Assembly (NCBI GenBank): GCA_048939245.1 | Contig: JBHLPR010000014.1 | Location: 1 to 44,041, forward strand | DNA from: Promethearchaeota archaeon | GTDB lineage: Archaea; Asgardarchaeota; Hermodarchaeia; Hermodarchaeales; Hermodarchaeaceae | Reading direction: 5' to 3' | DNA: 44,041 nucleotides | Shown: piece by piece, positions 1-44,041 of the stretch | Position numbering within the stretch: the stretch's first letter is position 1 | Layout: every line of letters begins with the position of its first letter | The notes under the pieces: model-generated | The model's input: only the letters and a program-made list of their open reading frames with translations | Told to the model about the DNA's origin: nothing | The model's database searches: none | Position numbers and translations under genes: made by a program

Positions 1-388
1 TGAACTCATAGCCTTTGGGAAGGAATATGCCCAACAAGTTGTGAAGAATTCACAGAGACTAGCTGCGGAGTTGGTAGGGCAAAATATTCCTGTTATAGGA
101 GCTGATTGGGGATACACAGCATCGCATCAGGTACTATTACACACCCAAAACCTTGAACAGGGGCAGAAAATGTGTGCCCAACTTGAAGCAGCAGATATCA
201 TTGCGGACGCGGGCGTACGCTTAGGATCCCAGGAAGTGACTCGGCGAGGTATGCAAATCAACCAGATGGCAGATATTGCACAATTAATTGCCCAACGCCT
301 AAAGGGAGCCCCAGCCAAACAGGTCAAAAAGAAAGTGCACTCCTTGACTCATCAATTTCAAACTCCTGCATTTTGTTTTAGTAATTGA
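1..388 (+). CDS. glyA: Serine hydroxymethyltransferase, C-terminal part (runs off the window start)
   Basis: YTASHQVLL, LEAADII and GVRLGSQEVTRRGM match the SHMT C-terminal domain; the frame is open from the window edge. Confidence 0.85.
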   Translation, partial: ELIAFGKEYAQQVVKNSQRLAAELVGQNIPVIGADWGYTASHQVLLHTQNLEQGQKMCAQLEAADIIADAGVRLGSQEVTRRGMQINQMADIAQLIAQRLKGAPAKQVKKKVHSLTHQFQTPAFCFSN

Positions 389-511
389 CACCTGAAAACA
401 AGAGAGACAAGAGCATTTTGTGATACGCGACATTCTTATCTCCTTATGGATGACGCCACAAAGTTTTTTGCATATTTGAAGTGATAGTCTAGTATCGAAA
501 GGGGAATACTT

Positions 512-1591
512 ATGCCAGTTGATATGCCCGAGGACTCGTTTAACGTGTCTAAGAAGAAATGGAGATATCGGAAGCCTGGAGCAACATCTGATGAAGGAAG
601 TGTTGAAGTACCAAAAAAGATAGATACCAATTCTAGCGAAAAACTCGTTGAGGAGCTAGTTGCGGAATCAACACTTGAAGTAGATGAGGGAGGTGAGCTG
701 GAGCCAACGGAAGAAGATAATGAGATATCTTCTGAGGAAACCGAAGTCTCCGTCGAAGAAACCGTCATCGAAGATATAATCGATGAAACCAAGGAGAATA
801 CTGTGCAATCCCCTGAGGTTGAGAAAGTAAAAATGGAAGATCAGGTGACTTCGAAGCAGATTGAGGCCTTGCTCAGCGAAGTTGAAGAAATCAATACCAA
901 GAAAAACGCATTTGAGGAGCAAATAGCTACTCTGACAGATCAACTAGATCAAGCAAATACTGACAACGTTGAACTCGAAGAACAGATTGCAGGGCTACAA
1001 AGTGAATTAAAAATAATTACCGAGAGCGAGAAAGAAAAGACCAAGAAACTCAAAACGATTCAAGAAAATCTCTCTGAGGCGGAAGAACGAATCTCTCATC
1101 TCAAAGAAGAGCAGAAGACCATGGAAAAAACCGCAAAAGAAAGGGAAGAACACCTTTTAACTCAGCTAGAGGCATTGGCTGAACAAGTTGGTAAACTCCG
1201 TGAAGTTATTCGAAAACGTGATGATGAATTAGTTGCTTTACAGAAGGATATTCTTGTAAAGAAGGATTTAGCTCAAGGAGCACAGGAAGAAGCGTCCCAA
1301 CTCCGTACCGTGGGGATTATACAACGTGAGGCTGTTCAAGATACCACGGTGCTTCGACGACGGGTCAATGACTTAGAGGTGGAACTTGAACTACTGAAGA
1401 AAGCCCTTGAAAAAGATCCCAAATACCGGATTTACATGTTAGTGCGTGAAACGGGTCAACGCACACTCGAAGAACTTAGCAAAATTCTAGGCGTGGGAGT
1501 GTACGAGACCCGACGACGTGTACAAGAACTCGTCCGTGGAAAACTTCTTGAATTAAAAGGAGAGGTTGTTAAAATCTCTCGCCGAGCGTAG
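512..1591 (+). CDS. Acidic N-terminus, long coiled-coil and C-terminal winged-helix protein
   Basis: E/K/L/Q-rich heptad region; the C-terminus YRIYMLVRETGQRTLEELSKILGVGVYETRRRVQELVRGKLLE looks like a wHTH. Confidence 0.7.
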   Translation: MPVDMPEDSFNVSKKKWRYRKPGATSDEGSVEVPKKIDTNSSEKLVEELVAESTLEVDEGGELEPTEEDNEISSEETEVSVEETVIEDIIDETKENTVQSPEVEKVKMEDQVTSKQIEALLSEVEEINTKKNAFEEQIATLTDQLDQANTDNVELEEQIAGLQSELKIITESEKEKTKKLKTIQENLSEAEERISHLKEEQKTMEKTAKEREEHLLTQLEALAEQVGKLREVIRKRDDELVALQKDILVKKDLAQGAQEEASQLRTVGIIQREAVQDTTVLRRRVNDLEVELELLKKALEKDPKYRIYMLVRETGQRTLEELSKILGVGVYETRRRVQELVRGKLLELKGEVVKISRRA

Positions 1592-1683
1592 AGAAGTTCT
1601 ATGCGCTTTCAATCTTTTAATACCCCCAGTTACAAATATGTGATTTGCTCCTCCATCTGAGGTCGTGGAGGTTAACGAGTCAA

Positions 1684-2700
1684 ATGATTCAAGTATACTA
1701 TATCAAAAATGAGGAAGTTCACAAGCTAGCGAAGAACGAAGATTTCCAAAAAATCTGGCGTAAAACAGATTACATTTGGGTTTCTGCGGTCGATCCTGAT
1801 ATAGAGGGATATAGCCAGCTAGGCCTGTATTTATCTGTTGATTCAAAAAGTCTCTCCCGAGTTGTGGAACAGGCACATAGAGGCCGCTATCACCGATTCT
1901 ATGATTATTCAGCATTTCATATACCAACAATAGTGACACAACCAATTCAACACGCCGAACCCGTCTTGATACTATTAGGGGAAAACATGGTTGCCACTAT
2001 TGGGAAAATGATCCCAACAGAGGCAATTGGCGAAGTTGAGGAAACACTTCGAAACTTGATAACAGCGGGACAAGAAACAAATCCGTCGATTATCGCTGTT
2101 CGTTTCGTTCAGGAAATTATCGAACGGAACACACTCATCATTAATCAAATCGTCAATTCAACAAAAGACCTAGAATCAAAATACGCAGATATCAATATCA
2201 ATACCCTACTTTCTGAAATTCAGCGAATCCGAGGACTTCAAAACGAATTTTACCAACATTTGACCAGCCAACGTCATTTCATTGATATGATGCTCCAACA
2301 CGTCCCTCGACACCTTCAACTCACGGAAGAATTACGAGCTCTTCTCGATACTACCATCTCAGAATTAGAGCGACAGCAACAAACCCTCGAAATTAATGGC
2401 CGTAATCTAACCGATCTTGTCTCGTTACATTCAATTCTACTCGCCAACCGCTTAAACCGCGTTATTGTCATATTAACTGCAATCACTGTAACTGTAGCAG
2501 TTCCTTCTCTGGTTGCCAATATTCTTGGAATGTACAACGTCTTTTGGCCTTTTCCTCTGCTTCATCTCCCCAATGGAATTCCCGTTTATACTTGGCAAAT
2601 TCAACTATTGATTATTATCCCCGCAATAATTATCCCTATTTTTTGGGTGATAAGGAAAGGCTGGGTTCGTATTCCAGAACATACTAAAAGCAGTAAATAA
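1684..2700 (+). CDS. CorA-family divalent cation transporter
   Basis: N-terminal WV..VDP, long helical stalk, NRLNRVIVILTAIT, ILGMYN (GMN variant) and two C-terminal TM helices; ATG at 1684 preferred as start. Confidence 0.8.
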   Translation: MIQVYYIKNEEVHKLAKNEDFQKIWRKTDYIWVSAVDPDIEGYSQLGLYLSVDSKSLSRVVEQAHRGRYHRFYDYSAFHIPTIVTQPIQHAEPVLILLGENMVATIGKMIPTEAIGEVEETLRNLITAGQETNPSIIAVRFVQEIIERNTLIINQIVNSTKDLESKYADININTLLSEIQRIRGLQNEFYQHLTSQRHFIDMMLQHVPRHLQLTEELRALLDTTISELERQQQTLEINGRNLTDLVSLHSILLANRLNRVIVILTAITVTVAVPSLVANILGMYNVFWPFPLLHLPNGIPVYTWQIQLLIIIPAIIIPIFWVIRKGWVRIPEHTKSSK

Positions 2701-2752
2701 ACGAATATGCTTACCTTACAGCCAGCCTTTCAAAATACAGGATGGACTATTC

Positions 2753-3667
2753 ATGGCTAAGTCGAACAAATTCGTATCGTTACATCAACTAGTTCGAGAC
2801 CATATCTTTCAAGGAAACCAAATCTATCTAGAAGGATTGTTGGTGAACCGATTACCTATGGCCGCAGTGCACGAGATTATTCGCGCTGAACTCACTGATC
2901 TTCGCATCGTTAGTGCACCAAATAGTGTAGCAGTTGATCAGCTGATTGGAGCGGGCGTGGTTTTGGAGCTTGAATTCTATTTTTTGGGTTTTATGACTGC
3001 GAATGGCTTTGCAACGATGCGTCGGTTCCGTGAAGCTGTTGAAACGGGAAAGCTCAAGGTCAAAGAGAGCATGGGATACGCGATTTGTATGGCTCTACGT
3101 GCAGGAGCATTTGGTATCCCCTTTATGCCCCTACCGGATTTTAGAGGATCAGACCTGGTGACAATTCGAGAAGATTATCGAATAATGCAATCCCCATACG
3201 ATGAACGAGATTCGGTCATAACAGTTCCAGCATTGTGTCCGGATGTATTGTTGCTCCACGCTCACGCCGCTGATTCTAAAGGAAATGTGTATCTCGATGA
3301 GCCATGTACCAACTTCACCCGAACTACTGCGCAAGCCTGTAAAAGAGTCTTAGTGACCGTAGAAGAGCTTATTGAGCCGGATACATATAATCCAAGTCAA
3401 GTTACGATTCCTCATTTTCTCGTTGACGCGATCGCTATAGTTCCTCATGGTGCAGCTCCCACTGCGCTTAATCGTCGATATGAAATCGATATAGCCCACC
3501 TAAGTGTCTACCAAGAAAAGGCGCAGACGAAGAAAGGGTTTGAAGAATATTTGCACTACTATATCCAAACTTGCTTCGACCATTCGGCCTTTTTAGCAAA
3601 AACGGGATTGCCCCCTCCTTGGGGAACCACAAAAGCGAAGCAGAAGAAGCGGGAGGGATCGAACTGA
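2753..3667 (+). CDS. Family I CoA-transferase subunit A (glutaconate CoA-transferase-like)
   Basis: PMAAVHEIIR, DQLIGAG, LRAGAFGIPFMP, PDVLLLHAHAADSKGN, VTVEEL, PHGAAP. Confidence 0.85.
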   Translation: MAKSNKFVSLHQLVRDHIFQGNQIYLEGLLVNRLPMAAVHEIIRAELTDLRIVSAPNSVAVDQLIGAGVVLELEFYFLGFMTANGFATMRRFREAVETGKLKVKESMGYAICMALRAGAFGIPFMPLPDFRGSDLVTIREDYRIMQSPYDERDSVITVPALCPDVLLLHAHAADSKGNVYLDEPCTNFTRTTAQACKRVLVTVEELIEPDTYNPSQVTIPHFLVDAIAIVPHGAAPTALNRRYEIDIAHLSVYQEKAQTKKGFEEYLHYYIQTCFDHSAFLAKTGLPPPWGTTKAKQKKREGSN

Positions 3668-4452
3668 CCAGATTTGCACGAGATTATAGCTTTGACGAAT
3701 TGATCTTAACGACGTTAGCGCACCAATTACAGGATTGCGACCGAGTCTTTACTGGAGTAGCCAGTCCTGTGCAAATGATGGCAACATTGCTTGCTCAAGC
3801 GACGCATGCACCTAATCTACTTTATTTTACCATTCTAGGCACCATAAATCCCAAGCCTCAGACTCTTCCCTTTTCCACTGGTGATCCACATCTTTTTGAC
3901 AAATGTGAGACCGCCATTACCTTTCCAGAGATATTTGATTTGGCGAATAATGGCAGAATGGATGTGGCGTTTTTAGGTGGCGTACAAGTTGACCAGTTTG
4001 GCAGTTTGAACATGAGCATTATCGGGGAGGATTCCACGCGTCCGAAAGTTCGATTGCCTGGGGGAGCTGGTGGACCGTTAATGATTCGAAGCTTTCGCCG
4101 AATTGTTACCTGGCGGTCTAATCATAGTCAGCGTAACTTGGTAAAGCAGGTCCCATTTATCACAAGCCCGGGGTGGATTCCTGCGGCAAAAGGTCCGCGG
4201 CACGGGGGACCAGATGCAATTGTTACAGATCTATGTGTCTTCAAATTTACTCGAAGCACTAAAAAACTGAGTCTTGAATCAATACATCCTGGTGTCAAAT
4301 TAAAACAGATAAAGGAACAAACAGGATTTCAGTTTAAGGTGCCTAGAACGCTTAAAGAAACCGCACCTCCTTCTGAGGTTGAACTCGAAATTCTATCAAC
4401 CCAGATTGATCCCACAAATCATCGAAAATACTTAATCCAGCCTTTGCAATAG
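3571..4452 (+). CDS. Family I CoA-transferase subunit B (true start probably near 3660-3700)
   Basis: DVAFLGGVQVDQFGSLN, RLPGGAGG, VPFITSPG, IVTDLCVF, SIHPGV; directly follows subunit A. Confidence 0.85.
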   Translation: MLRPFGLFSKNGIAPSLGNHKSEAEEAGGIELTRFARDYSFDELILTTLAHQLQDCDRVFTGVASPVQMMATLLAQATHAPNLLYFTILGTINPKPQTLPFSTGDPHLFDKCETAITFPEIFDLANNGRMDVAFLGGVQVDQFGSLNMSIIGEDSTRPKVRLPGGAGGPLMIRSFRRIVTWRSNHSQRNLVKQVPFITSPGWIPAAKGPRHGGPDAIVTDLCVFKFTRSTKKLSLESIHPGVKLKQIKEQTGFQFKVPRTLKETAPPSEVELEILSTQIDPTNHRKYLIQPLQ

Positions 4453-4536
4453 ACTCCGAGAAAGCCAGAGGACACAAATGTTTATAAGTTATTCATCCAC
4501 TGTCGCGGAGCGAGCACGGGAAACGTAGCCTAGGTC

Positions 4537-5103
4537 ATGGTGAGTGTTGTGATTACTGATAAGCAATTTGATTATCTTAAACGGCTTATTCAGCGTCGAG
4601 GGTATGAAATTACCAAACGGGTGGAAGGAGAAAAAGAAGGGATTATTGACATTCACGCAAAATCCACAAAGAAAAAAATTAAAGATACGCTTTTGATTCG
4701 CGTTATTCTTGACACTCCTAGTGTCGGGGTTGAGATTTTAAGGAATACCATTAAAGAGCGGGATAAGGGCGAGTTCACCCACGCCATCATTATTGGCGGA
4801 GAACGTTACACCTATGCTGCCCGGCGTGAAGCCAAGGAAATGGATGTCGAACTCTTACATCGTCGCTTTCTCTCGATTGACCTCTTTTTACATGATTTGG
4901 TTCCTGAACATGATATCATTACCGATAAGGAGATCGCGGAAATTGAGCAAGAATACGGAATCGGTCGGGAACAATTACCAAAAATCAAAGCAGGAGATCC
5001 TGCGGCAAAAGCAATTGGTGCTCGACCTGGTGACGTAATTCGCATTGTACGTGGATCTGAAACTGCAGGGCGCCATGTTGTTTATCGATACTGCATTGCC
5101 TAA
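4537..5103 (+). CDS. rpoH: RNA polymerase subunit H/Rpo5 with an extra N-terminal Mrr-like (Rpb5 jaw-like) domain
   Basis: C-terminal HDLVPEHDII...QLPKIKAGDPAAKAIGARPGDVIRIVRGSETAGRHVVYR is canonical Rpo5; there is a ~110-aa N-terminal extension. Confidence 0.92.
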   Translation: MVSVVITDKQFDYLKRLIQRRGYEITKRVEGEKEGIIDIHAKSTKKKIKDTLLIRVILDTPSVGVEILRNTIKERDKGEFTHAIIIGGERYTYAARREAKEMDVELLHRRFLSIDLFLHDLVPEHDIITDKEIAEIEQEYGIGREQLPKIKAGDPAAKAIGARPGDVIRIVRGSETAGRHVVYRYCIA

Positions 5104-6119
5104 CTTTCAGTTGGCTTGTGCTTTCTGAAAAAATGAGCCAGTTCGGCAGTGGTTGGGAGAGCAGTCATCGCACCCATTTTCGTTATGACAGAAGACGCTA
5201 CTGCGGTTCCCTCTAATACTGCCTCTTCAAGAGAAAGACCACGAACAAGTCCCACAATGAAGCCAGCATCATACCCATCACCTGCGCCCGTTGTATCTAC
5301 CACATTCACTGTGAATGGCTGTTGATGAAATTGCCGAATGTCACTATTTTGTTCTTTTACTGACACCAAACTTCCCTCTGGCCCCATTTTCACACAAATG
5401 ATTGAGGGCCCATATTTATGGGCGAGGGCAATCGCCTCGTTGAGATCAGCGACTGCCATTAGTTCCAGTAGTTCTTCACGCGAAGGTAAGAAGATGTTAA
5501 CATATCCGAGGAGATTGTGGGCGACCTTGCGACATTCATCAATTCCATCAGCCCATAGATCTAACCGTAGGTTTGGATCAAAGGTGACCTTGGCCCCTTT
5601 TTGCCTAGCGAGCTTTGCAGCATGAATTGTGGCGTGCCGACTTGGTTCCCGAGTTAGACTTACACCCCCGACATGTAAAAACTCTAGCTGATTAAACCAT
5701 GCGTGTGGAAGCTCTGCTTTACTTAGAAGGAGATCAGCACAAGGATTACGGTAAAATAGAAAATCACGATCCCCCGATGCCGAACGACTTACGAAGGCTA
5801 GCGCAGTTGGTGCCTTGGATGTTTGGATGATGGCGCTTGTGTCTACATTATTTTGTTTTAGAACCGATATGAGGAAATTTCCAAAAGTGTCAGCGCCAAC
5901 TTTCCCAATAAAACCACTTGCCACACCCAATCGAGCAATGCCAACAGCCACATTTGCTGGAGCCCCACCAGGATATCTCCGAAATGATTTAGCAACATCT
6001 AAGGATCCGGTTTCCTCGGCGATGAAGTCAATAAGTAGTTCACCTAGACACGCAACTACTGGTGCTTCTCTCTTTGCATATGAAAAGTTCATCAAGAATT
6101 CATTTCTCGGTCTGAGCAT
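5100..6119 (-). CDS. PfkB-family carbohydrate kinase (fructokinase-like)
   Basis: GELLID, PGGAPANVA, FDPNLR, VDTTGAGDG. Confidence 0.92.
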   Translation of the reverse strand: MLRPRNEFLMNFSYAKREAPVVACLGELLIDFIAEETGSLDVAKSFRRYPGGAPANVAVGIARLGVASGFIGKVGADTFGNFLISVLKQNNVDTSAIIQTSKAPTALAFVSRSASGDRDFLFYRNPCADLLLSKAELPHAWFNQLEFLHVGGVSLTREPSRHATIHAAKLARQKGAKVTFDPNLRLDLWADGIDECRKVAHNLLGYVNIFLPSREELLELMAVADLNEAIALAHKYGPSIICVKMGPEGSLVSVKEQNSDIRQFHQQPFTVNVVDTTGAGDGYDAGFIVGLVRGLSLEEAVLEGTAVASSVITKMGAMTALPTTAELAHFFRKHKPTES

Positions 6120-6889
6120 TAAAATGTGAATGTTGAGGTGTCTTCGCCAACATGAATTTCTCCAGCGAAATATCTTGCCGCACCCGCAAAAAGATTATGC
6201 GCATTTCGAGAGCGAACTCGACTCGTATGAATTAGTATTAGCGTTTTAACGCCTGCCTTCGCTGCATCCATACCTGCCCCTTCTGGACTTGAATGTCCCT
6301 TCGCAGTTGCATAGTTGTGAACTGCCGTAGGAAAGGTGGTATCATGAAAAAAGGCTGTTGCGCCTTTCGCAAGGGCTAATACAGGTTTACAATTTGGCGC
6401 TGTATCAGGCACAATAACGACCTTGGTGTCGCCCTGGATAATGCCATATCCGGCTGCCATGGTTGTATGGCAAGCAGCTGCAGCCCACATTTCGGTCTTA
6501 GACTTCGATAATGTCATTAGATATGTGGGCTTGCTGGGAGTGAAGCTTTCGAAATTAATAAAGTCAGGGATACCCCGCGGATTATAGAATCGGATATACC
6601 CGGTGATATGATAAAATGCGTTGATAGGACAGAATATCGTTAGAGGTTTCTTGCGTTTGTTCAGTTTCATTCGCCTTATTAGTGCCCCAAGAAACATGAT
6701 GTGGTCTGGGTGACGATGGGTGATGAAGATATGGCTTACAGAAAGAATGTCTTGTCGTCGACCTAGAAGCCTCCGAGTCCCGGCGTCGATGAGGATTCGT
6801 TCACCACGTCCTAGGTTAACGAGAAAGCTTGACCAGCTTCCTTTGATAGTTGGGATAAATGAGGAGCTGCCTAATACTTCAATTTCCAT
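6119..6889 (-). CDS. RNase Z-like metallo-beta-lactamase-fold hydrolase
   Basis: LIDAG, FITHRHPDH, PDTAP, HDTTF, GHSS, LILIH. Confidence 0.75.
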   Translation of the reverse strand: MEIEVLGSSSFIPTIKGSWSSFLVNLGRGERILIDAGTRRLLGRRQDILSVSHIFITHRHPDHIMFLGALIRRMKLNKRKKPLTIFCPINAFYHITGYIRFYNPRGIPDFINFESFTPSKPTYLMTLSKSKTEMWAAAACHTTMAAGYGIIQGDTKVVIVPDTAPNCKPVLALAKGATAFFHDTTFPTAVHNYATAKGHSSPEGAGMDAAKAGVKTLILIHTSRVRSRNAHNLFAGAARYFAGEIHVGEDTSTFTF

Positions 6890-6977
6890 TTAGAAATGTC
6901 ACTTCCATCGTTCCCGAATAAATACATCTTGTGTGAGATTTGGTGATTCTTATTCTAAAAGCTTCAGGAGTTACAGT

Positions 6978-7586
6978 TTAGGTGTTTGATGAGGTATCGT
7001 TTATTTTTTCAGGAGGTTTCTCTTGAGGTAACGGAACTGATTCAGCGACCTCGATGCGAAAAATCGAATAGAGAAGGACAGCAAAAAGCCACTGTTGCTT
7101 ATCTCTGATTTCGCATTCGATTTGGAGCCGCAAAGGTGGGGGTTTTTCTTTAAGTCGTAAACGTGCAACTGTAGCATTTGGGGTTCGTAGGAGAATGATT
7201 TCTGGACTTATTGGTAAAAAGTGCCCGATAGTTTTTCGTTGTTGATTACGGAGAAAAACAACAGGCGAGGTGCTAGTTGAGCGAATTGATAATTGCTCTT
7301 GATTTTTTTCAACCAAAGAATAGCGCGTAATATCTTCGATCCTTGTGGATTTGATTTTCAGAACCTCATCTTTTTGGGATTTGAGAGAACGAAGCTTGAA
7401 GAAAGGGGGAACTGTGGGATGTCTAATGATTTGGTAGAGAGAGGGACCTCCCTCTTCTTGAATCGTTAACTTCCATCCGTGAGGGTGTAAAGAGGGGGTT
7501 AGAAAGTAGCGCTGAGTCCGTGATGAGCCCTGAAGATCTGGGTGACTTTTCACGGATTTTTCAGATCGTGCCATACAAGTTACCAC
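6978..7586 (-). CDS. Hypothetical protein, possibly LURP-one/Tubby-C-like beta-barrel
   Basis: Repeated short beta-strand pattern plus a C-terminal hydrophobic helix; fold assignment is tentative. Confidence 0.45.
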   Translation of the reverse strand: MVTCMARSEKSVKSHPDLQGSSRTQRYFLTPSLHPHGWKLTIQEEGGPSLYQIIRHPTVPPFFKLRSLKSQKDEVLKIKSTRIEDITRYSLVEKNQEQLSIRSTSTSPVVFLRNQQRKTIGHFLPISPEIILLRTPNATVARLRLKEKPPPLRLQIECEIRDKQQWLFAVLLYSIFRIEVAESVPLPQEKPPEKINDTSSNT

Positions 7587-7596
7587 AAAGGATTAG

Positions 7597-9207
7597 CTAT
7601 GGTAGGGGTGGAGTAATTGTTTCTCCACGTGGATATTCCACTTGGAAAGAGTAGATGATTTTGGTTTCCCCTTCTTTGGGAACTTCTATTTCCCAGGTTA
7701 GGATTCCGAGTTCATCTTTAGTTGGTTGAGGAGAAAATTTACGGTCGTCAATCTTAATAATCTCGGAATCGCTATGGGGAATGCGATCCATTATTTTTAC
7801 TGCACTCAGTTTATTCCGGAAATTCTTGATTATCAATTCATAGGCGTAGTCTCTGGCGACGTTCCCTTTGAGCAGTCCCTTCTTTTCTGTGCTTTTCGCC
7901 ACTAGCTTCTTTTCAACTTTCAGATCGTAGGAGAAACGCATACCCACATCAACTTTCTCGTTAGGCGCGACGAGACTCAGATGAGTTTCACCAAGATATT
8001 CATCTTGGAAGTAGATTCGTGCTTTACCAGGAAGCAAGACGCGATCACCGTTTTCAATGGTGGTTACTTCGATTGCTTCGGCATAGTCTACGGCATTCCA
8101 GAAGAATTTCCTATCAGCTTCTAGTCTGATTTGACTTGTTGGAAAAGCATGGGGTTCACCATCGGCGACTACTTTGACAGGATCTGGAAGAACAAAAACG
8201 TAGACTCCGCCTACTTCCATAGCAGTCGCTGTAATCGGTGGCGGAGCCATATCCGGAAGTGGTTCTTCTGGCATCACCGCGAATTCCTCGGCTTCAGCTT
8301 CGTCAAATGCAGCTCCTGAAGCCACAGCCGGTGCCATCTTAGCGGATTTTGCTAATTCTCTTCGTGCCCTCCGGGGGGGAGGAGGTCGATAGATTGACAC
8401 AAAGTAGGGTGATGGTTCTGTTATTGATGCTGTCCGCCGAGATGCCGTGGACACTGTGAGATTCACTTTGTCCCAATCTTCTTGGGTATTATTTTGGACT
8501 ACGGTGAACATAGTGACATCGGTTGATTCCTCTGAGAGGACAAAATCGTAAGTAGGTTCCCAGTATGCATTGTTTACGAAGTAGGAGATGTTAAACTCAC
8601 ATTTTCCCAGTTTATGGGCTTCAACATTCACGAAAATACTGTTGGTGATTTCGTATTGGTTAACTTCGCTTCGGAACTTTTCGATTTCCCGGTTAAGAAT
8701 TGCGATTTCTTTTTGCACCTTTTCACGGTCTTCGTGTAATTTGATTTGGTGTTTGTGAAGATTATCAAGCTGGGTTGTAACTAAAGTCTCTAGTGAGCTT
8801 AATTGCTCAACATCACTTTCTCCTGCAGGAATCCACCGGGAAAATTCTCCTGCGGAATTATCGAGAACCTGGGTATAGAAATTCATTCGCCGGGTTAGGC
8901 GTTCGAGTTCACTTTGGATTTGGGTAAGCTGCTTTTGTAGATTTTCACGTTTTTTAATGAGTGTATCAAGTTTTGAGTAGCCGCTGACTTCAACTGTTGT
9001 ATCTACTGTGTCGAAGCTGACAATTGTAGCATGACCACGACCTGAAACACGGACACTTTCCTTATCTAAATAGCGAGTGAGATTAGAGATTTCGAGTTTG
9101 TGAGTGCCGGGTTTTAATTCGATAGTCCCTGCACGTTCAATTTTGGCACCGTTGCGGTAAATTGTGACAGCCTTTATTTTAGTATCAAGTTTAGGGGATT
9201 TTGCCAT
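7597..9207 (-). CDS. DUF4139/DUF4140 (MuiA-like) protein
   Basis: IKAVTIYRNGA, ESVRVSG, coiled-coil, ISYFVNNAYWEPTYD, QNNTQEDW, LLPGKARIY. Confidence 0.85.
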   Translation of the reverse strand: MAKSPKLDTKIKAVTIYRNGAKIERAGTIELKPGTHKLEISNLTRYLDKESVRVSGRGHATIVSFDTVDTTVEVSGYSKLDTLIKKRENLQKQLTQIQSELERLTRRMNFYTQVLDNSAGEFSRWIPAGESDVEQLSSLETLVTTQLDNLHKHQIKLHEDREKVQKEIAILNREIEKFRSEVNQYEITNSIFVNVEAHKLGKCEFNISYFVNNAYWEPTYDFVLSEESTDVTMFTVVQNNTQEDWDKVNLTVSTASRRTASITEPSPYFVSIYRPPPPRRARRELAKSAKMAPAVASGAAFDEAEAEEFAVMPEEPLPDMAPPPITATAMEVGGVYVFVLPDPVKVVADGEPHAFPTSQIRLEADRKFFWNAVDYAEAIEVTTIENGDRVLLPGKARIYFQDEYLGETHLSLVAPNEKVDVGMRFSYDLKVEKKLVAKSTEKKGLLKGNVARDYAYELIIKNFRNKLSAVKIMDRIPHSDSEIIKIDDRKFSPQPTKDELGILTWEIEVPKEGETKIIYSFQVEYPRGETITPPLP

Positions 9208-9466
9208 TTCCGTTAACCTCGATATCAAGAATAGTGAAACTGTCTTCAGGCTAGGAATTTACAGGTAAAAACCTTCTGGGTCGTTTGTGGAAATTTAAGT
9301 ACATCAGCGTTAATTGTATAGTCAGTTCAATGCGGCGACATGTATCGGCGAAAAGCACTCGGACAGTTTTGCCAGCCAGTCGCCAGAACAACCTTTAGAA
9401 GCTTGAGTGATGGATGTGTAACATCTCTCAGCGGGATGAAGGAAAGGGGTGGTTGATGTTCGTTTT

Positions 9467-10297
9467 TCATGCCTTTTCATTCATTTCATTTGTTAGCAGG
9501 CATGTTTTAAGCGGTCCATAATTTTCAGTGAGTGGAATCTCTGTTCTGGGAAGCAGGCGTAAAAGACTATACCCCATAGTAACTGAAAATAACGTGCCCA
9601 ACGCGACTTTCATCGGAGTGATGATACCTGCAGTTAGCCATATCCAGTAAAGGGCTTCAGGGGTCAATCCATAAAATAGCCAATAGGTTTGTCCAGGAAC
9701 CAGAAGAAAGATTCGGAAGAGAACATCTGCTTCCAGCCCAATTATCGCCGCAAAGAGCAATAGAAGCCAAAGATCTGTCCACGGAGTAGTAGGCCACCAA
9801 TTACGAGTAATCAGGATAGAAAAGAGGACAACGAGAACATACGCGAGAAGAATATCCCAGATTCCGATGAGGGGTAATGTCCAAGATACGGGATATAGAA
9901 AATAGCCTAAAAGTAGTATTGTGTAAATGAGGAGAACAGGTTTCCAACGCCGTTGAAAAATAAGTGCAGCACAGGCTGTTCCCAATACGGCGCCTAGGAG
10001 AAAAAGTAGCTCGAAGGGATCACGGAAATAAATGATATGCCCGAGGAAACTTCCTAGCCCTACAGCAATTAAGCCATATAGTGGACCAAGGAGCACCCCA
10101 ATTAATGGAGCAAGAAGGAATATCCATGAATCCCAGATACCACCGTAGAAGCCTGGAATCATTGGGATGAGATCAAAAACCGTTACCAATGCAATGAAAA
10201 CTGCCAGATAAGCGACAATTCGGCTGCGGTTCTTCCCTATTGCGAGCACCATATCGTCTAACTTCCCTGAGCAGTAAAATTTAATCTCATGCCTCAT
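9467..10297 (-). CDS. Membrane protein, ECF transporter S-component-like
   Basis: Multiple TM helices; AVFIAL and LAPLIGVLLGPLYG patterns. Confidence 0.6.
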   Translation of the reverse strand: MRHEIKFYCSGKLDDMVLAIGKNRSRIVAYLAVFIALVTVFDLIPMIPGFYGGIWDSWIFLLAPLIGVLLGPLYGLIAVGLGSFLGHIIYFRDPFELLFLLGAVLGTACAALIFQRRWKPVLLIYTILLLGYFLYPVSWTLPLIGIWDILLAYVLVVLFSILITRNWWPTTPWTDLWLLLLFAAIIGLEADVLFRIFLLVPGQTYWLFYGLTPEALYWIWLTAGIITPMKVALGTLFSVTMGYSLLRLLPRTEIPLTENYGPLKTCLLTNEMNEKA

Positions 10298-10312
10298 TCA
10301 ATCAAGCAGTTC

Positions 10313-11029
10313 TTAGAGCACTTGCCTGGCGAATTGTAATGAAAGCTTGATTTCACGCTGACCATCATTCATAGCGATACCCATGTGTCCAGGAAGCATT
10401 ATTTCAACAGGCAGCTGAGCTAATCGTTCAATAGATTGTATCAAAACCGTACCATTCCCAGTGGGGAAGTCTACTCGTCCAAAAGAACCGTGTCGAAATA
10501 CCACATCACCCGAAATAAGTAGCTTATGCTTGGGTTCGAAGAAACAAAGGCTTCCTGCACTGTGACCCGGGGTTAGTAAAACTTGGAAGGAGAATTCACC
10601 TACTTTCACGACATCACCATCATGGAGTTTTCTAGCAACCGGGATAGGGGGTAATCGTTGTCCCAGCATACTTCCTAAGACTATCGTATCATCACCTTGT
10701 TCAAGCAAAGTTCCTTCTTCTTGCGAGACCCAGACTTCAAGATCCTTGAGTCGACCTTTAAACTCAGGAGTGGCCCCCGAATGATCCAAGTGAGTGTGAG
10801 TAAGAATCAGCCGGTCCATCTGTTTTAATTCCAACCCTAGCTCCTTGATGGCGTCAACCGTGTCTTTAAAGAAATGGTGAATTCCTGCATCAAAGAGTAC
10901 AAACCGGTCTCCCTCTTTGACCAAGAAAATATTGCTATCCGGTAGCATTCCCTCACGTGCAACTATCCAATAAAAATCGTCCAGCACTTTTCGAACCGTT
11001 TTCGCAGCCATACCCACCAACACCAACAT
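10313..11029 (-). CDS. MBL-fold metallo-hydrolase (glyoxalase II-like)
   Basis: THTHLDHSG, TPGHSAGS, LISGD, GRVDFPTG, PGH. Confidence 0.88.
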   Translation of the reverse strand: MLVLVGMAAKTVRKVLDDFYWIVAREGMLPDSNIFLVKEGDRFVLFDAGIHHFFKDTVDAIKELGLELKQMDRLILTHTHLDHSGATPEFKGRLKDLEVWVSQEEGTLLEQGDDTIVLGSMLGQRLPPIPVARKLHDGDVVKVGEFSFQVLLTPGHSAGSLCFFEPKHKLLISGDVVFRHGSFGRVDFPTGNGTVLIQSIERLAQLPVEIMLPGHMGIAMNDGQREIKLSLQFARQVL

Positions 11030-11292
11030 GGAGACATAAATGTATATTATCTATCCATGTATCAACTGTTCCGTCTGACAATCTTCATCAAAGGCTTTTA
11101 TCACCCACTGACTGAGTCATATCTATCTTTTCTTTATATCTCCCTATAATATCCAGACCTAGAACCAGATATTACTCAGACACATACCATAGGAGTACCC
11201 AACCTTATACTCAAATCCGTAACAAGAATTGTTGAGCTCTCCCAGATCCGAAATGGATCATGAAGAGATTAACCTCTCTTCGTCCCAGTCCT

Positions 11293-11323
11293 TAAGGCCC
11301 GCAAGGGCCTTATTTCTTTTTTT
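11293..11323 (+). terminator. GC-rich hairpin with GCAA tetraloop and T-tract (intrinsic-terminator-like)
   Basis: TAAGGCCC-GCAA-GGGCCTTA followed by TTTCTTTTTTT. Confidence 0.6.
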
Positions 11324-11331
11324 AGAAGGCG

Positions 11332-11904
11332 TTATCGGTCTGCGAAGCGTTGGCTAAGCCATGGATCCGCATCTTGGTGATATCCACGTTTTTCCCAATA
11401 ACCAAGTTCGACTTCTGTGATGAAGGTAATGCGGCGGACCCATTTGACGCTCTTGTATGCATATAGTTTGGGAACGACTAGACGGAGAGGCCATCCGTCC
11501 TCAACCCTAAGAGGCTCTTCGTTACGATTCCAAGCTAAAATTACATCATCTTCCATTGCAGCATCCATAGAAATGGCAGAGGTATATTCGTGTTCCGCGT
11601 GGAAGAGAACGAACTTGGCAGAAGGTTTAGGTTCGACCCGTTTAGCTATCTCTTGAAAACGGACCCCTTCCCATTTGTTATCGGGCACACTCCAACCTTC
11701 AACACAATGGAAGTCACTTAATTGAGTTGTGACAGGTAAGGCGCGGAATTCTTCATAGGAAAAGACGTAGGGATTAGTGACGTCACCATCTATGGCAAGG
11801 GTCCAGGTATCAGGTTCAAAGGGTTCGGGCATTCGCTCAACAGTGCGAACGGGGAAGCCAGTAATCCAGCGTTGACCTGGTGGAAGACGCGGTTTTCGAG
11901 ACAT
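11332..11904 (-). CDS. Molybdopterin-dependent oxidoreductase (sulfite oxidase/MsrP family)
   Basis: RLPPGQ, DFHCVEGWS, WEGV, GWPLRLVVPKLYAYKSVKW, GYWEKRGY; ATG at 11904. Confidence 0.9.
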   Translation of the reverse strand: MSRKPRLPPGQRWITGFPVRTVERMPEPFEPDTWTLAIDGDVTNPYVFSYEEFRALPVTTQLSDFHCVEGWSVPDNKWEGVRFQEIAKRVEPKPSAKFVLFHAEHEYTSAISMDAAMEDDVILAWNRNEEPLRVEDGWPLRLVVPKLYAYKSVKWVRRITFITEVELGYWEKRGYHQDADPWLSQRFADR

Positions 11905-12056
11905 GAAAAAACGCCCGCTAGGGTTTTCGCACCTTTTGACTTCATATAGCCTTCGGATTTCCCTTTTCTCCTCTTCTTGCCACAGAAGGATGCCGCATTG
12001 AGTAGTGATAAAAAGCCTGCATACAGGGTTCATTTGAATCTGGAGGCTTAAAACCC

Positions 12057-12287
12057 ATGAGAAGCTACTTGACAATTTATATTAATAGTGAAGGTGCTGC
12101 ACCAAGTGAGGTTGTCGAACGACTCATGCGCATGGGCTTTCAACCAACTGCAGGCAACTATGATTTTGTGATCGATTGGGACGAGAATGGTACTGTCCAA
12201 GATATGATTGAAGTGGCGAATCAGGTTCATGCTACACTGAAAGGCTGTAAGGTTATCTTCAAATTGGAGTCCGTTCCGACCAAGTAG
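12057..12287 (+). CDS. Small conserved archaeal hypothetical protein
   Basis: NSEGAAPSEVVERL...GF....GNYDF pattern recalled from small archaeal proteins; clean ATG-initiated ORF. Confidence 0.65.
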   Translation: MRSYLTIYINSEGAAPSEVVERLMRMGFQPTAGNYDFVIDWDENGTVQDMIEVANQVHATLKGCKVIFKLESVPTK

Positions 12288-12297
12288 AATTTGAAGG

Positions 12298-13410
12298 CTA
12301 TTTTTCGATGACCTTCATTAGGAATTTTCCATTCTTGTAGAAGAGTTCATCGTCCGCGAAGATTTTCCCACCTTTAGTCATATCGGCAAGAAGGTCCCAA
12401 TGAATTGCTGATTCATTTTTGCCACCCGCTTCCTCAAACCCGTGTCCGAGTGCGCAATGGATTGTTCCGGTCAGCTTTTCATCAAACAAGATGTTTTTAG
12501 TAAATTTCGTAATGCCAGGATTCGTTCCAATCGCGATTTCACCTAATCGTTTTGAACCCTCATCGATACCGAGAATATGATCAAGGAGCTCTTGACCCTT
12601 TTCAGCAGTCGCCTTAGTTACTACACCCTTTTCAAAGGTCAGAGAGATATCTTCCACCTCCTTCCCCATGAAAATCCCTGGATATGAGAAACGGATCGTT
12701 CCTTCAACACTGTCTTCGATGGGAGAGGTAAAGATTTCGCCGTCAGGCATGTTCAAATGCCCGTCAGCGTTAATCCAATTTCGACCAGCGATTTTAGCGG
12801 TTAAATCAACGTCGCTGCTTTCGTATCTGATGAGTTTTTTGGTGTTGAGGTATTTTGTGATTTTGGCTTGTTTTTTGCTAAGTTGTTTCCAATGTTTTAC
12901 AGGGTCTGGTCTGTCGACCAGACACGAATTATACACGAACTCTTCGTATTCTTCAGTGCCCATGTTGGCTTCTTGTGCCAGACTAGCGGAGGGGTAAGGA
13001 ACGAGGGCGTACCAGCCCTGTTTAAGCCGAGCAGAAAACCGTTTCTGGATTTCGGTTTGGGCTTTTGCAGCACGAGCCTGTTTTGCTGGGTCAACATTAG
13101 CCATAGCTTTTCGATTATCTGAGGAATAGATGACAATGTAGCTATCGAGCTTGTCAATCATGTCAAGAAGGATTGGGTTGACATAGTCTAATTGATGGTC
13201 TTGTGCGTATTTGTAGAAGATTTCTTGGGTACGTGGAAGGATAATACGTGTAAAGGGTAGACCTCCAGCCTTCATAATTTCACGGGTTAATTCGAGAATC
13301 AGAGGTTCAGCGAAAGCTGGGGCACTTACACCTATTAAATCACCTTTTTTGACACCGAGAGAGTATTCAACAGTTAATTGAGCAAGTCGGGAAATGCGCT
13401 CATCAACCAT
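12298..13410 (-). CDS. Aminopeptidase, M29 (AmpS/PepS) family
   Basis: NMPDGEIFTSP, LGEIAIGTN, LFDEK, HCALG, NESAIHWD. Confidence 0.93.
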   Translation of the reverse strand: MVDERISRLAQLTVEYSLGVKKGDLIGVSAPAFAEPLILELTREIMKAGGLPFTRIILPRTQEIFYKYAQDHQLDYVNPILLDMIDKLDSYIVIYSSDNRKAMANVDPAKQARAAKAQTEIQKRFSARLKQGWYALVPYPSASLAQEANMGTEEYEEFVYNSCLVDRPDPVKHWKQLSKKQAKITKYLNTKKLIRYESSDVDLTAKIAGRNWINADGHLNMPDGEIFTSPIEDSVEGTIRFSYPGIFMGKEVEDISLTFEKGVVTKATAEKGQELLDHILGIDEGSKRLGEIAIGTNPGITKFTKNILFDEKLTGTIHCALGHGFEEAGGKNESAIHWDLLADMTKGGKIFADDELFYKNGKFLMKVIEK

Positions 13411-13482
13411 AATAAATTCACCTTAGGTGGGTCGTTGGTTAGAGACTTCAGAAGAAAAAGCTTTGTATTGGGAACTTGTTTC

Positions 13483-16356
13483 TTAGAAGTAGATACCGCG
13501 TTTTCGACAGAGCCATTTTACACCTTCCATCCCAAGGATTGCAGGAGTAGAGAGAAGAAAGGCGATAAGCCAGTCTGTTGCAGCAAGAGGTACAAATTGA
13601 AAATCAATGCCTAAGCTAGCGAGAATGATATTGACTTCAGGAATGTACATTAATGCTGCAAGCATGAGAAAGACCAACCCGATGAGAAGGTAGAAGAGCC
13701 AGTAGCTTTCATGACGAATTGATCGCCACATGGACTGGTTGATTCGACGAATACTGAGAACCATGAGAGATTCCGCTAAAAGTAACACCGTTACAGTCAT
13801 GGTCAATCCTTTGGATACAGCTTCAGGTCCGTATGGTTCAAGAAAGGTGCTTCCCGGAAAGACAGCAGTAACGGTGAAATAGAAGGAAGAGGCTGCCCCT
13901 AAAAAGATGAGAAAAGCGTTGAGGAGTAAATAAAGGCCAAGTCGTTTAGTGATTATGGATTCGGTGTCGCGGGGTTTTTCTTCCATGACATACTTGGCTG
14001 TTCGGTCAAAGACTAAGGCTAGCCCAGGCCAAGAGTGACTAGAAATGGTCAGAAAGATGTGTTGTGTTGGTGTAAGAAAGGGGATTCCGAGGAGAAACGT
14101 GCCAAAGAAGAGGATGGATTCACCGACATTTATGCAAATGTAGAAGAAAATCATCATCCGGATCTTGCTGAAGAGACCACGTCCTTGACGTACGCCTTCG
14201 ACGATGGAGTTGTAGCTGTCATCGGCGATAATCATATCTGAGGCTTCTTTGGCAACATCGGTGCCTGTGATGCCCATTGCGATTCCAACATCACTCATAC
14301 TGAGGGCTAGGGCATCATTGACACCATCACCAGTAACTGCAACCGCATGTTTTGCTTTTTTATAGCGTTCGACGATGATTTGTTTATCCTCTGGATCAAC
14401 GCGGGCAAACACACTGACCCGTTTGAAGTTTTCATCAGGAACAGTGATCGCATCTTTGCCTTCTATGACTAGATCATCCTTCTGTACGATGGCAAGCTGT
14501 CGTCCAATAGTTTCGGCGGTTGCTGCAGCATCACCTGTAATCATGATTGTTTTAATACCTGCGTTGGACACTTCGAGGACAGCATCACGAACGCCTTCGC
14601 GGGGAGGATCGACAAGACAGACAAATCCAAGAAATGTGAGTTTCTGCTCGATATTATCTCTGCGTGTTGATTCTCGACCGGCGGGTAATTTATCGAAGAG
14701 GCGGATAGCAAAGGAGAGAACCCGATAACCGCCTGCCGCAAATTCGTTAGCATAGCGCTCGATTTCTTTGGCTCGTTTCGTGGTGAGTCGTTGGGTGTCT
14801 CGATCATCGCCAATTTGGGTACATCGTGGAAGTACAATATCAGTTGCTCCTTTTACGAATGCAATGTATCCTCCTGCGGGGTTGGAAAATAGACGGGTCA
14901 TCCGCTTTAGTCGGGCATCAAATGGATAATCCTGTTCAACGTTATAGGCAGCCCGTAGAGAGTGTTCGTCAATACCACTTTTTCGTAGGAGGACAAGGAG
15001 AGCAGCTTCGGTTGGATCACCAATAGCTCGCCAGTGTAAAGTCCCTCCTTCTGTTGCTGGTTCTTCTACAATTTGTGCATCATTATTAAGAGCACCTGCC
15101 CGAATCAATAACGCCAATTGGCCATAATCTTCAATTGCTATCGTTGAAATAGTTGCTTGGTCTGCTTGGGCATGGGGATCGTCGACGAGCTGAATTTCGC
15201 CTTTAGGTTCGTAGCCTTCGCCTGTGACCTGGTAGAGGCGTGTAGCATCCGAGATGAGGCTTACCATCATCTCGCTTCGTGTGAGTGTACCAGTTTTGTC
15301 TGTGCAGATAATACTGACACGCCCTAAACTTTCAACCGCAGAAAGATCGCTGACAATTACGCCTACCCCTGCCATTGCTAATACTCCTGTTAACAAAACA
15401 ATGGTAGTGAGAAGCGGGATGTTAATCGGCATGACGGTCATCGCGTTAATAATGGCTTCTACCGCTAATTCTGGGGGAGTCATGAAAATGCCATCAATGG
15501 GTCGGGGAATGAGGAGATAAGAGGCAAAGCCTATGAGTGCAAGAAAAATAGCAGCGGATCCAAGATAGATTGCTAATCGGTTGACCTTTCGACGGAGCGG
15601 TATATCCCCTGTGTTGAGTGTTTCAAGACCCTGGCTAATATTCCCAATCTCAGTAGCCTCACCCGTTCCTGTTACAAGGAAACGTCCTGAGCCCGTTGCA
15701 ACATATGTTCCACTATATACCATGGTATGGCGTTCATGCAAAGGTGTTTCAGCATTCAAAGGTGATAGAGCAGCACTTTTTGATACAGGGGCACTCTCAC
15801 CAGTGAGTGAGGCTTCAACTGAAGTAAGGTGATTCGCTTCCAACAGGGGTCCATCTGCTGGTATACGGTCGCCTTGAGCGAGAACAACAATATCTCCCGG
15901 AACAACGGAGTCAGTGGGAATTTCCGTCTTTATCCCATCCCGTATGACCATTGTCGTGTCAGCCGTTAGTGAATGGAGGGCTTCTAATTTTTTCTGAGCA
16001 CGAAACTGTTGAACAATGGCTAAAAAGGCGTTAAATGCAATGACTACTATCCAGATAATTACATTGGAGGTTCCTGGAGTCGAAAAGAAGAGTACAATTG
16101 CCGATAGAATCACAATTACAACTAAGTAGATGAGGATTAGCCCGTTCAGAATTGGGGCGAGATAAACGCGCCAAAAGGAACCTCTAATTTGGGGAAGTTG
16201 ATTGGGGCCGAAGGCTGTTAAACGACTTTGGGCTTCGTCACCTGTCAAGCCTTGAGTCAAATCTGTATCAAGTTGTTGGGCTAATTTGTTGATAGTCTGA
16301 CTATGGGGGTTAGAAATAAGCTCCTTTCGTGATTGGGTCTCTCCGCTGGAAGACAT
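13483..16356 (-). CDS. Cation-transporting P-type ATPase (P2-like)
   Basis: LTGES, DKTGTLT, GDPTE, KGA, DPPR, MITGD, TGDGVND; about 10 TM helices. Confidence 0.93.
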   Translation of the reverse strand: MSSSGETQSRKELISNPHSQTINKLAQQLDTDLTQGLTGDEAQSRLTAFGPNQLPQIRGSFWRVYLAPILNGLILIYLVVIVILSAIVLFFSTPGTSNVIIWIVVIAFNAFLAIVQQFRAQKKLEALHSLTADTTMVIRDGIKTEIPTDSVVPGDIVVLAQGDRIPADGPLLEANHLTSVEASLTGESAPVSKSAALSPLNAETPLHERHTMVYSGTYVATGSGRFLVTGTGEATEIGNISQGLETLNTGDIPLRRKVNRLAIYLGSAAIFLALIGFASYLLIPRPIDGIFMTPPELAVEAIINAMTVMPINIPLLTTIVLLTGVLAMAGVGVIVSDLSAVESLGRVSIICTDKTGTLTRSEMMVSLISDATRLYQVTGEGYEPKGEIQLVDDPHAQADQATISTIAIEDYGQLALLIRAGALNNDAQIVEEPATEGGTLHWRAIGDPTEAALLVLLRKSGIDEHSLRAAYNVEQDYPFDARLKRMTRLFSNPAGGYIAFVKGATDIVLPRCTQIGDDRDTQRLTTKRAKEIERYANEFAAGGYRVLSFAIRLFDKLPAGRESTRRDNIEQKLTFLGFVCLVDPPREGVRDAVLEVSNAGIKTIMITGDAAATAETIGRQLAIVQKDDLVIEGKDAITVPDENFKRVSVFARVDPEDKQIIVERYKKAKHAVAVTGDGVNDALALSMSDVGIAMGITGTDVAKEASDMIIADDSYNSIVEGVRQGRGLFSKIRMMIFFYICINVGESILFFGTFLLGIPFLTPTQHIFLTISSHSWPGLALVFDRTAKYVMEEKPRDTESIITKRLGLYLLLNAFLIFLGAASSFYFTVTAVFPGSTFLEPYGPEAVSKGLTMTVTVLLLAESLMVLSIRRINQSMWRSIRHESYWLFYLLIGLVFLMLAALMYIPEVNIILASLGIDFQFVPLAATDWLIAFLLSTPAILGMEGVKWLCRKRGIYF

Positions 16357-16415
16357 CCGGCTTCCCTAAATGGGCTTGTGCGAACGTTGCTTAAAAGTGA
16401 ATTGCGATGTGCCCT

Positions 16416-18809
16416 TTAATTAGCCGGTTGATTATGTTCTCGCATGATATTAGCCATTTCTTGTAGTCGTTTATCGACACGCCCAAAAATCGAATCTCCA
16501 GGATATGTACCATCTTTTTGCTTTTTGCCAGCAGGAACACCGGTAAGAAGTTCAATTCCTTCTACAATAGTTTTCACAGAATAGATATGAAATTTCCCTG
16601 CCTCGACAGCTTCAATCACTTCATCCTTCAACATAAGGTTTTGTGCATTGGATTCAGGAATCAGGACACCCTGATTACCAGTTAATCCCAATTCTTTGCA
16701 CACCGCGAAGTACCCTTCAATTTTTTGATTTACTCCCCCAATAGCTTGCACCTCTCCATGCTGGTTTACTGATCCTGTAACAGCAAACCGTTGGTGAATT
16801 GGAATCTCTGAAAGAGCGGATAACATGGCATAGAGTTCAGTGCTACTGGCGCTATCTCCATCAACGCCTCCATAACTTTGTTCAAAGGTAATTCGCGCTG
16901 ACAGACTCAATGGTTTGTCTTGTCCGAAAACCTCATGCAAGAACCCTGTCAGGATTTGAACGCCTTTAATTTGGATAGGGCCACTAAGTTGGGCTTCACG
17001 TTCAATATCAATTACCTGCCCACGTCCGGGTGCGACAGTAGCTGTAATTCGAGAGGGTTGCCCGAAACTAAAGTCCCCAAGTGCAAGAACGGAGAGTCCA
17101 TTAATTTGCCCAATAGCCTCGCCTTCCGTATCAATTAGAATGACGCCTTTCTTTATGTATTCTCGCACTTTTTCAGCGTAAAGGCTTGATCTGAAAAATC
17201 GTTCATCCAAGGTTTTTTTGATATGGGACAGGTCAATGGTATTTTCTCCGTCTTTTTTCGCATAAAAACTCGCTTCACGAATGATATCGGAAACAACATC
17301 GAACCGCGTTGACAGCTTGTTTTGATCATCCGCAAGGCGCGAACTAAAATCGACGATTTCAGCAATTGCCTCAACATTCAAAGGTAGAAGATCTTCTTTT
17401 TCTGTGAGTGTGCAGATGAAATCACCATAGATTTTCACAGCCTCTTTTTTCCGGTCCATAGATGTATCGAAGTCCGCTTTCACCTTGAAGAGCTCACGAA
17501 AATCGGGATCTAGCTGGTACAGTTGTTGATACCACAGAGGTTGACCAATCAAGATGACTTTAATGTTCAACGGGATTGGTTCAGGATGCAGGGTTTTCAC
17601 TGAGAGAAAGCCCAACGTCTCAGCAGGTTCTTCAATAACAATCTCGTCATTTTGAAGGGCACGCTTTAAAGCTTGATATGAAACGGGAGCCATCAGCAAT
17701 TCACGAACGGGAATAACGACATAACCTCCGTTTGCTTGGTGGAGAGCACCCGCACGAATCATTGTCGTATCTGTGATTAAAGCACCAAATCGGGGTTCTT
17801 TTTCAATGAGTCCAAACAACCGATTATATGCGGCATTTGTCACCTCAATAATAGGAGCGCCTTCGGCTTCTGAGTGATCAACGACCAGATTTACTTTATA
17901 GCGACCCGCAAAATCTTCCGGTGAGGGCATACGCATGAGAAGCTCGGGAGGAAGCCCCTGGGGTTTTCGACCAATGAACTGATTCAAATTTTCAATCATA
18001 TCATCAGCCATTTCATTAACCCAGGCTACAACCTTTTCATTACCTTCGTACTCTTCCACAATTTCATTAATCAGCGGTTCAAGTGTAAACCGTACTGCTT
18101 TTTCCTCCATTTCCCGAAGCTGGTCCCGTAAATCCCGTTCCAGAGAGCGAAGCTTCCGAAAAGCAGAGCGAAGCTTACTTTCAAGCTCGATCTGCCTTGC
18201 TTCGATTTCCTTCCGCATCTCAGGCTTCAGTTTTGGAATCATATCTGGTGTGATTGGTTTTCCTTGAATAACAGGGACAATTAATAATCCCGTTTGAGTT
18301 CCCTGCAACACAAACCCAGCCTCTTGGGCTTTCTGGCGCATTTCTTCAGTAAGCGTATCCCGTTGAGCTTCAAAGGTCTGACTTAATTCCTCCCTCTGCT
18401 TGGCATATTCTTCACTTTCCAACATCTGTCGAATGGATGTCCGCGCGGCTTCAACGAATTGATCGATTTTCGCGACAAACACCTTACCCATACCCGCTGG
18501 AAACTCCAATGCATTGGGTTTAAACTGATTCTTGAAATTCGTCACATACGACCAATCTGAGGGGACTGCACGTTCTTGGGCAATTTCTTCAAGGAAACGT
18601 GTAGTTGCGGTATGACGCCCAGTTCCCGGGCGGCCAGATACATAGATGTTAAAGCCTTTATCTGGTATTTCCAAGCCAAATTGTAATGCCTTTAATGCGC
18701 GAGGCTGTCCTACGATCCCTTCTAGAGGGGATAACTCGTCGCTGGTTTTACATGAGAATTCCTTCGTTTTACATCGGGCACGAAGTTGATCAGATTTCAG
18801 TTCCGGCAT
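16416..18809 (-). CDS. Lon-like (S16, LonC/AAA_32-type) protease
   Basis: GQPRA, GRPGTGR, GALHQANGG, GQINGL, EQSYGGVDGDSASS, IGGVNQKIEG. Confidence 0.92.
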   Translation of the reverse strand: MPELKSDQLRARCKTKEFSCKTSDELSPLEGIVGQPRALKALQFGLEIPDKGFNIYVSGRPGTGRHTATTRFLEEIAQERAVPSDWSYVTNFKNQFKPNALEFPAGMGKVFVAKIDQFVEAARTSIRQMLESEEYAKQREELSQTFEAQRDTLTEEMRQKAQEAGFVLQGTQTGLLIVPVIQGKPITPDMIPKLKPEMRKEIEARQIELESKLRSAFRKLRSLERDLRDQLREMEEKAVRFTLEPLINEIVEEYEGNEKVVAWVNEMADDMIENLNQFIGRKPQGLPPELLMRMPSPEDFAGRYKVNLVVDHSEAEGAPIIEVTNAAYNRLFGLIEKEPRFGALITDTTMIRAGALHQANGGYVVIPVRELLMAPVSYQALKRALQNDEIVIEEPAETLGFLSVKTLHPEPIPLNIKVILIGQPLWYQQLYQLDPDFRELFKVKADFDTSMDRKKEAVKIYGDFICTLTEKEDLLPLNVEAIAEIVDFSSRLADDQNKLSTRFDVVSDIIREASFYAKKDGENTIDLSHIKKTLDERFFRSSLYAEKVREYIKKGVILIDTEGEAIGQINGLSVLALGDFSFGQPSRITATVAPGRGQVIDIEREAQLSGPIQIKGVQILTGFLHEVFGQDKPLSLSARITFEQSYGGVDGDSASSTELYAMLSALSEIPIHQRFAVTGSVNQHGEVQAIGGVNQKIEGYFAVCKELGLTGNQGVLIPESNAQNLMLKDEVIEAVEAGKFHIYSVKTIVEGIELLTGVPAGKKQKDGTYPGDSIFGRVDKRLQEMANIMREHNQPAN

Positions 18810-19333
18810 ATCTTATCTCTCCATGAATTCGAAACTGTTAGGATTATCTCCTATTTAAGGCTCTTCAGGTTCTACAAGTCCGCAGTCCAGATTCTTTTGC
18901 CGATGAAATTCGTAGGTAATACAAGTAAGAAGTGAAAAAAACCAAACCCGCTAAAAGCACTAAGCACTGCATTTCAAATAAAGTAATGACTTAACGTCGT
19001 AAGTGGTTGTGAAAACCAGAAGCGCTTAAGGAAAATTCAAGTCAAACCTAGAATCTCCTAGCTGAAGATGCGATTAGCGAAGAGATAGGATTTTGTGTGA
19101 GGGGTTGTATGCTTCTAGCTGAGAATGATTAGACCTAGAATTTTCTTGGTCGTGGTTTGCATACCGCCGCCCTCAACGGGGTGTAGAAGACATAGACACC
19201 GTTTGTGGCTTGCACCCCACATTTTCTTGCGTGCAGGCATCAAATTCTGTTCTAATCCGTTCTGGTCATAATTCCTCCTTTCACCAGTTCCCGAGGTTGA
19301 AGACTTCCCTCAGTCGATAAATTATACTATGTA

Positions 19334-19855
19334 TTAATCGCGAAATATTCCAGTTGCAAGTGCATCTAATGCAATCAGGAAGAAACCCATTGAGATGAAG
19401 AAGATGTAAGCTACTAGACCTAGGAAGTTTCCAATCCAGATTGCAAGAATTAGGATGATTACGATTACACCAAGAGTGATAAACACTGTTCGGCGGTAAT
19501 CTGGTTGTACACCAACTTGGATGTTGATTATTAGAAGGAAAACACCGATGAGGATAAAGGCAAATAGAATAATATTCAAGACGATTGATTCAATGGTAGC
19601 AAAGAGTATGAGAGGGATACCGAGTACAAGTATTATGATTCCAAAGATTATGGTCGAATAACGTAGCCAATTAGGGAAGCTTGTATATTGGAAGCTATAG
19701 GTTGTTTTAAGAAGCCCCGTAAATAACAGAAGTGCTCCAAGATAGAGGACAAAGGTTTCAGCGCCCAGTATGAAGGGAAAGAACACTATTCCGATTGCTA
19801 GTATTAATGCAATGATTCCTATCAGAATGTTTGCCCATTTGAACCAGGTTGGCAT
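19334..19855 (-). CDS. DUF308/HdeD-like membrane protein (paralog 1)
   Basis: Six TM helices with repeated P.W.(R/K) and IIGII units. Confidence 0.65.
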   Translation of the reverse strand: MPTWFKWANILIGIIALILAIGIVFFPFILGAETFVLYLGALLLFTGLLKTTYSFQYTSFPNWLRYSTIIFGIIILVLGIPLILFATIESIVLNIILFAFILIGVFLLIINIQVGVQPDYRRTVFITLGVIVIILILAIWIGNFLGLVAYIFFISMGFFLIALDALATGIFRD

Positions 19856-20029
19856 GGATTTCGTTTCAGTCAAAGTACAAAACCTCAAGTGGAGCTTGCC
19901 TTGCATCTTCTATTTATACTGTGTTCTTTACCCAAATCCTTCTAATTACGCCTCAACCAACTTTGAGGAGGCTTCAGCTATTCCGGAGAGTAGCTGAAGG
20001 AAATATGGGTTCTACGTGAGGTTGCCATT

Positions 20030-20575
20030 TCATGCAGACTGATAACCTGTTAATCCTTGAATTAGAGCATCAAGTCCAATGATCACTAGAGCAAAAGCGA
20101 TGATATACAGAGTCAACAAGATCCCCAGTCCAAAGAACAGATAGTTGACAAATCCGAGAATCACTAGGATAAGTCCAAATACGATATGAAGAATTCGTCG
20201 AATTTGTGTATTTGTTTTCACTAATAACCCGTTAAGGATTTGATCAACGCCAATAAGTACTAATGCTATCAGAATTAGGAGGTTTAACCATGCATCCCCA
20301 AACCCAGGGAGGAGGATGACAGGGAGACCCAGGATGATGAGGGCGAATCCAATGATAATACTGATATACTGTTGCCAGGCTGGAAATTGAGTATAAGTGA
20401 CACCACCGTAAGTTCGGATAATGATTTTGATTAAGAAAAGGATTCCGAGAATCACGATTCCATAAGCAACATAAACATCAGGATAAAGAATCACAGAGAC
20501 ACCGATTAGGAACGCGATGATTCCAATAATGAAATTCAACCAGCGAAGCCAAGATGGTAACCTTACTTCTGTCAT
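20030..20575 (-). CDS. DUF308/HdeD-like membrane protein (paralog 2)
   Basis: Aligns with the neighbour: PSWLRW/PTWFKW, YTQFPAW/YTSFPNW, LDALIQG/LDALATG. Confidence 0.65.
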   Translation of the reverse strand: MTEVRLPSWLRWLNFIIGIIAFLIGVSVILYPDVYVAYGIVILGILFLIKIIIRTYGGVTYTQFPAWQQYISIIIGFALIILGLPVILLPGFGDAWLNLLILIALVLIGVDQILNGLLVKTNTQIRRILHIVFGLILVILGFVNYLFFGLGILLTLYIIAFALVIIGLDALIQGLTGYQSA

Positions 20576-20829
20576 AACGAACTAGCACCTTAGTCGCCTT
20601 CCCAGTCTTCTCCTATAAAAGATGTACTCTTCTCCCTAGATAACTACAAAGTCACAAGTAGACAAATATGCAAAAAAATCTTGATGGTGACAGGGCTACA
20701 CTAGACCTTCTTCTCAATGAGGAACTCGTCAAAGAGCGCCCTGTTCGACTTCAATTTAATGATTTTATACATACTGCGTATCGTGGTTTGCACGGTAGAG
20801 TCCTGGCTGTTCGGGCATTTAAATAGCGG

Positions 20830-20864
20830 GGTATATCATAGTATGACAGCTAGTTACTTAAGGA
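20830..20864 (+). repeat. 35-bp direct repeat, copy 1
   Basis: GGTATATCATAGTATGACAGCTAGTTACTTAAGGA; one mismatch to 22983-23017. Confidence 0.95.
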
Positions 20865-21063
20865 GCATTTGAATTACCGCCTGAAACAAATCCTTTTTGC
20901 TCTTTAACCATTGATATGAGGTTCCTTTGCTCACTTCTAATTCGTTTTCAATATCGGTGATCTTCCCCGTATGATCGCCTTTCTTTACAAAAACTAAAAT
21001 CGCGCCTGCAATGATTTGTTGCTTTGCTCGAATTTTCTAATCTTGGAACACCTGGGTATTCAT
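20854..21063 (-). pseudogene. TetR-family regulator remnant (HTH only, internal TAG)
   Basis: Manual translation MNTQVFQD*KIRAKQQIIAGAILVFVKKGDHTGKITDIENELEVSKGTSYQWLKSKKDLFQAVIQMLLK* fits the TetR HTH pattern. Confidence 0.75.
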
Positions 21064-21110
21064 GTTTACCAATGAATAATAAAACAGGAACTTCGAGTAT
21101 AGAATAAAAA

Positions 21111-21124
21111 TGACCCTCTAGTCA
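21111..21124. promoter_or_regulatory. Putative TetR operator
   Basis: TGAC-CCTCTA-GTCA inverted repeat upstream of the tetR remnant. Confidence 0.35.
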
Positions 21125-21430
21125 GAAAACTGACCGATAAGTATAAAGATAACGGGTTTCCCAATTGATTTCAGAGGCCGATCTGGATGAGTGGCGATTT
21201 CCTATTTCCAACCCCCATTCTAGCCATCTTCTCTATTGGAGTACTCAAATCCTTGAGTGAGATGTGGTAGAGGTGAATCAATCTCATGGTTAGTAAATTG
21301 ACTGCACCATTGGACAAACCCGGCGTCAATTCGATTATACGATATTTTACACTCATCACATTCGTTGCTGCAAAAAAGCATGAATTGGAACAGGCGAAAT
21401 TGAGATGGATTCAGAAGGTGAGTTTTTTCC

Positions 21431-22828
21431 TTGAAGATTCTTCTGACAGTGCCGAATTCAAATTGCGCAATTAGAGATAATCTCGGCGTTCTGAGTGTTC
21501 CCTTGGGACTTGGATACATTGCTAGTTATCTTCGTAACCAAGGTCATGATGTACAGATTCATGATGGACTACTTCTTCGAACGACTGATAGTAAGTTCAT
21601 ACAGCTGTTGGAAGACTTTCAACCGGATATAGTTGGAATTAGCGGTCAAGCTACACCTACTATCCAAGATGTTTATCATAGTGCTAATTTAGTTAAGCAA
21701 TTTGATTCTAAGGTGCTGGTCGTAGTAGGGGGTGCCCACGTAACCTTCCAAGATTTCCAAGTATTGAATGAATGCCCTGAGATTGATGTCGTCGTTCGTG
21801 GTGAAGGCGAAATGACCATGAACAAATTACTTGTCGATTATGCCAGCAAGGGGCACTATCTGAATGTGCGAGGCATCACCTATCGATTTAATTCTTCTAC
21901 GATTCGAAATCCCGATATGCCCTATATTCAAAATCTTGACCTCTTGCCCTTTCCTGCCTATGACCTTCTTAATTTGACAAACTACTATGGCCCTGGTTTA
22001 CCTGTAGCAACAATGATCACTAGTCGGGGGTGTCCTTATGGCTGTATTTTCTGTTCCTCGTCCCGAATAGTAGGTAAGAAGTGGCGAGGACGCTCACCGG
22101 AAAATGTAGTGAAAGAAATCCGGTTTCTTGAACAAGACTTTGGAGTTAGGGAAATCGAGTTTGTAGATGATTTATTTACCTTCAATTACCGTCGAGTAAA
22201 GGCAATCTGTGAGCAAATGCAGTCGGAGGGATGTCAGGTTGGTTGGACCTGTTCAACGCGTGCAGATATCATGGCTCGACATCCTGAAATGGCGACGTGG
22301 CTTAAGGATGCAGGCTGTCACACCGTTTATGTTGGGGCAGAATCAGGAAGTCAACGGGTACTTCATTTTCTGCGTAAAGGAATTAAGGTGGAGCAGGTTG
22401 TCCAGACTGTGAAGACATTGAATAAAGCGGGATTACAATCGATTGTCTCTTTTTTAACAGGAATTCCGGGGGAAACAAAAGAAGAAATGCAAACAACAAT
22501 TGATTTTGCCTGCCAATTAAACCCTGATATCGCCCAATTTACTGTGTGTACACCGTATCCGGGGACACCATTGTATGAGATGGCAAACCAGAATGGTTGG
22601 CTAGCGAAATTAAAATGGCGGGATTTCTCTGTTCTTAAGCCGGTTATGAATCTACCAGGGCTTTCAAAAAAACTCATTAAGAAAGTTCTTTACAAGGCAT
22701 ACTTGAAATTCTACACACGCCCCAAATACTTATGGAAGCAGCTGCGATCAGGTAATTTGCCATTATTCAAGATTATAATGCAAAATATAATACGTTTTGG
22801 AAAAGACTGGAGGGCTGTAATGAGATGA
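21431..22828 (+). CDS. B12-binding radical SAM protein
   Basis: PLGLGYIAS, VVGGAHVT, GEGE, TSRGCPYGCIFC (CxxxCxxC), GAESG, TPYPGT. Confidence 0.93.
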   Translation: MKILLTVPNSNCAIRDNLGVLSVPLGLGYIASYLRNQGHDVQIHDGLLLRTTDSKFIQLLEDFQPDIVGISGQATPTIQDVYHSANLVKQFDSKVLVVVGGAHVTFQDFQVLNECPEIDVVVRGEGEMTMNKLLVDYASKGHYLNVRGITYRFNSSTIRNPDMPYIQNLDLLPFPAYDLLNLTNYYGPGLPVATMITSRGCPYGCIFCSSSRIVGKKWRGRSPENVVKEIRFLEQDFGVREIEFVDDLFTFNYRRVKAICEQMQSEGCQVGWTCSTRADIMARHPEMATWLKDAGCHTVYVGAESGSQRVLHFLRKGIKVEQVVQTVKTLNKAGLQSIVSFLTGIPGETKEEMQTTIDFACQLNPDIAQFTVCTPYPGTPLYEMANQNGWLAKLKWRDFSVLKPVMNLPGLSKKLIKKVLYKAYLKFYTRPKYLWKQLRSGNLPLFKIIMQNIIRFGKDWRAVMR

Positions 22829-22982
22829 ATGAAAGTAGGGTATTAATCTTCGAAGAATGTAGCTTAACGAAGAGGAATATCGTTGGTAAAATGCGTCAAT
22901 TATTTCGGAAATGATTTCACGCCTTTTGACGTTTTCGAGAACAAGTTGACCGTTTAAAATTGAACAGAATCATAATAGCTTA

Positions 22983-23017
22983 GGTATATCATAGTATGAC
23001 AGCTAGTTTCTTAAGGA
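22983..23017 (+). repeat. 35-bp direct repeat, copy 2 (upstream of the hydrogenase gene; possible promoter/operator)
   Basis: GGTATATCATAGTATGACAGCTAGTTTCTTAAGGA with an internal TCATA-G-TATGA palindrome; ~50 bp before ATG 23069. Confidence 0.95.
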
Positions 23018-23068
23018 AGAAAACGGCATGAAGGACTAATCTGAAAGCTTTCAGGTAGTTGACCTACA

Positions 23069-24274
23069 ATGGCCAAAACACCCACAACCATGACCATCCC
23101 CATCGGTCCCCAACACCCCGCACTCAAAGAACCCGAAAACTTCACCCTCACCGTCGACGGAGAAATCGTCGTCGACGTCGCACCCCGAATCGGTTACGTC
23201 CATCGGGGGATCGAAAAAGCGTTTGAAAGTCGAAGTTATAGTCAAAACGTCTATCTCGCGGAACGTATTTGTGGCATCTGCTCGCAATCCCACACCACTT
23301 GTTATGTGCAAGCTGTCGAGGAGATCCTCGATTTAGATGTCCCAAAGCGGGGCCTCTACATTCGCGGCATCATGAATGAATTGAACCGGATTCACAGCCA
23401 CATTCTCTGGCTTGGCGTTGCAGGTCACGAAATCGGATGGGACACCCTCTTCCATTATTCATGGCGTGACCGCGAATACAGCCTCGATATCATCGAAGAA
23501 ATCTGTGGAAACCGCGTCAACTACGCCAACAACATCATCGGCGGCGTCCGCCACGATGTCCAAAAAAGCCAAATCCCAGGCATGGTGGAACGCCTCGAAA
23601 AAATCCGCGACCGCATGCACCACTACCTCGACCTAATCCTGAAAGAACAAACCATCCTAGACCGGGCCCTCGGCGTTGGCATCCTCGACACCGAAACCGG
23701 CAAAGCCCTCTGCGCCACCGGCCCCACCGCCCGCGCCTCCGACATCCACTGGGACGTCCGCAACACCCAACCCCGCACCCCCTACCAAGAAAGCGAAAAC
23801 AAACACTGGGAAACCCGCACCTCCGACCTCTGCGACGTCGCCGGCCGCGTCGTCGTCCGCATCCTCGAAACCGTCGACGCCTGCACCTGCTGCATCCACT
23901 GGCTCCAACACCTCCCCCCCGGCGACATCAGCATCCGCGCCCCCCGCCGCGTCCCCCCCGGCCACGCCCTCAGCACCTTCGAAGCCCCCCGCGGCGAAGT
24001 CCTCCACTACGTCGTCAGCAACGGCACCGACAAACCCGAACGCCACAAAGCCCGCGCCCCCACCCTCGGCAACATCCCCAGCGTCGTCGAAATCCTCAAA
24101 GGCGGCAAAATCGCCGACGTACCCATCGCCCTAGCTAGTATAGATCCCTGCTTTTCATGTACTGATAGGATTATTCTCGCGTATCCCGATGGTTCGAAAG
24201 AGGAGAAGCCGTGGGCGTGGTTCCAAGAAAAGAGCCGCGAAGAGAGAGAAAAAGTGAAAGTTTGGCACCGTTAG
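23069..24274 (+). CDS. Group 4 [NiFe]-hydrogenase large subunit (Mbh/Ech/Hyc-like), solitary
   Basis: GPQHP, GYVHRGIEK, L1 motif ERICGICS, EAPRGE, L2 motif DPCFSCTDR plus a C-terminal extension. Confidence 0.92.
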   Translation: MAKTPTTMTIPIGPQHPALKEPENFTLTVDGEIVVDVAPRIGYVHRGIEKAFESRSYSQNVYLAERICGICSQSHTTCYVQAVEEILDLDVPKRGLYIRGIMNELNRIHSHILWLGVAGHEIGWDTLFHYSWRDREYSLDIIEEICGNRVNYANNIIGGVRHDVQKSQIPGMVERLEKIRDRMHHYLDLILKEQTILDRALGVGILDTETGKALCATGPTARASDIHWDVRNTQPRTPYQESENKHWETRTSDLCDVAGRVVVRILETVDACTCCIHWLQHLPPGDISIRAPRRVPPGHALSTFEAPRGEVLHYVVSNGTDKPERHKARAPTLGNIPSVVEILKGGKIADVPIALASIDPCFSCTDRIILAYPDGSKEEKPWAWFQEKSREEREKVKVWHR

Positions 24275-24291
24275 TGATTCAGCCTCTAATC

Positions 24292-26508
24292 CTAGAGTAC
24301 CCTTTCCATTCCTAGATTTGACTTCCCTTTTCGTTCAATTGACTTGAGGGATTTTTTCTTTTGATATTCTTTAATCCATTCAAGAGCCGCTTTTCTTTTC
24401 TCCCCAGAGCTTGGTGGAGTTATGATTGCCCAGCGATAGGTATCATTTTCGGATTTAGTATAGATTTCCCAGATTGCTGATACACGATTGGTTTCATGGA
24501 GAATGATTTTTTTAAAGATCGATGTCATTTGAATGCCTAGGCTTTTGATTAGGTTTTTTTCATCTTCAAGAAGTTCACAAGGATGGTTTTTGATAATTCG
24601 TCTTAATTCCCTGGCTATTTGTTCATCGTTTTGTGTCTTAGCTTGAGACTTTAGTTTATCTAGCCTCCCCTTCAATATTTCCAATCGTTTTCTGGGTTTA
24701 TCATCTCGTATGACTTCATATCTCTCTATACCATACTTCTGGATGAATTTCTTATGTCTATGTGTGATCTTTGGTTGATATCTATACAGCTTGGTTTTGG
24801 GTCCTGCATCGAGTACATGAGCACGTTTGATTCCGAATTTCATTTGCCCATTTCTTTTAACAAAAAACCCATCTTCGGGGACAACTTCAGCAAGATAAGC
24901 AGATTTCACCTCAGACGTACCTTGTTTAATGGTTTGTGGTAAACGAAAATTGGGGCTGAGTAGTTTGTCACCTTTGGGAACACCCCAGTGTTCGAGTAGC
25001 CGACCGACTACTGCTGTTATTGTGAGACGTTTTCGTTTCCCTGCTAGTTCTTCGGTTTTGTAGTCGGTTTCACCGAGTTTGCGGAAGAGTGTTCGGACGT
25101 ATTCGATTCGATCTTCGTCTTTTTCATGATAGGTGAGAACGTGGGTGTTTTTGTTAATGTGGCAGTCGCTGAGGGCGATGGCGATGAGTCGTGCGCGGAG
25201 TTCGTTGAGCTGGTTACCTTCGGGGAAGTGGGGGTTGTGGATGCCGCCGCTGTGTTTGGTGTTGCTGATGCGGCCGATGTGGGTGATGTGGGGTTTGATG
25301 GTGTCGAATGGTTGGTTGGTGACATTGAGGAGGAGATGGAGAGTGTCCCCGTAAAGGTATTGACTGTATTTGGTGGACCAGAGTTCGTAGGGAATGGCGC
25401 GTGGATTGTAGGCTCGATGGCGTGTATGTTCGGTGAGTTGGTCGAGGAGTTGGCCGAGTTGTTGGGTGTTGACGTTGAGGTGGCGTTGTGCGGTGCTGAT
25501 GAGCCGTTCTTTGGTTTTGGGTGTGAGGTAGAGGAGTTCGTGGTGGTAGGTGTTGAGCCAGTGGTCGGGGTGGGTAGTTTTGCGCCATAGGTAGAGGGTG
25601 TCGTGGTCGATGGCGAGGCGGAGTTCTTCGTGGGTTTGGGTGAGGTTGAGGTGGTGGGTGAGGGTGTGTTCGAGGGCGGTTCGGTGATTACGAATGGATT
25701 GAGCGATGGTGCGGAGGTGTTGGGGGCCTCTTTTGTGGTAGGGTTTGAGTTCAGCGATGATGAGCCCTTGGTCTTTGCAGTGGTGGTAAAGGGTTTCGAT
25801 GCAGGAGGCAAGAGCTTCAGGAGTGGGTGTTTTGGGGTGGTCGAGAAGGAATTTGCAGGTGGTGTAGACAAGGGAAGGGTCAAGGATATGTTCTTTGGCT
25901 TCGGGGGGGAAGTGTTGTTCCCAGTGTTGGCGGGCGTGTTCGTGGATGTGGAGGGTGCGTTCGAGGTGGGGTTCTTTGATGTGTTGGTGCCAGTCGCGGA
26001 GGCGCCCGGTGGGGATGCCGGTGATGGTTGCGAGGGCGGTGTAGGTGGTGTTGGTGAGGCGGCCGTCGTGGCGGGCGGCTTGGAGGGTGCGGTGCCAGAG
26101 AGCATGGGTGTAGGCGTGGGGGAAGGAGGGGCGTGATGCGAGGTAGGGGTGGCGGTGGAGGTCGTGTTCGAGGCTTTGCCAGGCGGTGCGTCCATAGGTG
26201 TCGAGGAGATGTTGGGCTTCGGGGGTGGTAGCAAGGGTGGTGCGGAGGGTGGTCCAGTCGTTTATCGGATGAGTGGGGGGCATGGGTGGTTCAATAGGTG
26301 TCTGTTGAGTGGGGCTTTTATCCTCCTCAATTGGGGCGGGAGTGGTGTTGCCAGTGCTGTATTTGACTGCAGGTAGTTTGGAAATTTTGGCTAGCAGGGA
26401 GGGCACCTCTCGCAGGTGTCGCGAATTTGGGTCCTTTAAATGCGTTTTGGCTCTCTTTAAGGATGAGTGGGTTCTCTCTTGGCTTACCCACTTTTCCTCA
26501 TCTCTCAA
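24292..26508 (-). CDS. Large protein with putative HTH and two degenerate LAGLIDADG-like motifs
   Basis: ARLIAIALSDCHI and AYLAEVVPEDGFF ~100 aa apart with a typical intervening LLEHWGVPKG.K...LP; N-terminal YTALATITGIPTGRLRDW is HTH-like; start codon uncertain. Confidence 0.6.
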   Translation of the reverse strand: MRDEEKWVSQERTHSSLKRAKTHLKDPNSRHLREVPSLLAKISKLPAVKYSTGNTTPAPIEEDKSPTQQTPIEPPMPPTHPINDWTTLRTTLATTPEAQHLLDTYGRTAWQSLEHDLHRHPYLASRPSFPHAYTHALWHRTLQAARHDGRLTNTTYTALATITGIPTGRLRDWHQHIKEPHLERTLHIHEHARQHWEQHFPPEAKEHILDPSLVYTTCKFLLDHPKTPTPEALASCIETLYHHCKDQGLIIAELKPYHKRGPQHLRTIAQSIRNHRTALEHTLTHHLNLTQTHEELRLAIDHDTLYLWRKTTHPDHWLNTYHHELLYLTPKTKERLISTAQRHLNVNTQQLGQLLDQLTEHTRHRAYNPRAIPYELWSTKYSQYLYGDTLHLLLNVTNQPFDTIKPHITHIGRISNTKHSGGIHNPHFPEGNQLNELRARLIAIALSDCHINKNTHVLTYHEKDEDRIEYVRTLFRKLGETDYKTEELAGKRKRLTITAVVGRLLEHWGVPKGDKLLSPNFRLPQTIKQGTSEVKSAYLAEVVPEDGFFVKRNGQMKFGIKRAHVLDAGPKTKLYRYQPKITHRHKKFIQKYGIERYEVIRDDKPRKRLEILKGRLDKLKSQAKTQNDEQIARELRRIIKNHPCELLEDEKNLIKSLGIQMTSIFKKIILHETNRVSAIWEIYTKSENDTYRWAIITPPSSGEKRKAALEWIKEYQKKKSLKSIERKGKSNLGMERVL

Positions 26509-26546
26509 GAGCTACGCTGACACTTGTGGTTGCTGCTGAGAGGAAT

Positions 26547-27263
26547 CTATCCGTATGAAAAGCTCATTGCAGCAACGCGTGTACCAATAAGGTTCATGTA
26601 TCTCATATATTCGCAGGTCCCTTCCACCGACCGCCAATACATCTGTGGCACCTCATAGAGCGTAGCTTGGGGGAAGAAGGCTTGTGTCAATTCCTTCAGT
26701 CGCTGGAGGTCAGCGGAATCGAATCCCCACATGAGAATGGGCGTGTTAAAGGACGTTTTAAGATCCTCTACTAGTTTGAATGAAATAGTCTTGAAGGCAG
26801 CCACAACTCGTGGCTTAAAACTAAATTTATGTTGTAAATACAGGAACGTTTCTTCGGTAACCGACGGGGTCTTGCCCGTACCATAGTGCTCACGGTACTC
26901 ATCGAGCACAGTATTATCTACTAAAATTGGCGAATGCAACTTGTATGGAACAATAACATCAATGAGCAGCTTATCTTGGAGAACGCCTCCAACCAGATCA
27001 AGAACTTCTTTGAAGGCATTATAGGGGATGGTAAAAAATACAATATCCGCCTTCCCCGCGGCGCCACCATTGGAAAGCCCTTGAATGGTGAGATTTCCAG
27101 GCTTCGTTTTCAGTTTTGTTTCCAACTGGGAAGCAGTTCTTTTCGCCTTTTGGGCATCCCGTGATCCCACTAACGTGGGGTATCCTGCAAAGATGGACCG
27201 TAGGGCCAGTGCTTGCCCTTCGCGTCCTGTACCACCGATGATTGCTACTGTTGGCTTTTTCAT
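26547..27263 (-). CDS. F420-dependent NADP oxidoreductase (NpdG/FNO-like)
   Basis: VAIIGGTGREGQALA, VGSRDAQKA, ADIVFFTIPY, VVAAFKTIS; ATG at 27263. Confidence 0.8.
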   Translation of the reverse strand: MKKPTVAIIGGTGREGQALALRSIFAGYPTLVGSRDAQKAKRTASQLETKLKTKPGNLTIQGLSNGGAAGKADIVFFTIPYNAFKEVLDLVGGVLQDKLLIDVIVPYKLHSPILVDNTVLDEYREHYGTGKTPSVTEETFLYLQHKFSFKPRVVAAFKTISFKLVEDLKTSFNTPILMWGFDSADLQRLKELTQAFFPQATLYEVPQMYWRSVEGTCEYMRYMNLIGTRVAAMSFSYG

Positions 27264-27424
27264 AGTAAATCCTATCCTATTCGTGTGTTTGTCAGGCTGT
27301 GGTAGACACCATATTTTAAATTTACATTTTATTATTTGTATTAAATTATTTACTTTATAGAAGATATTAGCAAACATCCACGAGCCCCCCCCCAGGTTTT
27401 GCAAGGCGATGTTGTTGGAATGTG

Positions 27425-27960
27425 TTAGGATTGGACAATATCAAGACAGTGTGTGGGTCAGCGATGGACACAAGCATTACAATTGACACAGTGCTGGGGG
27501 CAAATTAGGTCTACTTTGCGTCTTGTAGGATCTAGCTGATAGACATTCATTGGACACACTTGTACACACATGCCACATCCAATGCATTGTGTCACATCTA
27601 GGGTAATTCGTCCATAGGGTTGAAGAGGATATTTGCCGGTGGAGAAGGGCATCTACGAATGCCCTCGCTTGTAGAAAAATTGACCCAAGTCGCTGGGCAA
27701 GATTGGGATCATTCCATTTAAATCCACACCCAAGATAAGCACCACAACAATCGTCATGAAAAGCTCCCATAGTATTCCGAAAAGACTCCCCATCGCATAG
27801 AAGGCGACGAGAGAGATCACAACGATTGACCAAATCCCGTCAACCAATGTTTTTCTGAAGCCAGATCTACTTGGCAGATAGGGGACAAGAAGATAGGAAC
27901 CACAGGTGAGCAACCATATGCAGGCTAAGGTTGTGAGGAGACGGGAAGGCGCGAAGATTG
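27425..27960 (-). pseudogene. Membrane plus 2x[4Fe-4S] ferredoxin gene remnant (resembles the C-terminus of fused HgcAB-like proteins)
   Basis: Single frame: TM segments, VDLNGMIP, in-frame TAG (27653-55), CIGCGMCVQVCP, CVNCNACVHR-TGA-PTHCL; 5' part lost at a poly-G run. Confidence 0.65.
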
Positions 27961-27990
27961 AGGGGGGAGGGGGGGGACCGAAATGTTTTT

Positions 27991-28026
27991 ATGTCAAGTA
28001 GACTTTACGTTAAGTAGACTTGACAT
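27991..28026. promoter_or_regulatory. Tandem palindromic operator upstream of the XRE regulator
   Basis: GTCAAGTAGACTTTAC followed by GTTAAGTAGACTTGAC; the whole element is bounded by ATGTCAAGT...ACTTGACAT. Confidence 0.7.
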
Positions 28027-28046
28027 GACCGTGGGGAAGGTTACCG

Positions 28047-28295
28047 GTGATAACGAATCGCTTACGAGAAGTACGCGAACGCCGACTGCGTGAGGCTTCT
28101 GACCCGTCGGTCTGGACCCAGGAGGGGCTGGCGTTGCGTGTGGGTATCAGCCGACAGACGATCATCGCTATTGAGAAGGGCGTCTACAATCCATCGCTGG
28201 ACCTGGCCTTCAAACTGGCTCGCGCGTTTGATTTGCAGATAGAAGAGATTTTCACATTTGAAAGTGAGGAAGGGAGTGAAGAAGCTGAAGCCTAG
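28047..28295 (+). CDS. XRE/Cro-C1 HTH transcriptional regulator
   Basis: WTQEGLALRVGISRQTIIAIEKGVYNPSLDLAFKLARAF. Confidence 0.92.
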   Translation: MITNRLREVRERRLREASDPSVWTQEGLALRVGISRQTIIAIEKGVYNPSLDLAFKLARAFDLQIEEIFTFESEEGSEEAEA

Positions 28296-28734
28296 TTACC
28301 GGTATGGAATCCTGTTGGTGGCAGGGATTGCGAATGTGGGAGTTGGTATGTATGCGTTTGTAATGTTTGCGCGTCGATTCCTAGTTGGTAAGATTGTGGA
28401 AACTGACGGAGCCTTTGTAGGCCTCGGATGCGTAGCAACGTTGGTGGGCGTATTTCTGGTATATCGCATGTTGCCCGCGTTATTGAGGATTCGGCGCGGT
28501 GAACCAGCAGAAATTTGGGTTGACGAGCGAATGCAACGCATCTTGTATCGGGCGGGGTTTTTCGCCTTTTCTTTCCTACTTGTGGCGCTATTAATGCTCG
28601 TCTCAATGACTCTGGCCCTGTTGGCCTGGGATATCCGATTAACATGGATGCAGTTGGTCCCCTTGATCTTAGGTGTCTGGATTGCGAGTTTGTTTATTTT
28701 TGCAGTGACTATAGTCTATCTCTATACGAAATAG
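28258..28734 (+). CDS. DUF2178-like membrane protein co-transcribed with the XRE regulator
   Basis: Four TM helices; DERMQRILYRAG motif. Confidence 0.65.
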   Translation: MKVRKGVKKLKPSYRYGILLVAGIANVGVGMYAFVMFARRFLVGKIVETDGAFVGLGCVATLVGVFLVYRMLPALLRIRRGEPAEIWVDERMQRILYRAGFFAFSFLLVALLMLVSMTLALLAWDIRLTWMQLVPLILGVWIASLFIFAVTIVYLYTK

Positions 28735-28744
28735 AGAACAAGAA

Positions 28745-28842
28745 AACAGGAGCATCTTAATGTACTCCAAGGAAGACTCTGGGCGTTGTTCCAGTAAAAT
28801 AGTGGGGAAGAACTGGAACGCGTCAAGGCGTGGCGGCGTTAG
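28745..28842 (+). repeat. Degenerate copy 1 of the hydrogenase 3' end
   Basis: NRSILMYSKED / WALFQ*NSGEELERVKAWRR* versus DRIILAYPDGSKEEKPWAWFQEKSREEREKVKVWHR*; about 13 nt deleted. Confidence 0.8.
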
Positions 28843-28928
28843 ATAGCGTGATTTGTTTACCTACTTAGGGATCTTACTTCGGTTGTTTTGTGTGAGAGTT
28901 TGAAAGACTGTGGTAAATGCTAGTGTGG

Positions 28929-29702
28929 CTAGTGATCTGTTTCGCGGGTTTTCCATTGTTTTCCTTGGAGAGTAGGTAGACAGCGAAAGGTGGGATAGAG
29001 AAGTATGGCCCACGTGATTGTGATGAATCCAAGAAGCAGTTCGGCTATGTTGAAGGTCAACTCATTCATTACGATGAAGGGAGTAATCAGGTAGTACCAG
29101 GGGATGAAAAAGAAGATTACGGCGAGGATGATTCGGAAGAGTCCGATGAGGATCCATCCCATAAAGAATTCTCTATGAGGTCGCCAGTATGTGATGAGGG
29201 CTAAGATAAGAGCGGGAATTTCGACTAAGAAGACGGCGATGGGGAAGTAGGAGGGGACAAGGTGGGAGTGGCTGCAGCCGTAAGGACCGCCGAACACCGT
29301 TACACGAAAGTACCAGATAAGTGCGTAGGCAATAACGAGGAGAGCTGAAAGGGTTTGGAAGAGTGCCCAGATTTTTAGGCTAAGTGAGCGGTGGATACGG
29401 GACAGGTATGAAGCATCCTTTTGCACTTGTTTGATGAAGTAGAAAAGGAGAGTGCTCCCAGTGGTAATGAGAAAAACGCCAATTCCAAGGGCCCACAGCA
29501 TCACGGAAAGGAAAGTATACTTCTGATGGCAGTCCATGGAGCTCCAGAAACCACCGATATTTTGGGGGATGAACCTGGTGAAAGCAAAAGTACTGCCAAC
29601 TAAGAGGAAAATGCCGAATAATAGCATGCCTAGGATTACCAAGAATTCAAAGGTTCCGACAAGTTGTCGCTGCCTTAGCTTATCAAGTTCTATATTCAGC
29701 AC
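28929..29702 (-). CDS. Hypothetical multi-pass membrane protein
   Basis: 257-aa ORF with about six hydrophobic helices. Confidence 0.65.
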   Translation of the reverse strand: MLNIELDKLRQRQLVGTFEFLVILGMLLFGIFLLVGSTFAFTRFIPQNIGGFWSSMDCHQKYTFLSVMLWALGIGVFLITTGSTLLFYFIKQVQKDASYLSRIHRSLSLKIWALFQTLSALLVIAYALIWYFRVTVFGGPYGCSHSHLVPSYFPIAVFLVEIPALILALITYWRPHREFFMGWILIGLFRIILAVIFFFIPWYYLITPFIVMNELTFNIAELLLGFITITWAILLYPTFRCLPTLQGKQWKTRETDH

Positions 29703-29784
29703 CCATCAATTCTTGATCGATATTATAACGAACGCTTTATATTTAACTCTTTTTACGTTAAAGGCAGTAAATTCAGTTCTAAAA

Positions 29785-29910
29785 AACTTTTCAGCCATTG
29801 ATTGAAGTATTTTATCCCACCCGAATGGAAGTCAGGAAGAGAAGCATTGTGCAGGATTCCAGTAGAAGAGCTGCGAAGAACGAGATTACATGAAGGCGTG
29901 GCGGCGCTAG
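29785..29910 (+). repeat. Degenerate copy 2 of the hydrogenase 3' end
   Basis: NFSAID*SILSHPNGSQEEKHCAGFQ*KSCEERDYMKAWRR*; gap-free collinear with 24149-24274. Confidence 0.85.
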
Positions 29911-30082
29911 TCTATTAAGGCTTCAGTCGGGTTTTGACAATATTAGCCGTTGGTTACATTGCCTTACATTGGAGTTGAATTATCCAGGGTTCTATTGGGC
30001 TTGAGTTTTTCTGAGGGACCACTTTCTGAAGATTTATGTAGAGCTGACGTGAAAGTAGGGTTGTGAAGGGAGATAGCGAGAA

Positions 30083-31438
30083 GTGGAGTACGAATTGAAA
30101 AACCGAAAAACATGGATTATCGTAGTTGGGTTTCTCATTGTAGTGGCTGTTGGAGTTGGAGGGTTTCAGCAACGGATGGACTTTGTCGGTGTGGATGCTT
30201 CATCGGTTCCGTGGGCCGGTCCTCGACCCTTTTGGTCGACGATTATCGATTATAATGATCAAGGTGTTTTGTTATATCCTGAGAGGGTAATTCAAACAGC
30301 AGAGGGAGGGTATGCAGTATTATGTCGAATCACAAGCCAAAATGGGACCATATGGCTGGGTCAATTTGATGCCCAGGGCATGCTCTTATGGGAACATATC
30401 TACAAAATTGACTATCGCTGGGGAGCAGGCGCACCCAGAGGCTTTTATCAGTGTGCTGATGGAGGCTTTGCCGTTATCGGCATCACACCGAACATCCAAG
30501 GAGATTGGACACATTTTCTCATTCGGACAGAAGCTGATGGAACTCTGCGATGGAAGATGATGTTTCCTCTACTCTCGAGTAATATTGATCAGCATGGTTC
30601 TTCGGTCATCGAATGCACGGACGGAGGATTCATCATGACTGGCTGGAGAGAGTCAGAGGTGTTTCTTCACCGAATAAATCCGGACGGAGAGTATCTTTGG
30701 CATCAAGTCTACCCAGCATCTGGACAAAAAGACGTGGATTTAGTCCAATGCGCGGATACAGGTTTTGCTCTAGCAGGAAAGAATTCCACCGACTACATCT
30801 TTTTAGCTCGCATTAATTCGACAGGAGGAGTTCTTTGGAAACAGAGTTATACCTTTCCAGGTGCTGTCCAAGGTCTTCGTTTATCAGGCATGAAATTAAC
30901 CAATGATAATGGATTTATTCTGTATGGGCAAACTTATGGTCAAGGTCCGAATTCCGATGCCTTGGATATCTATCTTCTTAGAACAGATATGAATGGCTCA
31001 GAGCAGTGGAATTATACGTATGGCGGTCCGCTTTCTGATATTGTGAATGATGTCGTTCAATGTACGGATGAAGGCTTTGTGTTAATTGGCAGTACTTGGC
31101 GAAGCGGTTTGGATTTACGGGATATTTGGCTGGTTCGTACGAATGCAACCGGAATCCAAAACTGGAATTGCACCTATCCTGATCACCTTCCAAAAGGAAC
31201 GTGGGGTGTCGGCATCCTAGAGCCTGAACCCGAAGTGCTTGTGATTTGTGCAGATATTTGGAAATCGTCTTCTAGTCTTTGGTTGTTTTCAATTCCTGAT
31301 GTTTCGCCACCTGATCCAAATCTTCCCTTTCTAGGAATCCCACCTGAGCTAATACCTGCCATTGCTATTGGGCTCGCAGTAGTGGTGATAATAGTTATTT
31401 TCGCGTTTATGTGGATTCTACGTCAACGTAGAATGTAA
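30083..31438 (+). CDS. Membrane-anchored extracellular beta-propeller repeat protein
   Basis: N-terminal signal/TM; repeats of the type QC.DGGF...G and RT...G...W...Y; C-terminal TM anchor. Confidence 0.75.
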   Translation: MEYELKNRKTWIIVVGFLIVVAVGVGGFQQRMDFVGVDASSVPWAGPRPFWSTIIDYNDQGVLLYPERVIQTAEGGYAVLCRITSQNGTIWLGQFDAQGMLLWEHIYKIDYRWGAGAPRGFYQCADGGFAVIGITPNIQGDWTHFLIRTEADGTLRWKMMFPLLSSNIDQHGSSVIECTDGGFIMTGWRESEVFLHRINPDGEYLWHQVYPASGQKDVDLVQCADTGFALAGKNSTDYIFLARINSTGGVLWKQSYTFPGAVQGLRLSGMKLTNDNGFILYGQTYGQGPNSDALDIYLLRTDMNGSEQWNYTYGGPLSDIVNDVVQCTDEGFVLIGSTWRSGLDLRDIWLVRTNATGIQNWNCTYPDHLPKGTWGVGILEPEPEVLVICADIWKSSSSLWLFSIPDVSPPDPNLPFLGIPPELIPAIAIGLAVVVIIVIFAFMWILRQRRM

Positions 31439-31451
31439 CCCCGAACTATCA

Positions 31452-31562
31452 GACAGGATTATCTTAGCATATCCTGATGAGTCGAAAGAGGTGAAGCCGT
31501 TGGCGGGGTTCCAGGAGAAGGATCGGGAAGAGTGGCAAAGCGTGAAGGCGTGGCGGCGGTAG
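31452..31562 (+). repeat. Degenerate copy 3 of the hydrogenase 3' end
   Basis: DRIILAYPDESKEVKPLAGFQEKDREEWQSVKAWRR*; 26/36 residues identical and gap-free versus 24164-24274. Confidence 0.92.
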
Positions 31563-31732
31563 CTAGTTCTCTACGTCCCGCGTTGGAGACCGCATGAGAA
31601 GCCAGTGCGAGTTCATTGTAGGTGTTGTCTTGGTGGTTTGCGCGATTCTAGCTGACCCAGAATGTAATTGTAGGTGCTCTTAGGAGAGTAGAGAAGGATC
31701 TGTGTTCTGGCAATTGCTTTCAAGATAATGGG

Positions 31733-32203
31733 TCAGGCCTTGAGGTGGGTGGCGATGTGTTTTCCGAAATCGGTGCATTTGGAGAATTCGCCTTCTGTGA
31801 TGGGTCCTTTCATTCCGTCAACTTGTATTGATAGGCCGGGTGTTATGAGTTTTAGTGTGGGAGCTTTTTCGCGTATTCGGGTCTCCATTTTCTTGACGGA
31901 TTTTTCGAAGTCTTCGCCTAGATAGGTGTCGAATACAGCTGCCCATTTTGCTTTCAAGTCGAGTTTGCCAAGTTTATCAATGAGCTTATTGATGCCCCTA
32001 GCGGGTCCTCCAAAATGTGTGGGGGTCCCAATCAATATTGCATCATAATCGACCATCTTTTTGGGATCGGTGTTCTTGACATCACTGATAGTAGTTTCTA
32101 TTCCCTCGACTTCGTTTAGTCCCTCCGCGATTTTTTCGGCTACCAGCTTTGTGTTGCCATACTTTGTATCATACACGACGAGAACCGTTACCATTGCGTT
32201 CAC
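31733..32203 (-). CDS. Flavodoxin-family protein
   Basis: VVYDTKYGNTKLVAEKI, YDAILIGTPTHFGG, AVFDTY. Confidence 0.9.
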   Translation of the reverse strand: MNAMVTVLVVYDTKYGNTKLVAEKIAEGLNEVEGIETTISDVKNTDPKKMVDYDAILIGTPTHFGGPARGINKLIDKLGKLDLKAKWAAVFDTYLGEDFEKSVKKMETRIREKAPTLKLITPGLSIQVDGMKGPITEGEFSKCTDFGKHIATHLKA

Positions 32204-32327
32204 CAGTCATGAAGGTTATTTTCTGAGTTTTTATGATTTACGGGAGAAACTACTATTAGTACAGGACTTTTCTGGTCTTAATCGTCATAAGTCTCAAGGA
32301 ACTAGAGAACAATTTGTACGATGTACC

Positions 32328-32453
32328 TGTTTTTCGTGTAGGGATTGTGTCATCTTAGCTTATCCTGAAGGTTCGAATGAGGAGAAGGCATGGGCGTGTT
32401 TTCAGGAGAAGAGTCGGGATGAGCGTGAATGTTTGTAGGTGTGGCGTCGATAA
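32328..32453 (+). repeat. Degenerate copy 4 of the hydrogenase 3' end
   Basis: CFSCRDCVILAYPEGSNEEKAWACFQEKSRDERECL*VWRR*; 29/41 residues identical and gap-free versus 24149-24274. Confidence 0.93.
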
Positions 32454-32558
32454 GTGTCTCTGGAAGAGAATAGTATGACAGTTTTGGGTTAGTAAAGGGT
32501 ATTATGAGTTAAGTTGGGAGTTGAAATCAAGGATCCTTAAGCATGCTACATCCGTTTT

Positions 32559-33563
32559 TCAAAAGGAATATCGTCTGTATCTTGAGCTAGAGCTTATGGG
32601 TTTTCCAGTTGCCATTTCGAAACTTCGAGAACCGAGTTTGGCTACCCACGACCATATCGTTAGAAAGGCATCTTGGGTGGGGGTTTCTGTTGTGTTTGAG
32701 CAGATACTGGTTTTTGGATTTTTCAAGATGCGTTTGATTTGATTAGAGTGGATGGGTGTGGTCTGTTGGTGAAACCAGTTGTCAATGAGGTGGAATCGAT
32801 CGTGTGTTCGGGGCATGGTTCGGTTCGGGTTATTATAGGGCTGCATGGAAGGAGAGTTGAAGTGGTTGGTGATTACGCCAATTCCGTCTTGTGGATAATG
32901 AACGGCGATATCTTGTTGGGCGGCTTCAATTATGGCAATGTTACCGTGGGCATCCGCCACGAGAAAATTCTTGGTCCAAAAATGCGGGAATTTAAGCAGT
33001 AGTGTTACTGCTTCGTCAACAGATGAACAGTGGTCAAGGACGGCACGAACTGGGATATGATCCCACACGCCGGGTGCATCGGTGTAGATGCCATGGACAC
33101 CTGCCACCGCGATAGCTACACCTGCTTCATTAAGTCCATCCTCTCGTCCGACTAGTAAATCAAAACAACAGCCCATATGAGCATAGTGCTTCTTCGGGTA
33201 GGTCCGATAGAGTGTGAAGGCGTGAAATGCGGGGGTTGCATCATAATTGCGGGCAAAGATGGTGCTTCGGTCGGAAGTATATTGACTGGAAATTGCACAC
33301 ACTGTACAACTTGGACTCCTACCCAGGGTGAGCGTATGAGTTCGTACTATCTCATAATCGAGCTGGCTTCCGTCTGCAATTCCTTGGATCTCATCGATGA
33401 GCTCGGGAACGATAGGCTCAATTTGTTCTTCAACTCTCGCTGCAAACTGGATAGCTGTATCTTCTAATCGTGGAAATTTAGTTCCTTGGCTCTTGAGAAG
33501 CCTTCCGTATTGCTTGCCAATCTCATAGTGAGTACCACGAAGTGTAACATTGAACATAGCCAT
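32559..33563 (-). CDS. C45-family (AAT-like) Ntn-hydrolase/peptidase
   Basis: GTHYEIGKQYG, EIQGIADG, S|CT nucleophile site, ARNYD, DGLNEAG, TNHF. Confidence 0.85.
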   Translation of the reverse strand: MAMFNVTLRGTHYEIGKQYGRLLKSQGTKFPRLEDTAIQFAARVEEQIEPIVPELIDEIQGIADGSQLDYEIVRTHTLTLGRSPSCTVCAISSQYTSDRSTIFARNYDATPAFHAFTLYRTYPKKHYAHMGCCFDLLVGREDGLNEAGVAIAVAGVHGIYTDAPGVWDHIPVRAVLDHCSSVDEAVTLLLKFPHFWTKNFLVADAHGNIAIIEAAQQDIAVHYPQDGIGVITNHFNSPSMQPYNNPNRTMPRTHDRFHLIDNWFHQQTTPIHSNQIKRILKNPKTSICSNTTETPTQDAFLTIWSWVAKLGSRSFEMATGKPISSSSRYRRYSF

Positions 33564-33830
33564 GACTCTCAACGAATTGCAGCCGAACAGGGTTGTCCAA
33601 TAAGGAGAAATCATCGGAGTTTTAAGTTTTAGCTGTGTAAAAAAACAATTCTTGAATTTTTTTAACACTTTTGTATGTAATTGTGACACTTTTGGCAGAA
33701 ACCAATAGTTATTGAATAATCCAGATTTTCAAAGTGGGCATTGCCTTTTCAAATTGCTAATTCATTGCTTTTAGTGCTAGTATTTGCGAAAAGCACTTAG
33801 CGAGTTTTCACGTTAAACGAATTGATTGAA

Positions 33831-34232
33831 ATGAAGAAGACAAGCGAAGTAGCTGATAAAGACTGGAAGAAGAAACTGTCTAAAGAAGAGTATCGCGTGT
33901 TACGCGAGAAGGGTACGGAGCGTCCTTTCACGGGGAAGTATTGGAAGCACAAGGAGAAGGGTACATACAAGTGTGCGGGGTGTGGTGTGGAACTTTTTTC
34001 TTCGGAGGCGAAATTTGAGTCGGGGAGTGGGTGGCCAAGTTTTTATGAGGCGTTGGATAAGGATAAAATCGAGGAGAAAGTGGATCTGTCTCATGGGATG
34101 CGTCGGATAGAGGTTGTGTGCAAGAATTGTGGGGGGCATCTAGGCCATGTGTTTGATGATGGGCCGAAGGATAAGACCGGTTGCCGCTATTGTATTAATT
34201 CTGTTGCACTTCATTTTGAAAAGGAGGAGTAG
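33831..34232 (+). CDS. msrB: Peptide-methionine (R)-S-oxide reductase
   Basis: [35 protein letters not shown]. Confidence 0.96.
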
Positions 34233-34487
34233 TTCGTTTCACTAGAAGAAGCCTTATCGAGATTCTTTGAGTTCAAGCTTATATTATGTATGAAGCGGTA
34301 AAAATGAAAATGATTTGCCTTTAATTCCACATTGTGAAGATTCGCTGGTTTTTTGAAGTTAATAGTCCTGGGGCACCACCAAAGTTAACGCGTTTTACGG
34401 TAAAAATAGTAAAATTTATTACTCGGCAAGACCACATGTACTAATTGAACGTGGTAAGCATTTAGATAAGAATAGTCGTGAAAAACC

Positions 34488-35267
34488 ATGAGCGGGAGGG
34501 ATATGCTCAAGACGCAATATTTCGAGAAGTATCGTCTTCATATGCTCATCGGGTCATATTTCCTGTTTGCAGGATGTTATTATTTTCTTTGCCAGTTGAG
34601 CTTTATCATCGGATGGGGTGATGTCCCGTTTGGGCCATTAATGGAACTCCTGAGCCTCATCGGATTCAACTACTGGTACCCAATGGTTTGGTTTCGATGG
34701 TTTGTGGGTCTCATCCCACTATTGGTCATGACTTCAATGAATATGTGGCTGCTAGCCAAGATCCTATATGTTCCGACTCCAAGACTTTCACGGCTTTTAG
34801 TCACATGTTTGCTAAGTGTTGTTATCGCCTTACTGTTCATTGTGGTTGCAGGCTACATCTTCTATGCAGGTCCGAACGTCCTATTCTGGCACCTTTCTTT
34901 CGTCATCCCAGTTCTTTGGCAAGGCTGGGCTGCACTTTTTTTAATTGGTTGGATGATTTTTCCTCTTGTACTGAGCTATCTTCTGCTTCAAGCCTCCACT
35001 GTCACAGAGTTCAATAAGGAATTCATCTCAAAGTTACTTCTGAACCCTCTATTCTGGATCGGTATTATTTTGGCATTTGTTATTTTTTGGATTTCCTTAC
35101 TTGGTCTCGGACAGACGTTATTTCATGTCGTCAACGATACAACCTTAATTCTTCTGTTCCATACGCTTCCAGTTACAAGTATTTACATTGCTTTGATTAT
35201 TCCTCTGTTTCCCCTAGTTGTGATTGGTAGTGGCAGCTATAGTTTCCCCTCATTAAATGTGAGATAG
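34488..35267 (+). CDS. Hypothetical multi-pass membrane protein
   Basis: 259 aa with about six hydrophobic helices. Confidence 0.6.
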   Translation: MSGRDMLKTQYFEKYRLHMLIGSYFLFAGCYYFLCQLSFIIGWGDVPFGPLMELLSLIGFNYWYPMVWFRWFVGLIPLLVMTSMNMWLLAKILYVPTPRLSRLLVTCLLSVVIALLFIVVAGYIFYAGPNVLFWHLSFVIPVLWQGWAALFLIGWMIFPLVLSYLLLQASTVTEFNKEFISKLLLNPLFWIGIILAFVIFWISLLGLGQTLFHVVNDTTLILLFHTLPVTSIYIALIIPLFPLVVIGSGSYSFPSLNVR

Positions 35268-35327
35268 GTTCTATGTTAGAACCCACTAGTGATTATTCGA
35301 TCTCGATTTAACCACCCGAAATCATAA

Positions 35328-36065
35328 ATGTGTGAGGATTGGACGTGGAAGAATAGTGTAATTACTTTGGTGAAAATTATCGCCCATCGTGGTTATGGAA
35401 AGGGTCCGTTCGAGAATACGTTGGAGGCGGTCCGAAAAGCGATTTGGTTGGGAGTAGATGGAATTGAAATCGATGTTCACGGATCGAGTGATGGAGAGAT
35501 TGTGGTTTTTCATGATTCTGTGGTTGAAGAAAAAACAAATGGCAGGGGTGCCGTGGCGGAGTTAACATTAGAGGAGCTCCAAGAACTCACTCTAACAAGC
35601 GGATATAAGATTCCGACATTGAAAGAACTTCTCACGTTAGTCGCGACTTCCGCTGAGTTGATGATTAATATTGAGATAAAGCCGAAGAATATCGAAGGGT
35701 ATGTGTTAGATGTGATTCAAGAGAGTGCTCTAAAGAACTCGGTCGTAATCTCGTCGTATAAGCATTCTGTGCTGCAAGAAGTTCGAGCCCGTGATGCAAA
35801 CATTCCAACGTTATTAATTTTTAAACGCCCGTTAGATGCGGCTATCAAAATTTCTAAACAACTTGGGTGTTCAGGTCTAGCACCGCGATTTCAGTTAATT
35901 TCACATGCCTTTGTGAAAAAGTGTCATCAAGTAGGGCTTCTGGTTTATCCTTGGGCAGTTAATGAAATTGAGGATATGCAGAAGACACTAACATGGAATG
36001 TCGATGGAATAATAACAGATTTCCCAGAGAAGTTGTGGAAGTTAGTGAACAAGCCGATTAAATGA
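35328..36065 (+). CDS. Glycerophosphodiester phosphodiesterase
   Basis: IIAHRG, ENTL, IEIDVH, VVFHD, NIEIK, DGIITDFP; true start may be the GTG near 35369. Confidence 0.92.
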   Translation: MCEDWTWKNSVITLVKIIAHRGYGKGPFENTLEAVRKAIWLGVDGIEIDVHGSSDGEIVVFHDSVVEEKTNGRGAVAELTLEELQELTLTSGYKIPTLKELLTLVATSAELMINIEIKPKNIEGYVLDVIQESALKNSVVISSYKHSVLQEVRARDANIPTLLIFKRPLDAAIKISKQLGCSGLAPRFQLISHAFVKKCHQVGLLVYPWAVNEIEDMQKTLTWNVDGIITDFPEKLWKLVNKPIK

Positions 36066-36293
36066 ATGATTGCATTTCTTGTGGCTATTCAGTAGTGTAA
36101 TTTTATCAAAGGCAATCTCAGTAATTTGTTAATGGTGTAAAGAGGCTTATGATGACGATTTGAATAATACTTGCGCACAAGGTTCTGTTGAAAGATGAAC
36201 TTGTTGTTGTTTCTCATTTATTGTGATTCTAAATGAGAGAACAAGTTTAAAGGAGGAAGGCTCTGTGTGGAATCCAATTTAGGATGAACCACC

Positions 36294-37583
36294 ATGTCAA
36301 AGAATTCAAAGCGACCGAAATCACTACGAACATGGGCAACTGTAATTTTTGCAGTTGTCGGCATCATTGTGATGATAATTGGAGCCTTCATTAGCACATT
36401 GCTTCTTTTTGTGGGAGTTATTATTGTCAGTCTAGGCTTTTTCATCTGGCTGCAGGGTATTATCACTCAATCCCGACAAAGAAAGCCGGGTCGATTGCGA
36501 TTAGACTTATTGACGGACCATATCAACCCCTATGATGCGTTAGAAGAAATGGTCGATTATGAAGAAGCGGATGTAGGCCGAAAGGAACTAAACAATGAAG
36601 AAATCCGTGAAGCCGCACAGGTATTGCACACTGGTCGAGAAAAGGATAAGAAAACAGCAACCTTGCGTCTTCTTATGGCTGGCGATGCAAGTGTTCCATA
36701 CATCCGAGCAGACTTACATAGTATGAATCCAGAAGTTGTTGAAACAAGCCTTATTACCCTTCGATTCTTTGATAAAGACGCGGTTTCAGTTGTTGAACCT
36801 GTCACAGAACTATTGGACAATGAGCTTGCGGAGATTAGAGGGCATGCGGCGCTTCTCCTTGGTAAACTTGGATTGGAAGCAAAAAGTGCGGTTCCAAAAC
36901 TGATATCACTTCTTCAGGATTCAGATCCGTCGGTTGCTCGTGATGCAGCCTTTGCCTTAGGTATGATTGGAAGTAAATCCGACGCAGCCATTAGCGTAAT
37001 GAAATCGTTGAAAGACGCAGAGGACACGCAATTAAAACTTTTCAGCAGAATCGGGCTAGCGCGTTTAGGTGTTGTTGATGACGACATTGTGGACTTCTTG
37101 ATTAATACTATAAGGGAAAAAGATCCGATGAATGGCATTTTTGCCATGCAAACTTTGGGAATCATTGGTGAACCAGCAACGGAGGTAGAACTGGTAATTA
37201 GTCGCTTTTTATCTCATCGCCATCCAGCGTTAAGATTAATTGCAGCTCAAGCGCTACATCGCTTAGACGCATCATCTGTTACAATTGCAGAAGCATTAGT
37301 TCGCAATCTACCTCAACGAAAAGCAGAACCGTTCATTCGCCGTGATAGCTTCAATCTGTTAGAAGAGATAATTAAGGATGTTCCAGGTATTATCCCTAGC
37401 CTAATAAAGCAGACCTCAAATCGCGATCCAGTAACTCGCGTTATGGCCGCACGTCTTTTGGGCGAATTTGGAGAGCTTGCCAGAGAAGCGGCACCAGCTC
37501 TTGTAAAAATGATGGACGATAACCTAATGACGTGTCAATATCATGCACGTCAAGCCTTAGAGAAAATCTCACCTAGCGATTAA
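36294..37583 (+). CDS. Membrane-anchored HEAT-repeat protein
   Basis: Two N-terminal TM helices; repeats such as AVPKLISLLQDSDPSVARDAAFALGMIG. Confidence 0.85.
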   Translation: MSKNSKRPKSLRTWATVIFAVVGIIVMIIGAFISTLLLFVGVIIVSLGFFIWLQGIITQSRQRKPGRLRLDLLTDHINPYDALEEMVDYEEADVGRKELNNEEIREAAQVLHTGREKDKKTATLRLLMAGDASVPYIRADLHSMNPEVVETSLITLRFFDKDAVSVVEPVTELLDNELAEIRGHAALLLGKLGLEAKSAVPKLISLLQDSDPSVARDAAFALGMIGSKSDAAISVMKSLKDAEDTQLKLFSRIGLARLGVVDDDIVDFLINTIREKDPMNGIFAMQTLGIIGEPATEVELVISRFLSHRHPALRLIAAQALHRLDASSVTIAEALVRNLPQRKAEPFIRRDSFNLLEEIIKDVPGIIPSLIKQTSNRDPVTRVMAARLLGEFGELAREAAPALVKMMDDNLMTCQYHARQALEKISPSD

Positions 37584-37623
37584 AACTAAAGGCTGCTACA
37601 CTTTGTAATTAAAATAAAATAAG

Positions 37624-37660
37624 GACAAGCAGATCCAATTAGATCATTAGCCTGCTTGTC
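37624..37660. terminator. Inverted repeat between convergent genes
   Basis: GACAAGCAG-N19-CTGCTTGTC. Confidence 0.4.
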
Positions 37661-37698
37661 TAATTCTATTGGAGTGTTATAGCAAAACGGGAGATGGC

Positions 37699-39018
37699 TT
37701 AGCAGCCATCCCATCCGAATTCAGGTTGTATTTCTGTTGTGAAACTTTCAACGTGGGGTTTCAGATAAGTACCCCATTTTTCGACAGCTAGTTGTAGCTC
37801 TTTCATGTCCTTGGGGATTTCTTCAAAATTCCCACCCTGCATGTAAAGATCAACGGCTTGACGCATGGCTTTGGCTCCATCAATAGAACCATTAGGATGA
37901 GCATGCACACCACCACCAGCTCCGAGTATGATATCGGTGCCTAGCTCGTGAAGGTTCACTGGAATCATTCCGGGGTATACACCCCCTCCAACAATGGGCC
38001 AGTTGGCTTTAATGTGGTAGAAAGGTGCGCGGGAGTTGAGTGCAGAGGTGATTTCATCGAAGTAGGGCATGAAGAGTTTGCCATGGCTCGTGGGGAGAAT
38101 ATACATATCGCCTCCGCAGAGCCGGACAAATTTTGCGATGGTGGGATAGTTGAAGCCGTGGAAGCCACGATACCACATTCCTGCGCCAGCGGGATGAGCG
38201 AGGACAGGGACCTTTATAGAGGGATCTTCGGCAACATCGCGCAGAATAGTGAAGCCTGTGGCGAGGAAGTTGACATGTAGTGCATTTGCACCCATTTCAA
38301 CCATTTTTTCTGCATTTTCCAATGTACGGTGACCGTCGTCTGAGATATTAATTGTGTACAGTGTCTTTTCTCCAGTTTCGGATTCGGCTTTATCGATTGC
38401 TTCCATAACAGCTGTGATGCGGTCCTCTAAAAGGCAGTTACAGGGGGATTCCATTAGTTCATCGTCTTTAATAATATCGATTCCACCAACAGCACTTTCA
38501 TAGCATTGCTCAGCAAATACTTTGGTTTCTAGCCCCACACAAGGTTTAATCATGGTGAGTGTTAATGGTCGTTCTTTGGCTTTGAGGAGCTCGCGGACAC
38601 CTTCGACACCAAATTTGGGACCTTTGAAGGTGGCAGCAAAGGATTTGGGAAATTGAACATCTAGAATGCGAACGGCTGTATTTTTCACATAGAAAATGTT
38701 GCCTGCGATAGCCGCCATGAGATGGGCGACGGAGGGAAGAAAGTTGGCCATGGGAAAACCGATTTGGGCGATGATGTTGGTATAATCGGGACCTGGTGTC
38801 CGATAGAAGCCCAGGGTTTTTCCAAGAAATTGGCGACGAACTTCATCAGTTTCACGGGGTACACGAATCCATGTACCGGTGGTTTGTTCGATAGAGAGAC
38901 CTTCAACTATGTGAAGTAAATCTGGCTCCTGTGTTCGGATATGGAAAGTGGCGATTACATATTCGTCGGGATCAATACTTTCTCGCGTAGCTAATCCTTC
39001 GGGTTCATATTTTGGCAT
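37699..39018 (-). CDS. RuBisCO-like protein (form IV RLP)
   Basis: EQTTGTW, GPKFG, KPCVGL, DIIKDDE, AHPA, GKL, PIVGGG, GGGVHAHP; lacks the form I-III K177, R295 and S379 equivalents. Confidence 0.88.
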   Translation of the reverse strand: MPKYEPEGLATRESIDPDEYVIATFHIRTQEPDLLHIVEGLSIEQTTGTWIRVPRETDEVRRQFLGKTLGFYRTPGPDYTNIIAQIGFPMANFLPSVAHLMAAIAGNIFYVKNTAVRILDVQFPKSFAATFKGPKFGVEGVRELLKAKERPLTLTMIKPCVGLETKVFAEQCYESAVGGIDIIKDDELMESPCNCLLEDRITAVMEAIDKAESETGEKTLYTINISDDGHRTLENAEKMVEMGANALHVNFLATGFTILRDVAEDPSIKVPVLAHPAGAGMWYRGFHGFNYPTIAKFVRLCGGDMYILPTSHGKLFMPYFDEITSALNSRAPFYHIKANWPIVGGGVYPGMIPVNLHELGTDIILGAGGGVHAHPNGSIDGAKAMRQAVDLYMQGGNFEEIPKDMKELQLAVEKWGTYLKPHVESFTTEIQPEFGWDGC

Positions 39019-39402
39019 ATTAGGTTTAACCCCCAGTGAGTGGCAAAGGATTGCTAAGAGTTCATAAAGCTTTTTAAAATTTCACAAAAAAACGTGGAAT
39101 TAGCGACCTAGTTAAGTTCTGATAACTTTCTTGTGGCCTATTTTGAATTTCTAGTTCCAAGTCTGAATCAGGAATCAAAAATTTATTTCCTTTTTCTATC
39201 TACAGGTGTAGTCTTTTGTTCTATAATCCCCTGAGATCACAAATAGGAAAATACACTAAACGAATTTTGGGTTGAACTGCACTTCCGCCTAGCCAGATGT
39301 GATTTTTTGAGTATAAAGGTGAACTACCCCACCCTGACGACCGGGGCTTCTCGGGCTTAAAGATAAATAGACCTTGGATACAACACTACGGCGAATGGAG
39401 AC

Positions 39403-39654
39403 TTGAAGATGTCGAAGCAGCAGAAAAAGCATAAAGAAGCACAACCACATTTGCAGGTTCCTAAACATTCTCATTGTGAACTCTGTGGTGCTCCTGTGCG
39501 CTATGGAATGGAATATTGTAATGCCGAACATAAAAAATTGTTTCAGAAGAAAGCCCGAAAAGACCGGCTGATGAATGCCATTCCTGTTATTATCGTCATT
39601 ATCATTGCGGCAGCCTCCCTCCTCATTTCGATCATTATGTTTTCTCCTCCATGA
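39403..39654 (+). CDS. DUF2116-family Zn-ribbon membrane protein
   Basis: PKHSHCELCG...YCNAEH plus a C-terminal TM helix. Confidence 0.75.
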   Translation: MKMSKQQKKHKEAQPHLQVPKHSHCELCGAPVRYGMEYCNAEHKKLFQKKARKDRLMNAIPVIIVIIIAAASLLISIIMFSPP

Positions 39655-39668
39655 TATTAACAGACTGC

Positions 39669-41018
39669 TCACCATGGAGACAGAGAAGCAACCACTTGGT
39701 CAGGTATTTTCCCTTTTTCAACATCAGTGAGGGCATTATCAATAATATCTAGGGCGTTGTCAGCTTCTTCTTGGGAAAGTGTGTAGGCAGGACATATGCG
39801 AAGCACTGATTCTCCAAGAGTTGTTAGAATTAGACCTAACTCTCCAGATCGCCAACAGACTTTCGAAGCTTCGAGGCGGGCAGGTTCGCGCGTTTTCTGA
39901 TTCTTAACCAAATCGACACCAATTAACATGCCCTTGCCACGAACATCGCCGATAAGTGGGTGATCCTTTTTCATTTCGTCTAATCTCTTTTTGAGATACC
40001 CACCCATCTTTAGAACCTGCGCAATGAGATTTTGGTTTTTTATTGTATCCAATACAGCGAGTGTCACAGCACATACAATTGGATTAGCTACACCTGTTCC
40101 AATGGCTGATGGAGGCTTTAACTCATCCATTACTGAAGCTCGACCAATTACACCACTTAAAGGAACTCCTGCAGAAAACCCTTTACCAAAGGCAACAAGA
40201 TCCGGTGTCAGCTCATATTGTTCTGAAAGAAACCAAGATCCACAGCGTCCACACCCCGTTTGAATTTCATCAAGTGCAAAGAGCATGTCGTGATCCTGAC
40301 AAATCTCTTGGAGTCCTTTCAACCAGTCAACTGGAGGAAATATATAACCGCCATCAGAGGCAACCGGTTCTGTAATAATTCCAGCAACCTCTTGGGGAGG
40401 CACGAGGTGTTTTAGTACCGTTTTCAAGTAGTCTAAACAAGCTAGACCACAGTCAGGATACTCTTGTTTGAAGATACACCGGTAACAGTCCGCAAAAGGA
40501 ACATGGTAAATTTCTGGGATGAATGGACCTAAGTATCGCCGTTGAATGGTGGAAAATGCACTCAAAGATAAAGCACCATAAAGTGCGCCATAATACCCTT
40601 TGAGAAAAGTAATGATTTTTGTGCGTTTAGTTCCCACTCTCACAAGTTTTACTGTAAGATCCATAGCCGCGGCACCAGCAAGCTGATAAATGGTCTTTTT
40701 GGGAAAACTTCCTGGAGGTAGTTGATTTAGTTTCTCAGCCAGCTCAACTGCTAATTCATGATATCCGTAGAGTGGAGGATGATGAATTAGCCGATCTGCT
40801 TGTTCGTGGATGGCATTGACAACGGCGGGATGACGATGACCAATGGGTAGAGCTGCGGCTCCACCTAAGAAATCAATGTATTCGTTTCCATCCTTGTCCC
40901 ACACCTTCGAGCCTTCAGCGCGAACTGCGACTACTGGATAATAGGCCAACCGGAGTGCTTGTCCAATCGCATTCTTATCACGTTGGACTATTTTCAGTCC
41001 TTTCTTTACTAACCCCAT
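39669..41018 (-). CDS. Class III PLP aminotransferase (GABA-AT-like)
   Basis: WDKDGNEYIDF, GHRHP, EPVASDGG, DEIQTGCGRCG, PDLVAFGK. Confidence 0.92.
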   Translation of the reverse strand: MGLVKKGLKIVQRDKNAIGQALRLAYYPVVAVRAEGSKVWDKDGNEYIDFLGGAAALPIGHRHPAVVNAIHEQADRLIHHPPLYGYHELAVELAEKLNQLPPGSFPKKTIYQLAGAAAMDLTVKLVRVGTKRTKIITFLKGYYGALYGALSLSAFSTIQRRYLGPFIPEIYHVPFADCYRCIFKQEYPDCGLACLDYLKTVLKHLVPPQEVAGIITEPVASDGGYIFPPVDWLKGLQEICQDHDMLFALDEIQTGCGRCGSWFLSEQYELTPDLVAFGKGFSAGVPLSGVIGRASVMDELKPPSAIGTGVANPIVCAVTLAVLDTIKNQNLIAQVLKMGGYLKKRLDEMKKDHPLIGDVRGKGMLIGVDLVKNQKTREPARLEASKVCWRSGELGLILTTLGESVLRICPAYTLSQEEADNALDIIDNALTDVEKGKIPDQVVASLSPW

Positions 41019-41082
41019 TTAGATCAGCTTCATCCATTTGTTAGATTTTAATTAAGAGATAGATTTTCTTATCAAAGAGAAT

Positions 41083-42177
41083 TTAATGCGCCTCGTGAAA
41101 CGCTGTTCCCCAACTATCTGCTGCTAGTATGGCATCTTTGACCATGCCAGGTGAAATAGTGATAGGCATGTTACTCATGGTGTCTTTAGGGTCACAGGCT
41201 TTTTCAGCAGCAACACCAAGATCTTCAGTGTTGATATTCCCGAGTTGAGCTAGTGTTATCGGAAGCCCCACATGATGTTCCCAGGTCATTATGTGTTCGA
41301 TTTCCTTAGGTTCCCTGTTTTCTAGTATCATTTGCACTAAAACGCAAAATGCAACAATTTCACCGTGATTGGCTTTTACTCCTGAAATGAAAGTTAAACC
41401 GTTATGAATGGCGTGTGCTGCTGCCAATCCCGTGCTTTCAGCGCAAAGGCTACTTAGAAGCTTGATTGATTCGAAGATTCGTTCAACATAGGGAGTTACT
41501 AGTTTCTGTTCAAGGTCCTTTGCAGCGCGATAGCCATAAGTGAGAAGGTTGTATTCGCATAACTCACCGATCCATGGGGATACGGCAGTGGGGCGTCCAA
41601 ATAGAAGGCTGGAAGCTTTCGGCTGGGCAACACAAGCTTTTGCCTCAATGTTAGCTCCTAGTGCATCCCCCATTCCCCATACTGTAAATTTAGCTGGAGC
41701 TGTTACAAGCACTTCAGGATCGACTAAGACTAAATTAGGGTTCTTTGGATAAAAGAGGTACTCAAGCCATTCGTGTTTTTCAGTATAAATGACTGATAGC
41801 GCACTTGCATCCGCGTTAGTTGCGCATTGTGTTGGTACGCATGCAACTGGTACTTGGATTTTATGAGCTACTGCCTTCGCTGTATCGACTGAAACACCTC
41901 CACCTACACCAATGATGATGTCGGCTTTCTCTTTTTTTCCAATCTCAGTGAGACGATCAATTGTAGGATAAGTAGACATTCGAATCGTGTTGTCTATAGC
42001 GACGATGGTGACCTCGGACTCATTAAGGCTTTTTTCGATTCGTTTTCGTGTTATGTTTAATGCTGTTTTTCCACCCAGAATCAACGCTTGTTTGCCGATT
42101 TTGGAGATGTGCATTCCAAGCTCATCCAGTGCACCACGTCCTTGAACATAGCGGCTTGCTGATCCGAATATCTTCAT
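41083..42177 (-). CDS. gldA: Glycerol dehydrogenase family
   Basis: SRYVQGRG, GVGGG..DTAK, PT...TNA..SALSVIY, GMGDAL, GLAAAHAIHNGLT, HGEIVAF. Confidence 0.85.
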   Translation of the reverse strand: MKIFGSASRYVQGRGALDELGMHISKIGKQALILGGKTALNITRKRIEKSLNESEVTIVAIDNTIRMSTYPTIDRLTEIGKKEKADIIIGVGGGVSVDTAKAVAHKIQVPVACVPTQCATNADASALSVIYTEKHEWLEYLFYPKNPNLVLVDPEVLVTAPAKFTVWGMGDALGANIEAKACVAQPKASSLLFGRPTAVSPWIGELCEYNLLTYGYRAAKDLEQKLVTPYVERIFESIKLLSSLCAESTGLAAAHAIHNGLTFISGVKANHGEIVAFCVLVQMILENREPKEIEHIMTWEHHVGLPITLAQLGNINTEDLGVAAEKACDPKDTMSNMPITISPGMVKDAILAADSWGTAFHEAH

Positions 42178-42324
42178 CTGACTTACTTCCAAAATATTTC
42201 ACCCATGATATTGGTTTGGCGAAGAGCATTTGGAAGTAACTTCTATAAGTATCCCACGAAAGTCTATAGTCGTGTTTTATAACAATCCATAAACGCTTTA
42301 GATATAGAGCAAATAATTACGGCT

Positions 42325-43701
42325 ATGAGTTCCATTTGGTTTCCCAAAAAAAATGAACTTTCAAGATTATTGAGCGGATCCTATCGAACGGATGTTAACG
42401 GTTGGATTCGTCTCCACCTTACAGGCGATTGTCAGCAGATGGGATTTCAACATGGCTATTGGCTAGCTCATGAGATTCAAGCCAATGTTAAACAGACGGG
42501 TATGTTTCTCGATAAGGCAGAAAAATATCCTTGGAAAAAATTCCGAGCCGATGCGGAAAAAATCTGTTGGCATATGACCCCTGAAACGCTCAAAGAAGAA
42601 ATTCAAGCGGTTGAAGCAGGAATACGCCTTCGAGGCATAACGAATATCAGCTGGAAAGATATCCTCGCTATAAATGCGTATGGTGATACCCTTTCGTGTC
42701 ATTATGCCAAGGAGCATGAAAATGCACGAGATTCCCGTAGAAAAAGCGGGCATTGCAGCGCTTTCATTGCTACGGGTGAGGCAACTAAAGACAACCGGAT
42801 TGTGCTCTGTCACAACACATGGTTTTCCTATATCATCGGAACGACCTACAACATTATGATGAGTTTGAGCCCCTCGGAAGGGTATAAGATGTTTATCCAT
42901 ACGTGGCCAGGGGCAATAGGTGGTTCGACAATAGATTGGGATATGAATGCTTCAGGGATTATGTGTGCTGAGACTACAATCACCGGAGCAAGTAAATTCA
43001 AACATGATGAAACCCCCTACTTTGTTCGTGGTCGCCTCGCGATTCAATTTGCTGATTCGATTGATAGCTGGATGAACACTATGATTGAGGGTAATAATGG
43101 TGGGTGGGCTAACGCGTACCTTGTGGGAGATGCGAAGACTGATGAAATTGGTTGGTTAGAACTTGGTATTCATGAATATGCTACTCGTCGAACGAAAAAT
43201 GGTTATTTTGTAGGTTCTAACTGGGCACTCGACGAGAAAGTAAGAAATGAATGTGTGGGTATTTCATTTAATCAGAGAGCGACTCATTCTTGTGCATCAA
43301 GAACTCAACGACTGCTCCAGCTCATGGAGGAATTCAAAGGTAAAATCGATGTCGAAATAGCTCAACGAATTATTAGCGACCATTTTGATGTTTCTTTGAA
43401 TAAAGAACAACCCTCAGCAAACACGATCTGTGGTCATACAGAATATGACAAGCGAGGATTAAAAGAATGGAAATGTGGACCCTTTGAGGCCTTTGGAACT
43501 ACTGATGCAAAGGTTGTAACAAGTGCCCTGAGTGAGGTGGGATCGTGGTGGGCGCATTGGGGACCAGCATGTAATCTGAAGTTCGATTCTAAGAAGTTCT
43601 TTACTGAACATCCTGAATATGCTTGGCAGGCTCCTTATACTCGCGATATTATTCCTCATCCTTGGACTTTATTCAAGGCGGATGTTGATTGGAGGAATTA
43701 G
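42325..43701 (+). CDS. C45/phospholipase B-like Ntn-hydrolase
   Basis: GFQHG, GH|CSAFIATG, HNTW, ETTI, NNGGWAN, DAKV. Confidence 0.8.
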   Translation: MSSIWFPKKNELSRLLSGSYRTDVNGWIRLHLTGDCQQMGFQHGYWLAHEIQANVKQTGMFLDKAEKYPWKKFRADAEKICWHMTPETLKEEIQAVEAGIRLRGITNISWKDILAINAYGDTLSCHYAKEHENARDSRRKSGHCSAFIATGEATKDNRIVLCHNTWFSYIIGTTYNIMMSLSPSEGYKMFIHTWPGAIGGSTIDWDMNASGIMCAETTITGASKFKHDETPYFVRGRLAIQFADSIDSWMNTMIEGNNGGWANAYLVGDAKTDEIGWLELGIHEYATRRTKNGYFVGSNWALDEKVRNECVGISFNQRATHSCASRTQRLLQLMEEFKGKIDVEIAQRIISDHFDVSLNKEQPSANTICGHTEYDKRGLKEWKCGPFEAFGTTDAKVVTSALSEVGSWWAHWGPACNLKFDSKKFFTEHPEYAWQAPYTRDIIPHPWTLFKADVDWRN

Positions 43702-43742
43702 TCGAGAGGGTGAGTTCAGACTATTGAGTGGAAACAGGATCT

Positions 43743-44041
43743 TTATCCTTGCGTTAACATGAAATGCTTGATTTTGTCCTTTTCAATGTCAATGATAGCC
43801 CCGCGGAGAACCCCTTCGAGGTATTCACTGCCCGGATTTATAGTTAGGGTTCTCCCAATTTTATGGAAGCCACGTGACTCATGAATATGTCCATGTAAAC
43901 CTAGGAGGGGCTGGTACTTTTCGATGGCAGCACGTACAGCTTTGCTGCCTACGGGTTGATCCTGAATTCGCCCTCCTTTCGTTTGCACTTGAAGTTCACC
44001 GCCATCAACTTCAGCTAATACCGGGCACAAATCGAGAGTTG
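43743..44041 (-). CDS. Icc-related metallophosphoesterase, C-terminal part (runs off the window end)
   Basis: GSKAVR...QPLLGLHGHIHESRG...INPGSEY. Confidence 0.85.
   Translation of the reverse strand, partial: TLDLCPVLAEVDGGELQVQTKGGRIQDQPVGSKAVRAAIEKYQPLLGLHGHIHESRGFHKIGRTLTINPGSEYLEGVLRGAIIDIEKDKIKHFMLTQG

Follow-up and report, generated by a model that had tools for sequence, protein, structure and literature searches.

A strand-polar codon footprint in a hydrogenase gene of Hermodarchaeota, probably left by repeated homing

A hydrogenase gene of an archaeon of the Hermodarchaeia contains a long run of codons that end in C or, less often, in A, and this run forms the left arm of a footprint with mirror-image symmetry, in which an unskewed core is followed by a right arm rich in G and T. 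We think it very likely that the run is one side of a strand-polar scar accumulated over many rounds of homing at the L2 motif of the hydrogenase. The full proposal, in which NucS-biased mismatch repair gives the scar its direction, is in our judgement evenly balanced. The window analysed here is positions 1 to 44,041 of contig JBHLPR010000014.1 (assembly GCA_048939245.1; 44,041 nucleotides), and its features are given in Table 1.

The skewed run and its surroundings

The strict run spans 151 codons (23678-24130) of the forward-strand ORF at 23069-24274, and its third positions are C in 129 cases, A in 19, G in three and T in none. All three G-ending codons are TGG (at 23750, 23807 and 23900), every fourfold codon ends in C except for one GTA, and Lys, Glu and Gln are encoded by AAA (6), GAA (9) and CAA (3). 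These counts agree with those of the first-pass annotation, which had also described an instantaneous flip in usage at 24131; the switch is indeed abrupt, although the CTA at 24131 still ends in A and the first T-ending codon after the run is the GCT at 24134. With 51% C+A at the third positions of the genome, 148 consecutive C or A third positions would be expected by chance with a probability of ~1e-43. A genome-wide third-position scan, suggested at first pass, shows that the run is the longest in the genome (152 codons, the next being 75; 2,199 ORFs scanned) and that it is not unique in kind, with 109 skewed segments making up ~2% of the genome's codons. NNR codons in the left arm end in A 98 times and in G twice, and fourfold sites in genus g1 are C in 461 cases and A in 31.

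The protein is intact, as had been reported, and both frame and protein are conserved. A second C-rich patch noticed at ~23069-23200 is also real, with 97% C/A in codons 15-44 vs 50% in the adjoining codons 45-74. The step at its end is clear in this genome and in L005 and L016 and is missing in several other genomes, and the patch is possibly a second, weaker site. Contigs from the public runs of two studies, one of which may be the source sample, contain 93-94% of the sampled words of the stretch at the contig level.

Table 1. Features of the hydrogenase locus in the window
Feature	Position	Strand	Remarks
[NiFe]-hydrogenase large subunit gene, complex-I-related (group 4-like)	23069..24274	+	401 aa, intact; PF00346 and PF00374; L1 and L2 CxxC motifs in translation
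Weaker 5' C/A patch, up to conserved GYVHRG motif	23069..23200	+	
Left arm, C/A-saturated third positions	23470..24130	+	strict run 23678-24130; inner edge sharp, fades 5'
Exchangeable core without skew, 0.9 kb	24131..25047	.	hydrogenase codons 355-401 (including L2 motif) and endonuclease codons ~487-738
Free-standing double-motif LAGLIDADG homing-endonuclease-like gene	24292..26508	-	738 codons, convergent, 17 bp past hydrogenase stop
Right arm, G/T-rich on + (C/A-saturated on endonuclease coding strand)	25048..26260	-	endonuclease N-terminal part and first motif
Displaced hydrogenase 3' tail copy, most decayed	28774..28846	+	
Displaced hydrogenase tail copy	29767..29914	+	
Displaced hydrogenase tail copy	31446..31566	+	
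Displaced hydrogenase tail copy, longest	32325..32457	+	from codon 360
G/T-skewed segment in msrB-like gene (recognised by eye), past array	33908..34175	+	mirror polarity on + strand gene

The 3' tail of the hydrogenase had been read as a more recently swapped-in piece, and comparison between species bears this out. Identical codons shared with L001 and L002 amount to 0.86-0.90 over 248 nuclease codons of the core and 0.76-0.90 in the tail, vs 0.44-0.46 in an upstream control gene, and the core has therefore moved recently between species; the nuclease part shares 36-45% identical codons with three further species. Two findings go beyond the earlier reading: beyond the site the C/A bias turns into a G/T bias, and the swapped piece also takes in the C-terminal part of the convergent LAGLIDADG gene. 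The right arm is more diverged between species than the core (amino acid identity 0.73 vs 0.90).

The product of the convergent gene, whose true start probably lies downstream of the listed TTG, was grouped with LAGLIDADG proteins in an Atlas search. Its last 319 residues were modelled (pLDDT 88.6) as a LAGLIDADG fold with two helix-sheet domains; the top PDB matches of the model are PI-SceI and I-Tsp061I (E 2e-7), with I-DmoI at TM 0.6-0.66 by target. Two acidic residues, D448 and E545, each ending one motif helix as judged from the motif and not by superposition, are invariant in eight homologues. A Pfam profile search of the 738-codon ORF gave no match, including to the LAGLIDADG profiles, and a weak match to an intein region was obtained (E 0.0016). 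We regard the product as a divergent member of the LAGLIDADG family and a putative homing endonuclease. We observed that skew is lost near or between the two LAGLIDADG motifs in this gene (window 24292-26508) as well as in nuclease genes on C18, C117 and C68 of G000, which suggests domain swapping that could alter target specificity.

The nuclease gene lies next to the hydrogenase in L001-L003, L007 and L013 and is missing there in L004, L006, L010 and L016. Four LAGLIDADG-like genes (on C32, C100, C44 and C55) have no scar of their own, and the presence of a nuclease is therefore not enough by itself. Those on C32 and C100 are homologues of the nuclease described here, and their lack of a scar counts against homing, with NucS or otherwise, as the origin of the footprint.

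Cargo genes lie between the four displaced tail copies. None of the copies begins before ~codon 355, and the longest starts five to six codons after the switch in usage, which had correctly been placed ahead of the repeated segment. The repeats of the array are decayed gene tails that differ from one another at all bases, and similar arrays are found in many congeners, with one-gene cassettes between repeats that are shuffled among genomes. Cargo genes several kb downstream retain the polarity in whichever orientation they lie, and the same rule holds in two more arrays, behind actin and behind an Mvh hydrogenase. All the marks of a replacement 3' end are present: a foreign in-frame tail linked to a nuclease, a displaced old tail, lateral spread, and nuclease-free alleles in relatives.

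We also note several features of these arrays and of the neighbourhood. The distal tail copies (window 28774-32457) are longer and better conserved than the proximal ones, the opposite of simple stacking by age. In G000, C68 and C25 carry an actin gene that is followed by a LAGLIDADG-like gene in convergent orientation and by seven or more displaced copies of the actin tail, accompanied by cargo genes, and C52:1-5362, as well as C111 and C36, carry a displaced-tail array of the Mvh-type hydrogenase large subunit, which flips at the L2 motif too. In the window, a 35-bp direct repeat (20830-20864 and 22983-23017) flanks a radical SAM/B12 gene, and the only further occurrence of its core in the genome is at 32470. 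Species differ in the gene that lies upstream of the hydrogenase. Farther away lie an Rpo5-like subunit with an N-terminal extra domain (4537-5103) and a RuBisCO-like protein (37699-39018), both recognised by eye.

Flip sites across the family and the genome

The bias is present in all 15 other Hermodarchaeota orthologues aligned, from both genera and in some over the whole gene, and it is lost at codons ~348-359; hydrogenase orthologues of Atabeyarchaeum and Bathyarchaeia are flat. The family mean of C/A is ~0.7 over the first third of the gene, reaches 0.98 at codons 295-314 and is down to 0.46 by codon 355, with outgroups at ~0.6. The bias of the left arm is a gradient decaying from one fixed, family-wide site just before the L2 nickel-binding motif. 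The alignment, which the first-pass annotation had proposed for locating boundaries, thus places a common edge, and it supports the local directional process, saturated under purifying selection, that was put forward there. The patchiness that had been attributed to mosaic recombination tracts is mostly this gradient and not a set of random tracts, although the swap of the tail is real.

Amino acid divergence of the arm relative to a control region is 2.7x in Hermodarchaeota and 1.2x in Bathyarchaeia, the latter from few sequences, and among the changes in the arm transitions are depleted (p=0.006) and C/G changes enriched (p=0.002). Amino-acid-changing differences at codon positions 1-2 show no A/C excess (p=0.79), in a test that selection confounds, and no directional excess was found at amino-acid-changing sites (p=0.4-0.5). 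The bias may stem either from mutation or from a biased conversion of variants already present.

The 109 skewed segments were called by an HMM whose emission values were set from observed patches, and their gene overlaps are coding-C/A in 76 cases and coding-G/T in 52. Adjacent opposite segments stand in the order C/A then G/T in 15 of 16 pairs, a count that includes convergent gene pairs, and inner segment edges are sharper than outer ones (p=0.004). As a rule, G and T are lost from whichever strand has its 3' end toward the site, whatever the direction of the gene, and single genes can contain a reversal of the bias. A change-point scan within genes was too noisy to carry weight here, giving ten C/A to G/T flips vs four in reverse at the top threshold and no difference below it. 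Non-coding DNA in skewed segments (1,161 bases) has a mild excess of A over T and no excess of C over G.

In the MCM gene, the C/A run ends at intein 1 and the G/T run begins after intein 2. In radA the flip lies at one motif across the family, and the radA of one congener (G007, L126:677-735) has a 59-nt insertion at the flip that folds as a canonical bulge-helix-bulge intron, whose splicing is predicted to restore the frame. Both porB paralogues of Hermodarchaeota flip at one motif, where no intein or intron insert was found among 18 genomes of the family and 14 metagenome loci, an absence that weighs against the homing reading; a bathyarchaeial porB (L385:1255-2355) has a full-length intein at the flip residue of the Hermodarchaeota porB, with the same polarity. 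From the MCM inteins, the radA intron and the porB intein residue we infer that flip sites are homing sites. Flips at conserved motifs were also seen in G000 in a gene for a proton-pumping pyrophosphatase (C93:11107-13425) and in an HdrA-like gene (C55:2-799), both genes recognised by eye. Two small GTPase genes of G000 (C86:22078-22623 and C53:47-601) flip mid-gene from C/A to G/T near a WD-GG motif with no insert, and these are candidate empty homing sites.

Repair systems and competing explanations

We propose that the nuclease of an incoming allele would cut the resident allele near codons 355-360 and that gap repair would then replace the core, with the flanks passing through heteroduplex and resynthesis at every homing round. 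In cells with NucS/EndoMS and without MutS1, G:T, G:G and T:T mismatches would be repaired in short patches and A:C, C:C and A:A would be left. On the strand that invades or has just been extended, G and T would be replaced wherever mismatched and C and A would persist, whether the mismatches arose from differences between alleles or from errors of the polymerase; purifying selection would hold the protein, and silent sites would saturate. In vitro, NucS/EndoMS cuts G/T, G/G and T/T and ignores C/C, A/C and A/A (PMC4838380); in vivo, the incoming strand is corrected by NucS in short patches (PMC11551744); and nucS is required for gene conversion in Haloferax (PMC11276520). Given this specificity and the correction of the invading strand, C and A would be kept, in the direction observed. 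Against the NucS version stand the null A/C-excess and directional tests and the amount by which C exceeds A, which Thermococcus specificity does not predict; Thermococcus EndoMS prefers T/C over A/G cutting and would favour A, contrary to the ratio of 461:31.

NucS is present in 17 of 18 Hermodarchaeota family genomes, and in the genomes tested MutS1 gave no MutS_I match and only a weak MutS_V match, the MAGs being incomplete. We compared intein flanks by scoring 50 extein codons on each side and taking upstream minus downstream as the measure. Asymmetry is 0.43-0.60 in five Asgard families with NucS and without MutS1, and -0.07 to 0.20 in five with MutS1 (exact p=0.008), albeit among families that are kin, some of them with one or two flanks per side, and in incomplete MAGs. 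Matched MCM sites agree with this contrast, and a family with both NucS and MutS1 is intermediate, three of its five matched MCM flanks being partly asymmetric. Methanomicrobia flanks give -0.03, a weak control in which several boundaries are mis-called and most come from one host gene. Bathyarchaeia have NucS in 14 of 16 genomes and MutS_I in 0 of 16, yet their mean asymmetry is only 0.13 (p=0.35), with three strong cases. This counts against the NucS version, and the repair system is therefore not sufficient; frequent homing may be needed besides. The contrast among Asgard families fits the presence of NucS and the absence of MutS alike.

That contrast is fitted equally well if the same homing scar was made by an error-prone repair polymerase misinserting G and T into the strand that it extends away from the cut, in which case it would show wherever MutS is absent and the specificity of NucS would be irrelevant. 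Misinsertion of dGTP opposite A by the polymerase would also account for the large excess of C over A, and the divergence of the arm (2.7x vs 1.2x), the depleted transitions and the enriched C/G changes speak for it. We nonetheless consider it rather unlikely, as the wobble errors are the best substrates of NucS (PMC4838380) and should be repaired, and the family with both NucS and MutS1 is still partly asymmetric. Deamination of C and A in long-lived single-stranded DNA, within a bubble that widens from the site in the manner of a replication origin or of break-induced replication, is improbable. C/A followed by G/T on the plus strand is the polarity of an origin, and cargo genes several kb downstream retain it; however, the flips are found at many loci, lie within genes where inteins and introns are inserted, and fade over no more than ~1 kb. 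The sign is also wrong for resected 3' tails, where human hotspot flanks lose C and A in our reading of PMC7615360, and G far above T is not given by deamination alone.

It is more improbable still that the array derives from a site-specific recombinase (integron-like) or a retroelement, with the skew as a by-product of that pathway. The shuffled one-gene cassettes between repeats are in its favour, as is a tyrosine-recombinase-like ORF on C82 (recognised by a crude motif). Conservative site-specific recombination involves no flank resynthesis, and the same scar lies beside inteins and the intron, where there is no array; the window ORFs examined included no recognisable integrase or reverse transcriptase. 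Diversity-generating retroelements remove A, which is kept here while G and T are lost, and with tail copies that differ at all bases such an element is rejected. Translational selection for C- or A-ending codons in a highly expressed gene deserves almost no credence, even though several scarred genes are core metabolic and strong segments are more often coding-C/A than coding-G/T. Saturation in highly expressed genes had been named beforehand as what would overturn the first-pass reading, and it is not seen there: fourfold C is at its background level (0.16-0.33) in ribosomal proteins, thermosome and RNA polymerase, and the bias follows the strand and reverses within genes, which rules such selection out. 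An artefact of assembly or sequencing might be suspected in a fragmented MAG whose stretch was compared with contigs, but its probability is negligible, and it is rejected on the bias in fifteen other species' assemblies, the presence of the stretch in the runs of two studies, and the conserved frame and protein. GC-biased gene conversion is rejected too, G being expected at the NNR codons of the arm.

Comparison with known systems

In GC-biased gene conversion, a bias in heteroduplex repair can push silent sites toward fixation near recombination sites. That process treats both strands alike and would place G at NNR codons, where we find A. With somewhat less than even confidence, we put forward the homing scar as a strand-polar counterpart: in cells that rely on NucS and not on MutS for mismatch repair, each homing or break-repair event would drive the break-facing strand to C and A, some 1 kb of silent flank would be rewritten, and the flip would map past and present homing targets, including empty ones. 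The mismatches repaired and ignored by NucS/EndoMS (PMC4838380, PMC11551744) predict that the corrected strand loses G and T, although not C far above A. In the papers found, NucS is not tied to homing or to base composition, and in literature that mostly excluded subscription journals we found no description of a saturated strand-polar footprint or of its link to a repair system.

The flip locates target sites of selfish elements from a single genome, and it pointed to the radA intron and the porB intein site, both of them known from other genomes only. Should NucS be the cause, this would give it a testable in vivo role in archaeal recombination and would amount to a strand-polar, repair-driven force on base composition. 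Nucleotide trees and inferences of expression can be misled by the conserved marker genes radA, MCM, polD and actin of these Asgard archaea, whose codon saturation is convergent and whose ends have been swapped laterally.

The free-standing nucleases of fungal mitochondrial atp6, cox2 and rps3 (PMC4019555, citing Allomyces and Ophiostoma) are alike in having a nuclease beside the end of a conserved gene, an in-frame foreign C-terminus, displaced old C-termini and transfer between species. The present case differs in its archaeal chromosome, its convergent nuclease, a core with only part of the nuclease, and cargo between the tails, and we saw no strand-polar flank bias described for the fungal genes. 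Human meiotic breaks (PMC7615360) also show a mirror-image footprint around a programmed break; as we interpret it, the sign is opposite, the 3'-tail strand losing C and A, and the effect, ascribed to translesion synthesis and deamination, is a modest rate excess that falls short of saturation. As here, the homing footprint that mobile mitochondrial introns leave on host exons decays with distance (Repar and Warnecke 2017, PMC5378118). Theirs is an elevated density of SNPs, with many at the boundary, within 20 nt, whereas the footprint described here is directional, strand-polar and saturated, and extends over 0.5-1 kb.

Follow-up and report, generated by a model that had tools for sequence, protein, structure and literature searches.

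Introduction

Free-standing homing endonuclease genes, such as the Allomyces atp6 element, supply a replacement 3' end for the target gene, and the old end is left downstream. In eukaryotic GC-biased gene conversion (gBGC) composition shifts locally at break hotspots and GC rises; a transmission bias of this type does not require a raised mutation rate. At a replication origin with a G/T-rich leading strand, the top strand changes from C/A-rich to G/T-rich. Mobile introns and homing endonucleases are associated with co-conversion tracts and raised SNP density near insertion sites, and these flank effects have been ascribed to endonuclease-triggered break repair, by co-conversion or by mutagenesis (Repar & Warnecke 2017, Genetics, PMC5378118). 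Non-canonical mismatch repair by NucS/EndoMS is blind to A/C, A/A and C/C mismatches, and a role in shaping mutation spectra that differ between strands has been suggested for it (Ishino et al. 2016, PMC4838380; Takemoto et al. 2018, PMC6159521). No published description of a skew pattern like the one reported here was found in the literature.

The locus considered here lies in a stretch of 44,041 nucleotides from a Promethearchaeota archaeon, analysed whole and referred to as the window. As in the Allomyces element, a target gene is followed by a new tail, an endonuclease gene and a displaced pseudo-copy of the old tail; unlike that element, the locus has five tail copies, cargo genes between them and a strand skew. 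Like the flank effects described by Repar & Warnecke, the effect here has a homing site at its centre and declines away from it. It differs in that they reported no strand asymmetry, whereas here a near-saturating, mirror-image amino/keto skew occupies synonymous sites, also at empty sites, conserved across genera and in archaeal chromosomes. A local shift in composition with raised GC is shared with gBGC, in which, however, the two strands gain G and C alike; here one strand gains C and the other G, and twofold sites take A over G by 27 to 0. Because enrichment is not strand-symmetric, a gBGC hotspot was rejected. Polarity and the abrupt upward G/T jump on the + strand are those of the skew switches at bacterial and archaeal oriC and in mammalian N-domains, yet the domains are 0.5-3 kb long and not of replichore size, number dozens, lie inside genes in no Orc1/Cdc6 or ORB context, and have a far greater amplitude. 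The amino-versus-keto asymmetry recalls the NucS/EndoMS blind spot, and a NucS gene is present in this genome; in contrast to the pattern here, work on that system describes no link to homing sites and does not predict the excess of C over A, and the pattern is missing from the examined loci of other NucS-only Asgard families.

Base composition and codon usage in the window

The + strand is C/A-rich over the hydrogenase gene, as a previous sequence-only reading had claimed, with C at 102 of the 109 fourfold sites in 23.48-24.13 kb. GC content at 23501-24000 is 0.65, GC skew -0.35 and AT skew +0.32. The G/T-rich block placed by that reading at ~25.1-26.3 kb was likewise recovered, at 25.0-26.3 kb (over 25001-26500, GC 0.53-0.60, GC skew +0.45 to +0.59, AT skew -0.33 to -0.38), and moderate G-richness continues to about 36 kb through non-coding DNA and msrB. 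GC skew is positive in 22 of 23 intervals between 25.0 and 36.5 kb (26501-27000 is about zero and 34501-35000 is -0.03), and cumulative skew is flat outside 25-37 kb. Skewed intervals have a GC of 0.53-0.65 against a background of 0.44, and GC3 is raised too.

Over hydrogenase codons 150-352 the fourfold counts are C102/A3/G3/T1, twofold pyrimidine sites are C39/T1 and twofold purine sites A27/G0. The caution that deamination alone would not yield so nearly complete a preference for C at fourfold sites stands. On the same strand, msrB has the opposite preference (fourfold G25/T17/A7/C5; twofold pyrimidine T26/C8), and in the intergenic DNA of 27.8-36.3 kb G exceeds C in eight of nine stretches, the exception being the 63 bp at 35265-35327. 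These parts of the window, and the relatives more clearly, bear out the proposal that position and not coding strand sets the bias. The two strongest blocks do not by themselves do so, since they are two genes converging on each other, both C/A-rich on the strand that encodes them, so that position and coding strand are inseparable there.

Table 1. Features of the hydrogenase locus, in window coordinates
Feature	Position	Strand	Remarks
Group-4-type [NiFe]-hydrogenase large subunit gene (NuoD-like)	23069..24274	+	Pfam Complex1_49kDa 7e-54, NiFeSe_Hases 6e-18
Shorter recoded patch of hydrogenase gene	23069-23190	+	
Left arm	23480..24133	+	Coding/+ strand C/A-rich; codon position 3 is 95-100% C/A
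Switch centre	24127..24146	.	Change-point LLR 31.8; C/A fraction 0.99 left, 0.39 right
Functional hydrogenase 3' tail	24134..24274	+	Unbiased codons; keto fraction 0.53; fourfold C6/A2/T5/G5
Convergent ORF, listed as 738 aa	24292..26508	-	Free-standing protein of predicted LAGLIDADG fold; conserved N-terminal domain of unknown family
LAGLIDADG homing-endonuclease-fold domain (residues 425-738), predicted	24295..25236	-	Motifs LIAIALSD, YLAEVVPEDG; conserved acidic residues
Right-arm core	25011..26331	-	N-terminal two-thirds of ORF C/A-rich on - strand; + strand G 0.43, T 0.29
Partial hydrogenase tail copy (pseudo-tail)	28782..28846	+	Direct-repeat family D2
Hydrogenase tail copy closing a gene cassette	29800..29914	+	Repeat families D1/D2; tblastn match to residues 355-401
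Hydrogenase tail copy with G-ending codons	31452..31566	+	tblastn match, repeat families
Last hydrogenase tail copy	32343..32457	+	Keto fraction 0.67 (G.34, T.33, C.12)
Putative displaced (relic) right arm	32562..34232	.	+ strand G/T-rich irrespective of gene direction

The hydrogenase gene and its tail copies

The hydrogenase carries the metal-binding motifs RICGICS (N-terminal) and DPCFSCTDR (C-terminal) and has orthologues of 83-95% identity in 11 same-genus genomes. Between its two C/A patches, codons 45-140 show ordinary usage. The left arm, which in this genome does not outlast the 1.2-kb gene, comes to a sharp end a few codons 5' of the DPCFSC motif, at codon 357 (nt 24134), where the duplicated 'tail' similarity starts; the tail copies match from residues 355-364 onward. 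Related genomes, named in the sequence-only reading as a check, show the same left arm in 11 relatives, and in G017 there is a clean flip at the equivalent hydrogenase point. No origin-type repeats or RNA genes were found at the centre. Its repeats are confined to the hydrogenase tail copies, and the inverted repeats match by chance.

The functional tail appears to have come in together with the endonuclease cassette, and the last copy is probably the oldest, displaced tail, marking the ancestral junction. To its right, the + strand has fourfold counts of G55/C22 in an AAT-family gene encoded on the - strand and of G25/C5 in msrB on the + strand. In loci L097 and L099, msrB is likewise G/T-coded near the same hydrogenase.

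The convergent open reading frame

Homologues of the convergent ORF are 650-680 aa long, and its true start is therefore probably near 26.3 kb. Pfam gave no match at E<=0.01, and NCBIfam a weak one only (endonuclease part of an intein-containing protein, E 0.0016). Homologues were found only in Promethearchaeota/Hodarchaeota MAGs; the ORF is present in some relatives and absent from others, and in all three homologue loci with enough flank (G003, L097 and L099, the last at a contig end) it is convergent on the same hydrogenase. An AlphaFold2 model of the endonuclease domain (pLDDT 84, pTM 0.82) has the predicted double alpha-beta-beta-alpha-beta-beta-alpha LAGLIDADG fold, and Foldseek matched it to I-Tsp061I (1.5e-7), PI-SceI and I-DmoI (E 1e-7 to 1e-4, probability 1.00); WhiA, a non-nuclease LAGLIDADG regulator, is also among the matches. 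Both motifs are present, and the acidic residues D24 and E121 are invariant in an alignment of 11 homologues. We regard the protein as a putative homing endonuclease, with cleavage and mobility indicated indirectly by the link to the hydrogenase 3' end, the tail duplications and the patchy presence.

Most of the endonuclease domain (24295-25010) has ordinary composition. In the right-arm core, fourfold sites on the ORF strand are C163/A26/T25/G6 and the C/A fraction at codon positions 1, 2 and 3 is 0.69, 0.64 and 0.85; positions 1 and 2 are thus shifted as well, making the protein rich in His, Thr, Pro and Gln.

Inteins, endonuclease genes and related genomes

In PolB, nine intein-free alleles of the family flip exactly at the empty pol-b intein site, clearly in L051, L055 and L057 and more weakly in L053, and intein-bearing alleles have the C/A arm on the N-extein and a mixed intein. 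In MCM, the arm stops at the Walker-A intein site. At PolB, MCM and the hydrogenase locus alike, the skew has its centre at the insertion site of a mobile element and weakens with distance from it. Six of ten LAGLIDADG loci lie <=1.5 kb from a long island, against 5.3% of random sites (P = 4e-6). No porB intein was found in any relative, which counts against a break-repair reading. Family f2 has a PolB intein and no bias, so intein presence by itself is insufficient for the skew.

The arms of G017, G018 and G008 cross divergent, convergent and co-oriented genes as well as intergenic DNA. The pattern is present in two of the Asgard families sampled, and orthologues elsewhere are unbiased. The family of this genome has NucS, and a canonical MutS1 was looked for there without success; the NucS-only families f2, f3, f7 and f12 show no bias at the loci examined, which again counts against.

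Skew domains across the genome

Segments of >=40 codons with >=85% one-sided third positions number 148 genome-wide, 48 of them long, compared with a binomial expectation of about 5 and with 77 after shuffling third positions within genes. Similar skew spikes thus occur by the dozen in 2.5 Mb. Their arms die away within 0.5-3 kb and their centres sit in conserved coding motifs. Abrupt drops inside genes (80-codon windows, threshold 0.4) run from C/A to G/T in 13 cases and in reverse in none, and all of the roughly ten adjacent pairs of opposite-sign islands <3.5 kb apart are ordered C/A, then G/T. The profile is a sawtooth, in which bias climbs from 0.6 to 0.8-0.95 over about 300 codons and then falls to 0.24-0.35 where no insert comes next, or to about 0.5 where one does.

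Three further features sit less easily with break repair. In this genome, an endonuclease gene is lacking near most of the roughly 30 skew centres. Of 148 strong segments, 124 are C/A as coded, which points to an extra component from the coding strand or from selection; arms with G/T coding go no higher than about 65-85%. To the right of the hydrogenase centre, 0.9 kb comprising the tail and the endonuclease C-domain is unbiased, and the right arm breaks off abruptly within the endonuclease domain, C81, C18 and C117 showing the same; this is beyond what a simple break-repair model predicts.

Discussion

The sequence-only reading offered two accounts of the switch, an origin of replication or a recurrent start point of recombination or strand displacement at a gene-capture hotspot. 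A chromosomal origin did not hold up. The C-to-G switch on the top strand and the weak tail of about 10 kb on the right arm agree with leading/lagging asymmetry at a bidirectional origin, or in regular break-induced, recombination-dependent replication, whose break-primed outward synthesis would give the same polarity as the model favoured below. Against this, an origin should be one of few sites and act at replichore scale, and we count 148 segments, 48 long, with arms of 0.5-3 kb; the centre lies in coding DNA and not in an intergenic, AT-rich unwinding region with origin-recognition boxes, neither RNA genes nor repeats of origin type occur there, the strong bias is spent within about 1 kb, and the left arm goes no further than its 1.2-kb gene. 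As had been remarked, no cdc6/orc1 gene is present here; the Cdc6_C matches are three genes on other contigs (C81, C22 and C91), and none lies on this one (C74). We consider replication initiation unlikely. Much the same low probability attaches to the view that hydrogenases, actin, RadA and GTPases favour C- or A-ending codons for expression, the mirror being two convergent genes. In its favour, the window's two strong blocks are each C/A on the strand that codes, as are 84% of strong segments across the genome; some half of the segments persist when third positions are shuffled within genes, i.e. whole genes are biased; and a preprint argues that archaeal skews come from gene orientation (10.1101/2023.11.15.567178). 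However, a single uniform codon set is not what the genes use: porB, PolB, GTPases and SPFH flip internally to G/T-ending codons, msrB and relatives' genes divergent from or co-oriented with the hydrogenase are G/T-coded, the arm's intergenic DNA is skewed, and codon positions 1 and 2 of the endonuclease ORF are shifted. The translation apparatus is not among the most biased genes and orthologues of other families are unbiased; the flips inside genes already go most of the way to refuting translational codon bias.

Conversion templated by RNA, in which break-primed cDNA made from mRNA by an error-prone reverse transcriptase or polymerase with G.U/G.T wobble would drive the upstream sense strand to C/A, would account for the sense-strand excess, for an abrupt 3' end with gradual 5' fading and for window arms that start at start codons. 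It is nevertheless quite improbable, as the arms of G017 and G018 cross divergent promoters and genes of opposite orientation, and equally strong downstream arms in PolB and porB are G/T-coded. Hardly credible is a mosaic or assembly chimera of donors or strains with different codon dialects joined at conserved motifs. Patch boundaries are indeed sharp, the functional tail and endonuclease C-domain are ordinary and many islands lie at contig ends, but independently assembled MAGs of two genera share the flip, its polarity and its codon, no fully G/T-coded or other donor genome type was seen, and such joining would yield both polarities where the count is 13 to 0.

With slightly better than even confidence, we take the skew to mark a site-specific, recurrent break-repair or gene-conversion hotspot at the hydrogenase 3' end with a strand-asymmetric outcome, and not a chromosomal origin. 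This is in keeping with the recurrent start point of the sequence-only reading, which fits the fixed polarity, the centres at intein and homing-endonuclease sites and the abutting LAGLIDADG-fold gene. The anatomy, polarity, positional bias, coincidence with these sites and lineage restriction are established observations; that breaks trigger the skew, and by what route the base bias would arise, is our inference. A free-standing LAGLIDADG homing-endonuclease gene, convergent on the hydrogenase, would encode an enzyme that cuts cassette-less alleles close to the conserved DPCxxC codons, and repair would bring in a replacement tail with the endonuclease gene, shoving the old tail downstream. Repetition of such repair would explain why there are five tail copies separated by cassettes. 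With every round of repair or heteroduplex formation the outcome would be strand-asymmetric and would weaken with distance: the strand reading 5' to 3' toward the site, kept as a 3' tail after resection, would become C/A-rich, and the strand reading away, resected and resynthesised, G/T-rich. Purifying selection would confine most of the visible bias to synonymous sites and to the amino-acid composition of the endonuclease N-domain, which is less constrained, and the G/T-rich patches out to msrB would be older right arms displaced by later cassette insertions.

Candidate chemistries are G.T-type misinsertion in the resynthesised strand and biased conversion in which NucS/EndoMS ignores A/C, A/A and C/C mismatches. 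Neither explains the excess of C over A at fourfold sites; by the published preferences of EndoMS, which cleaves T/C more than A/G, A would be favoured and not C. More tentatively, and with well under even confidence, frequent breaks at sequence-defined sites, many of them homing-endonuclease targets, in at least two Asgard (Promethearchaeota/Hodarchaeota-type) families might be coupled to NucS/EndoMS-blind repair as a strand-asymmetric conversion drive that moves synonymous sites to C/A on the invading strand. Such a drive would be to prokaryotes, in strand-polar form, what hotspot gBGC is to eukaryotes, and would provide a sequence-only map of active recombination hotspots.

If the break-repair reading is true, recurrent breaks or gene conversion, and the direction of repair, could be read from genome sequence alone in an uncultured relative of eukaryotes. 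Over kilobases, selfish endonucleases would be reshaping the codon usage of core genes (hydrogenase, PolB, MCM, RadA, actin) and even the make-up of their proteins, and these lineages would offer a natural test bed for the interplay of NucS-type mismatch repair and recombination. Skew-based origin prediction, inference of expression or horizontal transfer from codon usage and dS-based dating would be misleading in them. The bias is ongoing: the left arm is kept up separately in each species, and its few non-C sites differ between species about as independent draws would.

Composition and codon usage of the window

The window lies on contig C74 of a MAG of 2.52 Mb in 122 contigs, and its close relatives carry the label Promethearchaeota or Hodarchaeota, i.e. 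Asgard archaea. A reading of the sequence alone had described a mirror skew around the 3' end of a hydrogenase gene, with a C/A-rich left arm and a G/T-rich right arm on the + strand, and composition profile and codon counts both confirm it. At 23501-24000 the GC content is 0.65 and the GC skew -0.35, and in 500-nt windows from 25001 to 26500 the skew reaches +0.45 to +0.59. Followed along the contig, the skew stays above zero in 22 of 23 windows between 25.0 and ~36.5 kb; outside that stretch it is flat. Fourfold sites of hydrogenase codons 150-352 hold C102/A3/G3/T1, and the twofold sites are C39/T1 for pyrimidines and A27/G0 for purines. The claim that the bias tracks position and not coding strand was also upheld: msrB, likewise on the + strand, has the reverse preference (G25/T17/A7/C5), G exceeds C in eight of nine intergenic stretches at 27.8-36.3 kb, and the arms in relatives behave in the same way.

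Hydrogenase codons 45-140 (23190-23480) have normal usage in this genome and are flanked by two recoded patches; genus g2 shows recoding throughout the gene, and its extent in the 5' half differs among species. A search for an inverted repeat or hairpin pairing the two arms gave only chance matches of compositional origin, and no tRNA or other RNA gene was found as an integration target.

Features of the hydrogenase locus and sites of skew centres
Feature	Position (nt)	Strand	Remark
Group-4-type [NiFe]-hydrogenase large-subunit gene	23069-24274	+	left block
Convergent ORF (738 aa)	24292-26508	-	right block
Tail copies	28782, 29800, 31452, 32343	+	
MCM centre			Walker A motif; intein present there
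PolB centre			pol-b intein site
porB centre			YGN|TGMQRS
GTPase centre			G3 motif
RFC centre			P-loop
RadA centre			in conserved motif
Centres of two different hydrogenases			just upstream of C-terminal DPCxxC motif

Skew centres across the genome

Across the genome, third positions are at least 85% one-sided in 148 segments of 40 codons or more, of which 48 are long, against a binomial expectation of ~5 and 77 after within-gene shuffling. They occur also in other hydrogenases, actin, RadA, small GTPases, S19, Spt5, PolB, PolD, MCM, porB, V-ATPase genes and LAGLIDADG ORFs. Skew spikes thus recur elsewhere, a prospect that the sequence-only reading had raised, and the change points fall in highly conserved motifs. 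Compared by eye, 16 centres (the switch points between arms) revealed no common DNA motif.

The polarity of the switch is fixed. Within PolB, porB, GTPase and SPFH genes the flip holds in all four cases checked, and abrupt drops along coding sequences run from C/A to G/T 13 times and never in reverse (80-codon windows, threshold 0.4); 30-codon windows, with sharp flips at 7 vs 5, are too noisy for polarity, which longer windows reveal. Every pair of neighbouring islands of opposite sign less than 3.5 kb apart has the order C/A then G/T, an order that reverse complementation leaves unchanged. Alignment at the change points gives a sawtooth profile: the C/A fraction climbs from ~0.6 to 0.8-0.95 across ~300 codons, then falls in the space of a few codons, to 0.24-0.35 or, if a mobile insert follows, to ~0.5. 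Among strong segments C/A-coded ones outnumber others 5:1, and G/T-coded arms peak at only 65-85%. Intergenic DNA beside islands has a weak bias genome-wide (0.54); it is more distinct in the right arm of the window and in one relative, G017.

Six of the ten LAGLIDADG loci in the window's genome lie no more than 1.5 kb from a long island, against 5.3% of random sites (P = 4e-6). PolB is the clearest test of the coincidence between centres and intein sites. In a set of 17 genomes from the family there are nine intein-free alleles, and these flip from C/A- to G/T-ending codons exactly at the empty insertion site, clearly in several and more weakly in one. Where an intein is present, the C/A arm lies in the N-extein, and the intein itself is of mixed composition.

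The hydrogenase locus and its putative endonuclease ORF

Nucleotide 24134 is both the end of the left arm and the start of the similarity to the four downstream copies of the hydrogenase tail. Five copies of this 3' end lie on the + strand between 24134 and 32457, and every one of them runs up to a stop codon. The intervening cassettes hold one to a few unrelated genes: the LAGLIDADG ORF together with an F420-oxidoreductase-like gene, membrane proteins, a protein of 451 aa predicted to be membrane-anchored, and a flavodoxin. Comparable arrays stand 3' of the orthologue in six relatives (G011, G008, G013, G012, G001 and G003). The arrangement looks like a gene-capture array made by repeated insertion at one site, and we infer that old right arms, displaced by successive cassettes, survive as the tail copies with G-ending codons and as the G/T-rich block at 32.5-34.2 kb, next after the last copy.

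The 738-aa ORF was not recognised by sequence profiles, had no match in a PDB sequence search and has no significant sequence similarity to the free-standing LAGLIDADG ORF of contig C18. A structure model gives its C-terminal 314 residues a confident fold (pLDDT 84) that matches the LAGLIDADG homing endonucleases I-Tsp061I, PI-SceI and I-DmoI, and the acidic residues of the LAGLIDADG motifs are invariant among its homologues. These are confined to the Promethearchaeota/Hodarchaeota group of archaea, and the loci examined have the ORF converging on the same hydrogenase and msrB close by.

The unbiased core at the centre, 0.9 kb, consists of the tail and the endonuclease C-terminal domain. The right arm stops abruptly within that domain, as do the arms of the PolD intein and of two free-standing LAGLIDADG ORFs, and endonuclease genes seem to contain a centre themselves. 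In these four genes (C81:41.6 kb, the PolD intein; C18:161-1792; C117:1-1491; window ~25010) the 5' part forms a C/A arm, whose end falls roughly between the two LAGLIDADG motifs. The same architecture recurs at C68:2373-4714, where an endonuclease-like ORF is convergent on an actin gene; the core is unbiased, the outer parts are C/A-coded, and a G/T-coded gene (671-1144, - strand) lies within the left arm.

Distribution among relatives

The arm is present in 11 of 11 same-genus or same-family hydrogenase orthologues; orthologues from five other Asgard families have no bias. In G017 the hydrogenase is C/A-coded until the tail, the tail is G/T-coded, and both arms extend at least 1.5 kb across convergent, divergent and co-oriented genes and intergenic DNA, as such arms also do in G018 and G008. 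Because they cross genes of all orientations, the bias is positional. In G008 the ~6 kb downstream of the hydrogenase contains no endonuclease ORF. Non-C sites are few and differ between species about as independent draws would, which argues that the bias is maintained separately in each lineage. Singleton substitutions in 10 orthologues show only departures from saturated C, so their spectrum is uninformative on the driving changes.

At PolB the bias is limited to families f1 and f18. In f18 (L074-L079) ~500 codons are C/A-coded and the G/T flip comes ~30 codons past the YGDTDS motif, so its centre differs from that of the window's family. Family f2 has the PolB intein and no skew.

Origin of the skew

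The switch has the polarity of a chromosomal replication origin, one of the two explanations first offered, but that reading is not supported: such sites are too many and lie inside genes, the skew decays over kilobases, origin-type repeats were not found at the centre, and the orc1/cdc6 genes are on contigs other than the window's. The other proposal, a recurrent start point of recombination, is partly supported, in that centres coincide with intein and endonuclease sites and have fixed polarity. Under recombination from a break, the C/A-rich strand, reading toward the centre, would be the 3' tail left after resection, and the G/T-rich strand, reading away from it, the strand that is resected and resynthesised. 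Deamination of 3' single-stranded tails was rejected as the cause, since it would render the tail strand G/T-rich, opposite to what is observed.

Two candidate processes fit the polarity: G.T-type misinsertion in a nascent strand, resynthesised or displaced, and biased conversion, in which C or A alleles on the invading strand would go uncorrected, while G or T ones would undergo conversion. For the latter, NucS/EndoMS cuts G/T, G/G and T/T mismatches well and A/C, A/A and C/C hardly (PMC4838380), so that invading-strand C or A alleles would escape. Neither accounts for the large excess of C over A at fourfold sites. NucS was found in the window's family and canonical MutS1 was not, but this is also true of unbiased families and is at most a necessary condition; the presence of NucS or PolY was rejected as a discriminator, both occurring in pattern-free families. 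No description of such mirror skews was found in the literature. The closest is raised polymorphism in the exon flanks of mobile introns, ascribed to co-conversion or mutagenic repair (PMC5378118); those flanks have elevated polymorphism, whereas the window's locus has a mirror skew.

Islands at contig ends and in the V-ATPase operon

Many islands of the window's genome sit at contig ends or at most a few hundred bases away, on C102, C105, C117, C116, C13, C18, C90, C81, C52, C68, C115, C39 and C25. The tendency of assemblies to break in or beside islands suggests strain polymorphism or coverage problems at these places. In the V-ATPase operon (C92:23700-28627) the change from C/A to G/T is gradual, not abrupt, over the multi-repeat c/K-subunit gene; the subunit-I gene upstream is C/A-coded and the next gene downstream strongly G/T-coded.
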